A DNA stretch of 55,751 nt, taken from NCBI GenBank assembly GCA_945860945.1, contig CAMASG010000005.1, positions 1-55,751 on the forward strand, in the 5' to 3' direction. The notes beneath the pieces were generated by a model, which was not told the origin of the DNA, ran no database searches, and saw only the letters and a list, made by a program, of their open reading frames with translations. This document shows, in pieces, positions 1 to 55,751 of this stretch; within the stretch, counting starts at the first letter, position 1; each line of letters opens with the position of its first letter. The position numbers and the translations under genes are program-made. This stretch comes from Akkermansia muciniphila. GTDB lineage: Bacteria > Verrucomicrobiota > Verrucomicrobiia > Limisphaerales > SIAT01.

Positions 1-389
1 TAGGCGGTGAGCGTGGCGGGGCGGCACCCTTCGCTGCGTTTCTCCGCGAGGAACTCCTCAACCAACACCGGGCTGGCCGGCATCGGATGCGAGGCTGTGG
101 AAACATCTCGCTGTTTAACGAACGCCTCGGCGGCGTCCATCAAGCGGAACCCCTCGCGTCGGCTGAATTCAAGCGCGGCCACGATGTCCGCCATCTGCGA
201 CGAGGTGGCCTGCGCGATCTCGGGAGGGAGTCCGCGAGCGCGCAGTTTTTCATGTTCACGGAAAAATCGCTCGGCATCCGCGCGCGATTTGAACCGGCGC
301 TGCACCGGTCCCTTTTTGGCGGGGGAATAAAAAACGAGAAGCCACCGCTCGACCGCCCGTACGCCTGTTTTGATCAGGGTGATTTTCAT
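1..389 (-). CDS. Probable tyrosine recombinase/integrase, N-terminal part (runs off the left edge)
   Basis: Manually translated open frame from ATG at 389 to the edge: MKITLIKTGVRAVERWLLVFYSPAKKGPVQRRFKSRADAERF...VEEFLAEKRSEGCRPATLTA. Resembles arm-binding plus core-binding regions of integrases and starts ~160 bp from a tRNA 3' end. Catalytic domain is not visible. Confidence 0.65.
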   Translation of the reverse strand, partial: MKITLIKTGVRAVERWLLVFYSPAKKGPVQRRFKSRADAERFFREHEKLRARGLPPEIAQATSSQMADIVAALEFSRREGFRLMDAAEAFVKQRDVSTASHPMPASPVLVEEFLAEKRSEGCRPATLTA

Positions 390-550
390 CTGACGCAAAA
401 AGTTAAACTATTTATGAACTACTTCAAGGGGCATTCGGCGACATTGAGAGACAAGGGTGGAAAAGCGGCTTGCGAAAAGCCCAGACTTTGAAAAAGCTGT
501 TTTGCTCAATAAAACCAATGGTTTATCGGCGTTTTGTGGAGGTGGAGAAG

Positions 551-627
551 TGGTGCATCCGCATGGAGTTGAACCATGAACCTTCTGATCCGTAGTCAGA
601 TGCTCTATCCAATTGAGCTACGGATGC
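551..627 (-). tRNA. tRNA-Arg (anticodon ACG)
   Basis: Reverse complement GCATCCGTAGCTCAATTGGATAGAGCATCTGACTACGGATCAGAAGGTTCATGGTTCAACTCCATGCGGATGCACCA, 77 nt, folds as a cloverleaf with ACG anticodon and encoded CCA. Confidence 0.97.
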
Positions 628-728
628 AACCCAGACGGATTTTTTCGCACGACTCGCGCCTTGCGGCAAGCGCAAACTACGAGTGAGGGTGCCCGCGGCC
701 ATCGCGGCGCGGGCGTTAGTTGAGCCGC

Positions 729-1619
729 TTACTTCGCGAACCCTTGAACCTTCAGCCAGCCGGCGAGCGCGCTCGTCCACGGGTGCAGTTGCGCCGTCTT
801 CTCCGGCGTGAAATCGCGCAGGCCGAGGCCGAGACCGTGCCCGCCCTTTTCGTACACGTGGAAGTCGAACCGCACGTTGTTGGCTTGCAGAGCGGAGACG
901 AACCCGAGCGCGTTCTCGATCTTCACTCCCTTATCTTCCCACGTGTGCCAGACGAAACAGGGCGGGGTTTCCTTCGTCACCTGTAGTTCGCTGGAGAGGA
1001 GCTTCACGAGCTCGGCCGACGGCTCTTTGCCGAGCAGGTTGTTCTTCGAGCCTTGATGCGTCACCGCTCCCATCGAGATGACGGGGTAGCAGAGGATGCC
1101 CAAGTCGGGCCGTGAACCGGCGCGCTCGATCGGGTCGGCGGCGTCGGGCTTGCCGGCGTCGAAGTGCGTGACCGCCGTGGAGGCGAGGTGGCCGCCGGCC
1201 GAGCTGCCCATCACTCCGATGCGTTTCGGGTCGAGCTTCCAATCGGTAGAATTCGCGCGCACGGTGCGGATGGCGCGGTTCACGTCGTTGAGCATGGCGG
1301 GGTGACGATAGCCTGCCGAGCCGAGCCGGTACTTGAGCACGAAAGCCGCGATGCCGTGGTGATTGAGGAAAAGCGCGTAATCCTTGCCCTCGTGTTGCGC
1401 CAATCCGCCGTAGCCGCCGCCGGGACAGATGACGACAGCCGCACCCGTGGCTTTCGTCGGATCGGGCCAGAACGGCGTGAGCGTCGGAATGTCCTTCACC
1501 GGATCGGCGCCCAGTGCGCCGGGCGTGCCCTTCGGCCAGAGCGGGAAGGATTCCTTGGGCTGCGCCAAGGCGATGGAGACGAAAGCGAACAGGACGGCGG
1601 TTGCGGTGCGGAGAATCAT
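729..1619 (-). CDS. Secreted alpha/beta hydrolase (acetyl esterase/lipase-like)
   Basis: Signal peptide, PGGGY oxyanion motif, GSSAGG nucleophile elbow, late Asp and GGHG His. Confidence 0.88.
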   Translation of the reverse strand: MILRTATAVLFAFVSIALAQPKESFPLWPKGTPGALGADPVKDIPTLTPFWPDPTKATGAAVVICPGGGYGGLAQHEGKDYALFLNHHGIAAFVLKYRLGSAGYRHPAMLNDVNRAIRTVRANSTDWKLDPKRIGVMGSSAGGHLASTAVTHFDAGKPDAADPIERAGSRPDLGILCYPVISMGAVTHQGSKNNLLGKEPSAELVKLLSSELQVTKETPPCFVWHTWEDKGVKIENALGFVSALQANNVRFDFHVYEKGGHGLGLGLRDFTPEKTAQLHPWTSALAGWLKVQGFAK

Positions 1620-1692
1620 AGCGATGCGTTTATAGCCGAGCCGCGCGACCGTTCCACTCTTTTTTCCGAAGGGCAGGCGACGAAGGCCGCAC

Positions 1693-2286
1693 TTACAATG
1701 CGAGCCGCACGAAACGCTCCTGCAACTGCTGCTGCCAGCGCGTGAGATAACTCAAGCGGTGGAAGATTTGTTCGAGTCGATCGAGCGGACGCGCGCCGGT
1801 CTGCCACTCGGCGTCCATCGCCCGTAACGTGACGTCGGCTTCCTCGCGCTGGCCGCCAATCTTTTTCTGAAGCGCAGCGATGCGATCGCTCCAGTCGGCG
1901 GCCTGTTGGAAAAGTTGAGCTTTCAGCAAGGACGAAGAGGCGCGGTCTTTCTCGGCGAGAAAGGTGTCCACGCTGCGACAGAGTTGGCCGATCTCGAGAA
2001 ATAAATCAGCCGTGCCGGGCAGAATAGCGTGAACCTCGGCGGGCTTGGCGCCGCGCTCGAGCGTGAGTAGATGTTGGAGGCGCTCTTTCGGTTCGCGCAG
2101 ACAATTGTAAGCGGCGTTGAGTGATTGGAAACGGGTGTTCGCGGCCTGTTTCTCCGTATCGCTCGCGTTGTGGAAACGGTCGGGATGCGTCGTGGACGAG
2201 AGGGTGAGAAACTTGGTCTTGAGCACCTCGGCGTCCAGCCACGGCCTGCGAGGTTCGTCGAACAGGGCGAAGTGGTCCGGAACCAC
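1693..2286 (-). CDS. hscB: Fe-S assembly co-chaperone HscB-like J-domain protein
   Basis: DHFALF start, HPD motif (THPDRF), LNAAYNCL; follows iscA. Start moved to GTG 2286, just after the iscA stop. Confidence 0.8.
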   Translation of the reverse strand: MVPDHFALFDEPRRPWLDAEVLKTKFLTLSSTTHPDRFHNASDTEKQAANTRFQSLNAAYNCLREPKERLQHLLTLERGAKPAEVHAILPGTADLFLEIGQLCRSVDTFLAEKDRASSSLLKAQLFQQAADWSDRIAALQKKIGGQREEADVTLRAMDAEWQTGARPLDRLEQIFHRLSYLTRWQQQLQERFVRLAL

Positions 2287-2288
2287 GC

Positions 2289-2681
2289 TCACGCGCTGAA
2301 GCTCTCGCCGCAGGAGCAACTCGTGGCGGCGTTCGGGTTCTTCACTTTGAAACCGCCGTCGGTCAGCGCCTCCACGTAGTCGAGCTCGCTGCCGGTCACG
2401 TAAAGCGCGCTTTTCGGATCCACCACCACGCGAACGCCGGCGCTTTCGACGAGGAAATCGCGCGCCGCCGGGCTGTCCTGCAAATCCATCTTGTATTGCA
2501 GACCGGAGCAGCCGCCGCCGATCACTGCCACGCGCAGCACGCCGGCGGGCCGGCCCTGCTTGGTGAGCAGCGCGGTGACTTTGCGCGCGGCGTTGGCGGT
2601 GAGCTTCACGAGACGCTCATCGCCCACGCGAAAACTTGGCGTCGTCGCGACCGCTGATTTGATTCCCGTTCCTGCAATCAT
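2289..2681 (-). CDS. iscA: IscA/HesB family Fe-S cluster assembly accessory protein
   Basis: GGCSGLQY and C-terminal CSCGESF motifs. Confidence 0.93.
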   Translation of the reverse strand: MIAGTGIKSAVATTPSFRVGDERLVKLTANAARKVTALLTKQGRPAGVLRVAVIGGGCSGLQYKMDLQDSPAARDFLVESAGVRVVVDPKSALYVTGSELDYVEALTDGGFKVKNPNAATSCSCGESFSA

Positions 2682-2749
2682 TCCAATGCGAAGCTATCGC
2701 CGTGCGGGACGAGCGTCAATGGCGGCCTCGGCCCACGATTCTTCTCCGT

Positions 2750-3964
2750 TCAACGCAGTTGGCGCAACTGACGTCGCGCGAGGTAAGTGTCGAGCCGCGA
2801 GAGAAGGAAACGCGCCCAATACGATTTGATTCGTTCCCAGAAAGTCCATTCGCGCCGCCACGCTTCGAGCCGCACGGCGCGGCTGTGAGGGAGCATCTCC
2901 TCGAAGATTTCACGCGCCTCGGCCGCGAGCGCGGCGTGCGGCAGGCGCAGCAGCAACTCGTAGTTGATGCGCAGACCGCGTTGATCGAGGTTCGCCGATC
3001 CGGCGTACGCGATGCGGTCCACCACGATGAGTTTCGTGTGGAGAATCTGCGGTTGATATTCGTGAATCTCCACGCCCGAGCGGAGCAACAGCGAGTAGAA
3101 AGCGCGGCCGGCGAGTTGGCTTACGGCGACATCGGTCTTGCCCGGTAGAAGGAGACGAACACGTCCGCCTGCACGCGCCACGCGGGCCAGCGCGCGGGCG
3201 AGTCGCCACGTGGGCAGGAAATAAGCGGTAGCGATGTCCACTTGTCGCGCGTGCGCGAGGTCGTTGAGCAACGTGTTGATAATCGGGTTGTGCCGCGGGC
3301 CGGGAGCTTCGGATAGAATCGTAGCTTCGGACGAATGGACAGTCTCGTCGCGCGTGCGTTGCCTCCACCAACGCGCGAGACGCGGATGCTCGTGGTCAGC
3401 GCGCGCGAACATTGTGTCGAAGGTTTTCGCCAGTATCGCGGCGAGTGGCCCGGTCGCGCGCAGTCCGAGGTCACGCCACCCGTTCGCCACGCCGTCCCCG
3501 TCGTATTCCGCGCTGATGTTGAATCCGCCGACGAACGCGGTTGTCTCGTCGCACACGAGTAGTTTGCGATGATCGCGAAAAATCGCGTGCTCGAGCATCA
3601 GCGGATTGAACGAACGGAACTCGCCTCCGGCGCGTGTGAGCGGCGCCCAGTAATCCTCGGGCAATTCGTGCGAACCCCACGCATCGAGCAGCACTTGCAC
3701 GCAGACACCGCGAGCACGCGCTTCGGTCAATGCGTCACGGAAAGCGTCGCCCGGCGTGCCGGCGCGGAAGATGTACATTTCCAACCGCACCGATTGACGT
3801 GCGGCGCGGATGGCTTCAAGCATCGCAGCCAGTCCCGCCGCGCCAGTGCGCAGCCAGTCAAAACGGGTTGGAGTCTCCTGAAGCACACCGGACGTTAGCG
3901 CAGCGGTCGGCTGTTTGGCAAACCTGCCGAAAAATCGTTCCAACCGCACCGCTGCTTCTGGCAT
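2750..3964 (-). CDS. cls: Phospholipase D family protein, cardiolipin synthase ClsB-like (true start may be GTG at 3886)
   Basis: Two HKD motifs (HRKLLVCD, HTKLIVVD) with GGFN and GSAN. Confidence 0.88.
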   Translation of the reverse strand: MPEAAVRLERFFGRFAKQPTAALTSGVLQETPTRFDWLRTGAAGLAAMLEAIRAARQSVRLEMYIFRAGTPGDAFRDALTEARARGVCVQVLLDAWGSHELPEDYWAPLTRAGGEFRSFNPLMLEHAIFRDHRKLLVCDETTAFVGGFNISAEYDGDGVANGWRDLGLRATGPLAAILAKTFDTMFARADHEHPRLARWWRQRTRDETVHSSEATILSEAPGPRHNPIINTLLNDLAHARQVDIATAYFLPTWRLARALARVARAGGRVRLLLPGKTDVAVSQLAGRAFYSLLLRSGVEIHEYQPQILHTKLIVVDRIAYAGSANLDQRGLRINYELLLRLPHAALAAEAREIFEEMLPHSRAVRLEAWRREWTFWERIKSYWARFLLSRLDTYLARRQLRQLR

Positions 3965-3973
3965 ATTGGCGGC

Positions 3974-6031
3974 GTGAAGCGCTTGTTAACTCTGCTCCTG
4001 CCATTCCTGCTCGCGGTTTCATCCGCCTTCGGTCAACTCATTCCGGGCAAGACCAAAGTGAGCCTGCTGCTCGATAACGAGCAAGCGCGCGCCGGTACGA
4101 CCATCACCGCCGCCGTGCGATTGCAGATGCCGCGCGGTTGGCACACCTACTGGCGAAACCCCGGCGAGTCGGGCGACCCGACGAAAATTAAATGGACGCT
4201 GCCTGCGGGCGTGACCGCCGGCACTATTCAATGGCCGGTGCCGGAGAAGATGTTCGCGCAGGAAATCTACACATACGGATATCACGGCGAAGCGCTGCTG
4301 CTCGTGCCACTGACGTTGGCGGCCGATTTGAAGCCCGGCCCGCTCATTCTCAAAGCGAAGGTGAGTTGGCTCGAATGCGAGGAGTTGTGCGTGCTCGGTG
4401 ACGCCGAAGTGAGCGCGTCGCTCGTCGTCGGCGCGGAGACAAAGCCGTCGCAAGACGCCGCCGCGATTGAAGCGGCGCGCAAGAAATTGCCCGGCGCACG
4501 CATTAATTACACCGCCGCGTGGGATGGTCCCGCCGCGGGCGATAAGCGTCCGCTGCTGATCGAGTTCGCCGCCAAAGAATCAGCCCGCCAGTTCGATTTT
4601 TTCCCACAGCTTGGCGACGGTTGGTCGGTCGAAGCGAAGACCGAGGCGAGCGCGGCTGACGGCAAAGTGCTTCTGCGCAAGTTCGTGAAAAAGACTGGAG
4701 CCACGTGGCCGACGCAGATTGAGGGTCTCATCGTCGAACACGACAAAGAGCAATTCATCGCGGCCAATGAAGCGTTGGTGGAAATCGCGGAGAAGCCGTC
4801 CGCAGCCCCGCCCGTCGCGGGTTCACTGCTCATCCAGATGCTGCTGTTCGCTTTTCTCGGCGGCCTCATCCTGAACGTAATGCCGTGTGTGTTGCCGGTG
4901 ATTGCACTGAAGATCCTCGGTTTCGTTCAGCAGGGCAAAGGCGAGACGGGCGCGGTGCGCAAGCTCGGCGTGGCGTACACGATGGGTGTCCTCTTCTCGT
5001 TTCTAATTCTCGCGGGCGTGGTGATCGGTGTGCAGCGCGCGGGCGGCGCGGCGACGTGGGGGATGCAGTTCGCTGATCCGCATTATCTTCTCGTGCTGCT
5101 GGTGATCATGACGTTGGTGACGCTGAACCTGTTCGGCGTGTTCGAGGTCATGCTCGGCGGTTCGACGATGACGGCGGCGAGCGAGTTGGCGTCGCGGCAG
5201 GGAATCTCCGGCGCGTTCTTCAACGGCATTCTCGCCACCGCGTTGGCCACGCCGTGCACCGCGCCGATTCTCGCCGAGGCGCTCGGGTTTGCTTTCAGTC
5301 AACCGCCGCTGATTGTGGTGTGGATGTTTCTCGCCATCGGACTTGGTCTCGCTTCGCCGTATCTCGTACTTAGCTTTCAGCCGGACTGGCTGAAATTCTT
5401 GCCCAAACCGGGCGCGTGGATGGAGCGGTTCAAAGTCGCGATGGGTTTCCCGATGCTCGCGACGGTGTTCTGGATTCTGTCGGTCACAGCGTCGCACTTC
5501 GGGAAGCGCGGCACATTGTGGCTCGGCATTTTCGTCACGTTCGTCGCGTTGGCGGCGTGGGTGTGGGGCGAGTTTGTTCAACGTGGCACGGCCCGGCGCG
5601 GTCTGGCGAAGGTCGTCTGTCTGCTGCTGTTCGCGGTCGGCTGCGGTTACAGCTACACGCAACTCACGGGTCGCGACGAGATTCCGTGGAAGCCGTGGAG
5701 CACGGCGGCGGTGGCGCAGGCGCGCGCCGAGAAACGCGTGGTGTTGGTGGATTTCACGGCCGATTGGTGTCTCACTTGCAAAGCGAATAAACGGACGAGC
5801 ATCGAGGTTTCCTCCGTGCGCGCGAAGTTGAAAGAGGTCAACGCTGTCGCCTTGCTCGCCGATAACACGCAGAGCCCGCCGGAGATTGCCGCGGAGCTGA
5901 AGCGTCACGAGCGCGCGGGTGTGCCGCTGGTTTTGATTTATCCGAAGGACGGCACGTCGCCGCCGTTTGTGCTGCCGACGTTGCTCACGCCGGGCACCGT
6001 GCTTGAAGCGTTGGAGAAGGCGGCGAAATAG
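3974..6031 (+). CDS. dsbD: Thiol:disulfide interchange protein, DsbD-like
   Basis: GWHTYWRNPG and CEELC N-terminal domain; MPCVLP and TPCTAP membrane Cys motifs; C-terminal WCLTC thioredoxin domain. Confidence 0.9.
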   Translation: MKRLLTLLLPFLLAVSSAFGQLIPGKTKVSLLLDNEQARAGTTITAAVRLQMPRGWHTYWRNPGESGDPTKIKWTLPAGVTAGTIQWPVPEKMFAQEIYTYGYHGEALLLVPLTLAADLKPGPLILKAKVSWLECEELCVLGDAEVSASLVVGAETKPSQDAAAIEAARKKLPGARINYTAAWDGPAAGDKRPLLIEFAAKESARQFDFFPQLGDGWSVEAKTEASAADGKVLLRKFVKKTGATWPTQIEGLIVEHDKEQFIAANEALVEIAEKPSAAPPVAGSLLIQMLLFAFLGGLILNVMPCVLPVIALKILGFVQQGKGETGAVRKLGVAYTMGVLFSFLILAGVVIGVQRAGGAATWGMQFADPHYLLVLLVIMTLVTLNLFGVFEVMLGGSTMTAASELASRQGISGAFFNGILATALATPCTAPILAEALGFAFSQPPLIVVWMFLAIGLGLASPYLVLSFQPDWLKFLPKPGAWMERFKVAMGFPMLATVFWILSVTASHFGKRGTLWLGIFVTFVALAAWVWGEFVQRGTARRGLAKVVCLLLFAVGCGYSYTQLTGRDEIPWKPWSTAAVAQARAEKRVVLVDFTADWCLTCKANKRTSIEVSSVRAKLKEVNAVALLADNTQSPPEIAAELKRHERAGVPLVLIYPKDGTSPPFVLPTLLTPGTVLEALEKAAK

Positions 6032-6098
6032 TCTGAAGGACGAACGTCATTCGAAGCTGGACGCTTTTGGAACGTCCCGTTAGAACGTCCGCGCATTT

Positions 6099-6599
6099 AT
6101 GAGCACAAAACAACCGTTGGTCGGAATCATCATGGGCAGCCACTCCGATTGGGAGGTGATGCAGCACGCGTCCGAGCAACTCAAGGCGCTCGGCGTGCCG
6201 CACGAGGCGAAGGCGATCTCGGCGCATCGCACGCCGGAACTGCTGCGTGACTACGCGGTCGGCGCAGCGGGGCGGGGGCTTGAAATCATCATCGCGGCGG
6301 CCGGCGGCGCGGCGCATCTGGCGGGTGTGACGGCGGCGTTCACCGCGCTGCCTGTGCTGGGAGTGCCGATGGAATCGCCCGCGCTGAAGGGGATGGATTC
6401 GCTGCTCTCGATGGTGCAGATGCCGGCGGGCGTGCCGGTGGGGACGTTGGCCATCGGCAAGGCCGGCGCTCGCAACGCGGCGTTGCTGGCCGTGGCCATC
6501 CTCGGCAATAAATATCCGCAATACCGCGCGGCGTATGAAGGTTTCCGCGCGGAGCAGACGGCGCTCGGGGTGGCCAAGCAAGATATCGCCACGAGCTAG
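6099..6599 (+). CDS. purE: N5-CAIR mutase PurE
   Basis: [29 protein letters not shown]. Confidence 0.97.
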
Positions 6600-6613
6600 C
6601 GCGCAGAAAGCGC

Positions 6614-6641
6614 TTGCGCGAGCGGGGCCGATTGTTACAGT
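6614..6641 (+). promoter_or_regulatory. Putative sigma70 promoter for the prs operon
   Basis: TTGCGC, 16 nt spacer, extended -10 TGtTACAGT. Confidence 0.45.
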
Positions 6642-6656
6642 TCCGCCTCTTTTTAT

Positions 6657-6697
6657 GGCCGTTGGGATGTGATGAACGCGTCTGCAGCGGCCTTTTT
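6657..6697 (+). terminator. Hairpin plus U-tract between purE and prs (terminator or attenuator)
   Basis: GGCCGTTG-GGATGTG / CGCGTCT-G-CAGCGGCC stem followed by TTTTT. Confidence 0.5.
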
Positions 6698-6719
6698 ATC
6701 CGTAAGACAAATTGGAACG

Positions 6720-7664
6720 ATGAAAATTTTCTCCGGTACATCGAACCGTCCGTTGGCCGAGGCGATCTGCAAGAATATTGGCATGGAGTTGGGCAAATGT
6801 ACGTTGGCTGCATTCCCTGACGGCGAGACGTTCGTGAAGATCGAGGAGAACGTCCGCGGCGAGGATGTGTACGTGATTCAGTCCACCTGCCCGCCGACGA
6901 ACCACAATTTAATGGAGCTGTTCATCATGATGGACGCGCTCCGGCGGGCCAGTGCTTCGCGCATCACCGCGGTGCTGCCCTTTTACGGTTACGCTCGGCA
7001 GGATCGCAAAGACCAACCGCGCGTGCCCATCACCGCGAAGTTGGTGGCCAACCTGCTCGTCGCCGCCGGCACGAACCGCGTGCTCACGATGGATTTGCAC
7101 GCGCAGCAGATCCAAGGTTTCTTCGACATCCCCGTGGACCATCTTTATGCCGCGCCGGTGATGTACAAGTATCTCAAAGAAAAAAACCTGCCGGACCTCG
7201 TGGTGGTCAGCCCTGACGTGGGTGGCATCAAGATGGCGCACGCGTATTCGCAGATGCTCGAGGCGGGCCTCGCCATCGTGGCCAAGCGCCGCAAGAGCGC
7301 GACGGAGATCGAGGCGATGACGGTCATCGGCGAGATCCGCGGCAAGACGGTGCTGCTGGTGGATGATTTGACGGAGACGGCCGGCACGCTCACCGCCGCG
7401 GCGAAGTTGCTCAAGCGCAAAGGCGCCCGTTCCATCATCGCCTGCGTCTCCCACGCGTTGCTGAATGAGATGGGGATTGAGCGCCTCCGCAAATCAGCTA
7501 TTGACGAACTTGTCACAACAGATACTATCCTCCGCCCTGCGATAGCTGGGGTGAATATCACCACGCTGTCGGTCGCAGGTTTGTTAGGTGAGGCCATTAA
7601 ACGGATTCACAGTAATTCGTCGGTGACCTCGTTGTTTGAGTTTAAGGGCGGACGGACGAGTTGA
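6720..7664 (+). CDS. prs: Ribose-phosphate pyrophosphokinase
   Basis: MKIFSGTSN, FPDGE, YARQDRK, DLHA, VDDLTETAGT. In-frame upstream starts at 6669 and 6672 are possible. Confidence 0.97.
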   Translation: MKIFSGTSNRPLAEAICKNIGMELGKCTLAAFPDGETFVKIEENVRGEDVYVIQSTCPPTNHNLMELFIMMDALRRASASRITAVLPFYGYARQDRKDQPRVPITAKLVANLLVAAGTNRVLTMDLHAQQIQGFFDIPVDHLYAAPVMYKYLKEKNLPDLVVVSPDVGGIKMAHAYSQMLEAGLAIVAKRRKSATEIEAMTVIGEIRGKTVLLVDDLTETAGTLTAAAKLLKRKGARSIIACVSHALLNEMGIERLRKSAIDELVTTDTILRPAIAGVNITTLSVAGLLGEAIKRIHSNSSVTSLFEFKGGRTS

Positions 7665-7702
7665 CCTGGAGGTCGGCGCGCCGGACGAAGTAAGAACTGA
7701 AT

Positions 7703-8449
7703 ATGAAATCGGTAGCATTGACCGCGCATCCGCGCACAGTCGCGAAGCGCAACAAAGTGAAGAAACTCCGCGCTAGCGGACGTATCCCGGCCGTTATCTA
7801 CGGTCGCCACAACAAACCCGAGAGCCTCGAGTTGATTGCGAAGGAGTTCAAGAATCTCCTCCATCAGGCCCACTCCGAGCATTTGCTCATCGATCTCACT
7901 GTGGCCGGCAGCGCCAAGCGTCTCGCCCTGCTGCAAGAGGTCCAGCACCACGCGCTCAGCCGCCAGGTGCTCCATGTAGATTTTCACGAGGTGAAAGAGA
8001 ACGAGAAGGTCATCATCACCGTCGAGACTGAAGCCATCGGCGTGTCCGTCGGCGTCAAGGCTGGCGGCGGTGTTCTCGAGCACGTGCTTCATCGCGTCAA
8101 GGTTCGTGCTTTGCCGAAGGATCTCCCCGAGGTCGTCGAGATTGATGTCACCGCGCTCGAGATTGGCAAGGCCATCCACATCGGCGAGATCAAGGCGCCC
8201 CCGGGCGTCGAGATTCTGGGCGACAAGGGACTTCCTGTTTTTTCCGTCGCCGCGCCGTTGACCGAAGAGCAGGCGACCGCCGCCGCCGCCGCCGTGACCG
8301 CTGCCGATGCTGCGAAGCAGCCCGAGATGACCAAGGAAAAGAAGGTGGAGGGCGCTGCCGCTGCCGCTGCTGTTCCTGCGAAAGGTGGAGCTGCCAAGGC
8401 TGGAGCTGCGAAGCCCGAGGAGAAGAAGCCGGCCGAGAAGAAGAAGTAA
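7703..8449 (+). CDS. rplY: 50S ribosomal protein bL25 (Ctc, long form)
   Basis: GRIPAVIYG, HVDF, Ctc C-terminal domain and Ala/Lys tail; prs-rplY-pth order. Confidence 0.96.
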   Translation: MKSVALTAHPRTVAKRNKVKKLRASGRIPAVIYGRHNKPESLELIAKEFKNLLHQAHSEHLLIDLTVAGSAKRLALLQEVQHHALSRQVLHVDFHEVKENEKVIITVETEAIGVSVGVKAGGGVLEHVLHRVKVRALPKDLPEVVEIDVTALEIGKAIHIGEIKAPPGVEILGDKGLPVFSVAAPLTEEQATAAAAAVTAADAAKQPEMTKEKKVEGAAAAAAVPAKGGAAKAGAAKPEEKKPAEKKK

Positions 8450-8500
8450 CGTTTTACGCCGCGCCCGTCGGCCAGCGGGGCGAGGAAATCTGGTCCGGCA

Positions 8501-9094
8501 ATGGAGAATTTGCATCTCATCGTCGGGCTGGGAAATCCGGGCAAAGAATATGCCCGCACGCGGCACAACGCTGGGTTTCTGGCGGTGGAGCAGTTGGCCG
8601 AGCGCTGGAAGTCCGGCTGGGAACTGGAGAAGAAGTTCCAGTCCCGGCTCGCAAAAGGCGAGCACTCGGGGAAACGCGTGGTGCTTTGCGAGCCGCAGAC
8701 GTTCATGAATTTGAGCGGCGAGGCGGTCGGTGCGTTAATGGATTACTACCGAGTGGCGGTTGCTCGGTTGCTGGTGGTGGTGGATGATGCGGATTTGCCG
8801 TTGGGCGAGTTGCGGTTGCGGCCGCAAGGCAGCAGCGGCGGTCACCACGGGCTCGAGTCGATCGAGCAGCATCTCGCCAGCCGTGAGTATGCGCGGTTGC
8901 GGATCGGGATCGGGCGGCGCGAGGGCGCGCGGCAGATCACCGGCCACGTGCTCGGCGCATTCAGCCGGGACGAGTGGGAAGTGATGGAGAAAGTTTTGTG
9001 CCGTGCGGCCGACCAGATGGAATGCTGGCTGGCCGAGGGCGTCGGGAAGGCAATGAACAAGTTTAACGGGGCGGTTGACCGTCCCGAGAAGTGA
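8501..9094 (+). CDS. pth: Peptidyl-tRNA hydrolase
   Basis: GLGNPG, TRHNAGF, PQTFMNLSG, GGHHGL, RLRIGIG. Confidence 0.97.
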   Translation: MENLHLIVGLGNPGKEYARTRHNAGFLAVEQLAERWKSGWELEKKFQSRLAKGEHSGKRVVLCEPQTFMNLSGEAVGALMDYYRVAVARLLVVVDDADLPLGELRLRPQGSSGGHHGLESIEQHLASREYARLRIGIGRREGARQITGHVLGAFSRDEWEVMEKVLCRAADQMECWLAEGVGKAMNKFNGAVDRPEK

Positions 9095-9102
9095 GAGCGA
9101 CA

Positions 9103-9420
9103 ATGAAAAAGTACGAAGGTCTGTTTATCCTGAACACTGCCGGCCGTGAGGAAGGCGTGAAAGAGGCCATTGATAAGGTCTCGAAGGAAATCACCAACGC
9201 CGGCGGCAAGATTGAAGCGGTCCAGAAGATGGACAAGCGCGCTTTCTCCCGCGTGGCCAACAAGAAGCACAGCTCGGGCTTTTACGCGAACATCGTGTTC
9301 GAGGCCCTGCCGTCCGCCATCGCCCCGCTTCGCGCGAAATTCGGGATAACCGAAGAGGTTTTCCGCGTCTCGTTCACCAATGCGCCGGTGATTGCCCCCG
9401 CTATCATCAAGGTGGCGTAA
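9103..9420 (+). CDS. rpsF: 30S ribosomal protein bS6
   Basis: MKKYEGLFIL N-terminus, GFY motif, position between pth and ssb. Confidence 0.9.
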   Translation: MKKYEGLFILNTAGREEGVKEAIDKVSKEITNAGGKIEAVQKMDKRAFSRVANKKHSSGFYANIVFEALPSAIAPLRAKFGITEEVFRVSFTNAPVIAPAIIKVA

Positions 9421-9432
9421 CCAGCTCGCTCC

Positions 9433-9903
9433 ATGGCCAGCTTTAACAAAGTCATCCTCATCGGGAACCTTACGAGGGATCCCGAGCTCCGCTATACGCC
9501 CAAGGGCACGGCTATCGCCAAGATTGGCCTCGCCGTGAACCGTAATTGGACTAGCGAGACCGGTGAGAAGAAGGAAGAGGTCACGTTTGTGGACGTGGAC
9601 GCTTTCGGCAAGCAGGCAGAGGTGATTGGCCAGTATCTCAAGAAGGGCCGTCCAATCATGGTCGAAGGCCGCCTCAAGCTCGACCAGTGGGACGACAAGC
9701 AGACCGGCCAGAAGCGCAGTCGCCTCGGCGTGGTGCTCGAGCAGTTTCAATTTATCGATTCCGGTCGCGGTGGCGAAAATCAAGGCGGCCAAGCTGGACA
9801 CGGTGGCGGCGAATCCGCCCCGCGCCCCGCGCGTCCTGCAGGAACCGCCCCAACGAAGGACGCTGACGCGCCTCCGCTCGAAGACGACGACGTGCCGTTC
9901 TGA
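9433..9903 (+). CDS. ssb: Single-stranded DNA-binding protein
   Basis: NKVILIGNLTRDPELRY, VEGRL, acidic DDDVPF tail. Confidence 0.98.
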   Translation: MASFNKVILIGNLTRDPELRYTPKGTAIAKIGLAVNRNWTSETGEKKEEVTFVDVDAFGKQAEVIGQYLKKGRPIMVEGRLKLDQWDDKQTGQKRSRLGVVLEQFQFIDSGRGGENQGGQAGHGGGESAPRPARPAGTAPTKDADAPPLEDDDVPF

Positions 9904-9951
9904 ACCATTTTATCCGCGTGTGCGGGCCGCAATATTTAACCCATTTTTCCT

Positions 9952-10506
9952 ATGAAGACTGAAGTCATCCTCACTCACCAGATCGCCGGTCTCGGCGGCG
10001 AATCCGATCAGGTCAAGGTCGCGGCCGGTTACGCCCGCAATTACCTTTTCCCGCAAGGCTTGGCCATCCCCGTCACCGCGTCCAACAAGCGCCGTCTCGA
10101 CGCTCTGCGCCAGCGTCGCGGCGAGCGCGAGTCGCACGAACTGAATTCGATGACCGAGATTTCCAAGAGCCTTTCGAAGCTCGTCCTCATCATCAAGGTG
10201 AAGACCGGCGACGACGGCAAGATGTTCGGCGCTGTGACCGCCGGCACCATCGCCGACGAGTTGAAGACGCAGTTCGACGTCTCGCTCGATAAGAAGAAGA
10301 TTGTTCTGCCGCAGTCCATCCGGCACGTCGGCGATGCCGAAGTGCCGCTCAAGTTGCACGCGGACGTCTCTGGCGTGCTCAAGATTCGTATCGAGAGCAC
10401 CACGCCGGCGCCCGCGCCGGTTGAAGAGCCGAAGGGCAAAGATGCCCCCAAGCCCGAGCGGTACGACCGCAGCCAGCAGCGCGTCATCAGGTCGCCCAAG
10501 GCCTAG
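9952..10506 (+). CDS. rplI: 50S ribosomal protein bL9
   Basis: VAAGYARNYLFPQGLA and GKMFGAVT. Confidence 0.97.
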   Translation: MKTEVILTHQIAGLGGESDQVKVAAGYARNYLFPQGLAIPVTASNKRRLDALRQRRGERESHELNSMTEISKSLSKLVLIIKVKTGDDGKMFGAVTAGTIADELKTQFDVSLDKKKIVLPQSIRHVGDAEVPLKLHADVSGVLKIRIESTTPAPAPVEEPKGKDAPKPERYDRSQQRVIRSPKA

Positions 10507-10529
10507 TAACAGCAGCGTTTCGTTTTCAC

Positions 10530-10557
10530 AGGCGGGCCTTTAATGGCCCGCCTTTTT
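10530..10557 (+). terminator. Intrinsic terminator after rplI
   Basis: AGGCGGGCC-tttaat-GGCCCGCCT followed by a T-run. Confidence 0.85.
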
Positions 10558-10668
10558 ACTTTTGCAGTGCGTCGTGAAGTTGTGCCACGAGGTTTGTGAA
10601 AAAGTTGCGAATGACTTCGCACAACTCCGCGTTGCTACGCCCGCCTCTTTCTCGTTTCCTTCCTGCGC

Positions 10669-12183
10669 ATGATTGACGCCAATGAGACTCCCGTGAACCC
10701 GCCCGCCGACCTCGCCCGCGCGCGTCGGCGCAAAGCCGTTGTCGCGTCGTCGCATGTGGATCGCTTGCCGCCGCATTCCATCGAGGCCGAGCAGGGTGTG
10801 ATCGGCTGTCTGCTTATCTCCCCGAACGAATGCATCACCAGCTGTCTCAAGCTCATTCGTTCTCCGCGTGTGATCACGGAGACTCGCAGGAAGGATGCGG
10901 ATGCTGAAATTCAAACGGCGTTCTTCTACGATCTGAAGCATCAAGCCATCTTTGAGTCGCTCGTGGATATGTACGAGCAGAAGGAGGCCATCGACATCAT
11001 CACGCTTCAGCAGCGGCTCAAGGATAAGAAGATTCTCGATCAGGTCGGCGGCGTGGCCTATCTCTCCTTCCTCATCGACTCCGTCCCTTCAGCGGCGAAT
11101 CTGGACTTCTATCTCAACATCGTTTGGGACAAATATATCCTGCGAAAGATGGTGCAGACGTGTCTCTCGATGGTGAGTCAGGCCTACGAGTTCGAGGGCG
11201 AAATGCCGCGACTGCTCGATGAGGTGGAGAGCCGCATCTTGAAGATCAGCGAAGAGCGCGTGAAAGAGTCGGGCAACACGATGAAGGAGTTGGTGCAGGC
11301 CTCCATCGCCAAGATCGAGGAATACCACAGCCGAAAAGGGGCCATCAGCGGGCTCGCCACTGGCTTTCATGACTTCGACAAGATGACCGATGGGCTGCAT
11401 CCGGGAGAGATGATTGTCATCGCCGCGCGTCCTGCGATGGGCAAAACCTCCCTGGCGATGAATATCGCCGAGCACGTGGCGATTGATCTGAATCTCCCCG
11501 TCGCCGTGTTCAGTTTGGAGATGACCGCCGAATCGCTGGTGACGCGTACTCTCTTCAGCCGCGCCCGGATGAATCTCAAAAGCGTGCGCGACGGATTCAT
11601 GGCCAACCGCGATTTCCCCAAGCTCCTGGCCGCCGCCGGCAAGCTGACCAACGCGCCGCTTCATGTGGATGATACACCGGGCCTTTCCATCCTCCAACTG
11701 CGCGCCCGTGCCCGTCGTTTGCATCAGCAGCACGGCATAAAACTCATTGTAATTGACTATCTCCAGCTGCTTCACTCTACTTCGCGGCGCGCGTCGGACA
11801 ATCGGCAGCAGGAGATCGCGGAGATCTCCGGCGGCGTGAAAGCGCTGGCCAAAGAGCTGAGCCTTCCCGTAATCGTGCTGGCCCAGCTCAACCGCGAAAT
11901 GGAACGCGAGAAAAACCGCAAGCCGCGGCTCTCCGACCTTCGCGAATCCGGCGCGATTGAGCAGGATGCCGACCTTGTTGGCCTGCTCTATCAGCCGAAT
12001 AAGGGCGAGGACGAAGATGGCGCGCCGCGCGAGGACGTTCCCGGCGAGGGAGTCCCGACGAACTTGGTCATCGCCAAGCAGCGTAACGGTCCGACGGGCG
12101 ACGTGAATCTCACGTTCCTCAAGTCGTACACGCGCTTCGAGAGTGTAAGCCGGGTCAGCCCGGAGGATGTGCCGACTGAATGA
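10669..12183 (+). CDS. dnaB: Replicative DNA helicase
   Basis: PPHSIEAEQ, ARPAMGKT (Walker A), IDYLQL, DLRESGAIEQDAD, KQRNGP. Confidence 0.98.
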   Translation: MIDANETPVNPPADLARARRRKAVVASSHVDRLPPHSIEAEQGVIGCLLISPNECITSCLKLIRSPRVITETRRKDADAEIQTAFFYDLKHQAIFESLVDMYEQKEAIDIITLQQRLKDKKILDQVGGVAYLSFLIDSVPSAANLDFYLNIVWDKYILRKMVQTCLSMVSQAYEFEGEMPRLLDEVESRILKISEERVKESGNTMKELVQASIAKIEEYHSRKGAISGLATGFHDFDKMTDGLHPGEMIVIAARPAMGKTSLAMNIAEHVAIDLNLPVAVFSLEMTAESLVTRTLFSRARMNLKSVRDGFMANRDFPKLLAAAGKLTNAPLHVDDTPGLSILQLRARARRLHQQHGIKLIVIDYLQLLHSTSRRASDNRQQEIAEISGGVKALAKELSLPVIVLAQLNREMEREKNRKPRLSDLRESGAIEQDADLVGLLYQPNKGEDEDGAPREDVPGEGVPTNLVIAKQRNGPTGDVNLTFLKSYTRFESVSRVSPEDVPTE

Positions 12184-14813
12184 AAATCAACCGCCGCTTT
12201 TTTCGACGCTGGGGCATGGCCATGGGCCTGTTCCTCGCTTTCGCCCTGCCGTTGCTCGGCCAGGAGATCAAGTTCCCCGCGCCGATTCAGGAGATTGAAA
12301 TCCGCTACGCCGGCCCCAAGACCGTCGGCGAAGATTACGTCCGCTCCCACATCCGGCTCAAGAAGGGCGACAGCTACACTCCCGGCGCTGACAACGACGA
12401 CATCAAGAATCTCAAGGCCAGCGGCCGTTTTCATAACATCCGCACCGCGCTTGCGCCGGTCACCGGCGGCATCAAGCTCATCTACGAGGTGCAGTGCAGC
12501 CTCAACGTGACCAGTGTCACGATTCAGGGCGTCGAGGGTGCCCGTGTGGTTCCCGCTTCCAAGCTCAAGATTAAGCTCTCCAAACTCGAGGCCGCGCTCG
12601 GAACCAAGATTGGCGCGCCGCTCTCCGACGTGAAGCTTTTCCTCGACCGCAAAGCGCTTGCCGACCTCTATCTCAAGGACGGCTACCATCAAATCCAAGT
12701 CGAAGAGCCGCGCCAATCGATCAAACTCGATGACGGCACGGTGGAGATTACTTTCCGGGTTTACGAAGGCGAGAAGGTCAAGATCGACAAGATTGAGATG
12801 ACCGGCGCGAAGGCGTTCACCGCCGACAAACTCAAGGGTGTGGTCAAGACCCGCGAACGTCGCCGCTGGTGGAATCCGATTTCGTGGTTCACCGGCGACG
12901 GGAAGTTGATCGCTGACCAGATTCAGGACGACGTCGATGCGTTGATTGAGCATTATCAGTCCGAAGGTTTTCTCGATGCCGCGGCTGAAGTGGAAAAATC
13001 CACCGACAAGGAAGCGACCGCTTTCATCGCTGCTCGCGACCAGTTCCGTGTTGCCCAAGAAGCTGAGGAAGCGGCCACCGTGAAGCTCGCCCGCGCGAAA
13101 CGCGCTAACGACAAGCTCGTAATCGAGACCGCAGAGAAGGAGTTGGACGCCGCTGAAGATAAGGCCAAGGACGCGCGCAAGGCGTATGAGAAGCAGGCGG
13201 ATGCCATCTCGCTCGCGAAGGTGACTTTCAAGATTAACGAAGGCGCGCGGTATCGCGTCGGTACCATCAAGATAGAGAAGGCGCGTCTGGAAGGTGAGGA
13301 ACTTGGCAAGCTGCTTTTCCCTGCGGAAGAGATGGCCGCCGCGCTCCAGCTTCGGTCCGGTGCGATTTTCCGGCCGAGTCTCGCCAACAAGGATGAGGAC
13401 AGCATCCGCGAGTATTACGGCAGCCGCGGATACGCCAACACCCGCATCGGCGTGCGTCGCGCGCCGAACGTGCAGACCGGCGCGATGGACATCGTTTATT
13501 TGGTCACCGAGGGAGCGAAAACCTCCATCGAGCAGATTCGGATCGAGGGCAACGAAAAGACGAAGGACCTCGTCATCCGCCGCGAGTTGGCGATCGCGCC
13601 CGGCGAACAGTTCGACCTCGGCCGGATGCGCTTGAGCGAGCAGCGCATTGAGGGTCTCCGCCTTTTCGAGCGTGTGAAGGTGGACTACGAGCCCATCGAA
13701 GACCAGCCCGGCCGCGCCAACGTGATTGTCTCCGTCGCGGAGAAGGACTCGGGCCGTTTCGGCATCGGTGCCGGTTTCAGCACCGACTTCGGCGTGTTCG
13801 GCAACGTCAGTTTCTCACAGGAGAACTTCGATCTGCTCCGCTGGAAGACGCCGCACCTGATGCAAGGCGCGGGCCAGAAGCTCCGAGTGAACGCCACCGT
13901 CGGCTCCGAGTTGCGCCGGTACGAGCTTCAGTTCATCGAGCCGTGGTTGCTCGGTCGCAAGCTCGAGTTGGACGTGAATCTCTTCAGCCGCGAACAGTAT
14001 TTCTACAGCCAAGTGCAGACGAGCGATCGGCTTTACACCATTGATGAAACCGGTGCGAGTGTTGGCATCACCCGCACGCTCGGCAACGATTTCCTGCGCG
14101 GCAGCTTGAGCTATTCGCTTCAAAGCTCCGGCCTGACGGATGTCGCCTCGACCGCCTCCAGCGAAATTGCTCAGGAAGCTGGGCGCGACATGATCTCGAA
14201 GTTCGGCGGCGCTCTCGCTTATGACACGCGCAACGCCGGCGTGCGCAGCCGCATCCCCGATGCTGGGCAAAAAACGCAACTCAGCGCGAACGTCGCGGGC
14301 GGACCGATGATGGGCGACGCCGACTTCTACGGCGTGGATCTTTTCAGCGCGTGGTATTTCAAGGGCTTTGGCGAGGATCACGTGATCGAGTTGGTTGGCC
14401 AGACTTCGGTGGTGAACAACTTCGGCGACTCGACCCGTGTACCGCTTCTGCACCGCCATTTCCTCGGCGGCTCGAGTAACCTGCGCGGCTTCGGCTATCG
14501 GCAGGTCGGTCCGCGCGACGCCAACGGCGAACCGGTCGGCGGCAAGACGATGTATCGCGGCACCCTCGAATACAGCGTGCCGACGCCGCTCGAAATCCTC
14601 CGCGCCGCGGCTTTCTACGACGTGGGCGGCGTCTCGCGCGACGCGCTCAACTACGACCTCAGCGGTCGCAACGACAACTGGGGTCTTGGCCTTCGGATCG
14701 ACATCCCGTTCCTCGGCCCGCTCCGTATGGATTACGGTTTCCCCATCAAAGATGACGGTCGCAACGGCGGCGGTCAGCTCAACGTTAGTTTTGGCTACAC
14801 CACCGCATTCTGA
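12180..14813 (+). CDS. bamA: Outer membrane protein assembly factor BamA
   Basis: Signal peptide, five POTRA-like repeats, LRGF barrel motif, terminal Phe; followed by skp. Confidence 0.95.
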   Translation: MKINRRFFRRWGMAMGLFLAFALPLLGQEIKFPAPIQEIEIRYAGPKTVGEDYVRSHIRLKKGDSYTPGADNDDIKNLKASGRFHNIRTALAPVTGGIKLIYEVQCSLNVTSVTIQGVEGARVVPASKLKIKLSKLEAALGTKIGAPLSDVKLFLDRKALADLYLKDGYHQIQVEEPRQSIKLDDGTVEITFRVYEGEKVKIDKIEMTGAKAFTADKLKGVVKTRERRRWWNPISWFTGDGKLIADQIQDDVDALIEHYQSEGFLDAAAEVEKSTDKEATAFIAARDQFRVAQEAEEAATVKLARAKRANDKLVIETAEKELDAAEDKAKDARKAYEKQADAISLAKVTFKINEGARYRVGTIKIEKARLEGEELGKLLFPAEEMAAALQLRSGAIFRPSLANKDEDSIREYYGSRGYANTRIGVRRAPNVQTGAMDIVYLVTEGAKTSIEQIRIEGNEKTKDLVIRRELAIAPGEQFDLGRMRLSEQRIEGLRLFERVKVDYEPIEDQPGRANVIVSVAEKDSGRFGIGAGFSTDFGVFGNVSFSQENFDLLRWKTPHLMQGAGQKLRVNATVGSELRRYELQFIEPWLLGRKLELDVNLFSREQYFYSQVQTSDRLYTIDETGASVGITRTLGNDFLRGSLSYSLQSSGLTDVASTASSEIAQEAGRDMISKFGGALAYDTRNAGVRSRIPDAGQKTQLSANVAGGPMMGDADFYGVDLFSAWYFKGFGEDHVIELVGQTSVVNNFGDSTRVPLLHRHFLGGSSNLRGFGYRQVGPRDANGEPVGGKTMYRGTLEYSVPTPLEILRAAAFYDVGGVSRDALNYDLSGRNDNWGLGLRIDIPFLGPLRMDYGFPIKDDGRNGGGQLNVSFGYTTAF

Positions 14814-14825
14814 TTCAATCACACC

Positions 14826-15515
14826 ATGAAAATCGCACTTCGTTACCTCGTTCTTGCCACACTGGCATTCATCGTCCCCAGCATCTCCGCCGCCGCTGAA
14901 CTGAAGCTCGCCACGGTGGACATGCGCAAACTCTTCGACGGCTACTGGAAGACGAAGCGGGCCGAGGCCGACCTGAAAGACAAAGCCACCGGCTTCGAGC
15001 AGAAGTTCAAGACGATGGCCGATGACCGTCAGAAATCCATCGAGACGCACCAGAAGATGGTAGGCAACGCCAGCGATCCCGCTCTTTCGCCTGAGGAACG
15101 CGAGAAGCGCAAGAAGCTCATCGAGGGCAAGGTGATCGAGATTCGCGAGATCGAGCAGGCGCTCCAGCAGTTCGACCGCTCCAGCCGCGAGACACTCACC
15201 ACCCAGCGACGCAACATCACCGAGAAGCTCACCGCGGAAATCCGCGATGTCATCAACGCCAAATCCAAGGCCGCCAGTTACGCGATGGTCTTCGATTCCT
15301 CCGGTATGTCTGGCCCGTTCGCTCCCGTTGTCATGTACCACAATGGACAGAGCGATTTGACCGACGACGTCCTTAAGCAGCTCAACGCCACCGCCCCGCC
15401 CGAGACTACGCCCGTGCCGCCGAAGAAGGAAGTCACCCCCGGCGAGACGAAACCGGCTCCGAAAAAGGACGAGCCGAAAAAGGACGAACCCAAGAAGGTC
15501 GAGCCGAAGAAATAA
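14826..15515 (+). CDS. skp: Periplasmic chaperone Skp/OmpH with Pro/Lys-rich tail
   Basis: Signal peptide, KLATVDM, coiled coil, DLTDDVLKQLN; directly after bamA. Confidence 0.9.
   Translation: MKIALRYLVLATLAFIVPSISAAAELKLATVDMRKLFDGYWKTKRAEADLKDKATGFEQKFKTMADDRQKSIETHQKMVGNASDPALSPEEREKRKKLIEGKVIEIREIEQALQQFDRSSRETLTTQRRNITEKLTAEIRDVINAKSKAASYAMVFDSSGMSGPFAPVVMYHNGQSDLTDDVLKQLNATAPPETTPVPPKKEVTPGETKPAPKKDEPKKDEPKKVEPKK
15459..15512 (+). repeat. 15-nt coding tandem repeat (PKKDE-PKKDE-PKKVE-PKK)
   Basis: ccgaaaaaggacgag ccgaaaaaggacgaa cccaagaaggtcgag ccgaagaaa. Confidence 0.8.
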
Positions 15516-15527
15516 CACCGACTGCCG

Positions 15528-16691
15528 ATGTCACCGGCTGTATCAATCAAGCCCGTGTCGTGCGGCCGAGAAGCGCAGTTTCGCCTCGCGATTGTCGCGG
15601 CGGCCTTGTTATTCAGCGGTGTTTTGTCCGGGTTCGCCGAGGATGCGTGGACGAAGATTGCTCCGCATTTTCAGCCGCCCGCAGAGTTCAAGGGTCAGCT
15701 CGGTTCTTACCAATCCCCGTTGCGTTTCGCCGATGGCCGGCTTGCGAAAACTCCTGAAGAATGGGCCAAACGGCGCGCTGAGATTCTCTCCGAATGGCAT
15801 CGGTTGATGGACCCGTGGCCGCCGCTTCTCGAGAAGCCACAGCTCGTCTTCCACGAGCAGACGCGTCGGGAGAACTTTCTCCAGCACAAAGTCACGGTGC
15901 CGATTGCGTCTGGTCAAACCGTGCCTGGCTACCTGCTCGTGCCGGAAGGGAAGGGGCCGTTCCCCGCAGTGGTGGTTCCATTCTACGACGCTGAAACCAG
16001 TGCTGGCTCGAACGAAAAGCAGCATCGCGATTTCGGCCGACTGCTTGCGCGACGTGGCTTTGTCGCGCTTTGCATCGGCTCGCCGAGCGGCGACGCGCGC
16101 AAGCCCGAACCGGGCCGTCCGGCTTGGCAACCGCTTTCGTTCCTCGCCTACGTCGCTGCGAACTGCCACACGCTGCTCGCGCAGCATCCGTCCGTGGATC
16201 CGGCCCGCATCGGTGTGGTCGGCCATTCCTACGGCGGGAAGTGGGCGATGTTCGCCTCGTGTTTATACGATAAGTTCGCTGCCGCCGCGTGGAGCGATCC
16301 GGGTATCGTTTTCGACGATGCGCGATCCAACATCAACTATTGGGAGCCGTGGTATCTCGGCCGCGACGAGAAGATGGTTCGCAAGCCCGGTCTCGTGACG
16401 CCCATGAACCCCCGCACGGGTGCATACAAAACGATGATGGAGGCGGGTCGCGATCTCCACGAACTGCACGCGTTGATGGCGCCGCGGCCGTTCCTCGTCT
16501 CCGGTGGCGCGGAAGATCCCCTGAAGCGCTGGGCGGTGTTGAACCACGCCGTGGCCGTGAATGCGTTGCTCGGTCAGACTAACCGCGTGGCGATGACGAA
16601 CCGCAAGGAGCACGGGCCGGATGCCGATTCGAACGAGCGGCTCTGCCTGTTCTTCGAGCATTTTCTGAAACCCACAAAAGCCGTCCGCTGA
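15528..16691 (+). CDS. Secreted alpha/beta hydrolase (carbohydrate esterase/dienelactone hydrolase-like)
   Basis: Signal-like segment, GHSYGG elbow, LMAPRP motif, late His. Start uncertain. Confidence 0.78.
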   Translation: MSPAVSIKPVSCGREAQFRLAIVAAALLFSGVLSGFAEDAWTKIAPHFQPPAEFKGQLGSYQSPLRFADGRLAKTPEEWAKRRAEILSEWHRLMDPWPPLLEKPQLVFHEQTRRENFLQHKVTVPIASGQTVPGYLLVPEGKGPFPAVVVPFYDAETSAGSNEKQHRDFGRLLARRGFVALCIGSPSGDARKPEPGRPAWQPLSFLAYVAANCHTLLAQHPSVDPARIGVVGHSYGGKWAMFASCLYDKFAAAAWSDPGIVFDDARSNINYWEPWYLGRDEKMVRKPGLVTPMNPRTGAYKTMMEAGRDLHELHALMAPRPFLVSGGAEDPLKRWAVLNHAVAVNALLGQTNRVAMTNRKEHGPDADSNERLCLFFEHFLKPTKAVR

Positions 16692-16697
16692 TTGCAC

Positions 16698-16910
16698 ATG
16701 ACTGATTCTCGGGAAGAACGATTGGAAAAGCTGGAGACGCAGGTCGCGTTCATGGAGCGGACGGTGGATGAGTTGAACTCAGTCCTGGTGGAGCAATCCA
16801 AGCAGATCACGAAGCTGCAGACGCAGCTGCGGAAGCTGTCCGATTCCGTCGAGTCGCAGGAGATGGAGCGTATCCGCTCGACCAATTCCAAGCCGCCGCA
16901 TTACCAGTAG
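16698..16910 (+). CDS. slyX: SlyX family protein
   Basis: ERLEKLETQVAFME coiled coil and C-terminal PPHY. Confidence 0.92.
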   Translation: MTDSREERLEKLETQVAFMERTVDELNSVLVEQSKQITKLQTQLRKLSDSVESQEMERIRSTNSKPPHYQ

Positions 16911-16911
16911 C

Positions 16912-16980
16912 GAATGATTGGCGGTTGATGGTTGGTGACGAGAAAGAACGCGCACCTCGATCCATCAGCCATCGGCATTC
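16912..16980. terminator. Long imperfect hairpin between convergent slyX and aldo/keto reductase genes
   Basis: GAATG-a-TTGGCGGTTGATGG pairs with CCATCAGCCATCGG-CATTC, using G-U pairs. Confidence 0.45.
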
Positions 16981-16982
16981 CA

Positions 16983-18164
16983 CTAACTCTGGCTCAACCG
17001 CTGCTTCGGCGCGTCGAGCAACAGTTCGTGCGCTTCGCGTAGAATCTCAGGAATGCGCGGGGCGAATGGGCTTTGGGCGATGGTGTGTGGGAGATTCTGC
17101 CAATCCGTTTTGCCGACATTTTCGCCGGGGAACCAGTGGTCGGCTTGACCGAGGAGATTGTAGCGCATTTTTCCCCAGTCCACGAGGTCGAGCGATTTCG
17201 CGTACGTCCAGAGGCGAAGGATCTCGTTGACGTTCACTTCGCCCGGCACGGTCACGTAGTGCGGCAGCCCTTCGTGCCAGCGCGCGCACCAATCGGCGCC
17301 GAGCACGCGTTCCATTTCGGCGCGCAGCCGCTTCTCGATGGCCGCGATGGTTTCGGGAATCTTGTCATAAAACTCCAGCGTGGCGACGTGCTCATCGAAA
17401 TCGCTCGGCCGCGCCGCACCGCAGCTCAGCGTGTGCACCTGCGGCCGCGAGAGGCAGTAGAGGCTGTTGAATTGCATCGGCGAAATCGGCGCGCAGAGCT
17501 GAACCATCTTCGGCGGCGGCGCGTAAAGTTTTCCGCCTTTGTCGTTGGGGCTGATGATGAAAATGCCCATGTCGCGCTTGGCCGCTTCTTCGATTGCCAC
17601 CCAGTTCAAATCGTTCACGAAGTACCAGTGCAGATTCACGTAGTCGAACTCGTCGCTCCGCACGGCGTCGAGGATGATGTCCGTCGTCGCGTGAGTGGAG
17701 AAGCCGACGTGGCGCACGCGGCCGTCGCGCTGCAGTTGGCGCATCGCTTCGACACAGCCGCCTTTGCGAAGCGACCAGTCGAGGAACTGGCGGTTGTTGA
17801 TGCCGTGCAGCGAAAGCAAATCCACGTAGTCCAGCTTCAGATAATCCATCGAGCGATTGAACGTCTCGATGAACTCCTTCTGCGTGGTGGCTGGCGCGAC
17901 CTTTGTCTGCACGATCAGCTTTTCGCGTGGAAGTTTCGCAAGCACGGGGCCGAGCTGCATCTCGCTCGAGCCGTAACCGCGCGCAGTCTCGATGTGATTG
18001 ATGCCGAGCGCGACCGCGCGGTGAATGGTCGCCTCGAGATTGGCCTGACCTTCGGGCGGCACCTCGCTCCACGGGACGTCCTGCCACTTGTGCTGATAAC
18101 GCATCCCGCCGCAGGAGAAGACGGGCAGTTGCAAATTCGTGCGGCCGAAACGGCGATAGCGCAT
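16983..18164 (-). CDS. Aldo/keto reductase family oxidoreductase
   Basis: [31 protein letters not shown]. Confidence 0.92.
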
Positions 18165-18278
18165 GGGCTTGTTATGCCATCGCTCGGCATCGTGTAGCAA
18201 TCCCCCCATTGCTTTGGGAACAGTTTTCGCTGAATGAGGAATACGATCCGACTGGATGCCGGAGTGGCGGCGGCGCGT

Positions 18279-18842
18279 TCAGATTAACACATTCCGTCTC
18301 TCGGTTTCGCTCATGACAATCCATTTTCCTGCCGGTAAGTTTCCAAGATAGAACGCCCCGATTCGCACGCGGATAAGTCGCAATGTGGGATGGCCGATGG
18401 AGGCGGTCATTCGGCGCACTTGCCGGTTTTTCCCTTCCACTAATTCCAATCCGATCCAACAGTCGGACACGTTTTTGCGGTGACGGATCGGCGGTTCGCG
18501 TGGCGGCATTTCCGGTTGTGGATTGAGCAGCCACGTCCGGCAGGGAAGGGTTTTGTATTCTTGGATGACGATGCCCTTCTCCAGTTTCGCGAGCGCTGCG
18601 CTCGTCGGGACACGCTCGACTTGCGCCCAGTATTCGCGCTCGTGCGCATGGCGCGGGTGAAGGAGGCGCGTGTTCAGACCAGGCTCATCCGTGAACAGCA
18701 GCAACCCCTCGCTGTCGGCGTCGAGTCGGCCGATGGGATAAACATTCTTTGGGAAACCGAACTCCGCGAGCGGCCGATTCGGCGAGTCGTCCGGCGTGAA
18801 CTGACTGAGGACGCCGTAGGGCTTGTGAAAGGCGATGAGCAT
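18279..18842 (-). CDS. rRNA pseudouridine synthase, RsuA/RluE family
   Basis: HKPYGVLSQF, GRLDADSEGLLL, EGKNRQVRRM. Confidence 0.95.
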   Translation of the reverse strand: MLIAFHKPYGVLSQFTPDDSPNRPLAEFGFPKNVYPIGRLDADSEGLLLFTDEPGLNTRLLHPRHAHEREYWAQVERVPTSAALAKLEKGIVIQEYKTLPCRTWLLNPQPEMPPREPPIRHRKNVSDCWIGLELVEGKNRQVRRMTASIGHPTLRLIRVRIGAFYLGNLPAGKWIVMSETERRNVLI

Positions 18843-18985
18843 CTGCTGGATTCCACAACGCCAAGAAGCCGCCGCAGAGACAAGCCTTTTCGCGCCCGCT
18901 TCGGGGTTCTTTGAGAATGTTTTTGGTTAGACCGTATATGTCTATCCTCGTGCGATAGGTTTGTCGCGTAACTGAAAGGACCAAT

Positions 18986-19183
18986 ATGAATACGCCGAAC
19001 ACACAAATGGAAATCAACTTCGACAGCAACCCGCCGTCTCGCTGCTTTCCGCGTCAACGGACGCGGATGGAACAGGCGCAGTGGTGGTTTGCGCGGATCC
19101 GGCAAGTGGTGAATGCCGCCGGAACAGCGCAGCCAGCTCCGACGGCGCGTCCCGTGCAGGAGCGTTTCGAAATCGCTGCATGA
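18986..19183 (+). CDS. Small hypothetical protein (65 aa)
   Basis: GAAAGGA RBS-like sequence upstream, fills an intergenic gap, amphipathic AQWWFARIRQVV helix. Confidence 0.65.
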   Translation: MNTPNTQMEINFDSNPPSRCFPRQRTRMEQAQWWFARIRQVVNAAGTAQPAPTARPVQERFEIAA

Positions 19184-19285
19184 ACATGGTTGGGGAGCGA
19201 ACCTTGGCGACGATGAAACTGGCGCGGAAAGCCTTATAGCTCAAAAGTCTTTTGAGGAACGTGGTCGGCTGCTATGCTAGCGGCG

Positions 19286-19957
19286 ATGAATACGCAGGTA
19301 TTGATTGACGGCTTAATTAGTTATCTCTGCTTCATCCCGTTGCTGACCTTTCATGAGTTCGCGCACGCGTGGGTGGCGTGGAAGTGCGGCGACAACACGG
19401 CGCGGGATCAAGGTCGAGTGACGCTCAACCCGATCGCGCACATCGACACCGTCGGCACAATCGTGCTGCCGCTCCTCAGTGTTTTTCTCGGTGCGACGGC
19501 CGCGTCGGGCCTCTCGTCGTTCATCATCGGCTGGGGCCGGCCGGTGCCGGTGAATTTGAGCAATCTCTCGAAGCCACGCTGGCACGACACGCTCATCGCG
19601 CTGGCGGGCCCCGCGATGAACGTGCTACTCGCCATCGCCATCGTGGGCATTGGCAAGATTGCGGGAATGTTCGGAGCCGCTGCGGTCGTCGAGATGGCGG
19701 ATCGGTTGGCGGTGCTCAGCTTGTTCCTTTGCTTCTTCAACATGCTGCCCATCCCGCCGCTCGACGGCTCGCATGTGGTGAAAAATCTCATCCGGATGAA
19801 ACACGAGACCTACTGGCAGCTCTGCCAATGGGGATTCATCGCGGTAATCATCATCTGGCAAATCCCCGCGGTGCGCATGGCAGTCGGGCTTGCGACGGTA
19901 CTCTGTCTCAACGTGATTCGCTTCGCCTTCGCGCTGCCGCCGTTCCGCGGATTCTGA
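19286..19957 (+). CDS. Site-2 protease family (M50) membrane metalloprotease
   Basis: HEFAH, LAGP, NMLPIPPLDG. Confidence 0.93.
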   Translation: MNTQVLIDGLISYLCFIPLLTFHEFAHAWVAWKCGDNTARDQGRVTLNPIAHIDTVGTIVLPLLSVFLGATAASGLSSFIIGWGRPVPVNLSNLSKPRWHDTLIALAGPAMNVLLAIAIVGIGKIAGMFGAAAVVEMADRLAVLSLFLCFFNMLPIPPLDGSHVVKNLIRMKHETYWQLCQWGFIAVIIIWQIPAVRMAVGLATVLCLNVIRFAFALPPFRGF

Positions 19958-20926
19958 GTGATGAACCCCGCCGCGCCGCCGCCAAACTCCGGGGCCACGC
20001 GCCGCGCGGTGATTGATGTCGGCACCAATTCCGTGAAGCTCCTCGTGGCCGACGTGGTCGGGGATCGCGTCGAAACCATATTGGAACGCAGTGAACAAAC
20101 GCGGTTGGGCGCGGGCTTTTACACGGATCACCGGCTGCAGTCGGAGAACATCGCCGCGACCGCGCGTGTGGTGGCGGAGTTCGCTGCGCTGGCGCGAGGG
20201 CAGGGGGCGACTGCGCCGCGTGTCATTGCCACCAGCGCGGCCCGCGAGGCGGTGAACGCGGGGGAGTTGCTTGCGGCAGTTCAAACGTCCGCCGGTTTGC
20301 AAGTCGAGGTGATTTCCGGCGAGCAGGAAGCCGAGTGGGTTTATCGAGGCGCGACGCAGGGACTGAATGCGGACGATCGGTTATTTCTCGTGATGGACTT
20401 GGGTGGTGGCAGCACCGAATTCATTCTCGGTCACGGCGGACATCAGGTGGCGCGGTGCAGCGTGAAGCTCGGCACCGTGCGTTGGTTGGAGCAAATGCCG
20501 CCGAGCGATCCGCCGACGGCGGCGGAGTTGGAGCGATGCCGTGCGAGTTTGCGTGAGTTCCTCGCGAAAGAGGTGGAACCATTGCTGACCGCCGCGTGGG
20601 ATTCGCTTGGCCGACGTCCGGAATGCCTCATCGGGACCGGCGGGGCCTCGACGATTCTCGCGCGGATGGAGAAGCGTCTAATCAAGCACGACAGTCAGCA
20701 AATCGAGGGAACACAACTCACTGCGGTGCAGGTGCGCACGCGCGTGGAGGAGTTGTGGGGGCTGCCGCTGGCGCGCCGGTGCGAAGTGCCGGGACTGCCG
20801 GCGAATCGCGCGGACGTGATGCTTTTCGGCGCGGCTATTTACGAGGCGGTGATGGAGCGGTTCCGCATCTCGGAGCTGCGAATGAGGACGCGCGGGTTGC
20901 GTCACGCGGCGGTGTTGGCGGATTGA
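19958..20926 (+). CDS. ppx: Ppx/GppA exopolyphosphatase family protein
   Basis: IDVGTNS, ATSAAREA, GEQEA, DLGGGSTE. Confidence 0.93.
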   Translation: MMNPAAPPPNSGATRRAVIDVGTNSVKLLVADVVGDRVETILERSEQTRLGAGFYTDHRLQSENIAATARVVAEFAALARGQGATAPRVIATSAAREAVNAGELLAAVQTSAGLQVEVISGEQEAEWVYRGATQGLNADDRLFLVMDLGGGSTEFILGHGGHQVARCSVKLGTVRWLEQMPPSDPPTAAELERCRASLREFLAKEVEPLLTAAWDSLGRRPECLIGTGGASTILARMEKRLIKHDSQQIEGTQLTAVQVRTRVEELWGLPLARRCEVPGLPANRADVMLFGAAIYEAVMERFRISELRMRTRGLRHAAVLAD

Positions 20927-21011
20927 GTTGCCACTCAATCGTCACAGAAGCACGGTTTGCTTTTCTTCCAGCTAAGGCTAGTTTGGTTCGGAATCCAACG
21001 AACGGATACCT

Positions 21012-21764
21012 ATGCGCTCCAGCCAAAGCCAGTCGTATCAATTCCCCGCACTGCGAGCCTTCACGCTCATCGAACTGCTCGTGGTCATCGCCATCATCGG
21101 CATTCTCGCCAGCATGCTGCTGCCGGCGTTGGGCCAGGCGAAAAAGCGCGCGCACGCCACCACGTGCCTTTCGAATATGAAGCAGTGGGCGACGAGCATC
21201 CATATGTACCTGAATGACAATCGGGACATTTTTCCGCACGAGGGAAACTCCGGCGACATCAGCACGGCGAAAAACCTGTCCGCGTGGTTCAACCAAGTGC
21301 CGCTGTTGATGAGCCAGACGCCGCTCAAGGATCTTTATGCGGCGGGGTTGCCGCCGCTTCCCAACGCCAAATCCATTTACGGCTGCCCCAGCACGATGAC
21401 GAGCCTGACGGTGACTCCGACGGTCACCAAAGCTTTCTTCATGTACGCCTTCGGCAACCGCATGGATCCGAACGACACAATCACGGGCCAAAACAACCGT
21501 TTCTTCACGAGCGATCAGGTGGTGAATCCGTCGCAGACCGTGATTTTCACGGAGAACAACGAGGACAATTTCCCTTCCTCCTCCGGCCTCTACACGCTGG
21601 CCCGGCACGACCGGAAGGCGAACCTCGCGATGTGCGATGGCAGCGCCAGTATTGTTCCCGATGCCGACTTCCGCCGCACCGCCGCCGAGGACAATAGTTC
21701 CGTCGTGGAGTGGGCCGTATCGCGCAAGGTGTACTGGTATCCCTTCACCGGCGCGGCGAACTAA
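21012..21764 (+). CDS. Prepilin-type N-terminal cleavage protein with H-X9-DG motif
   Basis: [25 protein letters not shown] and [12 protein letters not shown]. Confidence 0.93.
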
Positions 21765-21770
21765 GCTGCG

Positions 21771-22922
21771 TCAGCCCTTCGCCCCGACCAATCGCTCGTG
21801 CTCGATTACAAGGTAGCGATCGGTCATGCCCGCGAGATAATCGCAAATGGCGCGCTGTTTGCCTGCCTTGCGGAGCCGCTGCCGCGACTGCGTGCCGAGC
21901 TGCTGCGGATGTTCGAGGAAGTAGCGGAATAAATCTTCCATCAGTCGCACGGCGCGAATATTTGGCTCGTGGACGACGGGGTTGAAATAGAGGTTGGCGT
22001 AAAGATATTCGCGCAGTTCCGCGTTCAGATTCCGCCGCGTCGCGCTGTATTGAACGAGCGGTTTCGCGTGCAGACGCACCTCATCGGCGGACTTCACGCC
22101 GGCGTCGCGAATGTGCTGCTCGGTGGTCGTCACCACGTCTTTCACCTGCTCATCAATGAGGCAGCGGATGATGAAGTAACGTCGGCATTCGTCGGCCAGT
22201 TCGCCGTGCTCCTTTCGGATGCGCCGTGCCGCGCGGCCCCAGAGCGTGACTTCGCGCGCGAGTTTCCGCTCGTCGAGTAGGCCGGTGTCGAGGCCGTCGT
22301 CGAGGTCGTGGTTGTAGTAGGTGATCTCGTCGGCGAGGTTGGCGACCTGCGCTTCGAGCGCGGAATGCTTCGCGTCGAATCCGCGCCGGCGGCTTGGATG
22401 ATCGTAAGCAGTGTAATGCTTCACCAGTCCTTCGCGCGTCTCCCATGTCAGGTTCAAGCCGTGGAAACCGGGATACTTCTGCTCGAGTTCCTCGACGATG
22501 CGAAGGCTCTGGCTGTTGTGCTCGAAGCCGCCGTGGCGGCGCATCAACTTGTTCAACGCCGCCTCACCTTTGTGGCCGAAGGGGGAATGGCCGAGGTCAT
22601 GCGCGAGCGCGATGGTCTCGGCGAGATCCTCGTTCAAACACAGCGCGCGCGCGATGCTGCGGGCCGTGGCGGCGACCTCCATCGTGTGCGTGAGGCGCGT
22701 GCGCAGATGATCGCCCGTGCCGTTGAGGAAAACCTGTGTCTTGTATTCGAGCCGGCGGAAAGCCCGCGAGTGAATCACACGGTCGCGGTCGCGCTGATAC
22801 TCGGTGCGCCAGTCGGGCGATGTCTCCTTGTGCTTGCGACCGCGGGTGTCGGCGGAGAATTGCGCGTACGGAGCGAGGTGCTGCCGTTCGAGTTGCTCGA
22901 GTTCTTCGCGCGTGCGGGGCAT
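21771..22922 (-). CDS. dgt: dNTP triphosphohydrolase (dGTPase)
   Basis: RDRDR, KTQVF, RTRLTH, HDLGHSPFGH, DYLAGMTD. Confidence 0.95.
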   Translation of the reverse strand: MPRTREELEQLERQHLAPYAQFSADTRGRKHKETSPDWRTEYQRDRDRVIHSRAFRRLEYKTQVFLNGTGDHLRTRLTHTMEVAATARSIARALCLNEDLAETIALAHDLGHSPFGHKGEAALNKLMRRHGGFEHNSQSLRIVEELEQKYPGFHGLNLTWETREGLVKHYTAYDHPSRRRGFDAKHSALEAQVANLADEITYYNHDLDDGLDTGLLDERKLAREVTLWGRAARRIRKEHGELADECRRYFIIRCLIDEQVKDVVTTTEQHIRDAGVKSADEVRLHAKPLVQYSATRRNLNAELREYLYANLYFNPVVHEPNIRAVRLMEDLFRYFLEHPQQLGTQSRQRLRKAGKQRAICDYLAGMTDRYLVIEHERLVGAKG

Positions 22923-22936
22923 CGGATGGAAAGAGA

Positions 22937-24175
22937 TTAGCTGTTGGCGAGTAATTGCTCGAACGGTTCGCCCTTCAACTCGAACAGGCGGCGCATCACA
23001 TCCTCGATCAGATTGTTCGGGCAGGAGGCACCGGCGGTGACGCCCACGATAATTTTTCCGGAGGGAAGCCAGTTGCGCGTCTCCATTTCTCGGTGCTCGT
23101 GGATATTGTAATGCGTGATGCTCTCGACTGAGGTCATCGTAGTGGCGTTCTTGATGAAATAGGTCGGCAACTTGGCCTCGCCCATCTCAGCGAGATGCGT
23201 GGTGTTCGAGGAGTTGTAGCCGCCGATGACGATGAGCAGGTCGACCGGTTCTCGCAGTAGCTTGCCCAAAGCGTCCTGTCGATCTTGCGTGGCGCCACAG
23301 ATGGTATCGAAGAAACGGAAATGCTTGGGAAGTTCGGCGCTGCCGTGTTTCTGCTCGATGGCGGCCTTGATGCGGCGCTGCACCTCCTCGGTCTCGCGGC
23401 GCATCATCGTGGTTTGGTTTGCCACGCCGACGGCTTGCAGATGCTGATCGGGATCGAAATCGGGCGAATAGGCTCCTTGGAACTTTTCAAGAAAGGCCTG
23501 TTTGTCCCCGCCGCGAAGGATGTAGTCGCAGACATAATCGGTCTCGGCGAGATTGTACACCACGAGGTAGTGGCCAGTGCCGTAGGCCGTGGCCTGCGAG
23601 GTCGTCGCCTTCGTCTCCTCGTGCTTGGCCTTGCCGTGGATGATGCTCGTGATCGACTCCTTCGAGTACTGCCGCACACGTTTCCAGACGCTCATTACGT
23701 CGCCGCACGTCGTGTCCACGGTTTGGCAGCCGATGGCTTCGAAGCGCCGCCGCGTGCTGACTTCGGTGCCAAAAGCGGGAATGATGATCACGTCATCCGG
23801 GGTGAGGTGCAGCGCGTCGATCTCGGCTTCCGTCGGCTTGGCCGAGACGCTCACAATACCCAGTGCGCGGATCTGATCGTTCACCTCATGGTTATGAATG
23901 ATCTCGCCGAGAAGGAAGATGCGCGTGGGCGCTGAAAAAACCTTGCGCGCGGCGTAGGCGAGGTCGATGGCGCGTTCGACGCCGTAGCAGAAGCCGAACT
24001 CCTTCGCCAGCTTCACGGTGAGCAGACCGTCGGTGGAGGAGACCGACCCAATGGCACGCATCCGTTCGACGAGTTCGCTCCGGTAGTGCGTGAACACCTG
24101 CGTTTGCACGGCCTCCATCACATCGGGACGACGGAGGTTGACCTTCTGCGGCGCGCTTGGCACGGGCGTTGACAT
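22937..24175 (-). CDS. ispH: 4-hydroxy-3-methylbut-2-enyl diphosphate reductase
   Basis: FGFCYGV, DTTC, NQTT, TICGATQDRQ, SSN, TAGASCP. Confidence 0.95.
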   Translation of the reverse strand: MSTPVPSAPQKVNLRRPDVMEAVQTQVFTHYRSELVERMRAIGSVSSTDGLLTVKLAKEFGFCYGVERAIDLAYAARKVFSAPTRIFLLGEIIHNHEVNDQIRALGIVSVSAKPTEAEIDALHLTPDDVIIIPAFGTEVSTRRRFEAIGCQTVDTTCGDVMSVWKRVRQYSKESITSIIHGKAKHEETKATTSQATAYGTGHYLVVYNLAETDYVCDYILRGGDKQAFLEKFQGAYSPDFDPDQHLQAVGVANQTTMMRRETEEVQRRIKAAIEQKHGSAELPKHFRFFDTICGATQDRQDALGKLLREPVDLLIVIGGYNSSNTTHLAEMGEAKLPTYFIKNATTMTSVESITHYNIHEHREMETRNWLPSGKIIVGVTAGASCPNNLIEDVMRRLFELKGEPFEQLLANS

Positions 24176-24225
24176 AGCAGTGTCCAGTCTAATGCTGCGG
24201 GCGTCGGCGTCGAGCCGAAAGCCGA

Positions 24226-25191
24226 TCAGGAAACCAGCAGGTTGAGAATCGCCTTTTGCGTGTGGAGCCGGTTCTCCGCCTCGTCGAAGACGGTCTCGGC
24301 GTGCGCTTCAAAGGTCTCCTCGTCAATCTCTTTGCCCCGATAAGCGGGCAGGCAATGCATCACGAGCGCGTCCGGCTTGGCGAGTTTCACGAGCGCCGCG
24401 TTGATCTGGTAACCGGAGAGATCTTGGATGCGCTGCGCCGTCTCAGATTCTTTGCCCATCGAGACCCACACGTCAGTGTAAAGCAAATCGGCTCCGCTGG
24501 CGGCCAGCGCCAAGTCCGAGGTGATCACAATCTTTCCGCCGCTCGAGCGAAAATCTGCGCGGATGATTTCGCCGCTGGACTGGGCTTCGCTGTGAACGTG
24601 GCTCGCGCCCGCGCGTTCCAGCAATGCGAGCGGCGGCTGGTACGCTTTCGGCGCGGCGATGCGCAATTCGAAGCCGAGCTTCGCCGCGGCGAAGATCCAC
24701 GAGATTGGCACGTTACACGCACCGTCCCCGACAAACGTCACCACCTTGCCCTGAATCGGTCCACGCTTTTCCTGATAGGTGAAAATGTCGGTAAGAATCT
24801 GGCACGGATGCTCGTCGTCGGTGAGCGCGTTGATGGTCGGGATGCCGGAGAACTTGGCGAAGTCCTCCACATCGCTTTGCGCGAAAGTGCGAATCACCGC
24901 GCCGTGGATCATCCGGCCGAGAACGCGCGCGCTGTCTTTGATCGGCTCGCCGCGGCCGAGCTGGATGTCGTTTGCGTTGAGGAAAAGCGGGCGGCCGCCG
25001 AGTTCGTGGATGCCAACCTCGAACGACACGCGCGTGCGTGTGGAGGATTTCGAGAAGATGAGCGCCCACGTCTGCCCCGCGAGCGGTTGATGCTGTGCGT
25101 CCTTGCGCTGCGCCTTGAAGACGGCGGCGTTTTGCAGGACGACATCCATGTCTTTGCGCGACATGCTTTCGAGGCTCAACAGATGTTTCAT
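24226..25191 (-). CDS. argF: Ornithine carbamoyltransferase
   Basis: SSTRT, HPCQ, WVSMG, HCLP; start set at MKHLLS. Confidence 0.95.
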   Translation of the reverse strand: MKHLLSLESMSRKDMDVVLQNAAVFKAQRKDAQHQPLAGQTWALIFSKSSTRTRVSFEVGIHELGGRPLFLNANDIQLGRGEPIKDSARVLGRMIHGAVIRTFAQSDVEDFAKFSGIPTINALTDDEHPCQILTDIFTYQEKRGPIQGKVVTFVGDGACNVPISWIFAAAKLGFELRIAAPKAYQPPLALLERAGASHVHSEAQSSGEIIRADFRSSGGKIVITSDLALAASGADLLYTDVWVSMGKESETAQRIQDLSGYQINAALVKLAKPDALVMHCLPAYRGKEIDEETFEAHAETVFDEAENRLHTQKAILNLLVS

Positions 25192-25255
25192 AATCCAAAT
25201 GCGGTTCGAGACTGCCGGTGAAAGGGTGTGTAAATAGCGGATGGCACGCGAGTCG

Positions 25256-25879
25256 TCACGCTGATTTCTTGGCGCGATCCGCCGCGCGCCAGAGATACCA
25301 AGCGGCGGTGGTGCGAAACGGCCGCCAACGCTCGCCGTGCGCGAGCAATTCCTTGACGGTCGGCATTTCGCGCCGGCGATAAGCGGCGCGGAAACCGCTG
25401 CGCACACCGAAGTCATCCGCCGGCAACACGTCGGGGCGGCCGAGTTGGAAAATCAAAAGCATCTCCGCCGTCCACCGGCCGACCCCGCGCACTTCAGTGA
25501 GGCGCGCGACGATCTCATCGTCAGTCAATCGGCGAATCTGGCGCGAAGGCGGCACGATGCCTTCCAAAGTTTTCGCACTGATGTCGCGAATCGAAGCGAC
25601 TTTGGCGCGCGAGAAGCCGACACCGCGCAACGCATCGTCCTCAACGGCTGACAAATCTTCCGGACGCGGAAAGCGGCGTCCGGGAAAAAGTTTCGTGAAC
25701 CGCCGCAGGATGGTGTTCGCGGCAGTGCCGTTCAATTGCTGGTGAGCGACGGCGAGAACGAGTGATTGAAAGGGCGGTCGCCGCGTCTCCGGCTTCAATG
25801 TGCACGGGCCGATTTCACGGATCAGCCGTTTCAGAACGGCGTCGCTTGCGGACAAATGATGGAGTGCGTCGTCGGTCAC
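25256..25879 (-). CDS. alkA: DNA-3-methyladenine glycosylase II (AlkA family)
   Basis: VAHQQL, HhH motif VRGVGRWTAEM, PADD, WRPFRT; start set at GTG 25879. Confidence 0.88.
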   Translation of the reverse strand: MTDDALHHLSASDAVLKRLIREIGPCTLKPETRRPPFQSLVLAVAHQQLNGTAANTILRRFTKLFPGRRFPRPEDLSAVEDDALRGVGFSRAKVASIRDISAKTLEGIVPPSRQIRRLTDDEIVARLTEVRGVGRWTAEMLLIFQLGRPDVLPADDFGVRSGFRAAYRRREMPTVKELLAHGERWRPFRTTAAWYLWRAADRAKKSA

Positions 25880-25890
25880 AGCGGGGAAGT

Positions 25891-27177
25891 TCAGACGAGG
25901 TTGGCGATGACGGATTTGATGACGTGGATGCCCTCGGCGGCCTCCTCGGGCCGCAGGTTCAACGCGGGCAGCAACCGGACGACCTGCGTCCCGCTCGGAA
26001 TCGTGAGCACACCGGCGTCGTGCAGGCGGTTGACGAACTGTAACGCGGATGTTTTGTCGTTCGCGGCGAACGCCGGGATTTGCTCCTTGCCCGCCAACTC
26101 GATGCCGATCATGAGGCCGATGCCGCGCACGCTCTTGATGACGTGCGGATATTTCGTAGCCAGCTTCAGTAATTCGCTCTTCAGAAACTCGCCCGTGTGG
26201 CGTGCGTTGTCGGCGAGTCCTTCGCGTTCGATGACTTGAAGAATCCGGAGCGCCACGGCGCAGCCGAGCGGTGTACCGCCGTAAGTCGTGCCGTGTGTGC
26301 CCGGCCCGAGCAGGTCGGCGTGCGGGCCGCGCACCCAGAACGCGCCGATGGGGAAACCGCCGCCGAGCGACTTGGCCATTGAGATGCCGTCGGGCAGAAA
26401 AGTTTCGCCACCCGGAACTCTCTCGAGGATGCGCTGATAACTTTGAAAACGTCCGGTGCGGAAGTGGCCGCACTGCACGCTGTCCATGAGCAGTAATAGT
26501 TTCTTTTCGTCGCAGAGTCGCCGCAGCTCGAGCAGATATTCCGGCGTCGCCGCCGTGATGCCGCCTTCGCCTTGGATCCCTTCGACAAGAATGGCGACCG
26601 TGGCCGGCGTGATGGCTGCGCGCATGGCGTCGAGGTCGCCATACGGAACGTGTTTGAAGCCGGTCACAATCGGCTCGAAACCCTTCTTCACTTTGTCCTG
26701 ACCGGTCGCGGCGATGCCGCCGAGGGTCCGTCCGTGGAATGAATTCTGCGCCGTGATGATTTCGAACCGACCCTCGTCGTGGCCGAACTTACGCGCGAGT
26801 TTGTAGAGGCCTTCGTTCGCCTCCGCACCGCTGTTGCAGAAAAAGATTTTTCCAGGACCAATCAAGCCCGCGAGCTTTTCGGCGAGGCGACCCTGCGGCT
26901 CGTGGTAGTAAAGATTGGAGATGTGGACGAGCTGTTTGGATTGCTCGACGAGCGCCTCGGTGATCTCCGGATGCGCGTGGCCGAGCGCGCAGACGGCGAT
27001 GCCGCCGCCGAAGTCGAGATAGCGCTTGCCGTTTACGTCCCAGAGATGGCTGCCGATCCCGCGTTTGAAGGCGAGGTCGAACCGGCCGTAGCTCGGCACA
27101 ACATGTTTCTGGAACAGCTCCTGAATGGCGCGCTGCTCGTTTTGAACGATGGGTGGCTGCGGAACAATCTCTTTCAT
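25891..27177 (-). CDS. argD: Acetylornithine aminotransferase
   Basis: NSGAEANE, SFHGRT, EGIQGEGG, AKSLGGG, HGTTYGG; within arg cluster. Confidence 0.93.
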   Translation of the reverse strand: MKEIVPQPPIVQNEQRAIQELFQKHVVPSYGRFDLAFKRGIGSHLWDVNGKRYLDFGGGIAVCALGHAHPEITEALVEQSKQLVHISNLYYHEPQGRLAEKLAGLIGPGKIFFCNSGAEANEGLYKLARKFGHDEGRFEIITAQNSFHGRTLGGIAATGQDKVKKGFEPIVTGFKHVPYGDLDAMRAAITPATVAILVEGIQGEGGITAATPEYLLELRRLCDEKKLLLLMDSVQCGHFRTGRFQSYQRILERVPGGETFLPDGISMAKSLGGGFPIGAFWVRGPHADLLGPGTHGTTYGGTPLGCAVALRILQVIEREGLADNARHTGEFLKSELLKLATKYPHVIKSVRGIGLMIGIELAGKEQIPAFAANDKTSALQFVNRLHDAGVLTIPSGTQVVRLLPALNLRPEEAAEGIHVIKSVIANLV

Positions 27178-28055
27178 AACACCACCTCCGTGCCGACGCC
27201 GGCGTCAGTGAAAATTTCGAGCAACACCGAGTGCGGCGAGCGGCCGTCCACGAACGACACTTTCTCGACGCCTGATTTGATTGCCATCACCGCGCTGTCC
27301 ACTTTCGGAATCATACCTTTGTCCACGATGCCGGCCTGCTTGAGCGCGGGCACTTCGCTGATTTGCAAATGAGTGATGAGCGTAGCGGGATTCTTCGGGT
27401 CGCGCATCAGGCCGGGCACGTCGCTCATGAAGACGAGCCGGCAGGCCTTCAGCGCGATGGCCACTTGCGCGGCGGCGACGTCCGCGTTGCAGTTGTAAAT
27501 CTTTCCATCCTCGCCGCGCGCGGTGGGGCTGATGACCGGCGTGATGCCCTGCTCGATGCACTCAAGGAGCGGCGCGGTGTTCACCGCCACCACTTCGCCG
27601 ACATAACCGATGTCGAGCTTGCTGCCGGGCTTATCTTTGTCGTCCAACCAAAGTTTGCGGCAGGTGAAGATGTCAGTGCCCGCGAAGCCGCGCGCCTTGC
27701 CACCGAGTGAATTGATCGTAGCGACGACCTCGGGGTTGATCTCGCGCGAGAGCACTCGGTCCACGACCGCGACGGTCGCTTCGTCGGTGACGCGTTGGCC
27801 TTGGATGAAGTTCGCCGCGAGCCCGGCCTTTTCCATCGCGCGGGTGATGGCTTTGCCGCCGCCGTGGACGACGATCGGATTGATCTCGACCGACTCGAGG
27901 AAAACGATGTCGCGCGCGACGCCGTTGCGCACGGACGCGTCGGGCGAGTCCATGAAGCTGCCGCCGTATTTCACGACGAACGTCGCGCCACTGAACCGCT
28001 GGATATACGGCAGCGCCTCGAGCAGCGTCGCGGCTTTGGAGATGAGGTCTTGCAT
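27174..28055 (-). CDS. argB: Acetylglutamate kinase
   Basis: EALPYI, VKYGG, VHGGG, NCNAD, GMIPKV; start set at MQDLISKA. Confidence 0.96.
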   Translation of the reverse strand: MQDLISKAATLLEALPYIQRFSGATFVVKYGGSFMDSPDASVRNGVARDIVFLESVEINPIVVHGGGKAITRAMEKAGLAANFIQGQRVTDEATVAVVDRVLSREINPEVVATINSLGGKARGFAGTDIFTCRKLWLDDKDKPGSKLDIGYVGEVVAVNTAPLLECIEQGITPVISPTARGEDGKIYNCNADVAAAQVAIALKACRLVFMSDVPGLMRDPKNPATLITHLQISEVPALKQAGIVDKGMIPKVDSAVMAIKSGVEKVSFVDGRSPHSVLLEIFTDAGVGTEVVL

Positions 28056-28066
28056 CGTCGAAAAGA

Positions 28067-29404
28067 TTAGCCGCCGAGCGTTGTTGGGTCCGTCACGTCG
28101 CCCTTGTTGAAATCCACGTATTCCTCGGTGAGGTCGCACGTGTACATCACGGCGCTGGCCTTGCCGAGATTCAGATGGATGTGAAGGTCGAACTCCTTCG
28201 CCGCCACGGCCGCACACAAAGTCTTGAACGGCGTCTTCGTCGGCTGGCCTTTCTTCAACGAGTGAACCTGCTTCTTCGAGCCGGGCGCGCTGTAGGCGAT
28301 GTCCACCTTCTCCTCCACGATCGTTGCTGGCGAGTAACCGAGCGCATCGATGATGCGGCCCCAGTTGGGGTCGCCGCCGAACCAGCTCGTCTTCACGAGC
28401 GTGCTGTTGGCCACCGCGCGGGCCGCGGCATCGGCGTCCGCGAAGTTTTTCGCGCCGCTCACGCGCACGGTGATGAAACGCGTCACACCTTCGCCGTCGC
28501 GCACGATCATCTTCGCCAGTTCGAGGCAGACGTGGCTGAGCGCGGCTTGGAACGCGGCGAAGTCTTTGTGTTTCGCCGACGAGATGTTTGCGTTCTCCGC
28601 CAAACCGTTCGCGAGCACGAGCACGGTGTCGTTCGTGCTCATATCGCCATCCACCGTGATGCGATTGAAACTGTGGGCGACGGCTTCTTCTAGTGCGACG
28701 TGCAGCGCCTTTGATTCGATGGCGGCGTCGGTGGTGATGAAGCAAAGCATCGTGGCGTGAAGCCCGCCGTGGGGTGCGGCGGCGGGGCGCGAACCAGTGG
28801 CGCTCATGCCGGGTTGAATCATGCCGGCACCTTTGCAAATGCCGCCGATGCGAACGGTCTTGCCGCCCAGTTTGAATTCAACCGCGACCTGCTTTGGCCG
28901 CGTGTCGCTGGTCATGATCGCCTCGGCGGTCTCGGTGGCGTGCTCGGGCGCGTCGCCCAAAAGTCCGGCGCAATCGAGGATGCCGCTCTTCACGTTCGCC
29001 ATCGGCATGGTCACGCCGATGCGGCCGGTGGAGGCGACGAAGACGTGCTCGGCCGGCAGGTGGAATTGTTTTGCGACGAGGTCGCTCATCGCGAGCGCGT
29101 CCTTCATTCCCTGTTTGCCGGTGCAGGCGTTGGCGTTGCCGGAGTTGACGACGATGGCCTGCGCGATACCGGCCTTCACGCGTTCAGCGCAGACCTTCAC
29201 CGGCGCGGCGCAAATCTGGTTCGTGGTGAACATCCCCGCCACGGTCGCAGGCATCTCGGAGACGATCAGTGCGAGGTCGCGTTTTTTGCCTTTGGCGGAA
29301 CCTTTGCCGGTGCCGAGCCGCTTGATGTCGCAGAAGACGCCGGCGGTGAGGAATCCTTTCGGAGCGACGATGGCTCCGGGGATGGTTTTAAAAACAACGC
29401 TCAT
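28067..29404 (-). CDS. argJ: Ornithine acetyltransferase / N-acetylglutamate synthase
   Basis: NSGNANACTG, STGRIG, KGAGMI, ATML, DMSTND, DGEG, DPNWGR. Confidence 0.96.
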   Translation of the reverse strand: MSVVFKTIPGAIVAPKGFLTAGVFCDIKRLGTGKGSAKGKKRDLALIVSEMPATVAGMFTTNQICAAPVKVCAERVKAGIAQAIVVNSGNANACTGKQGMKDALAMSDLVAKQFHLPAEHVFVASTGRIGVTMPMANVKSGILDCAGLLGDAPEHATETAEAIMTSDTRPKQVAVEFKLGGKTVRIGGICKGAGMIQPGMSATGSRPAAAPHGGLHATMLCFITTDAAIESKALHVALEEAVAHSFNRITVDGDMSTNDTVLVLANGLAENANISSAKHKDFAAFQAALSHVCLELAKMIVRDGEGVTRFITVRVSGAKNFADADAAARAVANSTLVKTSWFGGDPNWGRIIDALGYSPATIVEEKVDIAYSAPGSKKQVHSLKKGQPTKTPFKTLCAAVAAKEFDLHIHLNLGKASAVMYTCDLTEEYVDFNKGDVTDPTTLGG

Positions 29405-29467
29405 TGAAAAATAAATGACTTAGTCGGCGGTAGTGAGAAAAGGAAAATGCGGCGAACCGCGAAGGTT

Positions 29468-29512
29468 TTATTCGCGGCGGAAGGAGTAATTGGCTTTAGC
29501 GTCCAATTGCAT
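29468..29512 (-). CDS. Putative leader peptide MQLDAKANYSFRRE upstream of argJ
   Basis: ATG at 29512 to TAA at 29468, tandem CGC CGC two codons before the stop, lying between a TTGACA hexamer and argJ. Confidence 0.5.
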   Translation of the reverse strand: MQLDAKANYSFRRE

Positions 29513-29524
29513 CGTGCGATGGCT

Positions 29525-29554
29525 ACAGAAACCAGTTTCATGCCACGCTGTCAA
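29525..29554 (-). promoter_or_regulatory. Putative promoter of the argJ operon
   Basis: Consensus -35 TTGACA at 29554-29549. The -10 is weak (TTCTGT at 18 nt spacing). Confidence 0.45.
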
Positions 29555-29578
29555 CTTCGCTTCGTGAACATTTGCGTG

Positions 29579-30505
29579 TCAGCGGCTCACGAGCACCAGC
29601 GCGACCGCGCCGGCCACGGCGACCGCGCCGCCGGCCAGCGCGCGCCGACTCGGGCGTTCCTCGCCCATCCAGATGGCGAAGGGGATCACGATGAGCGGCG
29701 TGATGGCGACGATGGGCAGTACCACGCCGGTGCCTTTGGTGAGCAGCGCCCACTGGTAACAGCTCACGCCGAGCGTCGGGCCGACGAGCGCGTTGAACGC
29801 GAGCCACGGACCGGCCGCGCGCCATCTTTCTTTTGTCGTCAACGTGGGCGTGGTTGAAACGGGTTCTTCTTTTGCGCCAAAGATTTTTTTGCGCTGCAGG
29901 AAAAGCAGGAACAACGCGGTGATGAAAAGTCCGCCGAGAACGCGTTGGTAGGCGGCGGTGATGCCGTCCACCGGTTCGCCTGCGGCTTCGGCGACGGCGT
30001 AAGCTTTGCGGCTGATTACTGCGCCGAGACCTTGACCGAGCCCAGCTAGCGTGCCGAAAGCGATGCCGGCCGTGAGCGTGCGGCGGTCGAGGTGCGCGTT
30101 CTCGCCCGGCGCGAGCGCCATTCCCACGCCGCCGAGAATGGCGGCGCCGCAGGCGATTTCGGCCACGCTGAGGCGGTTGCCGAGCCAGAGCCATTCCGTC
30201 AAAGCCGCGAACGGCGGGGCAAGACAGTTCACCATCATGATCGTTAATCGCGTGCCGAGGCGCGGATAAGTCTGGAAGAGCGCGATGTCGCCGAGGCCGA
30301 ACCCGATAGCGCCGCTGATGAGGAAGATCGCCAACGCGCCGCCGCCCAAGCCGCCGCCCATCGTGTGCGCCCACGCGCCGAGCAAGAGAGTCGCTAGCGT
30401 GAGCCGCCAGAAATTAACCTCCGTGCCGGGCAGCCACTTGACGAGTTGGCGGCCGGAGACGGCGGAGCAGGAGAACAGGAGGGTGGCAAGAACGGCGCCG
30501 AGCAC
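29579..30505 (-). CDS. DMT/EamA family transporter
   Basis: About 10 hydrophobic segments in two EamA-like halves. Confidence 0.85.
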   Translation of the reverse strand: MLGAVLATLLFSCSAVSGRQLVKWLPGTEVNFWRLTLATLLLGAWAHTMGGGLGGGALAIFLISGAIGFGLGDIALFQTYPRLGTRLTIMMVNCLAPPFAALTEWLWLGNRLSVAEIACGAAILGGVGMALAPGENAHLDRRTLTAGIAFGTLAGLGQGLGAVISRKAYAVAEAAGEPVDGITAAYQRVLGGLFITALFLLFLQRKKIFGAKEEPVSTTPTLTTKERWRAAGPWLAFNALVGPTLGVSCYQWALLTKGTGVVLPIVAITPLIVIPFAIWMGEERPSRRALAGGAVAVAGAVALVLVSR

Positions 30506-30563
30506 GGGGCGAAGTTGTTAGTCGTGGCGCGACGTGTTGTCAGCAAAGAAACGTCGACTCACG

Positions 30564-31988
30564 TCACGCGAGCAGTTCGCGGACGAGTTTGCCGTGCACG
30601 TCGGTGAGGCGGTAATCCCGCCCGCCGTGACGGTAGGTGAGTCGCTCGTGGTTGAGGCCGAGCAGATGCAGAATCGTGGCGTGCAGATCGTGTACGTGGA
30701 CGCGGTCTTGCGCAGCGTGCCAGCCGAAGTCGTCCGTCGCGCCGTGGACGTGTCCGCCTTTCGCGCCGCCGCCCGCCATCCACATCGTGAAGCCGAACGG
30801 ATGATGCTCGCGGCCGTTGTTGCCTTCGGCCGTCGGAGTGCGGCCGAACTCGCCGCCCCACACGACGAGTGTGTCCTTCAGCAGGCCGCGCGCCTTCAGA
30901 TCCTTCAGCAACCCAGCGATTGGTTTATCCACGGAAGCGCAGTTGGCTGGCAATTCCACGCGCAGATTTCCGTGCTGATCCCAGAGTTGGCAGCTCGAGC
31001 GTTTGTTCGTCTGCGTGTGATAAACCTGCACCATCCGCACGCCGCGCTCGACGAGTCGCCGCGCCATCAGACATTGCTTGCCGAAAATCTCCGTCGTCGG
31101 CTCGTCGAGGCCGTACAGCTTCCGCGTCTCCGGGGATTCGAGCCCAGTGTCGAAGGCCTCGGGCGCTTCGCGCTGCATCCGGAAGGCGAGCTCGAACGAC
31201 TCGATGCGCGACGAGAGCCGCGAGTCTTCCTCGCGCTGCGCGGCGTGAAGACGGTTCAGCTCCTGCATCAAATCGAGTTTTCGCCGCTGTGCTTCGGACG
31301 AACCGCCGGCGAGGTTGGCGATTGGTTTTTTGAGGTCGGTGACGAGTGTGCCTTGATAAGCCGCGGGCAGAAAACTCGAGTTCCAGAGCGGCGCGCCTTG
31401 TGCGGGCTGCGCAGGGCTGATGACGACGAAGCCGGGCAGATTTTGATTCTCGCTGCCGAGGCCGTAGAGCAACCACGAGCCGAGGCTCGGACGCGAGAAG
31501 GCCTGCTCACCGGTGTTCATCTGCAGGCACGCGCCGTTGTGGTTGATGTTGTCCGCGACCATCGAGCGGATCACGCAGATGTCGTCCGCGCAGCCGGAGA
31601 GGTGCGGCAGAAGTTCGCTTATCTCGGTGCCACTTTGCCCGTGCTTTTTGAACGTGTACGGCGAGGCGAAGAGATTGCCCGTCCGCGTGCGCTCGAGCTT
31701 CGGTCTCTCGATCGGGAGCGGCTTACCGTTGAGTTCGGCGAGCTTCGGTTTGGGATCGAACGTGTCCACGTGCGACGGCCCGCCGGACATGAAAAGGAAG
31801 ATGACGCGCTTGGCTTTCGGCGCGAAGTGCGGCGGGCGGACAGTGAGCGGGTTTGATGAAGGGGCTGCGAGCGCGCGGCTGGCGAAGTCGTCGGATAGCA
31901 ACTGCGCGAGGCCGAGCATGCCGAAGCCGTTGGCGAAGTGGCCGAGCATTTGTCGGCGGTTCAGCGTATTGTCGAAAGGATTATTCAT
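30564..31988 (-). CDS. DUF1501 domain protein with Tat-like N-terminus
   Basis: NRRQML, FLFMSGGPSHVDTFDPKP, WDQH, WGGEFGRTP, DLHATIL. Confidence 0.9.
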   Translation of the reverse strand: MNNPFDNTLNRRQMLGHFANGFGMLGLAQLLSDDFASRALAAPSSNPLTVRPPHFAPKAKRVIFLFMSGGPSHVDTFDPKPKLAELNGKPLPIERPKLERTRTGNLFASPYTFKKHGQSGTEISELLPHLSGCADDICVIRSMVADNINHNGACLQMNTGEQAFSRPSLGSWLLYGLGSENQNLPGFVVISPAQPAQGAPLWNSSFLPAAYQGTLVTDLKKPIANLAGGSSEAQRRKLDLMQELNRLHAAQREEDSRLSSRIESFELAFRMQREAPEAFDTGLESPETRKLYGLDEPTTEIFGKQCLMARRLVERGVRMVQVYHTQTNKRSSCQLWDQHGNLRVELPANCASVDKPIAGLLKDLKARGLLKDTLVVWGGEFGRTPTAEGNNGREHHPFGFTMWMAGGGAKGGHVHGATDDFGWHAAQDRVHVHDLHATILHLLGLNHERLTYRHGGRDYRLTDVHGKLVRELLA

Positions 31989-32006
31989 CGCAACAGAGGT
32001 TCGGTT

Positions 32007-34898
32007 TCAGTCCACGTAAATGAATTCATTCGCGCAGAGCAGAGCGTGGCAATAGCGGTCCAGCCGATCCTCCACAGTGCCGCCGGTCTCGGGCGCGAGT
32101 GAGGCGATGCCGAGCGCGGTCTCCTTTCCGAGCGGCGGCCGGCCGTAGAGGGTTTGATAGAGCCAGCCGATTTGCGCGGTGGTTTCGGCGGGCGCTTCCT
32201 TCGCTGCGCGTCGGGCGAGTGCTTTCGCCTGCGCCTGCGCGAATGGATGGTTGAGAAGAAAGAGTGCCTGCGGAGCGACGGTGGATTCGGTGCGTTTCTC
32301 GACGATTGAGTCGGGATCGGCTGCATCAAACAATGTGCGATAATTGCTGCGATCGGAACGAGCAGTCATCAGATACAACGTGCGCCGCGGGGTCTCCAAT
32401 TCGCGAAAGGAAGGTCCGCCGAGAGTGAAATCCAGCGCGCCAGCGGCGGCGACCAGCGAATCACGCAACGCTTCGGCATCCAGCCGTTGCCGATTCTGTC
32501 GGCCGAAGAGCCGGTTATCGGGATCGCTTCGCGCCGTCAACGAAGAGCCGGAGCTTTGCTGGTAGGCGGCCGAGTTCACCATGAGTCGGTGCATCGCTTT
32601 GAGGCTCCAGCCGGACTCGGTGAAACGGCTCGCGAGCCAGTCGAGCAACTCCGGGTGCGTGGGAGTCTCGCCGAGCTTGCCGAAATTATTCGCTGTGCGG
32701 ACGAGGCCTTCGCCGAAGTGATGTTGCCAGAGGCGGTTCATCATCACGCGCGCGGTGAGCGGGTTCTCCGCGCTGGAAATCCATCGCGCTAAATCTAGCC
32801 GACCGCTGCCGCTCGCGATCCGCGGCTGCGTGGTGGCGAGCACCACGGGGAAGGCGCGTGGCACGACGTCGCCGAGCCGGTCGTAGCGGCCGCGGCCGTG
32901 CAAGCGAACGTCATTAAACCCTTCGTATTCCGTCTTGGGAATTCCGCCTTCCTGAAAACCGTGCGTCATCGCCGGCGGCTTCAATTCGGAGGTGAGGCGT
33001 TTGCGCTCCGCTTCGAGCGCGGCGAGATCGGGCTTGTCATTCGCGAGCTGCGCGCCTTCACCGGCGCAAATCCACCAGAGATTGTCCTGCCCCTGTTTGG
33101 CGCCGTTGATAAGCGCTTCGTGCAGTGACCATGCGCGTCCATCTGCGGCTTTGATTCGGAACTCCACCTGCGTCGAGTCGCACGAGTAATCGTTGCGCGG
33201 GCCGATGATGAGCTGCAGCAGGTCGCCTTCCGCGACGGTCACTTCCTGTTCCGTGAACTCGACATTTTTGCCGTTGTCCATCGCGCCTTCAGAGAGCGTT
33301 TTGCCGGCGTGCCGCACAGACCACGTGACGCCGTTACCACAGGTTGGATCCACGTCGATGAGCTTCGCGCTCACGCGCACGCGGCCGGCGAGCGGACTGC
33401 GCCACGCGGCGGTGACGGGCGTTTTCGGGCCGGGATGCAGCGCGATGGCGCGCGCGGGAAGCTTGATGGTGATGAAGGCGACGGCGTTCGTGGTGGTGTT
33501 GATGACGAGGGAAGGATTGGGCGCATCCTTCGGCGACCATGAGTGGAGGCCGGGTTTGTTTTGGACATCACGCTGGACCACGGTGAACGGCACCAACCCA
33601 CCGGCGATTTTCGCATCGATAGCCGCAATCCGTTGCTGCAATGCATCGCGCGTGGCTTGCTCGGTGGGCGGCGCGATCGGGATGCGCATGATATTTTCGC
33701 CCGCGGTGGGCGCGTTGAACTTTGCGAGGATGCGGCTGCTGAAGAAAAATCCCGCGAGGCCGTAATAGTCGCGCTGCGTGATGGGGTCGAACTTGTGGTC
33801 GTGGCAGCGCGCGCAGGCGACGGTGAGGCCGAGGAACGCGCGGCCGGTCACGTCGATCTGGTCATCCACGATGTCGGTGTAAACCTTCTTCTTGTCCGAG
33901 TCACCGTTGCCCCAACTGCCGATGGCGTAAAGGCTGGTCGCGATGATTTTGCCTGCGTCGAAGGGCGCGTTGGTTTGTGCGGCGAGGATGTCACCAGCGA
34001 TTTGCTGACGGATGAATTCGTCGTAAGGCAGGTCGCGGTTGAGAGCGTCCACAACCCAATCGCGATAACGCCACGCGTCGAGAATATCGCCGTCCTTGCC
34101 GAGGCTGCGCGCATCGAGCGAGTCGGCGTAGCGCACCACATCGAGCCAATGCCGCGCCCAGCGTTCACCGTAACGCGGGCTGGCGAGTAGACGATCCACA
34201 ACCTTGGCGAATGCGGTGGGCGAACTGTCCGCGAGGAAACTCGCGGTCTCCGCGGGCGTCGGCGGCAGGCCAGTCAGATCGACCGTGACGCGCCGCAACA
34301 GCGTGCGTTTGTCGGCCGTCGGCGCGGGGCGGAGACGGTTCGCCTCGAGCTTCGCGAGAATGAAACGGTCGATGGGCGACTTGGGCCACGACGTATCCTT
34401 CACCGACGGCGTCGGCGGATTGGTCGGCTTCGCGAAGGCCCATTTCTTGCGCTCGGTCGCGAGGTCGAAGGGAAGCGTGACTGCGGACGGAGAGATGGTA
34501 GCAGACGGAGCGTTGGTGCGCGGGTCGATCGCGCCCGTGCGAATCCATGTCTCGAGGTCGGCGATTTGTTGGGGCGCGAGCCGCTGGTTTTTCGGCGGCA
34601 TCTGCAATTCCTTGTCCGTATAACGCACGGCGCGGATGAGCAGGCTTTCGTCCGGTTTGCCGGGGCGAACAGCCGTGCCGCTCTCTCCGCCTTTCACCCA
34701 ACCGTCGCGCGAATCGATCCGCAGACCGCCCTTTTGCTTCTGCTCGCCGTGGCATTCGTAGCAGCGCTCGGCGAGAAGTGGACGGATGCGTTTCTCGAAG
34801 AACTCGATTTGATCCAGCGCAGGCGCGGCGGAGAGAGAGGTCGTCGCAGCCATCACGGCAGTCAGGAGCAGCGCCAATGTTTTCCGAGAGTGAATCAC
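32007..34898 (-). CDS. Planctomycete cytochrome c / PSD1 (DUF1549-DUF1553) protein
   Basis: CYECH and CARCHDH motifs, SPRYGERWARHWLD, PTHPELLDWLA; paired with DUF1501. Confidence 0.9.
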   Translation of the reverse strand: MIHSRKTLALLLTAVMAATTSLSAAPALDQIEFFEKRIRPLLAERCYECHGEQKQKGGLRIDSRDGWVKGGESGTAVRPGKPDESLLIRAVRYTDKELQMPPKNQRLAPQQIADLETWIRTGAIDPRTNAPSATISPSAVTLPFDLATERKKWAFAKPTNPPTPSVKDTSWPKSPIDRFILAKLEANRLRPAPTADKRTLLRRVTVDLTGLPPTPAETASFLADSSPTAFAKVVDRLLASPRYGERWARHWLDVVRYADSLDARSLGKDGDILDAWRYRDWVVDALNRDLPYDEFIRQQIAGDILAAQTNAPFDAGKIIATSLYAIGSWGNGDSDKKKVYTDIVDDQIDVTGRAFLGLTVACARCHDHKFDPITQRDYYGLAGFFFSSRILAKFNAPTAGENIMRIPIAPPTEQATRDALQQRIAAIDAKIAGGLVPFTVVQRDVQNKPGLHSWSPKDAPNPSLVINTTTNAVAFITIKLPARAIALHPGPKTPVTAAWRSPLAGRVRVSAKLIDVDPTCGNGVTWSVRHAGKTLSEGAMDNGKNVEFTEQEVTVAEGDLLQLIIGPRNDYSCDSTQVEFRIKAADGRAWSLHEALINGAKQGQDNLWWICAGEGAQLANDKPDLAALEAERKRLTSELKPPAMTHGFQEGGIPKTEYEGFNDVRLHGRGRYDRLGDVVPRAFPVVLATTQPRIASGSGRLDLARWISSAENPLTARVMMNRLWQHHFGEGLVRTANNFGKLGETPTHPELLDWLASRFTESGWSLKAMHRLMVNSAAYQQSSGSSLTARSDPDNRLFGRQNRQRLDAEALRDSLVAAAGALDFTLGGPSFRELETPRRTLYLMTARSDRSNYRTLFDAADPDSIVEKRTESTVAPQALFLLNHPFAQAQAKALARRAAKEAPAETTAQIGWLYQTLYGRPPLGKETALGIASLAPETGGTVEDRLDRYCHALLCANEFIYVD

Positions 34899-35023
34899 GC
34901 AAAGAGGCTAGTACGGCGCGCGACAAAGTAAAGCGGCCGTTGCGTGAGCGCGGTGCCGTGCTGTGAATAAAACGAACAAGAATTGGTTGAGGCGCGGACA
35001 AAACTCCGTAGAATCCACGAGCG

Positions 35024-36022
35024 ATGACACAAAACTTTTTCCTCACTGGATTCGCTTGCGCCGCCGGCCTCGTTTTCGGAGCTCAACCGCCGCCGTCCGC
35101 GGTGCCCGCGAAACCGCAGACTCCACCGCCGACAGCCGAGCAGGAGGTTTTCATGCGCCAGTCGCGCGAATCGTTCCGCAACGGGAAGAACAAGGAGGCG
35201 ATCACCTTTGCGACGAAGGCCGTCACCGCATCGCCGCAGAATTTTTACGGCTACCATTTCCGTGGCCAGTTGCATGAGGCGCTGCGGATGAACGACGAGG
35301 CGGTGCAGGATCTCAGCCTCGCGCTGCGGATCGATCCATCGCAGGCCGAGGTTTATCAGATGCGCGGTGGTTGCCAGTTCAAGCTGGGACGCTTCAAGGA
35401 ATCCGTCGCCGACTTCGACACGTACATCCGGTTTCAACCGAAGCAGGAGCCTCACCATTGGCAGCGCGGCATCTCCTACTATTACGCCAAGCGTTACGAG
35501 GAGGGTCGCAAGCAGTTTGATTGGCATCAGACGGTGAACCACAACGACGTGGAGAACGCTGTCTGGCATTTTCTCTGCGTGGCACGCAAGGACGGTCTCG
35601 AGAAGGCGCGCGAGAAAATCATCCCCATCGAGGGCGACAAGCGCGTGCCGATGATGGAGGTGCATAAACTTTTCGCCGGCAAACTGAAGCCGAGCGAGGT
35701 GATGGCCGCCGCCAAGGCCGGCAATCCGCCGCCCGCCGAACTCGAGTACCGGCTCTTCAACGCGCATCTTTATCTCGGCCTTTACTACGACGTGACCGGC
35801 AAGACGGACCTCGCGCTGCCTTATCTGCGCCGTGCGGCTGAGAAGTCGGAGAAGTTCGGCTACATGGGCGACGTCGCGCGCGTTCACGCTGATTATATGC
35901 AGAAGGAACCGGTCGTGACGCCGAAGGGCGCGGTCGCTGCGCCGAAAGAAAAAGCGGTTGTGCCGAAGGAGAAAGAGCAGGGGAAACTGGAGAGTTCGGA
36001 AAAGGCACCGAAGCAAAAGTAA
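35024..36022 (+). CDS. Secreted TPR protein, NlpI-like
   Basis: TPR helices, WQRGISYYY, NDVENAVWHFLC, AHLYLGLYY. Confidence 0.75.
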   Translation: MTQNFFLTGFACAAGLVFGAQPPPSAVPAKPQTPPPTAEQEVFMRQSRESFRNGKNKEAITFATKAVTASPQNFYGYHFRGQLHEALRMNDEAVQDLSLALRIDPSQAEVYQMRGGCQFKLGRFKESVADFDTYIRFQPKQEPHHWQRGISYYYAKRYEEGRKQFDWHQTVNHNDVENAVWHFLCVARKDGLEKAREKIIPIEGDKRVPMMEVHKLFAGKLKPSEVMAAAKAGNPPPAELEYRLFNAHLYLGLYYDVTGKTDLALPYLRRAAEKSEKFGYMGDVARVHADYMQKEPVVTPKGAVAAPKEKAVVPKEKEQGKLESSEKAPKQK

Positions 36023-36053
36023 GTCACGTTCTCCGCCGTCCGTTTTTCCCTTC

Positions 36054-37457
36054 ATGTCCAAGCCCGCCGACATCCGCTGCATTTCCAGCGCGCTCCATTT
36101 CCTACCGGTCCACACGCGCATGCCGCTGAAGTTCGGGCCGGAGACGGTCACATACGTCACCTGCGCCCGTGCCCGCGTCCGCGTCGCGGATGCGAGCGGT
36201 CGCACTGCCGAAGGTTGGGGCGAGACGCCGCTCTCCGTGACGTGGGTCTGGCCGAGCGCGTTGCCATACGAGGAACGCCACACGGCGTTGAAAGATTTTA
36301 CGCTGATGCTTGCGCGTGCGTGGACAGAGTTCGCCGCGAGCGGTCATCCGATCGAACTCGGCCACGATTTCCAGAAGCACGCGCTGCCGCAGTTGCTCGC
36401 CGAGGCGAACGCCGCGCGCGCCGGTCGCGAACCGATGCCGTGGCTGGCGGCGCTGGTTTGTTGCTCCGTGCTCGATCTCGCGGTGCACGACGCCTACGGC
36501 AACTTGCACGGCCGGCGCGTTTACGAGTTGTACGGCTCGGAATGGATGAGCCGCTCGCTCGCGGATTTTCTTTCGCCCGTTGGCACCGATGTTTCATTTG
36601 CCGGCAAGTTTCCGAGCGACTTCTTCGTCTCGCCTGCACCGCAGCGGTTGCGCGCGTGGCATTTGGTCGGCGGACTCGATCCGCTGGATGAATCGGAATT
36701 GAAAGGCACGGAGCCGAAGGATGGGTATCCCGTGCTGCTCGCGGACTGGATCCGGCGCGACGGATTGAAGTGTCTCAAAATCAAACTGCGCGGCAACGAC
36801 ACGGCGTGGGATTTTGCGCGCACGGTGAAGATCGGCGCGATCGCCGTGGCTCACGGAGTGGAATGGTTGACTGCTGATTTCAACTGCACCGTCATGGAGC
36901 CGGCGTATGTGAACGAGATTCTCGATCGCCTGCGCGACGAGCATCCGCGCCTGTACGGCATGTTGCTCTACGTCGAGCAGCCGTTTCCTTACGAGCTGGA
37001 GAAGCACCGCATCGATGTGCGCAGCGTCGCCGCGCGCAAGCCGCTTTTCCTCGATGAAAGCGCGCACGATTGGGAACACGTGCGGCTTGGGCGCGAGCTG
37101 GGCTGGACCGGCGTGGCGCTCAAGACGTGCAAGACGCAGACGGGCGCGCTGCTCTCGGCCTGCTGGGCGAAGGCGCACGGGATGACGCTGATGGTGCAGG
37201 ATCTTACGAACCCGATGCTGGCGCAAATTCCGCACTGCCTGCTTGCGGCGCACACTGGCACGATTCAAGGCGTGGAGACGAACGCGATGCAGTTTTATCC
37301 GGAAGCCTCGACTGCCGAAGCGCAGGTGCATCCGGGCCTGTACGCGCGGCGCGATGGCTGTGTGGATCTCGGCACGCTTCGCGGCGCGGGCTTTGGTTAT
37401 CGCGTGGAAGAGATCCGGCGCGAACTGCCGGCAGCGGCGGGGGAGTTCGGGAAATGA
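36054..37457 (+). CDS. Enolase superfamily protein (mandelate racemase/muconate lactonizing-like)
   Basis: GWGE capping domain, KIK motif, acidic ligands in DFN, EQP and DES; start set at MSKPAD. Confidence 0.75.
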   Translation: MSKPADIRCISSALHFLPVHTRMPLKFGPETVTYVTCARARVRVADASGRTAEGWGETPLSVTWVWPSALPYEERHTALKDFTLMLARAWTEFAASGHPIELGHDFQKHALPQLLAEANAARAGREPMPWLAALVCCSVLDLAVHDAYGNLHGRRVYELYGSEWMSRSLADFLSPVGTDVSFAGKFPSDFFVSPAPQRLRAWHLVGGLDPLDESELKGTEPKDGYPVLLADWIRRDGLKCLKIKLRGNDTAWDFARTVKIGAIAVAHGVEWLTADFNCTVMEPAYVNEILDRLRDEHPRLYGMLLYVEQPFPYELEKHRIDVRSVAARKPLFLDESAHDWEHVRLGRELGWTGVALKTCKTQTGALLSACWAKAHGMTLMVQDLTNPMLAQIPHCLLAAHTGTIQGVETNAMQFYPEASTAEAQVHPGLYARRDGCVDLGTLRGAGFGYRVEEIRRELPAAAGEFGK

Positions 37458-38494
37458 TGGATCTCACCGATCTCACGCGGGCGCCCGAGACCGACCCGCT
37501 GCCGATCTTCCGCCAGCGCGACGGCATTTACGCCACCGATCTGCTGGGTGCGGCGGTGGCGCATCTCGATTTCTTCACGTGGCTCGACAAAAATCCGTCT
37601 GACATCGCTACGATCTGCCGCGCGTTCAGTTTTCACCAACGGCCGGTGGACGTGATGCTCACGCTTTTCTGCGCGATGGGGCTTGTAGAGAAACGCGCCG
37701 GCGTGTTTCACGTTTCGGTATTGGCGCGCGAACATCTCGTTGCCGGTTCGCAATGGAATCTCGGGCCGTATTTCGGTTCGCTCAAGGAACGTCCAGTTTG
37801 CCGCGATTTCGTCACCATCCTGCGCACCGATAAACCCGCGAACTGGGGTAGTTACAAGGACGAGCGCGAGTGGGCGAAGGCGATGGAAGGCGAGGAGTTC
37901 GCGCGCGGCTTCACGGCGGCGATGGATTGCCGCGGCGTTTATCTCGGCCAAGGACTCGCGCGGCAGGTGGATTTGAGCGGCAGCCAACGACTGCTCGACA
38001 TCGGCGGAGGCTCGGGCATTTACGCCTGCGCGCTTGTGGCGCGGCACACGCATCTGCGCGCAGCGGTGCTGGAACGCGCGCCGGTGGACGCGATCGCGCG
38101 CGCGAAAATCGCCGAGCGCGGCCTGGCCGACCGCGTCGAGGTGGTGACAGGAGATTTCTTCGCCGGACCGTTGCCGGACGGGTTTGACGCCCATCTTTAC
38201 TCGAACGTGCTGCACGATTGGGATGCGCCGACGGTGCGATCTCTCCTCGCCAAATCGCACGCCGCGCTGCCGGTGGGCGGACGGTTGCTCATTCACGACA
38301 TGCATTTGAACGCGGAGAAAACCGGACCGCTGCCAGTCGCCAGTTACTCGGCCATTCTGATGGCCGTGACGGAAGGCCGCTGCTATTCAGTGGCTGAACT
38401 GGAGGCGTGGTTGCTGCAGGCCGGCTTCGCCGAAGTGACCTTTGCGTCGACGGCCGCGGACCGCAGCGTGATTGCGGCACGGAAAGCGCGTTGA
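37454..38494 (+). CDS. SAM-dependent O-methyltransferase with dimerisation domain
   Basis: LLDIGGGSG, GDFF, SNVLHDW; ATGA overlap with the upstream stop. Confidence 0.88.
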   Translation: MMDLTDLTRAPETDPLPIFRQRDGIYATDLLGAAVAHLDFFTWLDKNPSDIATICRAFSFHQRPVDVMLTLFCAMGLVEKRAGVFHVSVLAREHLVAGSQWNLGPYFGSLKERPVCRDFVTILRTDKPANWGSYKDEREWAKAMEGEEFARGFTAAMDCRGVYLGQGLARQVDLSGSQRLLDIGGGSGIYACALVARHTHLRAAVLERAPVDAIARAKIAERGLADRVEVVTGDFFAGPLPDGFDAHLYSNVLHDWDAPTVRSLLAKSHAALPVGGRLLIHDMHLNAEKTGPLPVASYSAILMAVTEGRCYSVAELEAWLLQAGFAEVTFASTAADRSVIAARKAR

Positions 38495-38576
38495 AGAAAC
38501 GTGCTGTTGTCGCTGAATATTTGATTGCGGTCGGGGTCGAACTGGGCGAGAAATAGGATGTAGCTTTTGGGTCGAT

Positions 38577-41500
38577 ATGATGCGCAGCAACCCAACGCGT
38601 TTTTCAGCCGGTTTGGGAGGTCTTATTGCTATGATGATTCGTTTGTTTCGCCACGGCTTGGCATTGGCCGCACTGTTCGCTCTGTTGAACGCGGCGCACT
38701 TCGCGCCGGTGGTTTTCGCGCAGCAGAATAATGACCCCGCCCTCGAGCTCTATTTCAGCGCCAACGGCCTCTACAATCGCAAGCTCTACGAATTGGCCGC
38801 GGGCGACTACAAAAGCTTCCTCACCAAACATCCTCGGCACGAGAAGGCGCCGCACGCGAAGCTCGGTTTGGCGTTGAGCCTCTTCAACCTCGGCCGTCAC
38901 GCCGAGGCCGAACCGGTGCTGGCCGACCTCGCGTCGAGCTCGAAGTCGCCCGAGCCGGAGCAGGTGCATCTCGTGTGGGGTCAGTCGCTGCTGATGCTGA
39001 ACAAAGCCGCGAAAGCGGAGGAAGCTTTCACGAAAGCGCTCAAGCAGGAGAAGGCTGTGCTGCGCGACAACGCGGTGGCCGGTCTCGTCGAGGCGCTTTT
39101 CCAGCAGCAGAAATGGAAAGAGGTCATCACTCGCGGCGATGAGCTGGCGAAGGGGAAGGCTGCCTACACGCCGCGCGCGAAGTTTCAGGGCGCCGTTGCC
39201 CGCTACGAGTTGAAGCAATACAAGGAAGCCGCTGGACTACTCGGCGAGCTGGTGACTGAGGCGAAAAACCTCCCCTTCGCGCAGCAGTCGATCTTCTTGC
39301 TCGCCGAATGCAAACGCGAGCTGGGCGACCTCGCGGGCGCGGAGACGCAGTATGATGCTACGCGCAAACTCGACGGACAGTTTACCGCTGACGCGCTCTT
39401 CCGACTCGGTTTCGTCCGGTTCCAGCAGAAGAAATTCGCTGCGGCTGCAGCCGACTTCGCCGAGTTGCGCGCGAAGCACAAGAATCATTCTTCCGCCAAG
39501 TCCGCTGCAATTTATCTCGGCCGCGCCCAGCTTGAGAACCGCGACTTCAAGTCCGCCGAGACCACGCTGGCGGAGCTCGCCGCTGAGCCCGCCGCCAGTG
39601 GGGACATCGCGCTTTGGCAGGCGCGCGCGTTCTCGCGTCAGCAGAAATACGCCGAGGCTTCGGACGTTCTCGGGAAGGCGGTGGTGCGTCACTCGAAAGA
39701 TCCGTTGCTGTCCGACCTACTCTTCGACCACGGCAACGCGTTGCTCGGTGCTGGGAAATTTGCCGATGCGGCCAAGTCCTTCGCGCGGATCACCGACGAG
39801 TTCCCCGAGTTCCCGCAAGCAATTGATGCGCTCCGGTTGCACGCGCTCTGCTTGCATCGCGCTGGACAGTTCGCCGCCAGCCACGCTCTTTGCAGCGAAT
39901 TTCTCGCGAAGAATGGCGATTCGCCCGCGACGGCCGAGATCGCCTTTCTTCAAGCGGAGAACCTTTTCTTCCAAGAGAAGTTCGACACGGCGCTGCCGGC
40001 TTATCGCAAGTTCATCGTCGCGCACGTCACCAGTCCGCAGCGTGCCGCCGCGCAACTCCGCGTGGGGCAGTCTCTCTATCAGCAGCAGAAATGGGCCGAT
40101 GCGGTGAAGGAGTTGGAGCCGCTCACCAAATCGAAGAAGACCGAGCCGCTCTTCGCGCAGGTGGAGTTCCTCCTCGGCGATTGCCTTTTCCAGCAGGAGA
40201 AATGGGCCGATGCGATCGGTGCGCTGAATCGTTTCGTGGCCTCGGAGCCGAAAGATCCGGACGCGGATACGGCGTTGCTCAAGATCGCTTTGGCGCACGA
40301 CCGGAATGGTGCGCGCGAGAAGTCCGCCGCCGCACTCGACCGTCTCGCGCGTGAACATCCGGCCAGCGCGCATCTGCCGCACGCGCTTGTCGAAATCGGC
40401 CGGTTGCGTCTGGACGCGAACGATCTCGTCGGCGCTCGCAAAGCGCTCTCGCAGGTTGCGTCCGCGATTGCTGCGCCCCGCACGGCACCGAGAGGTGCTC
40501 CTGAGCAAGGTTCGGGCGCGCGCGTGCTCGTGGGGTTGAATGGATCGAAGGCGCCGGCCACGCCCGCGGCTGCGGCGCAGTATTACCACGGCTGGGCGGA
40601 GTATTATCTCGCGTGGACCGCGCTCGGTGAGAAGAACGAGGACGAAGCGGTGAAGCAGTTCGGCATCGTGGCGGACAAGTTCGTCGGTCACTCGGCTGCG
40701 TCCGATGCGCGACTGCAGCTCGCCGTGCTTCTCGCGCGGCGGAATGACGCCGGTTCCGCCACCGCCGCGCAGGCCGCGCTCGCGAAGTTCATGAAGGAGA
40801 ATCCGAACGACGCGAAGATCGACCAAGCCGCGTTCCATCTCGGCAGCGTCTTCGCGAAGCAGCGCCAGTGGGCGCCGGCGCTCGAGCAATTCCACAAGGT
40901 CGCGTCGATGGAGAAATCCCCGCTGCGCGACCGCGCATTCTACGAAGCGGCGTGGGCGGAGAAGGGCGCGGGCCGTAACGCCGCTGCCGCGAAGGAATAC
41001 GAGGCGCTGCTCAGCAAGTTCGCGCAAAGCCCGCTGGCCGGTCCGGCTGCGTTCGAGTTGGCCGAGTTGGAATACGAGGCGAAGAACGTGGACGGCACCA
41101 TCAAGCGACTCACGCGTCTGCTCGCCGACACGAAGGACGCCGGCCTGCGCAGTCGCGCGCAGTATCGTCTTGCGTGGTGTCAGTTCGACAAAGGCGACTT
41201 CACCGCGGCCGCGAAATCTTACGAGACCGTGCTTAAGGACGCGCCGCCCGAGTTGATTGCCGTGGCTTCGTATCAAGCCGGTGAATCGCAACTCAAGCTC
41301 AAGGCGTACAAGGCCGCGCTCGCTCACTTCCAGAAATCACTCGCTGATGCTGGTGGCGCGGAGGTGAAAGAACAGGCGATGCTCCGCACCGGCGAGTGTC
41401 AGGCGTTGCTCACTCAGTGGGCCGACGCGGAGAAGACGTACGAGAGCTTCACCGAGAAGTTTCCGAAGCACGATCTCGTTCGCCGAGCGAAGCTCGGGCT

Positions 41501-41840
41501 CGGTTGGTCGCGCGAGAACCAGCAGAAGTTCACCGAGGCGCTCCCGCTTTACGAATCAGTAATCACCAGTGGCGAGCGCGATGATCTCGCCGCGCGCGCG
41601 CAGTTCCAGACGGGCGAATGTCTTTTCGCGCAGAAGAAAAACGACGACGCCATCCGCGCGTTTATCAAAGTTGAAATCGGTTACGGCTACCCCGAGTGGA
41701 GCGCGCGTGCGCTGCTGCGCATCGGCAACGTGCTCGAGCGAAAGGGCGACCGCCCCGGCGCGCTGGAGCGTTTCAAGGAAGTCGCACAACGCTATCCCGA
41801 CACCGACGCCGCGCAAATCGCGAAGGAGCGGCTGCGCTGA
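38577..41840 (+). CDS. Large secreted TPR-repeat protein with CpoB/YbgF-like C-terminus (start may be 38631)
   Basis: Signal peptide then TPR pairs throughout; ends ARALLRIGNVLE...EVAQRYPDTDAAQIAKERL. GGGAGG precedes ATG 38631. Confidence 0.85.
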   Translation: MMRSNPTRFSAGLGGLIAMMIRLFRHGLALAALFALLNAAHFAPVVFAQQNNDPALELYFSANGLYNRKLYELAAGDYKSFLTKHPRHEKAPHAKLGLALSLFNLGRHAEAEPVLADLASSSKSPEPEQVHLVWGQSLLMLNKAAKAEEAFTKALKQEKAVLRDNAVAGLVEALFQQQKWKEVITRGDELAKGKAAYTPRAKFQGAVARYELKQYKEAAGLLGELVTEAKNLPFAQQSIFLLAECKRELGDLAGAETQYDATRKLDGQFTADALFRLGFVRFQQKKFAAAAADFAELRAKHKNHSSAKSAAIYLGRAQLENRDFKSAETTLAELAAEPAASGDIALWQARAFSRQQKYAEASDVLGKAVVRHSKDPLLSDLLFDHGNALLGAGKFADAAKSFARITDEFPEFPQAIDALRLHALCLHRAGQFAASHALCSEFLAKNGDSPATAEIAFLQAENLFFQEKFDTALPAYRKFIVAHVTSPQRAAAQLRVGQSLYQQQKWADAVKELEPLTKSKKTEPLFAQVEFLLGDCLFQQEKWADAIGALNRFVASEPKDPDADTALLKIALAHDRNGAREKSAAALDRLAREHPASAHLPHALVEIGRLRLDANDLVGARKALSQVASAIAAPRTAPRGAPEQGSGARVLVGLNGSKAPATPAAAAQYYHGWAEYYLAWTALGEKNEDEAVKQFGIVADKFVGHSAASDARLQLAVLLARRNDAGSATAAQAALAKFMKENPNDAKIDQAAFHLGSVFAKQRQWAPALEQFHKVASMEKSPLRDRAFYEAAWAEKGAGRNAAAAKEYEALLSKFAQSPLAGPAAFELAELEYEAKNVDGTIKRLTRLLADTKDAGLRSRAQYRLAWCQFDKGDFTAAAKSYETVLKDAPPELIAVASYQAGESQLKLKAYKAALAHFQKSLADAGGAEVKEQAMLRTGECQALLTQWADAEKTYESFTEKFPKHDLVRRAKLGLGWSRENQQKFTEALPLYESVITSGERDDLAARAQFQTGECLFAQKKNDDAIRAFIKVEIGYGYPEWSARALLRIGNVLERKGDRPGALERFKEVAQRYPDTDAAQIAKERLR

Positions 41841-41848
41841 ATGATCTG

Positions 41849-44800
41849 ATGCCGACACGCCACAACTGCAATGTTCCGTCGCCGCGCCCCGCGCGGAAGG
41901 GACGTCGTTGGCTTGTGGCGCTCGGTTTCGTTGCGTGGGTTGGATTGCTTTCGAGTGCAGAGCCATCCGTTCCCGCCGCAGTTTCCGCCGCTCCACTCCC
42001 TTCCGTGGCGTCGGACAAGATCGAGGCCGTGCTGCACACGCTCGTGCAGTACAAGTGGTCCGTGCTCCTGCTGCTCCTCTCGCTGATCGGGCTCATCCAC
42101 ATCGCCCGCAAGCTTGCCACCGAGAGCGAACGGCGCAAGCTGAACATCATTCAGCGCTGCCTCATCGGCTCAATCATCCTCCATTTGTTGGCGGGCTTCT
42201 TCTTCACCGCGTGGGTGGTTTCAAACGCTGTGAAACGTTCCGTGATCGAAGTCTCCGCCGAGTCGAACCTCGTGCCGATTGATCTCGCGAGCCTCGACGG
42301 TCAGGGCGAAGGCGGTGGGGGCGAAGCCGACCCGCGTCTGTTGCAGGCGTTGCGCGAACAGGTTTCCAATCTACCCCGCGCGGCCGCGGGAATGTCCGTT
42401 GCCAGAGCCGCCGGACAATCGGGCGGCGGCGGTGGTTCGCCGATGCGCAACGGCAACGTGATGACCGGCGGCGCGACGGGTCGCACGGCGCCGTCAGCGT
42501 CGTTCACGGTCTCCGAGAGTTCTCCGACAGAGAACGGCCGATTGGAGACCGCGAGTTCCACCACGCTCGCTCCGCAGGCCGCGCAGATGAGCGGTTCACT
42601 CGAAGCCCGCGCCGACACGAGTGTGCCGCGTCCCGAGATGGTCCGTCCGTCGCTCGACCTCACCGCGCCGAGTCGGATGGCGGTGCAACAGGTCACGCCC
42701 GAGATGGCGCGGCCCGCGATGAACGTGCGCGTGCAGCGTCCCGGCACCTCGGCTTCGCGGATGGTGCAGGTCGCCACGGCGGAATCATCGGGCGCGACCG
42801 GCGAGTCCACCTCCGCATCGGCATCGCTCCCCGCAGCCAGTGCCGCTGGTGCGGCCAGCGCTTTGTCGGCGATGTCCGCGAACACCCCTTCCACCACCGG
42901 TGTGCAAATGGAATCGGCCCGGCCCGTGGCCGCCAGCGCATCTGGCCCGACGATGCAGAATCCTTCCAGCCGGATGGACACCGCGCGCGGCGAAGCGAAT
43001 GCCAGCGGCGCAACTTCCACGCGCGCCGAGATGAGCGCGAGCTCGCCCACGCGCGCGGCCACGGCACGCAGCGCGGCTGGTTCCGCCGTCGGCTCGTTCG
43101 GAGCGACGAGTGACAGCGCAACGCGGAGCGAGAGTTTGAGCGCAGCCAGTGCGGCCGGTGCGATGGCGGCAATGGCCGGCGGCAATGCCAGCGGCGCGGC
43201 ATCATCAGCGATGCAGATGGAAGCGGGCCGACTCGGCGGCAGCGCGACCGGTGCGACGTCGGGTGCAGGAATGGCCAGCGCCTCCAGTCGGATGGATGTC
43301 GCGCGCGCAGCGGGGAGCGCGGGCGCGAGTGGAAATAGTTCTGCCACGCCAGGCCGCGCGGCGATGGGCAACGGCGCTCTGGCCGGTGGCGCATCAGGTG
43401 CAGCGGGCGCAGCGCGCGGTTCTTCAGCGGTCGGTTCATTTGGCCCCGTGAGTAGCGGCAACAGCGGTGGCGGTGGTGAAGGTTTGGCGGCGGCGAATTC
43501 CGCCAGTTCACTTTCTTCATCCACCGGCAACGGTGCTGCTGGTGGCAGTGCCGCCGGCGGAATGCAAATGGAAGCCGGCCGACTCGGCGGTGGTGCGTCG
43601 GGCGCGCGATCGGGTTCGGGTCTTGCGGGCGCTTCAAGTCGCATGGATGTGTCGCGGTCGGGTTCGGGCAATGGCTCGAGCAACGGCGGTTCAACCGCGC
43701 CGGGTCGCGCGGCGATGGGCAACGGAGCATTGGCAGGCGGCCCCTCCGGTGCAGGGCAGGGCAGCGGATCTTCGGCAGTCGGCTCGTTCGGGCCTGTGAG
43801 CGGCGGCGGCGGTTCGGGCGGTGGTTTGGGTTCGGCGAGTTCTGCCGGTTCGCTTTCATCGATTGCCGGCGGCGGTTCTGCGAGTGGTAGTACCGGTGGC
43901 GGAATGCAAATGGAAGCAGGACGACTCGGCGGTGGTGCTGCGGACGCACGCTCAGGTTCGGGTCTTGCGGGCGCTTCAAGTCGGATGGATGTGTCGCGCT
44001 CGGGTTCGGGTAATGGGTCGGGTAACGGCGGTTCAACTCCGCCGGGACGGGCGGCGATGGGCAGTGGCACGGGGACTGGCGGCAAGAGCGGTGCGGGTCG
44101 CGGCACGGGTTCTTCGGCGGTAGGCGCGTTTGGTCCGGCGACCGGTGGTGGTTCGGGCGGTGGCGAAAGTTTGGGCGCGGCGGGAGCTTCGGGTGCGTTG
44201 GGTGGGACGCCTCAATTTGCGATGACCGGTGGCGGCGGTTTCCGGGCGGAGATGGCGTCTCCCGCCGCGGGCGCGGCCGGCAGAGGCTCAGACGTGGGAC
44301 GCGCCTCGAGCAAGGTGGGCGTGAGCCGCGCGAGTGGCGCTGGTAGTGGCGAAAGCGGCAGCGGTCCGGCGCGACTGGGCGGTCCGGGTGGAACCAGCGG
44401 TGGCGCGAGCAAGTTTGGTTCCTTCGCTGCAGCGCAGAAAGTGGAGTTCGGTTCCGGCACGAGCGATGGCGGCCGCGGTTTGGGCGGGGTGAATTTTGGA
44501 CAACCATCCGCAGCACCCAAGTTCGGCGAAGCGGATGTGAAGTTAGAGACGCGCCCGGCGAACATTGCCGCCACGCCGAAGCCGACGTCCGTTCCCGAAG
44601 CCCGTCCCTCTGCACCCATCGCGTCGATGAAGGCCGCACCGATTGTGACGAAAGTCGAACGGCCGGTGTCGTTGATCGCGAAGGCACCGATGGATTTGGC
44701 ACCGCTGCGCTCGGTGTTGCAGCCGTCAGCCAAGGTCGAGAGCGTTCAACTATCGCGTCCGTCGGAGCTGCCGACTTCTGCCGCGACGCGGTTGATGGAT

Positions 44801-45892
44801 ATGGCCGTGCCGGTGCGTCCGGCGGTCTCGTCTTTGATCGACACGAAGAACCCGCTCGCGCTGCGCTCGCCGGAGATGCGCGCGGGATTGCTCGAGCAAC
44901 TCGGCGGCAACGATGAGACGGAGGCGGCGGTGCGGCGGGCATTGGAATGGTTCAAGCGCACGCAGGAGCGCGACGGCCATTGGACGCGCGGCGGGCAGGG
45001 GCATCACTCGTCGGCGACGGCGCTGGCGATGCTCTGCTTCATGGGCTACGGCGCGAAGCACACCGAACCGGGGCCGTATCAAGAGACGCTTGAGCGCGCG
45101 ATGTCGTGGCTTTTGAAGCAGTCGAAGGCGGAGGGCGATGTGCGCGGCGACGGCGATTTGTACGATCAGGCGATCGTCACGATGGCGTTGGCCGAGGCGT
45201 TCAACCTCACGAAAGATCCACGACTGCAAGAGCCGGTGCGCAAAGCGGTGTCGTTCATCGTGACGGCGCAGAACAAAACAACCGGCGGCTGGCGTTACAA
45301 GCCGTGGGCGCGCGATCCGCAGGAGAAGGGCGATCTCTCGGTGACGGGCTGGCAAATCATGGCGCTGAAGAGCGCGTCGCTCGCGGGCGTGGAAGTGCCG
45401 AGTTCGGCGTTCACGGGCGCGGGGAAGTTTATCGAATCGCTCGGTCGCGGCCGGCATGGCGGGCTTTACGGCTATCGCTCGTCGGATCCGGAACCGAAGC
45501 CGACGATGACGGCGCAGGCGCTTTTCTCGCGGCTGCTGCTGGGGCAGGGAACGGGCGACGCGCGCACGGCGGAGACGCTCGTTTATATGCGCGAGCAATT
45601 GCCCAGCCTGCGCGAGGTGAATTATTACTACTGGTATTACGGCTGCCTCGCGCTTTATCAGCATCAGGGCGCGGTGTGGGAGGAATGGAACGGACGGATG
45701 CGGCCGATCTTCCTGAAGGCGCAGCGGCGCGACGGCCAACTCTCGGGAAGCTGGGACGCCGAGGGCGATCGCAAGGAAACCTACGGCCGCTTCATCACCA
45801 CCGCTCTCGCCACGCTTTCGCTCGAGGTCTATTATCGTTATCTGCCGCTCTACAAGCCGACGCTGACGGCTGCGAGCGAAGCGCAGAAGTAA
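41849..45892 (+). CDS. Membrane-anchored protein with Gly/Ser/Ala repeat linker and C-terminal prenyltransferase/squalene-cyclase-like barrel
   Basis: N-terminal hydrophobic helices including SIILH, long low-complexity region, QW-like motifs (QERDGHW, QNKTTGGW), C-terminal LEVYYRYLPLY. Confidence 0.82.
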   Translation: MPTRHNCNVPSPRPARKGRRWLVALGFVAWVGLLSSAEPSVPAAVSAAPLPSVASDKIEAVLHTLVQYKWSVLLLLLSLIGLIHIARKLATESERRKLNIIQRCLIGSIILHLLAGFFFTAWVVSNAVKRSVIEVSAESNLVPIDLASLDGQGEGGGGEADPRLLQALREQVSNLPRAAAGMSVARAAGQSGGGGGSPMRNGNVMTGGATGRTAPSASFTVSESSPTENGRLETASSTTLAPQAAQMSGSLEARADTSVPRPEMVRPSLDLTAPSRMAVQQVTPEMARPAMNVRVQRPGTSASRMVQVATAESSGATGESTSASASLPAASAAGAASALSAMSANTPSTTGVQMESARPVAASASGPTMQNPSSRMDTARGEANASGATSTRAEMSASSPTRAATARSAAGSAVGSFGATSDSATRSESLSAASAAGAMAAMAGGNASGAASSAMQMEAGRLGGSATGATSGAGMASASSRMDVARAAGSAGASGNSSATPGRAAMGNGALAGGASGAAGAARGSSAVGSFGPVSSGNSGGGGEGLAAANSASSLSSSTGNGAAGGSAAGGMQMEAGRLGGGASGARSGSGLAGASSRMDVSRSGSGNGSSNGGSTAPGRAAMGNGALAGGPSGAGQGSGSSAVGSFGPVSGGGGSGGGLGSASSAGSLSSIAGGGSASGSTGGGMQMEAGRLGGGAADARSGSGLAGASSRMDVSRSGSGNGSGNGGSTPPGRAAMGSGTGTGGKSGAGRGTGSSAVGAFGPATGGGSGGGESLGAAGASGALGGTPQFAMTGGGGFRAEMASPAAGAAGRGSDVGRASSKVGVSRASGAGSGESGSGPARLGGPGGTSGGASKFGSFAAAQKVEFGSGTSDGGRGLGGVNFGQPSAAPKFGEADVKLETRPANIAATPKPTSVPEARPSAPIASMKAAPIVTKVERPVSLIAKAPMDLAPLRSVLQPSAKVESVQLSRPSELPTSAATRLMDMAVPVRPAVSSLIDTKNPLALRSPEMRAGLLEQLGGNDETEAAVRRALEWFKRTQERDGHWTRGGQGHHSSATALAMLCFMGYGAKHTEPGPYQETLERAMSWLLKQSKAEGDVRGDGDLYDQAIVTMALAEAFNLTKDPRLQEPVRKAVSFIVTAQNKTTGGWRYKPWARDPQEKGDLSVTGWQIMALKSASLAGVEVPSSAFTGAGKFIESLGRGRHGGLYGYRSSDPEPKPTMTAQALFSRLLLGQGTGDARTAETLVYMREQLPSLREVNYYYWYYGCLALYQHQGAVWEEWNGRMRPIFLKAQRRDGQLSGSWDAEGDRKETYGRFITTALATLSLEVYYRYLPLYKPTLTAASEAQK
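42902..44240 (+). repeat. Four tandem ~310-350 nt coding repeats
   Basis: Units start at 42902, 43211, 43562 and 43904; each has QME, SSRMD, RAxM and GSAVG/SSAVG..FG motifs in the same order. Confidence 0.9.
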
Positions 45893-45928
45893 GCGAAGCG
45901 AACGGCTGCGGCCGGCGTCGTTGAATTT

Positions 45929-47110
45929 ATGCAATCCATGAAAACTCCCTGTTGGTTTCGCTTGGCGTTCGCGTTCTCACTGTCACTGGTGGTGCTCGCG
46001 CGCGGCGCGGATGAAGGGCTTGTTCCGCTTTTCAACGGCAAAGACCTCACCGGTTGGGTGCCGGTGAATGTCGCGCCCGGTACCTTCACCGTGCGCGATG
46101 GAATAATCATTTCTACCGGCAAACCGACCGGCGTGATGCGCACCGAACGGATGTACGAGAACTTCATCATCGAGTTGGAGTGGCGCCATCTGAAAAGCGG
46201 CGGCAACGCCGGCCTTTTCATCTGGGGCGATCCGATGACGGCGCGCGGCACGCCCTTCGCGCGCGGTATCGAGGTGCAGATTCTCGACAACGGCTACGCC
46301 GCTAAAGGCAAGAACGAGTGGTTCACCACGCACGGCGACATCTTTCCGATTCACGGCGCGACGATGACGCCCGCAGGCCGCGTGGCGAAGAGCGGTCGGC
46401 GCAGTTTCCCTGCGGAGGATCTTTCGAAAAGTGCGCCCGAGTGGAACCACTACCGCGTCGTCGCCAACAACGGCGAGGTTCGCCTCAGCGTGAATGGTAA
46501 AGAAGTGACGGTCGGCAAGGAGAGTTCGCCGCGCAAAGGTTATCTCTGTCTCGAAAGCGAAGGGAGCGAGTGCCACTTCCGAAACATCCGCATCAAAGAG
46601 TTGCCCTCCTCGAATCCATCGCCCGAGCAGACCGCGAAGTTGGCGGAGGGTTTTATCACGCTTTACACCGGCGTGGATCTCGCCGGTTGGCGTGCGGATG
46701 CCGCCGCGAAGGAGCACTGGCGCGCGAGTGATTGGCGGCTCGAGTGCGATGCGAAGGCCGGCACGCCGCCGCTCACGACCGAGAAGGAGTTCGGCGATTT
46801 CGTGCTGATTCTGGATTGGCTCTCTTCCGCTAAACCGGATCCGGCGAAGCCCGCCGACGTGGGCGAGATTGCCCTGCTTGGTTCGTTGCCCAACGGATTG
46901 GCGCTCGTGAAATTGGATCGCGCGCAGGCCGGCACCTGGCATCGTCTGCAGATCACACGTCGCGGCGATGAACTGACTGTGGAGCAGGATGGCAAGCCCA
47001 CCGGCGAGAAGCGGCGCGTGGCCGGTCTGCCGAAGCGGGGTTCGATTGAGCTGCGCAGTGCGGGCGAGCCAATCGTCTTCTCCAATATTTTTCTGCGCGA
47101 GTTGAAGTGA
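45929..47110 (+). CDS. DUF1080 (3-keto-disaccharide hydrolase-like) protein, two domains, second degenerate
   Basis: LFNGKDLTGW, EVQILD, EWNHY, FRNIRIKEL; second copy LYTGVDLAGW...FSNIFLREL. Confidence 0.88.
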   Translation: MQSMKTPCWFRLAFAFSLSLVVLARGADEGLVPLFNGKDLTGWVPVNVAPGTFTVRDGIIISTGKPTGVMRTERMYENFIIELEWRHLKSGGNAGLFIWGDPMTARGTPFARGIEVQILDNGYAAKGKNEWFTTHGDIFPIHGATMTPAGRVAKSGRRSFPAEDLSKSAPEWNHYRVVANNGEVRLSVNGKEVTVGKESSPRKGYLCLESEGSECHFRNIRIKELPSSNPSPEQTAKLAEGFITLYTGVDLAGWRADAAAKEHWRASDWRLECDAKAGTPPLTTEKEFGDFVLILDWLSSAKPDPAKPADVGEIALLGSLPNGLALVKLDRAQAGTWHRLQITRRGDELTVEQDGKPTGEKRRVAGLPKRGSIELRSAGEPIVFSNIFLRELK

Positions 47111-47119
47111 AAACGCCCG

Positions 47120-48097
47120 TCACTTCCGCTTCACGGTGAAGTCGAACGGCGCGGTCTTCGCGAAGGTTTCCCAGCGCTGGTTCAACGCGGCCACACTCGG
47201 CTTGCCGGCGTGGACGTAGATGCCGTAGCGGAGTTGAAGAGGCTTTCCAGCGGCGATGACATGCGGCCCGTCGAACGTGAGCGAAGAGCCCATCCATCCG
47301 TCGGAGCGCACGTGGAAGACGGTCGGATGATTCGGATTCGCGGGATGGTCGAAGAACGTGACGCCTTCGGTGGCTTTGGCGGTGACAGGCCCGGAGTAAT
47401 CGCACCACCTGGCCGGTTTCCAGAAGCAGCCATTCTCGCCCTGCTCATCCACATTGCCGGCGGAGTTGCGGATGGTGCCGCCGCCGTCGTTGATCCCCAT
47501 CGTCTTTGCCACACGCACAGCGAAAAGGCCGAAGGGCGTTTTGCCGAGCGTCGCCTCCTTCTCGCGCGGTTCGAGCTGCACATCGACGACGAGCAACGAT
47601 TCGCCGTTCGGTAAAGGCTGTATCGCCGTGCGGCGGCGCTCGATGAGCAGCACCTTGCCGGATTTATCCACCCAATGATTCAACGCAAGCACGGCTGCTG
47701 CGTCATCGCCGTCATCGAGTCGTTCGATGCGTTGATGGAGGATGCGACCGGTATTCGTGCCGCGGTCGGCCCAGAAGCTCACGCCGTTCACATCGTTGTG
47801 CGAGACCCAGCAGGAGTTGTGATGGCTGTGACCGACGGGGTCGTGCGGATGGCCCATCCGCGTGATCGGTCGGCCGCTGGGGCCGATGAGCGGAAAGACG
47901 AACGGCCGCTGAAGCGTGGGCGCGAAGTGATAACGGGCAATCTCGAGTCCGTCGCGTTGGAAGGAGATTTGATCGTGCGGCTGCGGCATGGCCTGCATCA
48001 GCGGAATCGGCTTGGCGGTTTGCGATGTCGCCGCCGAATCGGCGAGCAGAAATAGGACAGTTAGAAAACAGAGGCGGAACGTGGCGTGCGGTTGCAT
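47120..48097 (-). CDS. Secreted hypothetical protein of the PmoA-named family (not methane monooxygenase)
   Basis: Signal peptide, RPFVFPL, HSHH, WCDYSG, DHPANPNHP; soluble-looking. Confidence 0.7.
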   Translation of the reverse strand: MQPHATFRLCFLTVLFLLADSAATSQTAKPIPLMQAMPQPHDQISFQRDGLEIARYHFAPTLQRPFVFPLIGPSGRPITRMGHPHDPVGHSHHNSCWVSHNDVNGVSFWADRGTNTGRILHQRIERLDDGDDAAAVLALNHWVDKSGKVLLIERRRTAIQPLPNGESLLVVDVQLEPREKEATLGKTPFGLFAVRVAKTMGINDGGGTIRNSAGNVDEQGENGCFWKPARWCDYSGPVTAKATEGVTFFDHPANPNHPTVFHVRSDGWMGSSLTFDGPHVIAAGKPLQLRYGIYVHAGKPSVAALNQRWETFAKTAPFDFTVKRK

Positions 48098-48188
48098 AGC
48101 TTCAAGAAAGACGAAAGGGCACGAGCCGTCGAGCCTGAGTTTGAACGGATGATTTCGCGCAGCGAAAAAGCGCGATCAGTCGCCGACT

Positions 48189-50594
48189 TTACGAACCGGG
48201 CTTGCCGAAGCGCGGGGCGGGTTTGACGGTCGGCGGCCGCACGGCGGGCTTTTCCAGCGAGAGGAGGCGTTTGGCTTCTTCGAGCAGGAAGTCCACCTGT
48301 TGAAACGGTTGGTAGCTGATGTCCTGCCAGCGCACGCGGCCCTCGCCATCGATCAGGAAGATGCCGTGCAACGGCGTCTGCTCGAAGTCGTCGTAGGCAC
48401 GGTACGCTTTGAAGGCGCGCTGGCTGGCGTCGGAGAGGAGCGTGAATGGGAACGCGCTGCCGAGTGTGGTTTTGTCGAAGGTCGCTTTCAGTCCAGTACC
48501 GCTGTCAGTGCTTACGCCGACGAGCGTGATGCCGAGCTTGGAGAAGTCATCCGTCGCCGGCGCGAAGACATTAAGCTGCTCGATGCAATGCGGGCAACCG
48601 GCACCGAGGTAGAAGATGAGAACGATTGGCCGGCCTCGGAATTGGGCGAGCGAAAACGTGCGGCCTTTATTATCAGCCAACGACCATTCGGGCGCGGGCA
48701 TCGGCTGCCAGCGGAAGGGGCCGAGCGAATCGAGTGGCGGGCGCGGACCGAGATCGGCGGCGGGCGCGGGTTTGGCCCGCCAATCGGCGGGAAGACCAAG
48801 CTCCTTCGCGAGTGGTGCGAGGCGCGTGAGCATCGGGAGATCGATATCGGCGAACGCGGCCTGTTCGCGAAGTTTCTGGAAGGCGTCGCGGGCCAGTTGT
48901 GTTTTGCCGCTCTGATGGAGGATGTGGACGTAGGTGGCGAGATGGCGGACCTGATTGGTCGCGCTCTTCACGGCTTCGAGCGCGAGTTGTTCGGCTTTGG
49001 CGTTGTCACCGAGCGCGAGGTGGAGGCGGGCGAGTTCGTCCTTCGGCAAATCTTTCGCCTTGGCGAGATGGGTGAGCGCATTGGTTTTGTTGCCGGCGCT
49101 GAGCGCGGAATAGGTGCGCGCTTCCGCGATGGCGGACTCAACCTGCTGCATTCGCGAACTGGGCGTGGCGGCTTTGCTCGCGGTCTTGGCAGGGGCATTC
49201 GTGGAAGGAGCGTTCGTCGTGGGAACAGTCTTCGGTAATTGCTTGGCGCGTTCGAGGGCCAGCGACTTTTCGAGCAGCGCGAGTTGCTGCTGACCTTCAT
49301 TCGTGCGGCCGAGATTGAAGTGTGCCTTGGCGAGCAGCTTGGCAATTTTGATCTGGTCTTCGATGTCCTTTGACGCGGTTGCGAGATACGAAGTTTGTGC
49401 GAGCGCGGTCAGTTCGTTCCACAGTTCGTAGTTGTTCAGCAACGCGAGCAGATGAGTGCGGCCGTAAGCGTGGCTGCTGGTTTTGGAGATGGAATAAGAA
49501 GCGGCGGCGTTGGTGCTTTTTGAAATCTGCGGAATGCGCGGCAGCTCGATCATGTTCTTCGCGAGCGCGACGGCATCGCGTACGCGGCCGACGTGGCTGA
49601 GATCGCGCGTGAGCCATTCGTTGTTGTGGGCGTAGTTGTGGATTTGATCCGGCAACACGCGGTCGCGCATCGTGTGAGCGTGATCCACGCGAGCGGAGGC
49701 TTCCTGCTGCCACGCGGCATCGGCGTAACGATTCAGGCGCGAATAGATGTGGCCGGGCATGTGCCACATGTGAGCGATGCCGTCGGCGATGGGGCCGCAC
49801 TGGGCGGCGTTCTCGAGCGACTGCTTCGCGTCGCGGTAATCCCAGAGATGAATGCGGTAATGGTGCGCGGGATGATCCGGATGCGCGGCGAGCAACGGCT
49901 TGAGGATTTTCTCAACCTCGGTGTACGGGCGTGACGGAGAAATCTTCTCGCCGTCCGACCAGATTTTCAGAGCGAGGAAGGCTTTCGCTTCGATGTCGTC
50001 AGGAAACTTCTCCGAGATAGCAGTGAGCTGATCGATGTGGGCTTTCTGGCGGGCTTTGGCATCCTTGGGTTCGTCGGAATAAAGCGTGGCGAGAGCGTCA
50101 ATCCAGAGGCGTTCGCGCGGGCTGGCCGCGGGCTTGAGGGCGACGGCTTTCTTGATGAATTCTTTGGCGCGCTTGTTGTTATTGACGTTTGCCATCGCCA
50201 AACCCCAGTGGGCCATTGCGCACTGTGGATCGAGCGCGGCGACCTGGCGGAACGAGCGTTCGGCCTCGAAATACCAAAAGCCGTGGAGCTGGGCGACGCC
50301 TTGATTGAAGAAGGCCTGCGCTTCGCTGGCCGTTGTCGTGACTGGAAACTCGACGTGGCCAACGCCGGACATTAGATAGGCGCGCTGACGTGGCCCCTCG
50401 TTGAAGGCATCGCCGTGGATCGAATGGCCGGGGCGCGGTCCCGTGGTGTCGAGCGTGGTCTGAGCCGCGAGCGGCGCTGCGGCGAATACCACGAGCGCGG
50501 ACAGCCAGAGTGTTATCCAATCGCGAAGCACGCGATGACTCTGCCCGCCCATCGGCTGATTGCAAGCGGCTTTCGCCATGGTGACGCGTCGCAA
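48189..50594 (-). CDS. TPR protein fused to a C-terminal AhpC/TSA redoxin domain (start probably somewhat downstream)
   Basis: AQAFFNQG, HYRIH, HMWHMPGHIY; C-terminal FYLGAGCPHC, GVSTD, FLIDGEG. Confidence 0.8.
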   Translation of the reverse strand: MRRVTMAKAACNQPMGGQSHRVLRDWITLWLSALVVFAAAPLAAQTTLDTTGPRPGHSIHGDAFNEGPRQRAYLMSGVGHVEFPVTTTASEAQAFFNQGVAQLHGFWYFEAERSFRQVAALDPQCAMAHWGLAMANVNNNKRAKEFIKKAVALKPAASPRERLWIDALATLYSDEPKDAKARQKAHIDQLTAISEKFPDDIEAKAFLALKIWSDGEKISPSRPYTEVEKILKPLLAAHPDHPAHHYRIHLWDYRDAKQSLENAAQCGPIADGIAHMWHMPGHIYSRLNRYADAAWQQEASARVDHAHTMRDRVLPDQIHNYAHNNEWLTRDLSHVGRVRDAVALAKNMIELPRIPQISKSTNAAASYSISKTSSHAYGRTHLLALLNNYELWNELTALAQTSYLATASKDIEDQIKIAKLLAKAHFNLGRTNEGQQQLALLEKSLALERAKQLPKTVPTTNAPSTNAPAKTASKAATPSSRMQQVESAIAEARTYSALSAGNKTNALTHLAKAKDLPKDELARLHLALGDNAKAEQLALEAVKSATNQVRHLATYVHILHQSGKTQLARDAFQKLREQAAFADIDLPMLTRLAPLAKELGLPADWRAKPAPAADLGPRPPLDSLGPFRWQPMPAPEWSLADNKGRTFSLAQFRGRPIVLIFYLGAGCPHCIEQLNVFAPATDDFSKLGITLVGVSTDSGTGLKATFDKTTLGSAFPFTLLSDASQRAFKAYRAYDDFEQTPLHGIFLIDGEGRVRWQDISYQPFQQVDFLLEEAKRLLSLEKPAVRPPTVKPAPRFGKPGS

Positions 50595-50597
50595 TCC

Positions 50598-51551
50598 TCA
50601 GTTTGCGGCCACGCCGCTGGATTTTTCCGCGCTGGGGAAATTGGCCGGAATCGCGAAAGTCACTTTGTCGGTGGCGAGCCATTCGCAGGCGCGATTGAGC
50701 GTGGTGATGAAGCCGACGCATTGGAGCGCCTTGCCGTTCTCGTGGCCCATCGGCGTGTGGAAGACGAGGCCTTTACCGTGTTTGATGACCATCATCATCG
50801 GTTCGTGGCGCTTGGTTTTTTCGCACCACGTGGTGGCGAGAATCTCCATGTTTTCGGCCGGTCCGCGCAGTGAATCGTACAGTTCATCCTGAGTGTGTTT
50901 CCACTTGGCCGGCATGCCCTGCGTGATCGGGTGCTTGGCGCCGCGCAACTCGATGGTGAACTCGTGCTGCGGTCCGTGGCTGCCGCCGTTGCCCGGTTTG
51001 GTGTCGCGCACTTCCTTGCCCGCGTTGTCATAATACACATACGGGCCGTGCTTCTCGGTGCGACCGCCCCAGCCGCCGAGTCCGATCATCTGGTTATACT
51101 CGAGCCAGTTTGGGAACGAGTTATCGGCGGCATGCACGCAGACGAACCGTCCACCGTTTTTCATGTGGCTCTCGAACGCGGTCTTCACCGGTTGCGGCCA
51201 ATCCTGTCCGTTGTAATTGCTGATGATGACGTCGTACTTGGCGAAATCCGGCCGCCACGCGTCCCAGTTGCTGGACGCCTCTTTCTTCAACTCGGCGTTG
51301 GCCTGTTCGGCTTTCGCTTTCTGCTCGGCGGTCAAACTTTTCGGCGCGTTGGGCGTGGTGGACGGCGTGGTGGAAATATCGACAGTGAAGCGTCCGGTCT
51401 TCTCGAGTTGCGCCTTCATGAAGGGCGACATGGCCTTCCAATTATGGTTGTTCTGTCCGTCGATGATCAGGATTTTAATCGGCGCCGCGTTGGTCACGGA
51501 ACCAAAGGCGAACAGTGCGACGGTCAGCAGGAATGTGAAGAATCGTTTCAT
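50598..51551 (-). CDS. ThuA-like (class I glutamine amidotransferase-fold) secreted protein
   Basis: IIDGQNNHNW, VHAA, HPITQG, DELY, TPMGH. Confidence 0.85.
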   Translation of the reverse strand: MKRFFTFLLTVALFAFGSVTNAAPIKILIIDGQNNHNWKAMSPFMKAQLEKTGRFTVDISTTPSTTPNAPKSLTAEQKAKAEQANAELKKEASSNWDAWRPDFAKYDVIISNYNGQDWPQPVKTAFESHMKNGGRFVCVHAADNSFPNWLEYNQMIGLGGWGGRTEKHGPYVYYDNAGKEVRDTKPGNGGSHGPQHEFTIELRGAKHPITQGMPAKWKHTQDELYDSLRGPAENMEILATTWCEKTKRHEPMMMVIKHGKGLVFHTPMGHENGKALQCVGFITTLNRACEWLATDKVTFAIPANFPSAEKSSGVAAN

Positions 51552-51630
51552 GATGTGTGCGGGATGAATTTAATGCGTGAGTGATGATAGCTGGCGCCGC
51601 GCCGCTGCCAAGCCTGTTTCTGGGCGTGAT

Positions 51631-52695
51631 TCAAATCAAGCCGGCGGTCTCGGGGAAGCCGCAGAGGATGTTGAAGCTCTGCACGGCTTGGCCGCTGGCG
51701 CCTTTCACGATGTTGTCCTCGGCGCTCATCACAATCAGGCGACCAGTGCGCGGATCGAGTCGCCAAGCGATCTCGATGCAGTTCGTTCCCACCACGTTCT
51801 TCGTGTCGGGCAACGCATTCCCATCGAGCAATCGTATGAACGGCTCGTTGCCGTAGGCGGCCTGATAACAGGCGGTGATCTGTTTTGCCAACGTCTCCAT
51901 CTCGGCGGCGTTGGCGAAGTGCTTCGCGGGCGCGAGATAAAGCGTGGTGAGGATGCCGCGGTTCACGGGAATGAGGTGCGGCGTGAACTGGAGCGTGACC
52001 TCGGAGCCGGCGGCTTTCGTGAGTTCCTGCTCGATCTCCGAGAGGTGCCGGTGCTTCGGCACGCCGTACGGGCGCACGCTTTCGTTGCACTCCACGAAGA
52101 GATAATCGAGATCGGCTTTGCGTCCGGCACCGCTCACACCGCTGAGCGAATCGGCGATGATGCCGTGCGGCTTGATGAGCCCGGCGCGCAGAAGCGGCAA
52201 CGTCGGCAGCAGGATGCTGGTGGGATAACAACCCGGCGAGGCGATGAGCGTCGCGGTTTTGATTTCGTTTCGATAAATCTCCGGCAACCCGTATACGGCC
52301 TTGGCCAACAGCTCGGGCGCGGGATGATCGTGCGCGTAGAATTCCTTGTAGGTCGCGGGGCTGCGCAATCTGAAGTCCGCACTGAGGTCGATGACCTGAC
52401 AGCCGAGCTTGAGCAGCGGCACGGCGAATTCAGCGGCGACACCGTGGGGCAGGGCGAGAAAAACCACCTGCGCCTGCGTGGCGAGCAGCTCGGCGTTCGG
52501 CTCCACGAAGCGCAGTGTCTTGGCGCGCGGATGGCTGGCGAACTTGGGGAAGATTTGCGCGACAGTCTGGCCGGCTTGCTGGCGCGAGGTGACGGCGACC
52601 AGTTCGGCGTGCGGATGGTGGAGCAGCAGGTTCACGAGCTCCTCGCCGGAGTAGCCCGAGGCGCCGACGATGGCGACTTTGACGGTCTTGTTCAT
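51631..52695 (-). CDS. argC: N-acetyl-gamma-glutamyl-phosphate reductase
   Basis: GASGYSG, LALPHG, DLSADFR, PGCYPT, SGVSGAG, DNIVKGASGQA. Confidence 0.97.
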   Translation of the reverse strand: MNKTVKVAIVGASGYSGEELVNLLLHHPHAELVAVTSRQQAGQTVAQIFPKFASHPRAKTLRFVEPNAELLATQAQVVFLALPHGVAAEFAVPLLKLGCQVIDLSADFRLRSPATYKEFYAHDHPAPELLAKAVYGLPEIYRNEIKTATLIASPGCYPTSILLPTLPLLRAGLIKPHGIIADSLSGVSGAGRKADLDYLFVECNESVRPYGVPKHRHLSEIEQELTKAAGSEVTLQFTPHLIPVNRGILTTLYLAPAKHFANAAEMETLAKQITACYQAAYGNEPFIRLLDGNALPDTKNVVGTNCIEIAWRLDPRTGRLIVMSAEDNIVKGASGQAVQSFNILCGFPETAGLI

Positions 52696-52754
52696 TTTGA
52701 CGATGGAGTTCTAACGCAGCAGAGCAGCGGTGCGGAGTTAATTTTTCGTGAAAA

Positions 52755-52784
52755 CAAAAAACCCGCTGGTTGCCCAGCGGGTTT
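52755..52784 (-). terminator. Intrinsic terminator after rplM-rpsI
   Basis: Minus strand AAACCCGCTGG-GCAA-CCAGCGGGTTTTTT. Confidence 0.88.
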
Positions 52785-52802
52785 CGAGTAAGTGAATGCA
52801 GC

Positions 52803-53204
52803 TTAACGCTTGCTGAACTGGAAGCGTTTGCGGGCGCCGGGTTGGCCGTACTTCTTACGCTCTTTCTCGCGGGCATCGCGAGTGAGCAGGCCTTGGGCTT
52901 TGAGAGCGGGGCGCATGGCAGCGTCCACCTCGAGCAGGGCGCGGGAGATGCCGTGGCGCACGGCGCCAGCTTGGCCGGAAGGTCCGCCGCCGGCGACGTT
53001 CACACGGACGTCGAACTTGCCGTTCGATTCGGTGACGGCGAAAGGCTGGATGACCATCGCGCGCTGATCTTCCACGTGGAAGTAGGCGTCGTAGGCGCGG
53101 CCGTTCACGACAATCTTGCCGGAGCCGGTGGCGATGCGCACGCGGGCGACGGCGGTTTTACGCCGGCCGGTGCCGAGGAATTCCTTGATCTTGGTCTTGG
53201 CCAT
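52803..53204 (-). CDS. rpsI: 30S ribosomal protein uS9
   Basis: [32 protein letters not shown]. Confidence 0.98.
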
Positions 53205-53210
53205 AAAATA

Positions 53211-53645
53211 TTACTTCACGACAGCTACGACATCGGGTTGCTGGGCTTCGTGCGGGTGCTTGGTGCCCTGATACACTTTGAGCTTGGTGAGAAGCTGATC
53301 GCCGAGGCGGTTCTTCGGGATCATCCCTTTCACGGCGTGCATGATGAGGCGCTCGGGGTGCGACGCGCGGACTTGCGCGACGGTGCGATACTTTTCGCCG
53401 CCCTTCCAACCGGAGTATGACATGAACTCCTTGTCGGTCTCTTTCTTGCCGGTGAGGCGGATCTTCTCGGCGTTGATGACGACGACAAAGTCGCCGGCGT
53501 CGAGGTGATGGGTGAAAATCGGCTTGTTGCGGCCGCGCAGGATGTTCGCGACCTGGACGGCGAGGCGTCCGAGCACGGCACCATCGGCATCAATCACGTG
53601 CCACTTGCGCGCGTCCAAATCCACTTTCGGGAGAAACGTCTTCAT
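53211..53645 (-). CDS. rplM: 50S ribosomal protein uL13
   Basis: WHVIDA, LGRLA, GDFVVVINAEK, HPHEAQQP. Confidence 0.98.
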   Translation of the reverse strand: MKTFLPKVDLDARKWHVIDADGAVLGRLAVQVANILRGRNKPIFTHHLDAGDFVVVINAEKIRLTGKKETDKEFMSYSGWKGGEKYRTVAQVRASHPERLIMHAVKGMIPKNRLGDQLLTKLKVYQGTKHPHEAQQPDVVAVVK

Positions 53646-53669
53646 AAAACCCTTCGTAAAGGGGCGTAG

Positions 53670-53697
53670 AAAGTAACAAACGGTCGGAACAAGTCAA
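53670..53697 (-). promoter_or_regulatory. Putative sigma70 promoter for rplM-rpsI
   Basis: TTGACT, 16 nt spacer, extended -10 TGtTACTTT. Confidence 0.6.
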
Positions 53698-53729
53698 CAG
53701 TCATTTCCAAAGAACGGTTCAATTGGTCT

Positions 53730-54755
53730 TTAGGCCTTCGGCGGCTGTGTTTTTAGCAGCTTTTCCAAGGCAGAAAGGCGGCGAAGCATCTCGGGCAATT
53801 TCTGGGAGGCGAGAAGCTGGCGCTTCATCTGCCGGTCGGGCTGCGCAGGTGTGCCGAACCATTTCTCGCCGACACCGATGTCGTGCATCACGCCGGATTG
53901 CGCGGCGATAGTTACTTTGTCGCCGATGCGCAAGTGTCCTGCGAGGCCGACCTGTCCAGCGAGCGTGACTAAGTCGCCGAGTTTGGTGCTGCCGGCGATG
54001 CCCGCTTGCGCGACGATGAGGCAATGTTCACCGGTCACCACATTGTGCGCGATCTGAACGAGGTTATCAATCTTCGTGCCTTTGCCGATGACGGTCGGTC
54101 CGAGGGCGCCGCGATCGATTGTCACGTTCGCGCCGATCTCCACGTCGTCGTGGATGATGACGTTGCCGATTTGCGGCACCTTGCGGTGTTCGCCTTCATC
54201 GAAGACGTAGCCGAAGCCGTCCGAGCCGACGACTGTGCCGGCGTGGATGCGCACGCGGTCGCCGATGACCGTACGCGGATAGAGCGTGACGTTGTGAAAG
54301 ATGACAGAGCGCTCGCCGATCTGGCAGCCGACATCCACGTAAATGTTCCCGTGCAGACAGGAATGTTCGCCGATAGTCACGCCCTCGGAGACGATGCAGT
54401 GCGGACCGATGCGCGCGGTCGGATGAATCTTCGCCGTTGGCGCGATCGTCGCTGACGGATGGACGCCGGCCGGCGGCATCGGCTCGGGGAAAAAGAGCGG
54501 CAGTACTTTGGCGAAGGCGCGGCGGGAATCCGCCACGCGGATGAGCGTTTTCTTTTCCGTCGTGAACGGCTTGTCCACGATGATGGCCGCGGCGGCGCTT
54601 TGCTCGGCGCGTTCGAAGAAAGTTTTGTTCTCGGCGAAGGTGAGGTCGCCAGCCTTGGCCTTGTCGGCCGCGGCGAACGTGGTGAGGACGAGGCTGGCGT
54701 CGCCTACGACTTCGCCGCCTAAAAGCTGAGCGATTTCGGCTACGGTGAAGGACAT
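53730..54755 (-). CDS. lpxD: UDP-3-O-acyl-glucosamine N-acyltransferase
   Basis: Hexapeptide repeats, [22 protein letters not shown]. Confidence 0.97.
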
Positions 54756-54759
54756 GTGG

Positions 54760-55122
54760 TCAGATTCCGCGTTCGGTCACGATGATGTTGTTTTCCGCGA
54801 GCACAAGCACGCGGGGTTGCCAGTTCGTCGCCTGAGTTGCGTCGATCTCAGTGAAGCTCATGATGGTGAGGCGGTCGCCCTTCTTGCCGAGATGAGCCGT
54901 CGCGCCATTCAAGATAATCGCGCCCGAGCCGCGCTCGCCGGCGATCGCGTACGTCTCGAAGCGTTCGCCGTTGCCCATGTTGCCGCAGAGGATCTTCTCA
55001 TACGGCAGCAGGCCGACGCGCTCCATCAAGTCCGCGGCGATAGTGAGACTCCCCTCGTAGTTCACGTTGGAATCCGTCACCTGCGCCCGGTGGATCTTCG
55101 ATTTCAGGAGATGAACTAGCAT
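54760..55122 (-). CDS. panD: Aspartate 1-decarboxylase
   Basis: KSKIHRA, YEGS self-cleavage site, NGERFETY; start set at MLVHLL. Confidence 0.95.
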
Positions 55123-55209
55123 ACACTCAAGTCCATTGACTTGAAAAACGGGCGTCACTATAAAGGCCGCGCATTCGTATTCAACACCTACTTTGATTCC
55201 ATTTCACTT

Positions 55210-55751
55210 ATGAGCAGAAAAATTCGTTACGGCATGGTCGGCGGTGGGCGCGGCGCGTTCATCGGTGCGGTGCATCGCATCGCGGCGGCGATGGACCAGC
55301 AGGTTGAGCTCGTCTGCGGCGCGTTCTCCAGCGACCCCGAGCGCTCCAAGGCCAGCGGCGCGGACCTCTTCCTGCCGCCAAGCCGCTGCTACGGCACCTT
55401 CGAGGAAATGATTCTCGCCGAGAAGGCCCTGCCCGCCGACCAGCGCATGGACTTCATCGCCATTGTCACGCCGAACCACATGCACTTCCCGCCCGCGAAG
55501 ATGGCGTTGGATAACGGCTTTCACGTCCTCTCTGACAAGCCCGCCACCTTCGACCTCGCCGAAGCCAAAGCCCTCGCCGCACTCGTCAAGAAGACCGGCC
55601 TCCTCTACGGCCTCACGCACAACTACACCGGCTACCCGCTCGTGAAGCAGGCGCGCGACATGATCGCCACCGGCAAGCTCGGCAAGCTCCGCAAGGTCGT
55701 CGTCGAGTATCCGCAGGGCTGGCTCGCCACGCGCCTCGAGGCCAGCGGCCA
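55210..55751 (+). CDS. Gfo/Idh/MocA oxidoreductase, truncated at right edge
   Basis: Manual translation MSRKIRYGMVGGGRGAFIGAVH...IVTPNHMH...SDKP; not in the ORF track. Confidence 0.9.
   Translation, partial: MSRKIRYGMVGGGRGAFIGAVHRIAAAMDQQVELVCGAFSSDPERSKASGADLFLPPSRCYGTFEEMILAEKALPADQRMDFIAIVTPNHMHFPPAKMALDNGFHVLSDKPATFDLAEAKALAALVKKTGLLYGLTHNYTGYPLVKQARDMIATGKLGKLRKVVVEYPQGWLATRLEASG

Follow-up and report, generated by a model that had tools for sequence, protein, structure and literature searches.

Leader-peptide attenuators of amino-acid operons are exemplified by trpL, hisL, thrL, leuL and pheL, and leaders that work through nascent-peptide arrest by tnaC, speFL and the fungal arginine attenuator peptide. 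For arg genes, repression by ArgR at ARG boxes is the expected, textbook form of control; other amino-acid operons use leader peptides. In Salmonella, two consecutive Arg codons of orf34, upstream of speF, sense arginine via refolding of the mRNA with the involvement of Rho, as described for that system (PMC6386406). Cysteine genes of mycobacteria are preceded by leaderless short ORFs that have Cys clusters at their C-terminal ends (PMC4633059), and a survey of structured RNAs lists an Arg-Leu-Arg upstream ORF before hflX and a carA motif, both unrelated to the locus considered here (PMC8632094). Full-text literature searches, with subscription journals outside their coverage, listed no bacterial case of leader-peptide or upstream-ORF control of arginine biosynthesis, and nothing relevant on ArgR or transcription start sites in Verrucomicrobia. 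Here we describe a leader of an arginine operon for which the original prediction was an arginine-sensing attenuator.

Promoter and leader of the arg operon

The region comprises the promoter of an operon and its 5' leader of roughly 115 nt. The operon has the order argJ-argB-argD-(HhH-GPD glycosylase)-argF and is followed by ispH and a dGTPase gene, all on the minus strand of the window (the whole 55.7-kb stretch of DNA that was analysed). The features referred to below are the following, where L049 and L051 are two related argJ loci:

28067..29404, minus: argJ (445 aa; NCBIfam ArgJ, 1.2e-133), ATG at 29404
29425..29448, minus: pyrimidine-rich, G-poor tract
29449..29460, minus: hairpin B, GCGG-UUCG-CCGC, 4 pairs, using the 3' arm of hairpin A
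29457..29477, minus: hairpin A, CCGCGAA-UAAAACC-UUCGCGG; 8 pairs at 29456..29478 with G29478/U29456
29468..29512, minus: 14-codon short ORF MQLDAKANYSFRRE plus TAA, with the ATG at 29512 and the TAA at 29470-29468
29488..29508, minus: hairpin 1 (AAUUGG / CCAAUU), within the short ORF, in the minimum-energy and centroid folds
29505..29511, minus: TGCAATT, overlapping the start codon of the short ORF; TGCAA(T/A)T is common to the window, L049 and L051
29526..29538, minus: AAACTG-G-TTTCTG, conserved block at the expected -10 position (TG plus a poor hexamer)
29549..29554, minus: TTGACA, -35-like hexamer of the arg operon promoter, read from the sequence
29579..30505, minus: EamA-family transporter gene (Pfam EamA, 2.7e-19), the upstream border of a 174-nt spacer

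The argJ start is supported by full-length ArgJ homologues with 78-99% identity, and the closest ArgJ relatives, P0001-P0009, are 82-99% identical. The gene names argJ, argB, argD and argF given to the operon beforehand are correct, whereas 'alkA' was assigned to a gene with a weak match to HhH-GPD glycosylases. No second copy of the leader occurs elsewhere in the 55.7-kb window, and a reading as a repeat or mobile element was dropped. A scan of positions 28900-30100 against Rfam 15 (E up to 10) gave nothing relevant; the best match in the leader reached 14.5 bits against a cut-off of 33.3, on the opposite strand.

For comparison, an ArgJ search of genome contigs yielded 80 loci with 67-80% identity, nearly all labelled Verrucomicrobiota, with roughly 500 further relatives outside this set. 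L041, L065 and L078 were left out of the upstream analyses (short upstream sequence or truncated gene), and the upstream comparison set consisted of 77 loci plus the window. The upstream context of argJ varies: argC lies directly upstream in 17 loci and the remaining loci are diverse, with a gene whose product ends in ...MVRLEIDAVK upstream of argJ in at least 21 loci.

Each strand of the window has a single TTGACA. The AAACTG-G-TTTCTG block downstream of it is kept in L049, L051 and L045 at the same distance from TTGACA, and the combined signature TTGACA-N10-AAnnTG(-N-TT) has 4 matches in 716 kb searched on both strands (1.43 Mb), compared with 184 occurrences of plain TTGACA. All four matches lie directly upstream of argJ, in the window, L045, L049 and L051. 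A perfect TTGACA no more than 160 nt from argJ is found in these four loci and in L004, which has the hexamer without the extended signature. The hexamers at the -10 position of the four signature loci (TTTCTG, TTCCGT, TTTGGT and TTCCTA) are not TATAAT-like, and a sigma-70 consensus scan called no promoter at the argJ leader. This is an argJ-specific promoter signature with a perfect -35 element and without a recognisable -10 element. The prs gene, also in the window, has a recognisable TG-n-TACAGT when read by eye. Promoters of the sigma-54, ECF and Bacteroidetes types, as well as TGCAAT as the -10 element, were dropped by eye, their spacings disagreeing among the window, L049 and L051.

Alignment of the window leader with that of L049 gave a score of 47, compared with 18.3 ± 3.1 for shuffled sequences (0 of 1000 as good), and the similarity is carried by GAAGTTGACAG, AAACTG(G)TTTC.GT.GC and TGCAATT. 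On the 3' side of the promoter block the two leaders are barely alignable, with 54 and 239 of 1000 shuffles scoring equally well or better, and in the MAFFT alignments A2 and A3 the hairpin arms are out of register. A blastn search of the leader against the 80 loci matched in position, weakly, in L049 only.

Control by ArgR was assessed with an ARG-box consensus taken as TGAATWWWWATTCA. Scanning this consensus with up to 3 mismatches gave 7 matches in the window, compared with 3.48 ± 1.92 expected; the best has 3 mismatches and lies at 29405-29418, abutting the argJ ATG, and none lies at the promoter. An ARG box at the arg promoter was rejected, as the window holds no convincing site. No ArgR-family protein was matched among the window ORFs scanned (11 in one scan, 38 in another), within these 55.7 kb of the genome.

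The first start codon follows the promoter hexamer at a similar distance in all five loci with a perfect TTGACA. It lies 13 nt downstream in the window (ATG of the short ORF), 7 nt in L049 (GTG) and 9 nt in L051 (ATG), and 11 nt in L045 and 10 nt in L004, where it is the TTG and the ATG, respectively, of argJ itself. In L004 and L045, which are without a leader, the argJ start codon thus occupies the slot held by the short ORF in the window, L049 and L051. Were transcription to start about 7 nt after the -10 position, as is usual, all five loci would be near-leaderless. A Shine-Dalgarno-like tetramer (GGAG, GAGG or AGGA) stands upstream of 4 of 28 genes, with starts taken from the longest ORFs. 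With such predicted spacing, in a genome so poor in Shine-Dalgarno sequences, the short ORF may plausibly be translated.

The short ORF and its hairpin in the window and in relatives

The TTGACA hexamer, the 14-codon ORF, hairpins A and B and the gap of 63 nt between the ORF stop and the argJ ATG were all recovered on the minus strand where the original prediction had placed them. The two Arg codons of MQLDAKANYSFRRE, CGC CGC, lie at 29479-29474, and CGC also accounts for 138 of the 236 Arg codons in the seven neighbouring genes, more than any other codon. When the 174-nt spacer was shuffled 5000 times with its dinucleotides kept, an ATG ORF of 8-40 codons arose in 44%, such an ORF with Arg-Arg in 8.3%, and one with Arg-Arg among its last four codons in 1.7%. 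The short ORF of the window by itself is not remarkable and stays within chance expectation.

Hairpin A overlaps the end of this ORF in such a way that the final three sense codons make up its 5' arm and its loop begins with the stop codon. Both hairpins had been put forward as structural elements, and here they part: hairpin A is stable beyond chance (-11.7 kcal/mol, z -2.74, 0 of 200 shuffles as stable), whereas hairpin B, with its 4 pairs, is weak even when folded without the 5' arm of A (-6.1 kcal/mol, z -2.41, 3 of 200 shuffles as stable), and it is missing from every fold that includes A. The DNA on the 3' side of hairpin B reads ATTTTCCTTTTCTC, which as RNA is AUUUUCCUUUUCUC. The 63-nt gap that separates the ORF stop from argJ comprises 24 T, 20 C, 11 A and 8 G. 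This tract is C-rich and G-poor, as a Rho loading site would be. Similar pyrimidine tracts stand upstream of rplI, dnaB and other genes of this genome, and the tract thus resembles other upstream regions of a Shine-Dalgarno-poor genome and need not be a rut site. It may simply have the usual look of start regions in this genome.

Arrangements of the same kind are found in other leaders. In L051, an ORF runs from an ATG at 3916 to a TGA at 3958-3960 (peptide MVQILNARIVRARS), with its stop 34 nt before argJ; the last Arg codon lies in the 5' arm of a hairpin, GCUCGCU-CCUGA-AGCGGGC, whose loop includes the stop. In L049, the ORF runs from a GTG at 719 to a TAA at 764-766 (peptide VQLCGTEVSVFPQRF), 42 nt before argJ, and a hairpin GCGAUU-UUA-AAUCGC overlaps the Arg codon and the stop. 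The L049 ORF depends on this GTG, located where the transcript is predicted to begin; its first ATG, in another frame, opens only Met-Arg-Asp-stop. Where the window has hairpin 1, L049 has a different hairpin. A further locus without the TTGACA signature, L080, has a frame for VIALKYPAIIR, ending in CGU-UGA within a hairpin of 10-12 pairs, 40 nt before argJ.

Thus, each of the three long leaders with the promoter signature has, close to the promoter, an ORF of 14-15 codons that carries Arg among its final three codons and whose stop falls inside a hairpin loop. The presence of Arg-containing ORFs in orthologous leaders had been named as a check on the attenuator; an ORF with Arg near its end is present in both other long leaders with the signature and perhaps in L080, and the other 74 of the 77 relatives are without the unit. 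Terminal Arg codons number one to three per ORF among the leader-bearing members. In the window, L049 and L051, the TGCAA motif and the stop codon are 41, 44 and 38 nt apart, spacings that differ by multiples of three.

We compared this unit with 4000 dinucleotide shuffles per leader, where a unit was an ORF of 8-20 codons that started in the first 25 nt, had Arg among its final three codons and ended within a hairpin loop. The frequencies among the shuffles were:

Window: ORF alone 0.023; ORF plus hairpin at the stop 0.00075; all criteria 0.00025
L049: ORF alone 0.155; ORF plus hairpin at the stop 0.005; all criteria 0.00225
L051: ORF alone 0.22; ORF plus hairpin at the stop 0.012; all criteria 0.007

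The joint shuffle probability for the two leaders other than that of the window is about 1e-5 before allowing for a post hoc choice, the pattern having been framed after L049 had been seen. Given the ORF and the hairpin, the Arg criterion only about halves the shuffle frequency; it adds little because the hairpin arms are GC-rich and readily give CGN codons. The hairpins of L049 and L051 are no stabler than those of shuffled sequences (z -1.30 and z -1.36).

On this basis we propose, with a probability of about 45%, that these argJ leaders are translated and make up a small family conserved among a few Verrucomicrobiota (Pedosphaerales/Limisphaerales-like genomes). According to this scenario, (i) transcription would start a few bases before the AUG of the short ORF; (ii) ribosomes would load on the short ORF in a leaderless-like manner, as they presumably do on argJ itself in the leaderless relatives; (iii) a ribosome at the last codons would hold the hairpin open, freeing or covering its 3' arm; and (iv) the opened hairpin may alter how the argJ start region, which lacks a Shine-Dalgarno sequence, or Rho sees the RNA. 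Such a leader would most naturally respond to how much charged Arg-tRNA is available at its terminal Arg codons. That the leader actually reads arginine supply is doubtful.

Alternative readings of the leader

The most serious alternative, a realistic one if short of even odds, is that the region is an ordinary promoter with a 5' UTR, in which hairpin A is a plain stem-loop, the ORF arises, with its Arg codons, as a side effect of GC-rich sequence, and the conserved block serves as a promoter that may or may not include an operator bound by a regulatory protein. Several clade-wide counts agree with it. Of a looser pattern (a closed frame that has Arg among its final four codons and ends within a hairpin loop), 1.43 Mb of these sequences hold 326 instances, or 0.23 per kb, and the 15.6 kb upstream of argJ hold 4 where 3.5 are predicted (P 0.47); after shuffling of the 78 upstream regions, 2.56 ± 1.59 loci show this pattern. 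The composite pattern is thus as frequent elsewhere, just as short ORFs are common in shuffles of the spacer. Among the 90 short ORFs starting with ATG in the 78 upstream regions, 10 are Arg-rich (two Arg or Arg-Arg in the last six codons), compared with 11.0 ± 3.3 in shuffled sequences.

The argC leaders were examined for 15 of the 17 argC-argJ loci (L005 is cut by a contig end and L063 is without a clear start), and in none of the 15 does a short ORF upstream of argC carry two Arg codons close to its end. The comparison of argJ and argC upstream regions across Verrucomicrobiota, which had been suggested as a way to confirm the attenuator, therefore reveals no enrichment of Arg-rich short ORFs. 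In 13 of the 15 argC upstream regions, a gene ending in ...(F/Y)SKR, perhaps the gene of ribosomal protein S9 judging by this ending, is followed by a canonical terminator consisting of a GC stem and a T-run. Canonical intrinsic terminators also occur in the genome of the window (after rplI) and in the clade.

An ordinary 5' UTR also agrees with the finding that what the window and L049 significantly share is the promoter block and not the ORF body, that L004 and L045 use the same promoter without a leader, and that the entire 125-136-nt leader of the window is not unusually structured (z -0.55, and z -1.26 in a second fold). It accounts less well for both other long leaders with the signature keeping an ORF of the same length that stops in a loop (about 1e-5 jointly, with the post hoc reservation made above), or for the spacing of the short-ORF start, which matches that of argJ in the leaderless relatives. 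As to an operator, no ARG-box-like site stands out.

The distribution of the unit can be read in either direction. It is present in 3-4 of 78 leaders and missing from 74 of the 77 relatives. In a quick ArgJ tree, L051, L045 and L080 fall into one basal group (SH-aLRT 89 and 92), L049 belongs to the group that follows, and the other 55 have the window as their sister. The leader-bearing loci thus lie in a basal grade of the tree, which would fit an old leader that was lost in most descendants. The unit looks either ancestral and mostly lost, or else coincidental.

Within the proposal of translated leaders, a more specific version, which we regard as unlikely, is that they represent an old ribosome-mediated arginine sensor without an intrinsic terminator in this branch of the Verrucomicrobiota. 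Such a sensor could work by two routes: the freed 3' arm of the hairpin might pair with the argJ start region, or the leader might be shielded from Rho. The first route is permitted by L051 and L080, in which the 3' arm can alternatively pair just before the argJ AUG, with -10.2 kcal/mol compared with -10.9 kcal/mol for the hairpin in L051, and -9.4 kcal/mol (z -3.0) compared with -12.2 kcal/mol in L080. No such pairing was found in the window leader, and the alternative to the hairpin in L049 reaches only -2.6 kcal/mol. Arginine specificity, which the attenuator presupposed, gains no positive support from the codons either: Arg accounts for 6 of 43 codons in the three ORFs (2 of 14 in the window), compared with about 8% expected from the composition of the window leader, and is not clearly over-represented. 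The peptides MQLDAKANYSFRRE, VQLCGTEVSVFPQRF and MVQILNARIVRARS are unalike, sharing only Gln-Leu/Ile after the start, and a conserved arrest-peptide sequence, as in nascent-peptide arrest leaders, is absent across them. Near argJ and argC, as shown by the counts above, Arg-rich short ORFs are not enriched in the clade.

The mechanism originally put forward, in which a ribosome dwelling on CGC-CGC either toggles the leader between hairpins A and B, with B and its U-rich tail as a terminator, or masks the rut-like tract, is improbable. Its appeal rests on the adjacent Arg codons inside the 5' arm of A, on the arm shared by A and B, on the rarity of a terminal-four Arg-Arg among the spacer shuffles, and on Arg within the last three codons of the L049 and L051 ORFs; two consecutive Arg codons also have a precedent in Salmonella orf34 upstream of speF (PMC6386406). 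However, hairpin B is far weaker than A and never stands beside it in the folds. The terminator scan of the minus strand called none in the leader, hairpin B included, although the genome and the clade use canonical terminators, and an intrinsic terminator or a U-run abutting the hairpin is absent from the leaders of the window, L049, L051 and L080. L049 is also without a B-like alternative, and the Arg requirement, as noted, contributes little. The sign of the switch is a further obstacle. The footprint of a ribosome extends about 15 nt to the 3' side of the P site, and a ribosome stalled at CGC-CGC would therefore cover the 5' arm and loop of A, leaving the 3' arm free for B. If B then formed and terminated transcription, arginine starvation would shut the operon down, the reverse of the response expected for a biosynthetic operon. 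A trp-type terminator/antiterminator attenuator is not supported. What endures of the arginine-sensing attenuator is a leader unit, putatively translated, that recurs in L049 and L051; the A/B switch is not supported, and the Arg specificity is doubtful.

We consider it very improbable that the leader is a structured RNA working without translation, by binding a protein or a ligand, with its start-codon region pairing with a downstream GCAY so as to close a domain of two hairpins. A closing helix of this kind is possible in all three leaders, as GAUGC/GCAUU in the window, GUGCA/UGCAU in L049 and GGUGC/GCACC in L051, and one of its positions varies as A-U, G-U and G-C. The helix appears in the minimum-energy folds of L049 and L051, yet it has just 5 pairs and is not part of the window's own minimum-energy fold. 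The z-scores of the three long leaders (-1.26, -0.85 and -0.17) and the lack of an Rfam match argue in the same direction, conservation is too low for a ligand pocket, and the spacing from the motif to the stop in multiples of three would be needless for an element acting as RNA only.

That hairpin A is the terminator of the upstream EamA transporter gene, for which its strand, its position about 100 nt past the EamA stop and a T-rich tract within 10 nt might speak, is hardly credible, as it lies downstream of the conserved argJ promoter block, its stem is without an abutting U-run and is not called by the scan, and L049 and L051 keep the unit with other upstream genes or none.

Comparison with known leaders

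If an Arg-codon-reading leader before argJ were confirmed, it would add arginine to the amino acids under attenuation, in a phylum with almost no regulatory genetics and in a genome that seems to put start codons at transcript ends. Without arginine sensing, too, the promoter signature and the ORF in the argJ-start slot bear on transcription and translation initiation in these bacteria.

As in ArgR-controlled operons, a conserved DNA block overlaps the promoter; in contrast to them, there is no convincing ARG box and no ArgR-family protein within the 55.7-kb window. The locus shares with trpL- and hisL-type attenuators a short 5' ORF on a biosynthetic operon, codons for the operon's own amino acid and hairpins over the end of the ORF. 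It differs in having no terminator before the first structural gene and an A/B overlap of the wrong sign, in that its regulatory codons number only two and lie inside a hairpin arm rather than upstream of it, and in that the short ORF is present in just 3-4 of 78 related leaders.

Like Salmonella orf34 and E. coli speFL, the window has two consecutive Arg codons in a short upstream ORF; orf34 has a conserved domain and controls ornithine decarboxylase rather than arginine synthesis (PMC6386406). The peptides of the argJ leaders, unlike orf34, are not conserved. The mycobacterial Cys ORFs are conserved genus-wide in place and sequence and have support from ribosome profiling (PMC4633059), whereas the argJ ORF has a transcript start that we infer, one to three Arg codons and a narrow distribution. 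Both nevertheless combine a short ORF at the 5' end with C-terminal codons for the cognate amino acid and a matching operon downstream.

Open reading frames, tRNA genes and a tandem repeat in the window and two related loci

Besides the 14-codon short ORF ahead of argJ, the following features were recorded in the window and in two of the related loci from the ArgJ scan of genome contigs (L009 and L049).

Window 29447–29857, plus strand: 136-codon ATG ORF lying antisense to both the argJ leader and the 3' end of the EamA transporter gene
Window 551–627, minus strand: tRNA-Arg gene, anticodon ACG (ARAGORN)
Window 52948–53042, plus strand: unusual 'tRNA-???' of 95 nt whose anticodon has four bases (ARAGORN)
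L009, 54 to 21 nt before argJ: 10-codon ORF MSPLIRYPRA, with two Arg codons
L049, 1–164, at the contig end: tandem repeat, one frame of which encodes ...SSPLPDHPKTVWMV...

The antisense ORF is probably a GC-rich artefact. By the usual wobble rules, the tRNA-Arg(ACG) decodes CGC, the Arg codon that is present twice in the short ORF of the window. The start of the L009 ORF overlaps the stop of the upstream gene as ATGA, and no hairpin was found at its own stop. In the quick ArgJ tree, L049 has L009 as its nearest relative. In L049, the 800-nt stretch upstream of argJ, which includes the tandem repeat, contained no convincing gene.

Promoters and inverted repeats before argJ

The argJ promoters of L004, L045, L049, L051 and the window (29526–29554) combine a perfect TTGACA with an extended -10 TG, and their hexamers (TTCCGT, TTTCTG, TTTGGT and TTCCTA) lack the usual A at position 2.

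Two kinds of inverted repeat were recognised by eye before argJ in other loci. In ten of them (L001, L021, L022, L029, L033, L035, L048, L055, L057 and L064), TTTCGTG/CACGAAA-like units form long inverted repeats in the 60–150 nt before argJ, taking up the whole spacer that separates it from the upstream gene, and in L016, L026, L032, L046 and L067 the gene is preceded by a different long hairpin, AACAAAGAAAC... / ...GTTCCTTTGTT. Visual inspection further showed that both kinds end in TTCAAT, 7–12 nt ahead of the argJ ATG, which looks like the -10 element of a near-leaderless argJ mRNA.

The record titles of several contigs (L001, L006, L012, L026 and others) name Bifidobacteriaceae, Methylomirabilota, Limnocylindrales, Acidobacteriota or other groups, and the ArgJ of these contigs is placed inside the Verrucomicrobiota tree; the records have probably been mislabelled or mis-binned.

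Terminators upstream of argC

In 13 loci (L003, L008, L014, L038, L043, L050, L060, L061, L062, L072, L075, L076 and L077), argC is preceded by a gene whose product ends in (F/Y)SKR, presumably resembling ribosomal protein S9, followed by a canonical terminator. The gap between this terminator and the argC start is as small as 0–10 nt in L050, L060 and L077. There, argC expression may depend on read-through of the upstream terminator.

Follow-up and report, generated by a model that had tools for sequence, protein, structure and literature searches.

The window analysed here, a stretch of 55,751 nt, carries two adjacent genes on the plus strand. Gene 1 (38577..41840, +) encodes a protein of 1087 aa built of YbgF/CpoB-type TPR modules and is the first gene of a module conserved in relatives, and gene 2 (41849..45892, +) encodes a putative TonB/TolA-like arm of 1347 aa with a toroid head. 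The stop codon of gene 1 (41838-41840) and the ATG of gene 2 (41849) leave a spacer of 8 nt (41841..41848, +), the distance given in a preliminary description of the locus; in relatives, exbB and exbD occupy this site. A GTG at 41696 was rejected as the start of gene 2, since this mechanical ORF overlaps gene 1 and the homologues start at the ATG.

A DNA contig from another study (X2 record 27) covers 40343-45348, and in the RNA libraries of two studies contigs bridge the junction of the two genes, which is consistent with, but does not prove, transcription of the pair. Depth changes in RNA libraries near 38570, together with empty X17 bins, were discarded as marks of a transcript start, since they are contig-derived and can show neither a start nor an absence. 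A scan of 38200-46300 for promoters and terminators gave one promoter-like and 12 terminator-like sites, not above the level of shuffled sequences. Both genes are under purifying selection, as judged by comparison with the closest relative, locus L038: dN/dS is 0.11 for gene 1 and, within gene 2, 0.19 for residues 61-135 (hairpin), 0.16 for the linker and 0.07 for the toroid.

TPR array encoded by gene 1

The Pfam search of gene 1 matched 21 TPR-type families. Against TIGR02795 (tol_pal_ybgF) the protein reaches 281 bits, well over the cut-off of 90.1, in 10 stretches, which identifies its repeats as YbgF-type TPRs. The best stretch, residues 982-1086, corresponds to the last YbgF/CpoB-like module (41520..41834, +), and a signal-peptide-like segment without a lipobox Cys can be read by eye at residues ~19-48 (38631..38720, +; …MMIRLFRHGLALAALFALLNAAHFAPVVFA/QQ). 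These features agree with the earlier view of gene 1 as ~1070 aa of exported TPRs with a YbgF/CpoB-like end. On the other hand, the similarity to CpoB is not equivalog-level, with 66.5 bits against NF008068, far under its cut-off of 383. Compared with CpoB (~260 aa, encoded after pal), gene 1 is about four times larger and lacks the coiled-coil domain; indeed, PF16331 (N-terminal coiled-coil, TolA_bind_tri) is absent among its Pfam matches. In relatives, full-length homologues of gene 1 precede the arm gene. When the C-terminal part of gene 1 (residues 430-1087) was co-folded with the toroid alone, the score was 0.00, which speaks neither for nor against binding.

Membrane anchor, linker and toroid head of gene 2

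Gene 2 begins with a signal-like or first membrane segment at residues ~20-36 (41906..41956, +), followed by a predicted periplasmic stub of ~32 aa; the same place holds PD40 repeats, and sometimes a toroid, in relatives. A membrane hairpin comes next. Its first helix (residues ~69-87; 42053..42109, +) carries the nearly invariant W70 and L79, a short basic cytoplasmic loop (residues 88-103; 42110..42157, +) carries the nearly invariant R95, and the second helix (residues ~104-127; 42158..42229, +) contains the S-x3-H motif. This motif, SIILH, lies where it had been reported (~42170-42184), with S108 at 42170-42172 and H112 at 42182-42184, and the helix follows the family motif [RK]-C-L-x-[GA]-S-x3-H…L-S-x-W. 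Lack of conservation of the histidine had been named at the outset as a finding that would speak against coupling; H112 is invariant in 16/16 aligned homologues, with identity down to 27%, S108 is kept in at least 90%, and 114 of 120 family proteins carry a helix of this kind, with [ST]-x3-H.

The positive-inside rule and the position of PD40 both predict an N-in/C-out orientation for the S-x3-H helix. Since TolB-type PD40 repeats precede the hairpin in most relatives, that side should be periplasmic, and the basic loop lies just before the S-x3-H helix. The toroid is thus placed in the periplasm by predicted topology, and not in the cytoplasm, a location held from the start to be at odds with the proposed function. 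In contrast to the single-pass TonB and TolA, the arm has as its anchor two helices in a hairpin and, in addition, an N-terminal segment. The juxtamembrane segment (residues 128-175; 42230..42373, +), recognized in the consensus of homologues and including the nearly invariant L149, is a candidate "motor box" by analogy with the main text of PMC12204202.

The low-complexity linker, first put at ~900 aa, spans ~870 residues (~128-1000), rich in Gly (19.8%), Ala (18.9%) and Ser (16.9%); by its composition, the stretch 42374..44884 (+) is presumably disordered. It includes four repeats of ~100-117 aa (42905..44248, +), each with the pattern QME…SSRMD…AVGSFG, the last two of which are detected by TRF (43491-44163, period 342). 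The dipeptide ME occurs 197 times in 76 family linkers, against 74.8 expected; since these linkers are related, the excess should be taken as a lead, with no statistical weight.

The head (residues ~1013-1331; 44885..45841, +) gives only a weak match in Pfam (PF13243, 1.1e-6). The structure prediction and fold search proposed earlier for this barrel yielded a confident AlphaFold2 model of an (alpha/alpha)6 toroid (pLDDT 90.2, pTM 0.90), with squalene-hopene cyclase as its nearest fold. Using VIA-align, 2sqc_A aligns over 285 residues with Z 27.2, rmsd 2.9 Å and 20% identity; class II terpene cyclases score Z 24-27, and cellobiose 2-epimerases, GH76 mannanases and AprG Z 22-24, which leaves squalene-hopene cyclase ~3 Z units over the non-terpenoid barrels. 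The Foldseek ranking alone is ambiguous, with AprG, single-domain cyclases, GH76 and complement TED reaching similar TM values of ~0.5-0.6. The toroid profile, searched against the PDB, gives a repeat-level match to squalene-hopene cyclase (E 3.4e-22), and three Q-x(2-5)-G-x-W motifs at residues 1039, 1141 and 1297 account for the QW-like motifs previously ascribed to this ~320-aa domain. Fold, repeat-level similarity and QW motifs together liken the head to squalene-hopene cyclase and the class II terpene cyclases, and an (alpha/alpha)6 toroid with QW repeats is of the terpene-cyclase type.

The sequence DLSVT starts at 45332 with D1162, as previously located, within G-D-L-S-V-T-G-W (45329..45352, +), whose D, S, G and W are invariant in 40/40 orthologue rows; the family consensus at this place is G-D-[TL]-S-x-x-G-W. 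That DLSVT occupies the exact position of DxDD is suggested by an alignment made by eye alone, the profile alignment with squalene-hopene cyclase omitting residues 374-377. The DxDD of class II cyclases itself, described earlier as apparently replaced by DLSVT, is not conserved in the family: D.D[DE] occurs in 3/43 sequences, at unconserved places. Near the end of the protein, the near-invariant tail L-E-V-Y-Y-R-Y-L-P-L-Y (45821..45853, +) served as a search pattern for homologues.

The head could also be a catalyst for an isoprenoid or glycan substrate, tethered across the periplasm, so that the module would position an enzyme rather than exert force on a ligand. The best structural neighbours are indeed enzymes, from the terpene cyclases to the epimerases, GH76 and AprG, and E1116, D1123 and D1162, together with many aromatic residues, are invariant across aligned homologues. 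However, apart from the unconserved DxDD, the head is a single toroid and not the beta-gamma pair of squalene-hopene cyclase, and no curated enzyme family comes near its cut-off (TIGR01507, 30.2 bits versus 431.1; TIGR01787, 26 bits versus 322.7). Furthermore, non-catalytic toroids, the thioester domains of complement and alpha-2-macroglobulin, are among its matches. Unlike class II terpene cyclases, the head would stand in the periplasm on a tether, and we regard catalysis as unlikely.

Conserved module in relatives and the motor-less copy

The arm family occurs in Verrucomicrobiota, Kiritimatiellota and Planctomycetota, and its gene neighbourhood was compared across 74 loci. Where at least 6 kb of upstream sequence was available (n=50), ExbB is encoded in 45/50 loci, ExbD in 47/50 and a gene-1-like TPR protein in 43/50; with at least 1.5 kb upstream (n=59), the counts are 49/59, 52/59 and 50/59, respectively. 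A complete lack of co-occurrence with TPR or exbBD genes, which would have weighed against the original proposal, is thus not what this survey found. The gene order in relatives is TPR, exbB, exbD, arm, and Pfam confirmed PF01618 and PF02472 in every sampled locus. The short-form parse of loci L009-L037 covered the plus strand, leaving out about a dozen minus-strand loci. Unbiased clustering of the loci returned TPR (47 loci), ExbB (38) and ExbD (38) as the conserved genes, the next cluster being present in 10 loci, and found no conserved Pal-like gene in the module. Module-linked ExbB and ExbD are mutually 43-60% identical across classes, apart from one close pair at 79-85%. Since the module-linked ExbB proteins form one clade at this level of identity, the motor appears to have been inherited with the arm. 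PD40 repeats are found in 103 of the best 120 homologues and precede the hairpin in the architectures examined. The ancestral unit is probably a four-gene module of TPR, exbB, exbD and arm.

This synteny also bears on whether the S-x3-H motif is a coincidence within a hydrophobic helix, gene 2 being then an ordinary membrane-anchored periplasmic protein linked to exbBD through some other shared function. When an HMM of the helix was run against 23,183 six-frame ORFs of the genome, the TolA helix ranked fourth with a non-significant E of 0.32; without a significant TolA/TonB match, homology of the helix to those of TolA and TonB is argued from motif and context only. The hairpin anchor points in the same direction, as does a C-terminal domain unrelated to TonB_C: gene 2 has no TonB_C or TolA domain III (PF03544, PF13103, PF06519) in Pfam or NCBIfam, although the genome's own TolA/TonB proteins match. 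A membrane-helix histidine invariant across phyla is, however, hardly expected by chance, and the arm directly follows exbD in 47/50 loci, the slot taken by TonB/TolA in the three motor clusters of this genome. Coincidence is therefore very improbable.

The host is a freshwater verrucomicrobium. Its own copy of the locus is reduced: the PD40 module is missing from gene 2, and no exbB or exbD was found in the window, as originally stated, on examination of the 25.9-55.2 kb region together with a whole-genome search. No module-type exbBD is present in the 94%-complete assembly, which is small (2.63 Mb). The genome's only three ExbB/TolQ motors are TolQR and two ExbBD; each has its own TolA/TonB neighbour, and their ExbB/TolQ proteins share just 26-34% identity with module-linked ExbB and fall outside its clade. 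The canonical tolQ-tolR-tolA-tolB-pal cluster is separate, on contig C87, where pal is followed by tatA/tatC-like genes. The same reduced layout, with a gene 2 homologue lacking linked exbBD, is seen in L038. Motor-less TPR and arm loci are also found in Roseibacillus MAGs; since one of these, SP242, carries a motor-less locus and a complete module on separate contigs (L050, L067), a motor-less copy and a motor in trans can occur in one genome. Independent loss of exbBD here and in Roseibacillus was not retained, since the tree needs two changes but its well-supported branches force only one.

With no motor at the locus, and with three resident motors that have their own TonB/TolA partners and lie outside the module clade, the arm either borrows a motor or is a passive tether. 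According to the latter explanation, the arm would have lost its motor and propeller and would now do no more than hold the toroid and the TPR array in the periplasm, its Ser/His helix being inherited and no longer coupling. The missing exbBD and PD40 module, the small genome and the layout shared with L038 fit such a scaffold. Yet S108 and H112 are retained in 5/5 close homologues, whose N-terminal 190 residues diverge by up to 28%, the hairpin is itself constrained (dN/dS 0.19), and SP242 combines a motor-less locus with a complete module. We therefore consider a passive tether rather unlikely and tentatively favour, as the most likely single option albeit at slightly under even chances, that the arm borrows TolQR or one of the two ExbBD motors.

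Relation to known motor systems and proposed function

Proton motors of the ExbB/TolQ type, with 5:2 stoichiometry, are known to drive the uptake of nutrients (Ton), the stabilisation of the outer membrane during division (Tol-Pal) and gliding. Gene 2 resembles the Ton and Tol-Pal arms in its Ser-x3-His helix, its presumed periplasm-spanning linker and, in relatives, its position after exbD. Moreover, with CpoB-type TPR modules and TolB-type PD40 repeats, the parts list of the module parallels Tol-Pal. The differences are the absence of TonB_C or TolA domain III and of a Pal-like gene, and the lack, in the window and in L038, of the link to exbB-exbD or tolQ-tolR that is present in relatives.

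Motor partners with non-TonB heads were proposed only in 2025 (Mol Biol Evol 2025, PMC12204202): these vWA-headed force transducers, which are driven by motors and occur in PVC and other bacteria, are the closest published counterpart of the toroid arm. As described in that study, they have an SHLS helix and a non-TonB head, and in PVC bacteria they lie downstream of TPR-tolQ-tolR-tolR. The toroid arm shares with them a Ser/His docking helix, a presumably disordered linker, a head unrelated to TonB/TolA and, in relatives, upstream TPR and tolQ/tolR-like genes. In TonB/TolA force transducers, the SHLS motif of the N-terminal membrane helix consists of S followed by H at +4, L at +11 and S at +15, and its His is indispensable. 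In the helix of gene 2 the motif is incomplete, since +11 is F and +15 is V, and the family has L at +11 in 58/99 and S at +12, not +15, in 69/99. The arm further differs from the vWA transducers of that text in its toroid head (gene 2 has no vWA family match), its hairpin anchor, often after a PD40 propeller, its linker of ~870 aa versus ~100 aa, the usually single exbD versus a heterologous pair, and the absence of the motor in this genome. The main text of PMC12204202 contains none of the words toroid, prenyl, terpen and hopene, and a literature search, with subscription journals and the supplements of that article outside its scope, found no paper on a toroid-headed TonB-like protein.

Taken together, gene 2 is probably a PVC-group TonB/TolA-like arm, with a Ser-x3-His helix, a long linker and a non-catalytic, terpene-cyclase-derived toroid in place of the TonB/TolA C-terminal domain, and gene 1 would be its constant CpoB-type TPR partner. 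The conserved Ser/His helix, the TPR-exbB-exbD synteny and the lack of a conserved DxDD thereby support the preliminary proposal of an arm coupled to the proton-motive force, with a non-cyclase head and a TPR partner. The His-bearing helix would dock on the rim of the ExbB/TolQ pentamer, proton flow through ExbD/TolR would pull the linker, and the toroid would hold an outer-envelope ligand, whether protein, glycan or isoprenoid lipid. As CpoB does with TolA, the TPR array may organise the arm. In this genome, the dedicated motor genes and the N-terminal TolB-like propeller would have been lost and the TPR and arm genes kept.

A bolder and somewhat doubtful extension is a second Tol-like envelope machine of PVC bacteria. 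It would consist of an array of CpoB-like TPRs, a motor of the TolQR kind and a TolA-like arm to which a TolB-like propeller is fused, and its terpene-cyclase-derived ring would grip an outer-envelope lipid (for instance, a hopanoid or a polyprenyl carrier) or a glycan; in the present lake bacterium, with its streamlined genome, arm and TPR protein would survive without their own motor because such arms can plug into Tol/Ton motors.

The arm family adds a different type of head, a toroid of apparent terpene-cyclase ancestry, within a fixed four-gene module whose TPR protein is giant and CpoB-like and which often has a TolB-like propeller, in phyla with a little-understood envelope biology. Whether such arms can share motors is a testable question raised by the motor-less copy. 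Furthermore, if the head binds a lipid or a glycan, the module would indicate a novel energised process in the envelope.

The gene pair and the Ser/His helix of the arm

The assembly holding the window (2.63 Mb in 131 contigs, 94.2% complete; the window is contig C5) has as its nearest named record a Pedosphaera sp. MAG (Verrucomicrobiota), collinear with the window over 34960-55751 and 84% identical in amino acid sequence across the whole of gene 2. The genes surrounding the pair form an ordinary PVC set (PSCyt/DUF1553, DUF1501, O-methyltransferase, 3-keto-disaccharide hydrolase and others), and clustering of the relatives' loci revealed no conserved linkage of these neighbours to the pair. 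The 3-keto-disaccharide hydrolase (DUF1080-type) gene at 45929-47110 lies directly 3' of gene 2, as it does in the Pedosphaera locus (L038) and in L056 (47% identical), and in none of the other loci.

Gene 1 (38577-41840, 1087 aa) starts with a signal-peptide-like N-terminus that, read by eye, lacks a lipobox cysteine, and the remainder is TPR all through. The YbgF/CpoB TPR model TIGR02795 scores 281 bits against a cut-off of 90.1 over 10 stretches, the last covering residues 982-1086; a domain-model search detected no coiled-coil domain. Gene 1 is distinct from CpoB proper: with the CpoB equivalog model it scores 66.5 bits, where the cut-off is 383. Among the proteins examined, a part of the genome's complement, gene 1 is the sole carrier of YbgF-type TPR modules; the genome's tolQ-tolR-tolA-tolB-pal cluster (contig C87, 1992-7831) has no cpoB/ybgF after pal, where tatA-like and tatC genes are found instead.

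Gene 2 (41849-45892) opens at an ATG 8 nt past the gene 1 stop. Its basic N-terminus leads into a signal-like hydrophobic stretch (residues ~20-36). After a stub of 32 residues come two membrane helices (~69-87 and ~104-127) that a basic loop joins into a hairpin, then a conserved juxtamembrane segment, a linker of ~870 residues (20% Gly, 19% Ala, 17% Ser) and a C-terminal domain of ~320 residues. All elements reported in the preliminary description, among them the 8-nt spacing, the S-x3-H helix, the long low-complexity linker and the C-terminal domain, are thus present. The linker holds four repeats (42905-44248), each containing QME, SSRMD and AVGSFG and each starting with a hydrophobic-x-M-E-type motif. 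Across the family, linkers of widely differing composition have in common short hydrophobic-x-M-E-x-x-[RP]-[PL] motifs, and 'ME' occurs 197 times in 76 linkers against 74.8 expected, in homologous and hence not independent sequences. The TPR array or ExbD could possibly dock on these motifs.

S108-I-I-L-H112 (42170-42184) lies in the second helix of the hairpin. H112 is invariant in 16 of 16 aligned homologues, down to 27% identity, and conservation reaches at least 90% at S108, W70, L79, R95 and W122. A loose pattern, [ST]-x3-H within a hydrophobic stretch behind a basic residue, matched 114 of the 120 retrieved family proteins; the six misses are three N-terminally truncated records, two shorter proteins of different build and one protein (P0066) actually carrying SLGLH. 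The family motif, [RK]-C-L-x-[GA]-S-x3-H-x-L-x-L-x-L-L-S-x-W, agrees with the TonB/TolA 'SHLS' motif in S, H and L(+11), whereas its last Ser stands at +12 rather than +15; the window helix has F at +11 and T at +12. When a profile of the helix was compared with the genome's own ORFs, the TolA helix was only the fourth match (E 0.32, not significant). Since motif agreement is not accompanied by a significant profile match, the helix is TonB/TolA-like as judged by its motif, homology being unproven by sequence statistics.

The loop ahead of this helix is basic (KLATESERRKLNIIQR) and therefore predicted to be cytoplasmic, which would place the linker and the C-terminal domain in the periplasm, as had been proposed for the barrel. 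Independent support comes from PD40 repeats, the repeat type of the periplasmic TolB propeller, counted in 103 of the best 120 homologues; the architectures examined run from an N-terminal anchor through PD40 (accompanied in some by a first toroid) and the hairpin to the linker and the toroid. The PD40 part is missing in the window protein and its four close relatives, and also in some relatives retaining the motor, e.g. L040 (772 aa).

A four-gene module in relatives

Gene order in relatives supplies the decisive evidence. With one genome searched per species, a pattern scan identified 604 relatives in 623 candidate stretches; of the 76 loci retained, 74 were analysed, L088 and L094 being left out since their match lies in no single open frame. 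The recurrent order is a gene-1-like TPR gene (median 1060 aa), exbB, exbD (1-3 copies) and the arm. Linkage to exbBD, which the preliminary description had suggested looking for, was found in most loci with at least 6 kb upstream (ExbB in 45, ExbD in 47 and TPR in 43 of 50), the motor genes being flanked by the TPR gene and the arm; with at least 1.5 kb upstream, the counts are 49, 52 and 50 of 59. Pfam verified PF01618 and PF02472 in 12/12 sampled loci. Clustering of all 871 locus ORFs yielded TPR in 47 loci, ExbB in 38 and ExbD in 38, the next cluster having 10, and no further conserved neighbour among these ORFs.

Some loci deviate from this order. Akkermansiaceae-type loci encode the PD40-plus-toroid part in a gene of its own (~800 aa) that separates exbD from the arm gene. 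No exbBD separates the TPR gene from the arm in the window, in L038 as its closest relative or in four Roseibacillus loci (L057, L061, L066, L067; arms of ~1,900 aa), and one Roseibacillus MAG has both a complete module (L050) and a motor-less pair (L067). The same phylum also has shorter proteins (~500 aa) combining a GS-x3-H helix with a toroid, encoded immediately after exbB-exbD in at least seven of the plus-strand loci parsed. Some MAGs labelled Anaerolineales (Chloroflexota) also have contigs with complete modules (L068, L083, L100, also L081), which form a separate clade in the toroid tree; either mis-binning or transfer beyond the PVC group would explain this. One Verrucomicrobiota locus (L040) has an inserted serpin gene (6234-7703; PF00079, E 5e-89) separating the TPR gene from exbB.

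A toroid head without a conserved DxDD

The AlphaFold2 model of the C-terminal domain (44885-45841; 43-sequence alignment) has ~14 helices, pLDDT 90.2 and pTM 0.90. Foldseek retrieved many (alpha/alpha)6 barrels with TM 0.5-0.6, and the top VIA-align match is squalene-hopene cyclase (2sqc_A; Z 27.2, rmsd 2.9 Å over 285 residues, 20% identity), followed by single-domain cyclases and drimenyl diphosphate synthase (Z 24-26) and by cellobiose epimerases, AprG and GH76 (Z 22-24). The terpene-cyclase-like barrel first recognised by its motifs is thus recovered as a toroid. The family profile reaches squalene-hopene cyclase with E 3.4e-22, in repeat-level matches, and weakly matches insect thioester proteins and pectate lyase.

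The toroid has three QW-like motifs and no conserved DxDD (seen in 3/43 sequences); in its stead is G-D-[TL]-S-x-x-G-W, with D, S, G and W invariant in 40/40 orthologue rows. The earlier reading that DLSVT (45332) replaces DxDD therefore stands as to the missing acidic motif, its exact position, D-L-S-V opposite D-V-D-D of squalene-hopene cyclase, coming from a by-eye alignment that no tool alignment confirms. The C-terminal tail LEVYYRYLPLY is invariant, as are numerous aromatic residues; this suggests a candidate binding pocket or interface.

The genome also encodes secreted toroid paralogues. Two of ~345 aa (contig C24, 21758-22807, and C25, 26051-27079) are 31-33% identical to the head, each behind a ~1,000-aa protein without Pfam match, in clusters also containing DUF4175-like, weak VWA_CoxE-like and PA14 proteins. 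A third (C51, 1673-2932) is 46% identical and falls within the Verrucomicrobiota arm heads of the tree.

Motor, selection and proposed working

As the preliminary description had observed, exbB and exbD are absent from the locus. In all, the 94.2% complete assembly contains three genes for ExbB/TolQ and three for ExbD/TolR, every one on another contig: tolQ-tolR-tolA-tolB-pal on C87, tonB-tonB-exbB-exbD on C23 and exbB-exbD-tonB-like on C6. Module-linked ExbB from five Verrucomicrobiota/Kiritimatiellota loci (L039, L040, L042, L044, L058) are 43-60% identical to each other (one close pair 79%) and 26-34% to the genome's three; in a FastTree tree they form one clade tracking taxonomy, with the genome's three outside. 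The C6 cluster (18929-20786) continues with a 255-aa protein having a weak TonB_C match and a membrane helix without Ser-x3-His; its exbB is the closest to module-linked ExbB (34%), yet outside their clade. No dedicated module-type motor was found in the assembly, ~6% of the genome being unassembled and its absence hence unproven. The direct gene 1-gene 2 junction is no assembly artefact, since DNA sequenced in another study gave a contig covering 40343-45348.

Both genes have intact reading frames and are under selection, not decaying. Against L038, dN/dS is 0.11 for gene 1 and, in gene 2, 0.42 for residues 1-60, 0.19 for the hairpin (residues 61-135), 0.16 for the linker and 0.07 for the toroid. 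RNA-library contigs from two studies (X12 and X13; X17) cover the locus and bridge the junction, with DNA carry-over possible. Within the toroid-coding region, a ~750-bp tract (44860-45600) is 99-99.7% identical to L038, with synonymous divergence of about zero, while elsewhere in the 15-kb alignment identity is 74-94%; contigs from DNA runs break at 45319-45379. These features point to recent between-lineage recombination or to a strain-collapsed or chimeric assembly.

Since the arm keeps its docking motif and at least one Roseibacillus MAG has a motor-less copy alongside a complete module, we tentatively favour motor sharing for this genome, in which the arm may use a resident motor, over a passive tether, which seems somewhat less likely.

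The following steps are drawn from established Ton/Tol knowledge, which is also summarised in PMC12204202, a 2025 paper on vWA-headed force transducers. The His-bearing helix would dock on the rim of the ExbB/TolQ pentamer, proton flux via ExbD/TolR would pull the linker, and the head would pass force to, or let go of, an outer-envelope partner; the TPR array would bind the arm, like CpoB with TolA. The observations of the preliminary description are confirmed, and comparative inference supports its interpretation as a putative proton-motive-force-coupled, periplasm-spanning arm with a non-cyclase head, organised by the TPR protein. The parts list parallels the Tol system (CpoB-like, TolQR-like, TolA-like, TolB-like), suggesting a Tol-like role; our guess is that envelope maintenance would be more likely than import.

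The terms toroid, prenyl, terpene and hopene are absent from the main text of PMC12204202, and full-text literature searching found no description of toroid-headed forms. New here are the recognition that the TPR gene is a constant fourth member of the module, the arm architecture with hairpin and PD40, a motor clade inherited together with the arm, and a genome without that motor in which both genes are nevertheless kept under selection.
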